Of a stretch of DNA of 11,397 nt, positions 1 to 11,397 are shown piece by piece. The DNA is taken from assembly GCA_030596915.1 (NCBI GenBank), contig JAUVSX010000049.1, positions 1 to 11,397 on the forward strand, given 5' to 3'. The stretch is from Chloroflexota bacterium. GTDB lineage: Bacteria > Chloroflexota > Anaerolineae > B4-G1. Under the pieces are notes generated by a model. That model was given only the letters and a program-made list of their open reading frames with translations. It had not been told where the DNA came from and ran no database searches. Every line of letters begins with the position of its first letter. Within the stretch, counting starts at the first letter, position 1. A program made the position numbers and the translations under genes.

Positions 1-1347
1 GCCTGCATCCTGCTGTTCCTCGGCCTCAGATACTGGCCAGTCGCCGTGGTCCTGGCACTGCTGTGGATCGGTTGGTATGGGGTCTACGCGGCCAGCAACC
101 TGAGCTTTGGCGCTGTTACGGTAGTCATGTTATGTGGCGTCGTGCCGGCGTGCGTCCTTCTCGTCCTCGGTCTCATCTTGGTGTCGGGATACTTGTTTCC
201 GCCATCGTCTGACAACCTACGATGGAAGGCCCTTCGTGCTCTGCTAACCTTCACGATAGGCACTAACCATCCCTACTACGCCGTCGTCAGTCACGGCGAT
301 GAAGAGAACGAGCTGACGGAGCGCGCTGGCGGCCAGGCGTATCTCAGGGCGCCTGGCATCCCAGGAGGGAACCTGGCCGTCGGACCTGGTCTGGTGCTTA
401 CCGGCTGCGACCACGCCGTCGTCCTCAGCGACGGGCTGAGCCTCAAGGGTGTCCACGGCCCTGGTCTGGTGTTCACCGACACGGGGGACCGGCCCATCCA
501 GACGATCGATCTGCGGCCGCACTACCGTGACTTCGTCGTCAAGGGTGTGACCAAGGATGGCATCCGAGTTGCTGTCGGAGTGTTTGTCGTGTTCGAACTG
601 GACCGTGGCGAGGAGAGACCCACCTCAAGCCGTCCTTTCCCGTACCGGGAGCGGGCAGTGTTTGCCGCTCTGCAAGCGCAGCGCATGCAGCATCTGCCCG
701 ATGAAGTGAGGGAGCGCCGGTGGTACGATCTGCCTGAGCTGGGCGCCCGGCGTGCCCTCCAGGATATCATAGCCGGCAACCCGTTCGACAAGTTGTACCA
801 GGCGCATAGGAGTTCCGCGCCGGACAGACACGGGTCCAGCGGCCTGGAGGGGCATCGGGACCGCAGGATCGTGGGAGATTCGGCCACGTCCGATGAAGAC
901 GCGCGCTCAAGGGTCGTCGGAGAGTTTCGGGCGAGACTGACGGCTGATCTCGCACCCACGGGGATTCGGGTCGTCGACGCGGGCATCACCAATATCCTGC
1001 CCGTCGACGGCGAGGCTGTGCTCAGCCAGCGGATACAAAGCTGGCAGGCCGGTTGGGTGCAGCGGATCATGCTCCGGCAGGCGGAGGGCCAGGCAGAGCG
1101 GCTTAGGCTCGTGGCCGAGGCGCGGGCGCGAGCGCAGGAAGCGCTGATACTTGGCCTCGGCAAGCGTCTGCTGGACATGCACGAGCCTGGCTCGCCTGTC
1201 CCTGCCGAGGACGTTGCCAGATGGTTCCTGGAAGTGCTGCGAGAGATGGCATACCGTCCATCGGTCTTGCCTTTGCTGCCGCAGGAGACTACTGACACAA
1301 TGGAGCAAGTCCTGCGGAAGCTCAAGGACGCGCGTGACCACGCCTAG
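1..1347 (+). CDS. SPFH/band-7 (stomatin/flotillin/HflK-HflC-like) membrane protein, paralog 1; probably 5'-partial, since the frame is open back to nt 1 and the GTG at 46 is only the first in-window start
   Basis: The frame is open from 1 to the TAG at 1345-1347. The N-terminus is hydrophobic (LALLWIGWYGVYAASNLSFGAVTVVMLCGVVPACVLLVLGLILVSGYLF), giving 1-2 TM helices. The core 'GPGLVFTDTGDRPIQTIDLRPHYRDFVVKGVTKDGIRVAVGVFVVFEL' matches the SPFH/band-7 pattern (PGlhf.iP.id.v..vDLR.q.ldv..q.v.TkDnv.v.vdavv.y.v). The C-terminus is Ala/Glu/Arg/Gln-rich and coiled-coil-like (QAEGQAERLRLVAEARARAQEAL), as in flotillins. It is clearly paralogous to the C-terminal third of the next gene. No SD is visible before the GTG at 46. 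Confidence 0.8.
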   Translation, partial: ACILLFLGLRYWPVAVVLALLWIGWYGVYAASNLSFGAVTVVMLCGVVPACVLLVLGLILVSGYLFPPSSDNLRWKALRALLTFTIGTNHPYYAVVSHGDEENELTERAGGQAYLRAPGIPGGNLAVGPGLVLTGCDHAVVLSDGLSLKGVHGPGLVFTDTGDRPIQTIDLRPHYRDFVVKGVTKDGIRVAVGVFVVFELDRGEERPTSSRPFPYRERAVFAALQAQRMQHLPDEVRERRWYDLPELGARRALQDIIAGNPFDKLYQAHRSSAPDRHGSSGLEGHRDRRIVGDSATSDEDARSRVVGEFRARLTADLAPTGIRVVDAGITNILPVDGEAVLSQRIQSWQAGWVQRIMLRQAEGQAERLRLVAEARARAQEALILGLGKRLLDMHEPGSPVPAEDVARWFLEVLREMAYRPSVLPLLPQETTDTMEQVLRKLKDARDHA

Positions 1348-1417
1348 CATCCCCGGACAGGCTGCTCCTTGGCAGGTTGTCGCACCGAAGCGGCTGGGGT
1401 ACTCCGCTCGCCTTGCG

Positions 1418-4400
1418 ATGCTCGGGCTCGTCTTTATCCCTATCGTGCTACTCAGCGTGCTGGCGGAAGCTGGCATTCAAGGCGTGCCGGTTGCAGACAT
1501 CATGTCCAGGCTCACCCGCGGGTCCAGCAGGCTCAAGTCTGCTCGGATGGACGAAAGTGTCTGGCGGGCCTACCGAGTCGACAGTGAGGGTGATGTGGGA
1601 CGCTATGCATCGTCGGCTCTCGATACGGGAACCGGCGTGTTGCACGTAGGTTATCGCGACGAGACGAATGGCGACCTCAAGTACGCGCGGCGCGACGGAG
1701 AGTTGTGGCAGGTCCAGACCGTGGATGGCGGGGGGGATGTAGGCGCGTATGCCTCGCTGGCGCTCGATCCCAGCGGACTCCCGCGGATCGCCTACGTTGA
1801 CATCACGAACCAGCGGCTGAAGTATGCCTCTTGGGACGGAGCCGCGTGGCGCGTACAGACGGTGGTGGACACGGGCGCCCTCGGGCAGTATGCGTCGCTG
1901 GCTCTCGACGCGAGCGGCCGTCCGCACATCGCGTACTACGACGGCGTGAACGGTGACCTCGTGTACGTACGGCAGGACGGCGCGATGTGGCAATCGCAGA
2001 CCGTCGACAGCTCGGGAGATGTCGGTCAGTATGCCTCCCTGGCTCTGGACAGCGTCGGCAACCCCCACATCGCCTACTATGATGCCACCATGGGTGCGCT
2101 GAAGTACGGCGTCTGGGACGTGAACGGGTGGCAGCTTCTGATCGTGGACGGCGCCAATGATGACGTGGGGCTCTATGCGTCTCTAGTGCTCGACGACTCT
2201 GGAGTCGCCAGCGTCAGCTACTATGACAGGACGAACGGAGACCTGAAACTGATCTACGCGAGTGAGCAGGGTTGGACGGCTCAGGCAGTGGATAGCGCCG
2301 GCGATGTCGGTCCCTATTCGTCGATGGCCCTCGACTCTGGAGGCTATCCCTGCATCAGCTACTTTGACACCAGCAATGACCACTTGAAATACACCTGTTG
2401 GCGGGCGGGAGGCTGGCAGACCTGGACGGTGAATGGCTCCGAGGAGGTGGGCGTGTTCTCGTCCCTCGCTCTCGACCCTGTCAACGGATGCCCTCACATC
2501 AGCTACTACGATAGGATCGCGGGCGATCTTCGACACGCCACTCAGGCCAGAGGCGCTTGGGAGATCGATCTTGTAGATGGGGAGGGGGACGTAGGCTACT
2601 CCGCATCAGTTGGGCTGGCCCCTGAGAGCGGGCACGCGCGAATTAGCTACTATGACAGATATCCCCGGCACGACCTCAAGGTCGCTTCCTGGGACGGGAC
2701 AGGCTGGGCCATTGAGGTCGTTGACGCAGTCGGGGACGTGGGCAGCCACAGCTCGCTAGCGATCGGGAACTCTGGGCGTGCGCATATCGCGTACTCTGAC
2801 GGGACGATTGGCTCTCTCAGGGTCGCTATCTCAAGTGAGTCGGGGTGGCACAGGCAGACGGTAGCGGGCGGCCCCGGGATTGGAGAGCATGCCTCGTTGG
2901 CCCTCGATTGGCAGGAGCAGCCGCGCATCGCAGACTATGACAGCTCGAGCCGTGCGCTGATCTACGCGCGGTGGCACGGAGTGGCGTGGCAGATCGCGAC
3001 GGTGGACCAGAGCGCGGATGTGGGGCGCTATGCATCCCTCGCGCTCGATGGAGCAGGATTCCCGCGAATCGCATACTACGACGAAGCAAACGGCGAGCTG
3101 AAGTACGCGGACTGGCTTGGCACGAGCTGGCGGACCCAAGTTGTGGACAGCGCGGGCGATGTGGGGAAGTACGCAGCTCTGGCCCTTGATCGTAGCGGGA
3201 GCCCTCACGTAGCGTACCTCGACAACAAGGCGCTCGACCTGAAGTACGCTTTCTGGGATGGAGCAGAATGGCAGGTGCAGACGGTGGATGGCGGCGGCAG
3301 GGTGGGGCTGTACGCTTCCATCGCGCTCGACGGCCACGATAATCCGCGCATAGCATACTACGACGAGAGCCAAGCGACCCTGAAGCTGGCCACTTGGGAC
3401 GGCAGGGCCTGGTCCATCCAGACGGTGGACCGGGCAGGGGATGTTGGCAGACACGCGTCGCTGGCAGCGGACTCCCGAGGCCTGTTGCAGGTCGCATACT
3501 GCGAACATCTAGGGCCGGCCTGGCCGGGGGTCATTCGCAACGCTGGTCTTGCCGTTCTGGCGATGGTGCTTGTTCCGATACTAGCTTCGCGCTTCATGCG
3601 AGCGCTGTATGGGTTGGATAGCCTGAGCGATGCCTACGCCCATTTGCACAGGAGCGTGTTTGGGTTGAGCGGCGTGCGCCCGCTGTTGCTCGTACGCGAG
3701 GGGCGATTGGCCACGGACGGTGACGAGCCAGCGGCTCGCTTGGGGGGGCCGAGCAACCTGATCGCCTACAACGATAGTGCGGTGGTCGCGGAGCAGGGGG
3801 GGCGCTTGACGCGCGTGCTCGGCCCAGGTGTCCATCGGCTTAGGGCTTTCGAGAGGGTCTGGGTGAGCGTAGACTTGCGACCCCAGAGTCGACGGTTCCG
3901 CCTCCTGGCGATGACTGTTGAGGGCATCTGGGTAGCGTGCAAGGGCGAGGTGGCGTTCAGGATCCTAGGCGGCTCCAAGGCACCGACCGACAAGATGCCG
4001 TATCCCTACACGGATAAGGCTGTGGTCAGGGCGGCGATGGCTACTTGGGTCCGGGAGGCTGGCGACGATATTGAACCGGACTCCGAGCCGTGGAAGGTGA
4101 AATGGCCGGCCCGCATTGTCGGAGGGGAAAAGGGCGGCCCGTCCGCCTTGGACAGACCGTCCATCACCGAGGGCGCACGCAAATCCCCAGGCGTTGTCGG
4201 GCTCACGGAAAGGATGTTGCGCGACCTGATCAGCCGGTATCGGCTCGACGACCTTGTCGTGCCACAGCGACCGGGCTCACGTCAACCGCGTCAGGTGATC
4301 CGCGACGAGTTGACCAGGCGGCTTCGGCCCGCGGCGGCAAGTGTGGGCGTCGAGATCATCAGAGTCGAGCTGGACGAATTCGAGGTGGACGAGAGAGTCT

Positions 4401-4738
4401 CGGATCAATGGATCAAGGCGTGGCAGGCGGAATGGCAGCGGGATGCGATGTTTGTCCAGGCCGAGGGGGAGGCGCAGTTGGCGACCATCGACGCCGCCCA
4501 GACACGGGCTCAGGTTCAGATGATCCGCACGCTGGTGGAAAGGCTGCAACCGCTAGTCAAGGTACGGGAGCAGGCGGCGGTATACGAGGTTGCTGTCCGG
4601 CTAGTCGAGACTCTTCGCTGGATGTCGTTCGATCCGGTAACCCGAGCCTTCCTCCCTCCGGAAGCTCTCCAATCGCTGCAGGAACTGGAAGACAGTCTGT
4701 CAACCGGGCAGGCGCACGCCCAACCGGGTGCGAAATGA
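1418..4738 (+). CDS. Large membrane protein: N-terminal signal anchor, 14-blade beta-propeller-like repeat ectodomain, single TM helix, C-terminal SPFH/band-7 domain with coiled coil (paralog 2)
   Basis: The ORF-track frame 1151..4738 overlaps gene 1 with Cys/Arg-rich junk. The first canonical start after gene 1's stop is the ATG at 1418-1420, in frame (MLGLVFIPIVLLSVLAEAGIQG, a hydrophobic signal/anchor). No ATG/GTG/TTG occurs in frame between 1349 and 1418. Residues about 148-786 are 14 tandem copies of a 47-aa repeat. A TM helix (AGLAVLAMVLVPILASRF) lies at about nt 3540-3600. The downstream segment 'GPGVHRLRAFERVWVSVDLRPQSRRFRLLAMTVEGIWVACKGEVAFRILG' is an SPFH core that aligns with gene 1. 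The coiled-coil tail is 'QAEGEAQLATIDAAQTRAQVQMIRTLVERLQ'. The stop is the TGA at 4736-4738. Confidence 0.85.
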   Translation: MLGLVFIPIVLLSVLAEAGIQGVPVADIMSRLTRGSSRLKSARMDESVWRAYRVDSEGDVGRYASSALDTGTGVLHVGYRDETNGDLKYARRDGELWQVQTVDGGGDVGAYASLALDPSGLPRIAYVDITNQRLKYASWDGAAWRVQTVVDTGALGQYASLALDASGRPHIAYYDGVNGDLVYVRQDGAMWQSQTVDSSGDVGQYASLALDSVGNPHIAYYDATMGALKYGVWDVNGWQLLIVDGANDDVGLYASLVLDDSGVASVSYYDRTNGDLKLIYASEQGWTAQAVDSAGDVGPYSSMALDSGGYPCISYFDTSNDHLKYTCWRAGGWQTWTVNGSEEVGVFSSLALDPVNGCPHISYYDRIAGDLRHATQARGAWEIDLVDGEGDVGYSASVGLAPESGHARISYYDRYPRHDLKVASWDGTGWAIEVVDAVGDVGSHSSLAIGNSGRAHIAYSDGTIGSLRVAISSESGWHRQTVAGGPGIGEHASLALDWQEQPRIADYDSSSRALIYARWHGVAWQIATVDQSADVGRYASLALDGAGFPRIAYYDEANGELKYADWLGTSWRTQVVDSAGDVGKYAALALDRSGSPHVAYLDNKALDLKYAFWDGAEWQVQTVDGGGRVGLYASIALDGHDNPRIAYYDESQATLKLATWDGRAWSIQTVDRAGDVGRHASLAADSRGLLQVAYCEHLGPAWPGVIRNAGLAVLAMVLVPILASRFMRALYGLDSLSDAYAHLHRSVFGLSGVRPLLLVREGRLATDGDEPAARLGGPSNLIAYNDSAVVAEQGGRLTRVLGPGVHRLRAFERVWVSVDLRPQSRRFRLLAMTVEGIWVACKGEVAFRILGGSKAPTDKMPYPYTDKAVVRAAMATWVREAGDDIEPDSEPWKVKWPARIVGGEKGGPSALDRPSITEGARKSPGVVGLTERMLRDLISRYRLDDLVVPQRPGSRQPRQVIRDELTRRLRPAAASVGVEIIRVELDEFEVDERVSDQWIKAWQAEWQRDAMFVQAEGEAQLATIDAAQTRAQVQMIRTLVERLQPLVKVREQAAVYEVAVRLVETLRWMSFDPVTRAFLPPEALQSLQELEDSLSTGQAHAQPGAK
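1592..3507 (+). repeat. 14 tandem, diverged copies of a roughly 141-bp coding repeat (about 47 aa each) within CDS 1418..4738; predicted beta-propeller blades
   Basis: The protein-level consensus is D-V-G-x-Y-A-S-L-A-L-D-x-S-G-x-P-H-I-A-Y-Y-D-x-x-N-G-D-L-K-Y-A-x-W-D-G-x-x-W-x-x-Q-T-V-D-x-x-G. Copies 1 and 2 begin at nt 1592 and 1736 (GAT GTG GGA / GAT GTA GGC). The last copy ends '...RGLLQVAYCEH' at about 3507. Each copy has four short segments rich in beta-branched and aromatic residues (YASLALD / PHIAYYD / LKYAxWDG / WxxQTVD), as expected for a 4-stranded propeller blade. Fourteen copies fit two 7-bladed propellers. Confidence 0.8.
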
Positions 4739-4740
4739 CC

Positions 4741-4775
4741 CCTCTGGACGGGCGCGAGGCCGCCGTCGTCCTCAG
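4741..4775. terminator. GC-rich imperfect hairpin between convergent genes; a possible bidirectional terminator with no U-tract
   Basis: ggacg (4746-4750) pairs with cgtcc (4767-4771) around a GC-rich loop (ggcgcgaggccgccgt) that can form further G-C pairs. It sits in the 54-nt gap between the TGA of the + gene (4738) and the TAG of the - gene (4793-4795). No T-rich tail follows. Confidence 0.2.
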
Positions 4776-4792
4776 AACGGCCAGCCTGACCG

Positions 4793-5629
4793 CTACTTGA
4801 TGACGAATTGCGCAATACCCTCCAGGCGCGTCTCGATGAACACGCGGATCTCGTAGTTCCCCAGTTGCCACCCTGCTATCGGCTGACAGGTGACGGAGGT
4901 CTGGCCCTGCTCTCCCCAGACTCGGCCCTCCACAAGATCCCAAAGCCAGGTTCCGGAACACACCTCCAAGAGTTCACCCTCCTGATACCACGCGACAGTC
5001 ACGGGCACCCCCGCATCCATTCCTTCGTGCTGAAAGAACAGATATACGAGATGATGACCCGGAGGGAACTCCTTGCCAGGATCCACGGGGAGGCCGTCGG
5101 CATCCACCTGGGTGGCGAGCGCCAGCAACTGAATACGCGAGTCTTCGCGGGCCGGCAGCGCCGATGGGATGGGTGTCAGCGCCGTGTCTGGAGGGCGAAC
5201 GGTCGGCGTCGGCGTCGGTATTGGCGGAGGCGTCGCTGTGGGTCGTCGGGTCGGTGTTATCGTGGGTATCTGGGGCGGCGTCGCCGTTGGCCGTCGTGTA
5301 GCGGTGGGTGTGGTTATGGGTGTCTCAGATGGCACCGGCACGGGCGTAGGGGTCGGCGTGGACGTCAGGAGCGGCGTAACCGTAGGAGGGCTCGGAAGGA
5401 CGTAGGCCACGAATGAAGGAACGAGGAGCAAGACAATGGCCACAGACGGCAGCACCGCGGACACCAAGAGCCACCGTGTGGCGCGGCTGAACGCAGCACG
5501 GCGCACCGCGTAGTATGCAGCACGGCGCGCCTTCGTGAACTCGGCCAGTGCCAGCCCGATGGGGATCAGTGTGAGTGCGAACAGCAGGTACGCCAGCCAA
5601 CGCACGAATACTAGCACTTGAGCGCTCAA
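4793..5629 (-). CDS. Hypothetical membrane protein: two N-terminal TM helices, a Pro/Thr-rich low-complexity linker and a C-terminal domain of about 110 aa with unknown function
   Basis: A 278-aa ORF on the - strand. TM1 is VLVFVRWLAYLLFALTLIPIGLALA. A basic loop (KARRAAYYAVRRAAFSRATR) follows, then TM2 (LLVSAVLPSVAIVLLLVPSFVAYVL), then a PT-rich stretch (TPTPTPVPVPSETPITTPTATRRPTATPPQIPTITPTRRPTATPPPIPTPTPT), then a Trp-rich globular tail. The start is a TTG at 5627-5629, about 10 nt after a GAGG; an alternative GTG lies at 5615-5617. The stop is the TAG at 4793-4795. Third codon positions are G/C-biased in this frame. Confidence 0.6.
   Translation of the reverse strand: MSAQVLVFVRWLAYLLFALTLIPIGLALAEFTKARRAAYYAVRRAAFSRATRWLLVSAVLPSVAIVLLLVPSFVAYVLPSPPTVTPLLTSTPTPTPVPVPSETPITTPTATRRPTATPPQIPTITPTRRPTATPPPIPTPTPTVRPPDTALTPIPSALPAREDSRIQLLALATQVDADGLPVDPGKEFPPGHHLVYLFFQHEGMDAGVPVTVAWYQEGELLEVCSGTWLWDLVEGRVWGEQGQTSVTCQPIAGWQLGNYEIRVFIETRLEGIAQFVIK
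5222..5325 (-). repeat. Imperfect tandem duplication of about 48 bp (16 aa) inside the Pro/Thr-rich linker of CDS 4793..5629
   Basis: The encoded 'RRPTATPPQIPTITPT' is followed directly by 'RRPTATPPPIPTPTPT'. On the + strand this reads as GT-rich 'gcgtcgctgtgggtcgtcgg...' then 'gcgtcgccgttggccgtcg...'. It is a low-complexity PT linker typical of secreted and cell-surface proteins of high-GC Gram-positive and Chloroflexi bacteria. Confidence 0.5.
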
Positions 5630-5679
5630 CTCTTTGCTGCCTCAGCGGTCAGGATCAGAGGGCCGTCGAAATCGCTGAT

Positions 5680-5708
5680 ACTCTATCACAGAATCCAGGT
5701 TCTGCCCA
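5680..5708 (-). promoter_or_regulatory. Candidate sigma70-type promoter for the membrane-protein gene at 5629: -35 TGGGCA, 17-bp spacer, extended -10 TGaTAGAGT
   Basis: The minus strand reads '...cTGGGCAgaacctggattctgTGaTAGAGTatcagcg...'. The -10 is at + 5680-5685 and the -35 at + 5703-5708. It lies in an unusually A+T-rich patch of the 104-nt gap between the uvrC stop (5734) and the next start (5629). The match to consensus is partial: 4/6 at each hexamer, plus a TGn extension. Confidence 0.2.
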
Positions 5709-5733
5709 GCGGGCACAGCCGGATACGGATCGG

Positions 5734-7587
5734 CTACAGGTTGTCCTTGATTGCCTGGGCCACCTGGAGAGGCACGTGGGGCACGGCGGCAAGCTGCTCG
5801 ACGGTGGCTAGCCGAATCGCGTCAAGCGAACCGAAGGCCATGAGGAGCGCTTTGCGGCGCGCGGGACCGACGCCGGGGACGCTGTCGAGCTGCGATGCGA
5901 CTCCCGCTCTGCGCCGCCGTGTCCGATGGTGGGCGATCGCGAAACGGTGAGCCTCGTCTCGAATGCGTTGCAGAAGGAAGAGCCCCTGCGACTGCCGGGG
6001 CAAGATGACAGGGCCGGCACGCCCGGGCCGATAGACCTCTTCGTTGGCTTTGGCAAGGGCCGCGACAGGCACTCTGTCCCGCAATCCGAACGCCTCGAGC
6101 ACGTCGACGGCGACGCCCAGTTGACCTCTACCGCCATCCACGATGAGCAGGTCGGGCAGTATTGCCCAGTCTCTGGCGTTGCGGGTACCCAACACCTCCT
6201 CCGACGTTGCCAGCTTCCAGCGTCCAAAGCGTCGCTCGAGCACCTCGCGCATGCTCGCGTAGTCGTCGCTGCTCTCCACCTTGCGAACGACAAACTGCCT
6301 GTAGGCGGACTTGCGCGCCACAGCGTGCACAAATACGACCATACTACCGACGATGTCGGTGCCCTGGGTGGTCGAGATGTCGTAGCACTCCATCCGCACG
6401 GGAGGCTTGGGGAGATCCAGAGACTCCTTCAGTTGAGCGAGTGCCTGCTCGTGTTTGTGGGCATCCGCCTGCCACTGAGCGCGCAGAGCCGCCAGTGTCT
6501 CGGCAGCGTTCTCGGCAGCCATATCGACAAGGCCTCTCTTGTGTCCTCGCTTCGGCACACGAAGCGTGACCTTCGTGCCCCGTTTCCGCTTCAGCCACTG
6601 TTCGATGATCAGCGCTTCCTCAAGCTGCTCCTGCAGCAGCACCTCGGGCGGGACGTAGGCAGCCTCCTTGTAGAACTGCTTGATGAAAGCGGCGAGGACG
6701 CCGCGGGCATCCTCATTCTCGGCTCCCTCCAACACGAAGTACTCTCGCCCCAACAGCTTGCCGCCTCGGATGAAGAAGACCTCCACGCAGGCGTCACCAT
6801 CTTGGCGCGCAAATGCGACCACATCCTGATCAGCGCCGAGCGTCGAGACGACCTTCTGCTGCTCGACAACGATCCGGACCGCTCGGAGCTGGTCGCGCAG
6901 GATAGAGGCGCGTTCATAGTTCCATTCCTCGGCGGCGGCTGCCATTTGTGCCTCCAGGTTCGCGACTACTTCGTCGCTGCGGCCCTGCAGGAACTGAACC
7001 AGACCTCGGATCATCGTCCGGTACTCGTCGTTTGTGACGGCGCCGATGCAGGGACCCAGGCACAGCCTGATGTCGTAGTAGAGACACGGACGGCGATCCT
7101 GTCCGTCGATCTCGCGGTTGCACGTCAGGAATGGGAATGATCTGCGCAGCATATCGAGCGTCCGGTGAACGGCAGAGGCCGACGTGTAGGGACCGAAGTA
7201 ACGGCTACCATCCTGCTCCATGCGGCGCGTGATGAAGACCTTGGGAAACAGATCTGCCCAAGTGACCTTGATATACGGATAGCGCTTGTCGTCCTTGAGC
7301 CGCACATTGTAGCGGGGACGGTGCTGCTTGATGAGGTTGGCCTCAAGGATGAGGGCTTCCAGTTCCGAGTCGGTGACGATGAACTCCAGGTCCGCAACCT
7401 CGTCTACGATGGCGCGCACCTTGGGGTTCTCCCAGGCGGAGGCGTGGAAATAGGAGCGCACGCGGCTGCGCAGATCGACGGCCTTGCCGACGTAGATGAC
7501 GGTCGCGGCAGCATCGCGCATCAGGTACACCCCTGGCCTGCGCGGAAGCGTCTCCAGTTGCGTCTGGACGTGTTCCGAGAACTTCAC
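5734..7587 (-). CDS. uvrC: Excinuclease ABC subunit C (UvrC)
   Basis: The N-terminal GIY-YIG nuclease motif is 'PGVYLMRDAAATVIYVGKAVDLRSRVRSYF...ELEALILEANLIKQHRPRYNV'. There is a central UvrB-interacting region and an RNase-H-like endonuclease region. The C-terminal tandem helix-hairpin-helix is 'LDSVPGVGPARRKALLMAFGSLDAIRLATVEQLAAVP'. The ORF track starts at the TTG at 7617, which has no SD and abuts the upstream stop. The GTG at 7585-7587 is preceded by GGGAGA at 6-nt spacing. Starting there gives an N-terminus (MKFSEHVQTQLETLPRRPGVY) that aligns residue-for-residue with E. coli UvrC ([21 protein letters not shown]). The stop is the TAG at 5734-5736. Confidence 0.93.
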   Translation of the reverse strand: MKFSEHVQTQLETLPRRPGVYLMRDAAATVIYVGKAVDLRSRVRSYFHASAWENPKVRAIVDEVADLEFIVTDSELEALILEANLIKQHRPRYNVRLKDDKRYPYIKVTWADLFPKVFITRRMEQDGSRYFGPYTSASAVHRTLDMLRRSFPFLTCNREIDGQDRRPCLYYDIRLCLGPCIGAVTNDEYRTMIRGLVQFLQGRSDEVVANLEAQMAAAAEEWNYERASILRDQLRAVRIVVEQQKVVSTLGADQDVVAFARQDGDACVEVFFIRGGKLLGREYFVLEGAENEDARGVLAAFIKQFYKEAAYVPPEVLLQEQLEEALIIEQWLKRKRGTKVTLRVPKRGHKRGLVDMAAENAAETLAALRAQWQADAHKHEQALAQLKESLDLPKPPVRMECYDISTTQGTDIVGSMVVFVHAVARKSAYRQFVVRKVESSDDYASMREVLERRFGRWKLATSEEVLGTRNARDWAILPDLLIVDGGRGQLGVAVDVLEAFGLRDRVPVAALAKANEEVYRPGRAGPVILPRQSQGLFLLQRIRDEAHRFAIAHHRTRRRRAGVASQLDSVPGVGPARRKALLMAFGSLDAIRLATVEQLAAVPHVPLQVAQAIKDNL

Positions 7588-7618
7588 GGCCTGTCTCCCG
7601 GGAATCGCACCTGACAAG

Positions 7619-10024
7619 TCAGGGAGGGGTGACCCTCGCCTGCGTGAGAACGATGTGGTCTGCGAGCATCTGTCCGCCAGGAGGTATCACCGGCAAGTGA
7701 TGGATCTCCGCTTCGTCGAGCCAGTAGACCGCCACGCGTACGTCGTACACGCCGCTCGCTGCATCTGCAGAGATTGCCAGCCTCCTCGGGTCAACGACGA
7801 TCTCCCCGGGGTCCCAGGATGTCGTCGGGGCGGCGCCGTCTTGGGGCCAACTGTCGTGCTGCGCCGCCTTCGATTGTTGGGAGTCAACCAACTGCGCCGA
7901 AACTGTGTAGTCGACGGTCATCGGGCGCAGGGCCTTCCAGTATAGCGTTAGGGTAATCTCCTCGCCGGGAGCAGCGACTCGCCGGTCAAGATCGTATCCG
8001 ACGAGCGCCATGCGGTCCCCGAAGCTCACCCAGATCGGATTCGGGATCTGTCCGCCACGCGCCTGGATGTCGATTCGTCCGAAGCGGACGTGGTCGCCGA
8101 TGATTGCCCCGTCGCGATCCACGGCCGTAAGCCGCGCGCCGCTCTGGGGCTCAAACACACCAACCTCGATTCGGGCCTGGTCGGGGGTGTACGCGGTAGC
8201 GGGCAACTGCAGCACATAGCGATCCGCCCAGCGGAAACCTGGCTCCAGCGAGGTAGACGATAGCAACCCGAGGCCAGGGAAGGTGTCCCGCTGAGCCACA
8301 AGAAGGTCACCCTCTCCTAACAGGTGCACGAACACGGTGTGGTCCGCAGACGCGGGTGCGAGTGCCTCCCAGTACAAGGTGACGGGAAGCAGGCCGCCGG
8401 GCTGCACCGCCTGTGCCCCTACTTCGTACCCCAGCAGGCGCATCGTGGGTTGGACGTCGGCGCCGTCCTGAGTCGGCGCGCCGAAGTCGATGTGCAGGGG
8501 CTCGGGAATTGCCGCCACTCCCGCTGCGGTCAACGGATCGGGCAGCGCGTACGCCGGCGTGATCCAGGCGAACGGGGCGTACGTGGCAAGGGCGAACAGG
8601 AACAGGACGATCGACGCCAGGACCCATCGACCCCAAAGGCGGGGCACCCACGCCGTCAGCCCAAGTGCCAGCAGCATCGACCAGACCGGAATCGCTGAGA
8701 ATATCAGCCGGCCCTGAGAGGACCACGTGACCGACGCCCACCTAGACCAGGGAACCAAGACACCGAGGCCCCAGAGTAGGCAGAACAGGAAAGGCACGTA
8801 GCGGATTCTGCTCAGCCTGGGCGGAGGCACCGGGCGCCCAGGCCGACCGCGGAGAAGCCGTACCAACCATCGCACTAGCTCGACAGCCAGACCGGCCGCG
8901 CTGATGACGGCAAGCCAACTCAGAATCTGATAGGCCCAGTCGGGCATCGGGACATTCAGCCCGCCAAAGTTGCCCCAATAGCCGGCGGCAAAGCTGAAGC
9001 GTTCGCGCCACAATTGGGCCAGGTCGGCTGGCACGTCCCGCTGGCCGAGAATCTCGATGAAGACATTGAGGCCGGACGGATCGCCGTAAAGCAGCAGGTT
9101 TCGCAGGTACCACCACCCGGCCATCAAGAGCATCGGCAGCGACGCCGCAAGTCCGCCGATCACGAACTCTGCCCACGATCGCCGTCGCACCGCTCGGACG
9201 GTCACAACGAGGGCCGTGAGCAGGGTCAGTGCCAGCGAACTCGTCTTCGTGAGCGCCGCAAGGCCCAGCACAACGCCCAGCATCAGGTAACGGATGACAG
9301 GCACGTTTCTGGCGGCTGACCGCAGACCACTCCTATCACCGTCATCCAACGGAGCAGCGTGCGAGCTGTCATCGGGTCCGCCGGCGCGCCCTGCTGACGA
9401 GTCGCTTCTCAAGAGCCGGAGCAGCAGCAGCAGTGCCAGGCTGCTGAGCGGCACAACGAGATTGTCGTTGTTCACGGCGCCGGAGATGAACACGTACATC
9501 GGAGTGAAGGCGTGGATTCCGGCCGCGCCGAGGGCGAGACAAGGGCGATCTGGCGCCACCTCGCGCACGATTAGCCAGGTCAGGTAGACGGCGAAGGTGC
9601 TCGTCACGACGGAAAGCAGACGCACGAGATGAACTGCCAGAGTGGTGCCGCCCCACGGGAATGCCTCCTGCGTCTGGTTGTGGACGATCAGATTGATGTT
9701 GCCATCCGGGGTGGCCACTCCGATGTCGACGTGTGGATTGAGGCGCCGAACGTGATCTATGTCGGACGTGTCGATCCAGGCTGTCGCGAGCGCCCCGACA
9801 AAGTAGTACAGGGGGGGCTGGCTGCCCTCCTGCCGCCACGGCCCGACGTTGGCCGGGTCTTGGACCGGAAGAGCCCAGTGATCTGCGATGTGCTTGACCA
9901 TCGGATAGTGCCATAGCTCGTCGGATGCCTCGAAGGGCGGCACTGCGATGCTGTAAATGGTGGCCAACACAACGAACGCCACCAGAATCGCCATGAGAAG
10001 GCTGCGCTCGGTCCGTTTGCTCAC
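7619..10024 (-). CDS. ArnT/PMT-like GT-C fold glycosyltransferase (GT39/GT83-type, polyprenyl-phosphate-sugar dependent), with a duplicated C-terminal extracytoplasmic domain
   Basis: An 801-aa protein. It has about 12-14 predicted TM helices in the first roughly 500 aa. The first extracytoplasmic loop, 'PPFEASDELWHYPMVKHIADHWALP...PWRQEGSQPPLYYF', matches the ArnT/PMT signature (D-E/D-x-R-Y ... W-V-T-P ... YFEKPPLxYW). The C-terminal roughly 300 aa contains two copies of a module of about 130 aa (LLGYEV...LPVTLYWEAL...YTVFVHLLGEGD... and LVGYDLD...ITLTLYWKALRP...YTVSAQLVDSQQ...). The GTG start at 10022-10024 overlaps the upstream TGA (GTGA) and follows a GGAG at 8-nt spacing. An alternative ATG lies at 9992-9994. 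The stop is the TGA at 7619-7621. Confidence 0.75.
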   Translation of the reverse strand: MSKRTERSLLMAILVAFVVLATIYSIAVPPFEASDELWHYPMVKHIADHWALPVQDPANVGPWRQEGSQPPLYYFVGALATAWIDTSDIDHVRRLNPHVDIGVATPDGNINLIVHNQTQEAFPWGGTTLAVHLVRLLSVVTSTFAVYLTWLIVREVAPDRPCLALGAAGIHAFTPMYVFISGAVNNDNLVVPLSSLALLLLLRLLRSDSSAGRAGGPDDSSHAAPLDDGDRSGLRSAARNVPVIRYLMLGVVLGLAALTKTSSLALTLLTALVVTVRAVRRRSWAEFVIGGLAASLPMLLMAGWWYLRNLLLYGDPSGLNVFIEILGQRDVPADLAQLWRERFSFAAGYWGNFGGLNVPMPDWAYQILSWLAVISAAGLAVELVRWLVRLLRGRPGRPVPPPRLSRIRYVPFLFCLLWGLGVLVPWSRWASVTWSSQGRLIFSAIPVWSMLLALGLTAWVPRLWGRWVLASIVLFLFALATYAPFAWITPAYALPDPLTAAGVAAIPEPLHIDFGAPTQDGADVQPTMRLLGYEVGAQAVQPGGLLPVTLYWEALAPASADHTVFVHLLGEGDLLVAQRDTFPGLGLLSSTSLEPGFRWADRYVLQLPATAYTPDQARIEVGVFEPQSGARLTAVDRDGAIIGDHVRFGRIDIQARGGQIPNPIWVSFGDRMALVGYDLDRRVAAPGEEITLTLYWKALRPMTVDYTVSAQLVDSQQSKAAQHDSWPQDGAAPTTSWDPGEIVVDPRRLAISADAASGVYDVRVAVYWLDEAEIHHLPVIPPGGQMLADHIVLTQARVTPP

Positions 10025-11187
10025 GCGCCTAGCTCCGCGAAGAACTCCACCGTCCGCGCCGCGATTCGATCCCAGGTGAACTCCTCCGCCAGGCTCTTCG
10101 CGCCCACTGCCAGACGTTCCCGCAATCCTTCGTCCGCCGCCAGCTCCGTGACTGCGTGGGCCAGCGCGGGCACATCCTGAGCCTGAACGAGTAGCGCGTT
10201 CTCGTGATCGCGGAGATCAGGCGTTTCGATGGTGGGCCACGTGGTCACGATGGGTCGTCCGTGCGCCAGGCAGGCGTGCAGACTCCCGTGGCGGAGGGAT
10301 ACGCCATCGCGATAGGGCAGCACACTGACGTCCGTGGCGATCAAGCTCGCCGAGACTTCCTCGGGCGAAACGAATCCGGTGCGATGCACGCGGTGCAGGA
10401 CGCCCCGCCGCTCGATCAGCGCGTCGACGCGGCGCGCATACTCGACGTTGGTCGGATCGGAGGTGCCCGCGCGTCCGCCGATCAGCAGAAGGTGGGCAGG
10501 GAGCCCCCGCTCAACGAGCAGCGCCAGCGTCTCGATCAGGTCTTCCCCGCCCTTGCGCTCGTTGAGGAAGCCGAACTATCCAAGTACCAGGTCGCCCGGG
10601 CCGATGCCCCACCTGGCCCGCGTGCTGTGTCTGTCGTAGCTCGGGGGGAGGCGCGGCGCGATGTTGCTGCCAATCGGAATACGGACGAGTGGGGTGGCCA
10701 GATGGCAACCTGCAAGCCGTGCGTGGTCCTCGCGGTTAGTCAATATCGCGCCGTCAGACCTGCGCGCAAGGGCGAGTACTGCTTGCCAGCGCAGCGGGCC
10801 CGCCTTTGGGAAGAGGTAAGGAACCCGAAGATCGTGGAATGTGACGACAATCGGAGGTTTCCCCTGCCCAGTGGACCCCGGAGGCAGCAGGTTGATACCC
10901 GGGTGCATGCCGTAGGCTGCCGTCTGGTATTGGATGTCAAACACATCAAGCTGAAGCGGTCCGGCCACCTGCCCGAGCGAGTGCCAGATGCGCCAGCCCC
11001 AGTTGGACACGACGCGATGAACCCTCAGGGGGTACAATACTTTCTCCTGACGGGTGGGCGGCCTCTCGCCGGTGATGATGTGCACATCGTGGCCGGCCGC
11101 AGCCAAGGCCCGGCCAAGCGCGCGGGTGTAGTCTCCGACGCCGCCCTGATCAGGTGGGTACTCGCCTGTGATCAATCCAATCCGCAT
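10021..11187 (-). pseudogene. GT4-family (GT-B fold) glycosyltransferase interrupted by one in-frame TAG at 10576-10578; a nonsense mutation, a sequencing error or readthrough. The N-terminal fragment is 11187..10576 and the C-terminal fragment, in the same frame, runs from 10575 to the TGA at 10021-10023
   Basis: The N-terminus 'MRIGLITGEYPPDQGGVGDYTRALGRALAAAGHDVHIITG' is a classic GT4 N-terminal domain. After '...GPGDLVLG' comes a TAG. The same frame then continues with no further stop: 'FGFLNERKGGEDLIETLALLVERGLPAHLLLIGGRAGTSDPTNVEYARRVDALIERRGVLHRVHRTGFVSPEEVSASLIATDVSVLPYRDGVSLRHGSLHACLAHGRPIVTT...FAELGA*'. This is the Glycos_transf_1 C-terminal domain (xFGFLxxxKG motif; E..G.P.V.T). 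The ORF-track entries 10576..11298 and 10021..10389 are in one frame (both ≡ 0 mod 3). The true start is the ATG at 11185-11187, preceded by AGGAA. The N-terminal extension back to 11298 overlaps the upstream gene and is rejected. Confidence 0.65.
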
Positions 11188-11397
11188 GTCGGCAGGTTTC
11201 CTACGATATGCGCGCCTGGCCTCAGCCCGGTCCCGAGAACCTGGGAGTAAGCCGCCAGCCGCTGTGCCCGCAGATCTCTCCGGTGGCCAACCAGCCACTT
11301 GCTCCCCTCAATCACGATCTGCCAGGCGTCGTTTCCCAGCAGGAAGAAGCGCAGCGTTTCCCCCGCCAGCTTGCCGTGGTGCTTCTGGAAGTAGCGC
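11172..11397 (-). CDS. 3' end of an unknown protein-coding gene; its 5' end lies beyond the window
   Basis: A minus-strand frame is open from the window edge to the TGA at 11172-11174. It translates as '...RYFQKHHGKLAGETLRFFLLGNDAWQIVIEGSKWLVGHRRDLRAQRLAAYSQVLGTGLRPGAHIVGNLPTCGLD*'. About 85% of third codon positions are G/C, as in the confirmed genes. It is absent from the ORF track only because there is no start codon inside the window. Its last 16 nt overlap the GT4 start codon. Confidence 0.5.
   Translation of the reverse strand, partial: RYFQKHHGKLAGETLRFFLLGNDAWQIVIEGSKWLVGHRRDLRAQRLAAYSQVLGTGLRPGAHIVGNLPTCGLD

Follow-up and report, generated by a model that had tools for sequence, protein, structure and literature searches.

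A conserved pair of SPFH paralogs in Anaerolineae and a rare variant of it, with a predicted double beta-propeller between the two transmembrane helices of the second protein

What prokaryotic SPFH proteins do is still little understood. The first two genes of an 11,397-nucleotide stretch of DNA from a Chloroflexota bacterium (hereafter the window, meaning the whole stretch analysed) encode a pair of such proteins, one of which carries a large repeat domain. The two open reading frames are adjacent and lie on the forward strand, as had been read from the sequence at the outset. The Pfam Band_7 profile (PF01145, gathering score 23.6) scored above its gathering score in both, with 26.3 bits in gene 1 (S1) and 45.5 bits in gene 2 (S2) (E-values of 9e-6 and 1e-11), and the orthologs of S1 and of S2 likewise carry it. 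Together with a BLASTP alignment of S1 to the C-terminal third of S2 (28% identity over 353 columns, E=3e-24), these matches bear out the paralogy proposed in the original prediction. The final ~110 residues, the coiled-coil tail, are collinear and of equal length in the two proteins. On the other hand, the genes had been said to differ only ahead of the SPFH module, and this does not hold: they are anciently diverged, with 24-29% identity across all loci and orthologs of their own each. Being separate orthologs of a conserved pair, they are not one gene split by an assembly error.

The features of both genes are collected in Table 1. S1 is 5'-truncated, since its reading frame is open from the first base of the window; compared to its orthologs (473-496 aa), the window holds the 3' ~90% of the gene and about 50 residues are missing. 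These orthologs have about four transmembrane (TM) helices, so that the one or two helices first assigned to gene 1 were too few. The identity of S1 to the upstream SPFH genes of two related loci (L001 and L002) is 47-50%. For S2 there are two candidate starts, a GTG at 1334 (1134 aa) and an ATG at 1418 (1106 aa). The GTG is likely the real one, judging from an AAGGA 5 nt ahead of it and from the K/R-containing N-tail that it adds, in which KRLGYSARLA can be aligned to the ortholog N-tails. S2 would then overlap the S1 stop by 14 nt, as likewise happens in one relative (L005), and the spacing of 70 nt initially given applies only if the ATG is chosen. S1 and S2 are probably co-transcribed; a scan for promoters and terminators did no better than chance and placed no terminator between S1 and S2.

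Table 1. Features of the S1-S2 gene pair, with nucleotide positions in the window.
Feature	Position	Strand	Basis or remark
S1 (gene 1)	1..1347	+	polytopic SPFH paralog; 5' end cut off at the window edge; 448 codons + stop
S1 TM segments	~1-210	+	
S1 SPFH core	~370-1020	+	
S1 coiled-coil tail	~1006-1344	+	
S2 (gene 2)	1334..4738	+	SPFH paralog with propeller insertion
S2 TM1	1418..1474	+	MLGLVFIPIVLLSVLAEAG; hydropathy; aligns with TM1 of propeller-less orthologs P0121-P0128
S2 repeats 1-7, predicted first seven-bladed beta-propeller	1574..2572	+	repeat register, AF2, Foldseek; boundary to the second approximate
S2 repeats 8-14, predicted second seven-bladed beta-propeller	2573..3517	+	AF2, Foldseek
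S2 TM2	3539..3598	+	AGLAVLAMVLVPILASRFM; hydropathy; LASRF motif kept in orthologs; model helix 7-37
S2 SPFH alpha/beta core	3683..4387	+	Band_7 match, AF2; includes a low-confidence ~45-aa insertion
S2 coiled coil and C-terminal helices	4391..4717	+	57-residue helix; model helices 298-354, 361-375, 387-406

Searching the PDB by sequence yielded next to nothing (a weak stomatin match to the SPFH profile, E=0.005, and no match to the propeller), and a comparison of folds was needed. We have used Foldseek on AF2 models. For the C-terminal part of S2 (model A1, pLDDT 77.5) the top match in the PDB was HflK/C (7vhq, E=2.9e-10), the others including stomatin, prohibitin, erlin, QmcA, flotillin and the major vault protein. 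In this set of matches the E-values ranged from 3e-10 to 1e-7 over 300-350 columns, and the coiled coil and C-terminal helices of the model are the counterparts of the elements that make up wall and cap in the SPFH cages of solved structure. The C-terminal part of S2 is therefore predicted to have the fold and the helical tail of cage-forming SPFH proteins. By its homology to S2, S1 should share the SPFH fold and the long coiled-coil helix. Hydropathy places a membrane anchor N-terminal to the SPFH domain in both proteins, in S1 by way of the orthologs with their ~4 TM helices.

A way to understand the remaining part of S2 is to compare it with its orthologs. Counted from the ATG at 1418, the N-terminal hydrophobic helix of S2 is followed by the 14 repeats, each of ~47 aa, at residues ~53-700, and these by another TM helix at residues ~708-727. 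In the orthologs a short loop (median 26 aa) joins TM1 to TM2, and the motifs that flank this loop (...LLSVLAEAG and ...LASRFMRALY) are common to them and to the window. By these alignments, TM1 and TM2 of the window are the first and second arms of the ancestral TM hairpin of S2, and the ~26-aa outward loop has been replaced, in the lineage of the window, by ~660 aa with the 14 propeller-like repeats. The elements that the original prediction had placed ahead of the SPFH domain (a signal anchor, the repeats and one TM helix) are all there, but the propeller is an insertion between two pre-existing helices and not an N-terminal addition.

The AF2 model of the repeat region (pLDDT 87.2) has four strands per repeat. 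In Foldseek searches one half of it resembled the seven-bladed PLL/PHL lectins, with TM-scores of 0.75-0.80 (normalised by target length) over ~355 columns, and tandem-propeller proteins aligned with the whole model. The pTM of 0.59 and a dip in pLDDT at model residues ~290-350 fit two rigid bodies. Most likely, the 14 repeats form two seven-bladed propellers, the blade count per ring being what we infer from the model; a single propeller of 14 blades, as first described, was rejected on the half-length matches and the pTM, although the number of repeats stands. Tandem Repeats Finder found no repeat in the DNA of this region, since the copies are too diverged at the nucleotide level.

By sequence, the propeller repeat is a member of a widespread family that is marginal to BNR_4 (PF15892; 28.5 against a cutoff of 27.3, with no single stretch passing alone) and to DUF7253 (PF23911; 24.1 against 25.1). 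Its homologs have signal peptides and are accompanied by domains of the PKD, Ig-like, FlgD-Ig, SLH, subtilisin and CopC types; outside S2, this type of repeat is one of secreted or surface proteins. Among the sequences found, the propeller-in-loop layout is present only in the lineage of the window and in a metagenomic fragment from another sample (P0029), which has the same propeller-TM-SPFH order with 46-50% identity across searches. A blade-by-blade comparison of the two, made to see whether the array of 14 blades had been inherited as a unit, gave no diagonal signal; identity among the blades of the window is ~43%, and about as high between them and those of P0029.

The pair itself is much more common. 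We have fetched 165 loci, 139 of which could be assessed, and S1 was directly upstream of S2 in 137. In five relatives S1 and S2 overlap by 14-44 nt or are up to 68 nt apart, and in one relative (P0267) they are directly fused. All the named hosts are Anaerolineae MAGs. As far as its sequence distribution tells, this uncharacterised module of S1 and S2 is confined to the class Anaerolineae of the Chloroflexota. For the propeller fusion we have found no characterised family of this architecture; its close homologs carry only generic names, and no NCBIfam family (models of HflK and HflC included) matched S1 or S2 at E<=0.01. The expectation of a previously undescribed system has to be divided accordingly, since the pair is widespread in Anaerolineae and the propeller variant is rare. 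The short S1 paralog upstream, proposed as a mark of neighbourhood conservation, is indeed conserved, and a homolog of the fusion was found in P0029. After S2, the relatives usually have a third gene, a TPR protein with an S24-like C-terminal domain, that is absent in the window. No gene of the NfeD family was present in the window, nor among the annotated neighbours of the pair in five relatives, and Pfam had no match for the conserved flanking genes up- and downstream.

Taken together, these observations lead us to a model that we favour with moderate confidence, namely that a conserved SPFH pair forms a mixed ring or cage on the cytoplasmic face, with lectin-like double propellers outside that bind a ligand. 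S1 is predicted to be anchored by about four TM helices and S2 by the two-helix hairpin, and both would co-assemble on the inside of the membrane, much as HflK/C, PHB1/2, flotillin-1/2 or erlin-1/2 do. Every S2 subunit would then show a double propeller on the outer face, where it may bind a ligand of the envelope or the environment, plausibly a glycan. The glycan is a guess from the fold alone, because the identity of the propeller to PLL/PHL is only 13-17%. Binding might either pin the SPFH microdomain to the envelope or be reported across the membrane. In the relatives the scaffold would be wired to cytoplasmic partners, either through the TPR/S24-like third gene or through an S24 peptidase, an EAD7 or a STAND NTPase fused to S2, and it is from these partners that a signalling or recruitment platform can be argued for the family. 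The third gene of most relatives is missing in the window, which counts against the model on the output side of any signalling.

A broader version of this model, which we consider unlikely as it stands, makes the pair a new class of SPFH-cage transmembrane receptor, in which the variable outer loop senses a ligand and the cytoplasmic cage recruits or activates partners. Such a platform for signalling or immunity would be peculiar to filamentous Chloroflexota, and the window would represent its largest ectodomain variant. The loop in such a receptor is the double propeller here and Ig-like or weakly CBM-like elsewhere; its partners would be the TPR/S24-like protein, the S24 peptidase, EAD7-coupled effectors and the STAND NTPase.

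Alternatively, S1 and S2 could form separate homo-oligomers, their adjacency reflecting a history of duplication and co-regulation. Several SPFH proteins, stomatin and QmcA (both among the fold matches) being examples, do form cages of a single protein, and the anchors of S1 and S2 are unlike, about four TM helices versus a hairpin. Still, this seems improbable to us for genes that have stayed adjacent and co-oriented in nearly all assessable loci in spite of their low identity, that often overlap, which suggests coupled translation, and whose coiled-coil tails are collinear and match in length. The direct S1-S2 fusion also speaks for the mixed assembly.

Another possibility, that a conflict or anti-phage system uses the pair as its sensor in the membrane, with the propeller recognising a phage or the surface molecule of a competitor and the SPFH platform recruiting death or effector proteins, has little probability in our view. 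EAD7, a STAND NTPase or an S24 peptidase are attached to S1 or S2 of relatives, and the content of the outer loop differs among them, which fits a diversifying sensor. In Kaur, Burroughs, Iyer and Aravind, 2020 (PMC7159879), Band7-like domains are counted among the superstructure-forming conflict modules and EAD7 is described to recruit effectors; the S1/S2 relatives resemble these modules in carrying EAD7 and, once, a STAND NTPase. By contrast, the window has no EAD, vWA, MoxR or STAND component, nor an S24 or effector gene, and the text of that paper, as far as searched, describes neither the Anaerolineae pair nor a propeller-bearing SPFH protein. The PADLOC models had no match for S1, S2, the TPR gene or the upstream gene, and the locus is syntenic, next to uvrC and apparently vertically inherited, without the setting of a mobile island.

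The mixed cage with outside propellers also depends on the orientation of both proteins in the membrane. In 42 family members the N-tail has 25% K+R and the loop is net acidic, the S1 ortholog of L002 has RVRRRK after its last TM helix, and S24 (LexA-type peptidase), EAD7 and STAND NTPase domains, all typically cytoplasmic, are fused to the termini of S2 in relatives; in others the same S2 loop contains Ig-like or weak CBM-like inserts. This distribution of charges and fused domains predicts that the SPFH and coiled-coil parts of S1 and S2 are in the cytoplasm and the loop outside, and the opposite faces proposed for propeller and SPFH domain are retained as a prediction. The inverse orientation, with the SPFH domains outward as in HflK/C, which is a precedent for an extracytoplasmic cage, and the propellers in the cytoplasm, appears very unlikely. 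It would account for the Arg/Lys-rich stretch right after TM1 of the window (SRLTRGSSRLKSAR), unusual for a translocated segment, and for the Invasin_D3/Big_1 repeats, typical of extracellular proteins, that follow the SPFH tail at the C terminus of one S2 (L056). It is at odds with the charge bias and the fused modules, and with the occurrence of the propeller homologs in secreted proteins. Finally, it is extremely improbable that the fusion of propeller and SPFH arose as a chimera in the assembly or that its gene is a pseudogene in decay: the window comes from a possibly metagenomic assembly and a neighbouring glycosyltransferase gene has an in-frame stop, but S2 is one uninterrupted ORF of 1106-1134 codons with both junctions in frame and uniform GC (0.62-0.65), all 14 blades keep the repeat consensus and are modelled confidently, the independent sample of P0029 has the same domain order, and another locus (L166) is 92% identical to window positions 4317-5191 with an identical downstream junction.

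Among the known systems, HflK/HflC (SPFH3a/b of Proteobacteria) are alike in organisation, as two adjacent and anciently diverged SPFH paralogs in one operon, with an SPFH core, a long coiled-coil helix and the top structural match to the S2 model; by analogy, a hetero-oligomeric cage would be the expected assembly. They differ in having the SPFH domain in the periplasm behind a single TM helix, whereas here it is predicted to be cytoplasmic behind a hairpin (S2) or ~4 TM helices (S1). The sequence similarity goes no further than the weak Band_7 match, S1/S2 showed no link to FtsH, and HflK/C have no ectodomain on the opposite face. Prohibitin-1/2, flotillin-1/2 and erlin-1/2 are also paired paralogs that build one cage (matches to the S2 model of E 1e-9 to 1e-7), but they belong to other subfamilies, with 12-16% identity, and none has a large domain on the opposite face. 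Stomatin/flotillin operons differ from S1/S2 in their NfeD partner. As to the propeller, the single-domain fold that best matches either half of the repeats is that of the PLL/PHL lectins of Photorhabdus, but these are soluble and secreted. SPFH11a/b, which Hinderhofer et al., 2009 (PMC2636767) found in 4 of 8 Chloroflexi genomes, are two subgroups always adjacent in one operon, much as S1 and S2 are. However, their members came from Roseiflexus and relatives, Solibacter and Rhodopirellula, not from Anaerolineae, they match Band_7 far more strongly than S1/S2 do (E-values of 1e-14 to 1e-33), and SPFH11b has no coiled coil, which both S1 and S2 have (PMC2636767). These differences, all of description (host taxa, Band_7 scores and the coiled coil of 11b), argue indirectly against S1/S2 being SPFH11a/b.

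If the favoured model is true, the propeller-bearing pair would be a natural example of a binding module linked through the membrane to an SPFH scaffold; to our knowledge, the solved SPFH cages matched here have nothing large on the opposite membrane face. The model would also offer an experimental handle, to find the ligand of the propeller and to observe the cage, although heterologous expression will be needed since the hosts are uncultured Anaerolineae. In the family as a whole, the variable outer loop and the S24, EAD7 and STAND tails hint that SPFH rings can act as receptor platforms.

The two co-oriented genes at the 5' end of the window, S1 and S2, had been predicted to encode SPFH proteins, and this identity was borne out in Pfam: the Band_7 region of S1 and that of the C-terminal part of S2 scored 26.3 and 45.5 bits, respectively (cutoff 23.6). 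S1 and the C-terminal region of S2 share 28% identity (E=3e-24), and their last ~110 residues, an Ala/Gln/Glu/Arg-rich tail, are collinear. S1 is cut by the window edge, since its frame is open from the first base to the stop codon, and the 448 codons visible start within hydrophobic helices, followed by the Band_7 region. It is membrane-anchored as proposed, although the one or two TM helices assigned to it describe a truncated protein that is in fact polytopic. S2 could begin at an ATG 70 nt past S1, as first read, or at a GTG that makes it overlap the S1 stop by 14 nt. The GTG is the more likely start, if not a proven one, judging from the sequence. It has AAGGA 5 nt upstream, adds a K/R-containing tail (…APKRLGYSARLA) that can be aligned with the N-terminal tails of orthologs, and creates an overlap found identically in the related locus L005. 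The two genes are paired as stated, but the gap between them is probably an overlap. A terminator scan gave no terminator-like site between them, and G+C is 62-66% across the whole window.

Coordinates of features in the window and in related loci (L-numbers)
Feature	Locus	Position	Strand	Description
S1	window	1-1347	+	frame 1 open from base 1; TAG stop 1345-1347
S2	window	1334 (GTG) or 1418 (ATG) to 4738	+	parts below numbered from ATG 1418
S2 hydrophobic helix	window	residues 1-19
S2 repeats	window	residues ~53-700		14 repeats of ~47 aa
S2 second TM helix	window	residues ~708-727
S2 Band_7 region	window			C-terminal
Membrane protein	window	4793-5629	-	278 aa, Pro/Thr-rich linker
PMT_2/DUF2142-type glycosyltransferase	window	7619-10024	-	801 aa, polytopic, downstream of uvrC
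GT4-family glycosyltransferase	window	10021-11298	-	one in-frame TAG, 10576-10578
S2 with loop insert	L010	5242-7107
S2 with loop insert	L079	605-2596
Relative with cytoplasmic add-on	L045	4502-6520
Relative with cytoplasmic add-on	L076	2797-5397
Big_1/Invasin_D3 repeats after SPFH tail	L056	222-2636
TPR third gene	L002	9479-10477
Conserved protein 5' of S1	L001	5325-6452
Conserved protein 5' of S1	L002	5735-6544
Conserved protein 5' of S1	L004	3979-5193

The main peculiarity of S2 is its propeller. In propeller-less orthologs the two arms of a transmembrane hairpin, TM1 (…LLSVLAEAG) and TM2 (…LVPLLASRFMRALY), are ~26 residues apart, and the same flanks are found in the window S2 at a distance of ~680 residues. 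The 14 repeats are present as predicted but, judged from these flanks, they do not simply precede the SPFH domain and are an insertion into the TM1-TM2 loop. Such a propeller-bearing S2 is rare. No ORF of the 165 fetched loci matched the propeller, and a search of 5.8 billion proteins gave P0029 as the sole other propeller-SPFH protein (688 aa, metagenomic and N-terminally truncated, its six or more blades being followed by TM2 and the SPFH; 46-50% identical to the window protein, varying by search). Screening 1.84 billion representatives brought in just one more sequence, the 131-aa fragment P0195 (95% identity to the window), and in none of the other proteins among the best 150 matches listed did the SPFH begin beyond ~250 residues from the N-terminus. 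The repeat itself is common: the full-length S2 search gave 4163 matches, mostly through the repeat, which in the bacterial and archaeal matches listed is accompanied by PKD, Ig-like, FlgD-Ig, SLH, subtilisin and CopC domains. Both propeller-only matches inspected (P0001 and P0066) have signal-peptide-like starts.

Inserts of 150-190 aa occur at the same site in L010, L079 and the protein P0336. That of L010 gave weak CBM66/concanavalin-like and 3-keto-disaccharide-hydrolase-like matches, that of L079/P0321 has weak Pfam matches and is probably Ig-like, and that of P0336 is an NBR1-type Ig domain. Domains have thus been inserted repeatedly at this loop.

To model the repeat region (gene 2 residues 45-705) we have used an 11-row alignment of cropped homologs. 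The model (mean pLDDT 87.2, pTM 0.59) is all-beta, each repeat contributing four strands. Compared with the PDB by Foldseek, about half of it (~355 columns) matched the seven-bladed Photorhabdus lectins PLL/PHL, with TM-scores of 0.75-0.80 normalised by target length, while tandem-propeller proteins, e.g., LRP6 and DDB1, aligned with the entire model. We infer a 7+7 split, the region being most likely two seven-bladed propellers rather than one of 14 blades. The C-terminal 412 residues, modeled with 35 family members (mean pLDDT 77.5), form a TM helix, an alpha/beta domain, a 57-residue helix and additional helices. The best PDB match was HflK/C (7vhq, E=2.9e-10), followed by stomatin, prohibitin, erlin-1/2, QmcA, flotillin and major vault protein (300-350 columns), and these matches are cage-forming SPFH proteins. 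A sequence-only PDB search with the S2 SPFH gave a weak stomatin match and nothing else.

Searching for homologs of the S2 C-terminal region gave ~70 clusters, nearly all of 388-532 aa; the few with a name belong to Chloroflexota or Anaerolineae MAGs and are annotated merely as 'SPFH domain-containing protein' or 'HflC'. Relatives numbered 112 with one genome per GTDB species and 137 in JGI metagenomes, the named hosts being all Anaerolineae (Anaerolineales, Thermoflexales or Caldilineae). When the ORFs of the 165 loci were assigned by BLAST against the window proteins, an S1-type gene was immediately 5' of an S2-type gene in 137 of the 139 loci with enough contig to check. S1 orthologs share 33-50% identity with gene 1, S2 orthologs 36-50% with the C-terminal region of gene 2, and S1 and S2 share 24-29% in every case, which together with the near-constant order indicates an old duplication and a stable pairing. 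Overlap of the two genes is frequent among relatives, and in one representative, P0267, S1 and S2 are fused.

At least 95 of 133 loci have a third gene after S2, encoding TPR repeats and a C-terminal domain (in L002, for example). A profile built from this domain recognizes the Peptidase_S24-like tails that S2 carries in L051, L049 and L047 (E-values of 1e-8 to 2e-5, four-sequence test set), moderate evidence that domain and tails are related; opposite the catalytic GDSM motif, the consensus of the TPR-gene domain shows no serine. The window lacks this gene, as merely 55 nt separate S2 from the convergent gene, and the same junction is found in an independent 969-nt contig (L166) 92% identical to window 4317-5191. 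The convergent Pro/Thr-rich membrane protein has no Pfam or NCBIfam match; with uvrC on the opposite strand it forms a downstream synteny common to many loci, and in many Anaerolineae loci its orthologs are flanked by the SPFH operon and uvrC. Several loci (L001, L002, L004) have a conserved 270-400-aa protein without Pfam match just 5' of S1, where the equivalent region falls beyond the window. Of the two glycosyltransferase genes, the PMT_2/DUF2142-type one is syntenic with PMT_2 genes of L002. The GT4 frame matches Glyco_transf_4 (N-terminal part) and Glyco_trans_1_4 (C-terminal part), and its TAG (…GDLVLG*FGFLNERKG…) may come from a nonsense mutation or a sequencing error, or mark a pseudogene.

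The predicted topology of the S2 family is N-in, loop-out, SPFH-in. Among 42 members for which two TM helices were cleanly predicted, K+R make up 25% of the N-tail (median 13 aa) and the loop is net acidic (median 2 K/R vs 3 D/E), and the L002 S1 ortholog has RVRRRK after its last TM helix. Along these lines, relatives carry cytoplasmic-type domains on the S2 termini (S24 peptidase with GDSM motif, EAD7, STAND NTPase) and extracytoplasmic-type ones in the loop (the Ig, probable Ig-like and weak CBM66/concanavalin-like inserts). Against a loop-out arrangement, the window S2 has a basic stretch directly after TM1. In L056, ~350 aa of Big_1/Invasin_D3 repeats follow the SPFH tail with no TM helix between, which does not fit the prediction of a cytoplasmic C-terminus in this family.

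Among known systems, HflK/C is likewise an adjacent hetero-pair, but S1 and S2 gave no match to its NCBIfam family models and differ from it in their predicted topology. Stomatin and flotillin operons have an NfeD partner that this pair lacks. A paired SPFH subfamily of Chloroflexi, SPFH11a/b, has been described (Hinderhofer et al., 2009, PMC2636767); it is probably a different pair, judging from its other host taxa, its Band_7 scores, which are much stronger, and the lack of a coiled coil in 11b.

The two paralogs, their conserved pairing and the loop insertion come from sequence or prediction from it, and so do the folds of S2 (cage-type) and of the propeller and the predicted topology. By analogy with HflK/C, prohibitin-1/2, flotillin-1/2 and erlin-1/2, S1 and S2 would assemble together into a single ring or cage at the cytoplasmic side of the membrane. 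The tails of equal length, the strict adjacency and frequent overlap of the two genes, and the natural fusion also suggest this. The double propeller of each S2 would point outward and bind some ligand. A glycan is one possibility, in view of the lectin-like fold and of the CBM-like insert of L010, and binding may anchor the scaffold to the envelope or relay a signal inward. We lean slightly towards this anatomical and cage model as a whole; any particular ligand or output is much less probable. A recruitment or signaling role of the family is plausible because of its cytoplasmic add-ons. EAD7 (Effector-associated domain 7), STAND NTPase or Peptidase_S24 domains occur on relatives (L045, L076, P0272, P0284, P0252, P0225) and none in the window; they link the family to components of conflict systems, in which Band7-like domains are listed as superstructure-forming modules and EAD7 is described as an effector recruiter (Kaur et al., 2020, PMC7159879). 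PADLOC gave no match for S1 or S2, nor for the TPR gene or the upstream one.

The full-text literature searched, of incomplete coverage, contained no SPFH-with-propeller protein and no account of the Anaerolineae family. The proposal of an undescribed system is supported in part: the architecture and its novelty hold, but the pair itself is widespread, and what is new in the window is a rare, ectodomain-bearing variant of this uncharacterised S1/S2 pair.

Follow-up and report, generated by a model that had tools for sequence, protein, structure and literature searches.

Seven-bladed propellers of the sialidase-type family BNR_4 include the PL25 ulvan lyase (5UAM), FoRham1 of PL42 (7ESK) and a GH145 member (5MUM). 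The PLL/PHL lectins of Photorhabdus and the lectins BP39L and CV39L are single propellers of ~350 aa, and the PLL/PHL-type lectins have Trp-rich sugar sites between their blades. Two consecutive propellers in one chain are found in GH74 xyloglucanase, in the YWTD pairs of LRP5/6, in DDB1 and in 14-repeat proteins of the Aip1 type, which are built from other blade families (six-bladed YWTD; WD40). HflK/HflC, prohibitin-1/2, stomatin and QmcA belong to a quite different group of proteins, in which a Band_7 domain precedes a long helix. SPFH proteins with a solved structure assemble into rings or cages, several of them as paralog pairs, and hflK and hflC are adjacent paralogous genes. The SPFH subfamilies SPFH3a/b and SPFH11a/b likewise have their paralog pair in one operon (PMC2636767).

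The locus described here brings these two groups together. The window, a stretch of 11,397 nucleotides from a Chloroflexota bacterium, contains two adjacent genes, SPFH-A and SPFH-B, and the product of the second carries an array of 47-residue repeats predicted to fold into two tandem propellers between its two membrane helices. The propeller fold itself is ordinary; its placement within an SPFH protein is the one unusual feature. We know of no SPFH protein with an extracellular propeller, and a literature search on SPFH proteins with a propeller returned nothing relevant. The features are summarized in Table 1, where residues are counted from ATG 1418, as they are in the text unless stated otherwise.

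Table 1. Features of the SPFH-A/SPFH-B locus (nucleotide positions in the window)
Feature	Position	Residues	Strand	Basis and remarks
SPFH-A, upstream paralog	46..1347		+	Pfam Band_7; 433 aa, membrane hairpin and SPFH
SPFH-B, whole gene	1334..4738		+	ORF; 1134 aa from GTG 1334, 1106 aa from ATG 1418
Membrane helix 1 (predicted)	1418..1495	1-26	+	Kyte-Doolittle; TM1 of P0121 and P0125 by eye
Strand-4-like segment VWRAYRVD (putative)	1556..1579	47-54	+	'W.IE.VD' counterpart in 14-copy relatives
First seven-bladed propeller (predicted), copies 1-7	1589..2584	58-389	+	motif, copy counts, AF2, Foldseek
Second seven-bladed propeller (predicted), copies 8-13 and half copy 14	2585..3508	390-697	+	motif, AF2, Foldseek, alignment of halves
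Membrane helix 2 (predicted)	3518..3610	701-731	+	Kyte-Doolittle; AF2 helix 703-731; ortholog TM2
SPFH/Band_7 domain and long C-terminal helix	3686..4738	~757-1106	+	Pfam, profile against PDB, AF2

The open reading frame of SPFH-B extends from TTG 1151 to the stop at 4738 on the forward strand, and its first ATG is at 1418. No in-frame ATG, GTG or TTG lies between 1348 and 1418. The sequence AAGGA stands 5 nt before GTG 1334, and this start overlaps the SPFH-A stop, an overlap shared by the orthologous pair of a related locus, L002. Similarity with orthologs also extends upstream of M1418 ('GYSARLA' against 'GYGLRVA'). On these sequence features GTG 1334 is a likelier start than ATG 1418.

The repeat copies were located by anchoring on the motif [VIL]G.[YFSH][AS][SA], which places the array at nucleotides 1589..3508 of the forward strand, residues 58-697. 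Copies 1-7 start at residues 58, 106, 153, 200, 248, 295 and 342, and copies 8-14 at residues 390, 439, 486, 533, 580, 627 and 674. The array comprises 13 complete copies of 47-49 aa each and a 24-aa half copy, GDVGRHASLAADSRGLLQVAYCEH, which leads directly into a membrane helix. The consensus is GDVGxYASLALDxxGxPxIAYYDxxxGxLKYAxWDGxxWxxQTVDxx. Its conserved residues are D12, Y21 and D23, together with an NG in the B-C loop and the GDVG of the D-A loop. Pairwise protein identity between copies is 45% on average (range 28-62%), mean DNA identity is 59%, and the first and second halves of the array align at E=3e-69 with 44-47% identity. The most diverged copies are 7-10, at the junction between the two rings. 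The similarity of the repeats is far beyond chance. Tandem Repeats Finder reports no DNA-level tandem repeat in the array, so recent slippage is rejected, and the repeats are better described as the product of old divergence. The original prediction from this DNA had placed the 47-aa repeat correctly, with 'DVG' starts at 1592 and 1736 that are exact, and had given a consensus essentially the same as the one computed from the copies. Its view of diverged DNA copies and an old amplification also agrees with the identities above. Its 14 tandem copies are found as 14 starts, of which the last opens the half copy, and its regular spacing is real, with the full copies measuring 47-49 rather than 46-49 aa. 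The residue range 148-790 that it gave for the repeats has to be replaced by 58-697 in the product starting at 1418; it fits numbering from TTG 1151.

An AF2 model of residues 44-700, computed from an alignment of the repeat region with 38 relatives, is all-beta with a mean pLDDT of 92.8 and a pTM of 0.78. DSSP assigns 54 strands to this model, 13 × 4 + 2, with four antiparallel strands for every full copy and two strands for the half copy; the original prediction had likewise expected four strands per copy. Superposition on closed seven-bladed propellers covers about 305-319 residues at 2.5-3.2 Å, and together with the copy-number arithmetic given below these statistics support a closed ring of seven blades. 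The last blade shows no clear strand 3, a point against this picture. Taken together, the model and the copy numbers support two tandem seven-bladed propellers with four-stranded blades, the arrangement originally proposed as probable. A single 14-bladed ring and a beta-solenoid, the latter raised beforehand as a fold that structure prediction might reveal, are both rejected, on the grounds of the superposition and of the copy numbers. One group of rival explanations takes the array as one large ring or some other beta fold, or as a recent expansion or an assembly artefact; in its favor, AF2 may place too much confidence in repeats, and the N-terminal closing strand is missing from the model. 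Against it stand the superposition on closed seven-bladed propellers, the copy numbers of the relatives, which are multiples of seven, the low DNA identity between copies, the Tandem Repeats Finder result and the presence of the same array in thousands of independent relatives. This group of explanations is largely refuted and we consider it highly improbable.

Foldseek searches against the PDB match the model to the PLL/PHL seven-bladed lectins, with TM-scores of 0.73-0.79 (normalized on the lectin) over ~360 columns. Structural similarity of the AF2 model to PLL-type lectins is thus high by both Foldseek and superposition, whereas identity to PLL/PHL and BP39L/CV39L is 12-17%, there is no PDB match to them at the sequence level, and these lectins are single propellers where the array would form a double one. 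The double-propeller proteins LRP2/LRP6, GH74 and DDB1 match over the whole length. All 657 residues are aligned to such tandem propellers at E=1e-11 to 1e-15, with a poor global TM-score of 0.3-0.4, which means that the geometry between the two propellers differs or is undefined. The structural neighbors of the model do not single out one superfamily, with similar scores for CylK, lectins, a lyase, hydrazine synthase, integrins and WD40 proteins; this, too, counts against the explanation proposed below.

The number of blades per unit is best seen in the relatives. Copies were counted in 237 relatives with a profile of the 13 full copies; 118 have 14 copies, 27 have 21 and 31 have 13, and the distribution peaks at 14, 21 and 7. 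Contiguous runs of copies peak at 7 (145) and 14 (86). The unit is therefore seven blades. Most relatives with 14 copies have a final repeat that breaks off after strand 3, at profile positions 32-37, and a 'W.IE.VD' segment resembling strand 4 immediately ahead of repeat 1. This is the pattern of the usual 1+3 velcro permutation. Strand 4 is always joined to the next strand 1 by a short linker, and the simplest arrangement is therefore D-(ABCD)6-ABC per ring. Each ring probably has this form, with arrays of 14 or 21 copies being concatenations of the same unit. The segment VWRAYRVD of the window protein is a candidate for the 'velcro' strand that would close a propeller; it is not a strand in the AF2 model, and the full-length model has pLDDT values under 50 as far as residue 47.

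Assignment of the blade to a family is less direct. A Pfam scan of the protein at E<=1 finds no WD40, Kelch, NHL, YVTN, PQQ, TolB/PD40, LVIVD or FG-GAP, and a scan of the repeat region alone at E<=0.01 finds none of them either. Kelch matches occur in some of the relatives (Pfam). Two other models reach their cut-offs with the repeat region. BNR_4 (PF15892) scores 28.5 bits with the full protein and 34.1 bits with the repeat region (cut-off 27.3), and DUF7253 (PF23911) 24.1 and 30 bits, respectively (cut-off 25.1). Among the 39 members of the alignment, the repeat region and its 38 relatives, BNR_4 matches 27 (best E=2e-27) and DUF7253 matches 16. No single stretch of the 272-position BNR_4 model is significant in the window protein or in ten relatives that were checked. 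The best stretch is one repeat on positions ~215-270 in the window protein and nine of the ten relatives, while the remaining relative, P0048, aligns to positions 22-75. The DUF7253 match in the window protein is confined to positions 64-88 of 110; ~20-25 positions of that model are matched, with no stretch significant by itself, and the literature search on DUF7253 returned nothing relevant. The scores of both models are sums of weak single-blade matches to one blade-length stretch, and BNR_4 is therefore a weak link at the level of the blade and not a confident assignment. That summed repeat scores can mislead is seen in searches against PDB sequences with the region, the 39-sequence profile and the single-repeat profile, which return nothing but artefacts of chance or periodicity, namely gasdermin (E=0.84) and, with the family profile, AI-designed TIM barrels (E=1e-7). 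The TIM barrels have a beta/alpha fold, so these matches are plainly false and are rejected as homologs. None of these PDB searches matches the solved BNR_4 members. An NCBIfam scan of the propeller protein gives nothing meaningful and PADLOC gives nothing.

The Asp-box provides a further comparison with BNR proteins, where it sits in the hairpin between strands 3 and 4. In place of S-x-D-x-G-x-T-W the consensus here reads A-x-W-D-G-x-x-W; G and W alone stand at the canonical spacing, and G..W alone is conserved across the relatives. The short Pfam BNR motif is not reported in the protein at E<=1. The SxDxGxTW motif is thus degenerate in the repeat. The repeat also differs from BNR_4 in that its repeated, weak matches fall on just one blade-length stretch of the model, in its near-uniform rather than individually specialized blades, and in its tandem units of 7, 14 or 21 blades. 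Blade-level kinship with sialidase-type propellers is plausible from the sequence, and no curated model describes the repeat. The absence of WD40, Kelch, NHL, YVTN, PQQ, TolB-like and LVIVD repeats had been foreseen. The accompanying suggestion of an undescribed family is right in that the family is uncurated and no solved structure is detected by sequence, but the repeat is very common and already in public databases, and BNR_4 and DUF7253 do pass their cut-offs, if by summed weak matches. The propellers could be a carbohydrate-active enzyme of the BNR_4/sialidase type (similar to the PL25 ulvan lyase, the PL42 rhamnose-glucuronate lyase or GH145) that would cut an envelope or environmental polysaccharide at the surface of the cell. 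The one family-level sequence link is to a family with enzymes, which counts against the explanation proposed below. We regard an enzyme as quite unlikely.

The abundance of the blade is considerable. A single-repeat profile made from the 13 copies was searched against a library of 1.84 billion entries whose representatives are clusters at 50% identity. It matches 27,731 at E<=1e-3, 19,389 at 1e-10 and 8,940 at 1e-30, so that the single-repeat search proposed earlier for other users of the blade is amply rewarded. Named sources of the relatives include Chloroflexota, Bacillota, Nitrospirae, Deltaproteobacteria and Thermoplasmata. Secreted 14-blade proteins of the P0001 kind are 43% identical. 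Among the relatives the blade is fused to PKD, Ig-like, FlgD-Ig, CarboxypepD_reg and SLH domains and also to dockerin, PGF-pre-PGF, the Por secretion tail and S8 protease. The relatives are read as secreted or surface proteins because the fused domains are hallmarks of such proteins, and the family as a whole appears to reside mostly in proteins of this kind. A screen for fibrillar adhesins listed a propeller cluster of 'ambiguous function' that overlaps BNR_4 (PMC9210967) and that may be the same family. 'Cluster 16', which Monzon et al. 2022 put forward as a candidate adhesive domain (PMC9210967), may likewise correspond to the repeat family.

The remainder of SPFH-B identifies the host protein. 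Band_7 scores 45.5 bits in the propeller protein against a Pfam cut-off of 23.6. A profile of the SPFH module matches stomatin PH1511 best among PDB entries (9.5e-9), and also stomatin, prohibitin, QmcA and HflK. Like HflK/HflC, prohibitin-1/2, stomatin and QmcA, SPFH-B has a long helix after Band_7, for which the AF2 secondary structure shows a helix at 992-1048. SPFH-B is nevertheless very distant from the solved SPFH proteins, and it differs from known ones in its two-helix hairpin with a predicted cytoplasmic SPFH domain and in belonging to a small family seen in Chloroflexota. The SPFH module has 15 word-sharing relatives, and those with a source name are Chloroflexota or Anaerolineales. 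Ten close orthologs of the module are 35-50% identical, 388-513 aa long, and consist of TM1, a loop of ~20 residues, TM2 and the SPFH domain. Membrane helix 1 of the window protein has a predicted helix at 6-17 with low pLDDT; membrane helix 2 aligns with ortholog TM2 'VRNxxxAVLxLILVPLLASRF'. Both flanks of the array match the orthologs by eye, LLSVLAEAGIQG..VADIMSRL on the N-terminal side and GPAWPGVIRNAGLAVLAMVLVPILASRF on the C-terminal side, and the TM2 flank was also aligned with the orthologs. By this comparison of sequences, residues ~33-698, which hold the double propeller, form an insertion of ~665 residues in the short outer loop between the SPFH-B membrane helices. The SPFH context of the repeats does not appear in the original prediction.

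The insertion is rare. Related loci were scanned in metagenomes with a narrow alignment, and the repeat is absent from 43/43 of them; no large gap interrupts the match of their SPFH-B genes to the profile. About 45 SPFH relatives have no insertion, and the sole relative with the same architecture is P0029, a truncated ortholog with 48% identity. No relative turned up when reference genomes were scanned with the SPFH module, and exact-sequence look-ups with the propeller protein and with UvrC matched no public contig. The gene pair is conserved. SPFH-A shares 28% identity (E=5e-25) with the SPFH module of the propeller protein and 47% with the gene that precedes the ortholog in another related locus, L001. 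Nearly all of the 43 related loci carry the pair, counted where the flanking sequence suffices. The sequences thus present SPFH-A and SPFH-B as a conserved adjacent paralog pair in Chloroflexota, much as hflK and hflC are adjacent; unlike known SPFH systems, the pair has no NfeD or FtsH gene next to it. UvrC and PMT_2 genes lie downstream both in the window and in L002. A TPR gene follows SPFH-B in relatives and is absent from the window.

We propose, with a probability of about 60%, that an outward-facing double propeller serves as a binding module tethered to a cytoplasmic SPFH scaffold. The repeat and its predicted fold, the seven-blade unit, the site of insertion, the pairing of paralogs and the assignment to SPFH all come from tool results; we infer the velcro arrangement, the topology, the hetero-oligomer, and both the binding and the nature of a ligand. 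In this proposal the blade is one member of a very large family, as yet uncurated, of extracytoplasmic propellers that prokaryotes build in units of seven, and the double propeller, with a short linker, sits in the ~20-residue outer loop between the SPFH-B membrane helices. By direct reading, many Arg/His residues follow TM2, and Lys/Arg residues precede TM1 if the start is GTG 1334, as the positive-inside rule would lead one to expect. The basic residues after TM2 and the extracytoplasmic relatives of the repeat indicate that the propellers face outward and the SPFH domain lies in the cytoplasm, so that the likely topology has the N-terminus inside and the propellers outside the membrane. Since solved SPFH proteins build rings or cages, several as paralog pairs, SPFH-A and SPFH-B would probably build one too, at the inner side of the membrane; the models for this are HflK/HflC, prohibitin-1/2 and stomatin. 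Each SPFH-B in the ring would then display one double propeller outside. The propellers would offer multivalent binding outside the cell, most likely to a polysaccharide of the cell envelope or the environment, and contact with the ligand would tether the SPFH scaffold or position it relative to the ligand. Multivalent binding is the most likely function, and polysaccharide the probable ligand, because of the regular blades and the lectin-like structural neighbors.

The propellers might instead be a platform for protein binding or sensing, as in TolB, integrin alpha or WD40-like proteins, with an S-layer or envelope protein or a partner peptide as ligand. The window has no partner gene bearing a recognizable propeller-binding motif, and the TPR gene that follows SPFH-B in relatives is missing here, both of which weigh against a protein ligand. 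We consider such a platform rather unlikely, although nothing here distinguishes it from glycan binding. An extracellular, probably glycan-binding module on a cytoplasmic SPFH scaffold is what we infer as most likely.

The two halves of the broadest interpretation, that the blade is a major lectin-like surface superfamily and that it is grafted here onto a hetero-oligomeric SPFH ring, are unlikely to hold together. If they did, the superfamily would comprise at least 27,000 clusters in bacteria and archaea, always in seven-blade units, with no solved structure and no curated model. The protein would then be a transmembrane device in which a crown of extracellular double propellers physically couples a ligand from the envelope or the environment to a cytoplasmic SPFH microdomain scaffold; to our knowledge, coupling of an outside ligand to the scaffold by such means is undescribed for SPFH proteins. 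The fusion itself is seen in two sequences only, which limits its general importance, and its general significance may be little. The blade family is a different matter, as ~28,000 clusters at 50% identity in bacteria and archaea lack a dedicated model; the family is reached only through summed weak BNR_4/DUF7253 matches, and sequence searches detect no solved structure. With a proper repeat model, surface proteins now called 'hypothetical' would gain an annotation in their thousands. The double propeller in the SPFH hairpin loop would be the first hint of how a prokaryotic SPFH scaffold might be linked to something outside the cell, and the paired SPFH-A/B genes would be a tractable system in which to test that connection.

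The propeller gene (SPFH-B) probably starts at GTG 1334 rather than at ATG 1418, judging from the sequence. AAGGA is located 5 nt upstream of this GTG, and a start here gives a 14-nt overlap with the stop of the upstream gene. Within positions 1321..1420, no in-frame start codon is found between 1348 and 1418. The similarity to orthologs extends upstream past the Met encoded at 1418, and the longer form places extra Lys/Arg residues ahead of the first membrane helix (TM1).

The gene order of window 46..4738 was compared with that of three related loci (L001, L002 and L004). The pair formed by SPFH-B and its upstream paralog SPFH-A is conserved. In the relatives the next gene encodes a TPR protein, while the window lacks it and has a minus-strand gene directly after SPFH-B instead. 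This gene encodes a 278-aa protein for which no family match is found; a similar position is occupied by 262-aa and 242-aa genes in L002 and L004. The downstream UvrC and PMT_2 genes are shared with L002. The uvrC ORF is separated from that of the 801-aa membrane protein by one base, and the weak domain matches of the latter make it a putative glycosyltransferase. The GT4-type glycosyltransferase gene is otherwise one reading frame, broken by a single in-frame TAG (10576..10578, minus strand; ...DLVLG*FGFLNERKGG...). This stop may be a true nonsense mutation, which would make the gene a pseudogene, or may stem from an error in sequencing.

Genes on the minus strand downstream of the SPFH pair
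Feature	Position	Strand	Description
278-aa protein	4793..5629	-	Hydrophobic N-terminal segments, long Pro/Thr-rich linker, ~100-aa C-terminal domain
uvrC	5734..7617	-	Directly downstream of 801-aa membrane protein gene
Multi-pass membrane protein, 801 aa	7619..10024	-	PMT_2 and DUF2142 matches, weak
GT4-type glycosyltransferase	10021..11298	-	Glyco_transf_4, N-terminal half; Glyco_trans_1_4, C-terminal half

In PDB searches with the repeat-family alignments A1 and A2, the profiles also match AI-designed TIM barrels with formal significance (E=1e-7). These matches come from periodic 'G..IAY....E.LK.A' similarity, and we reject a TIM-barrel relationship as a clear false positive. This case exposes the danger in summing repeat-versus-repeat scores.

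P0130, which belongs to the same small family as the SPFH module of SPFH-B, shows bacterial Ig-like (Big_1/invasin D3) matches at its C-terminus; this family has thus gained extra domains more than once.
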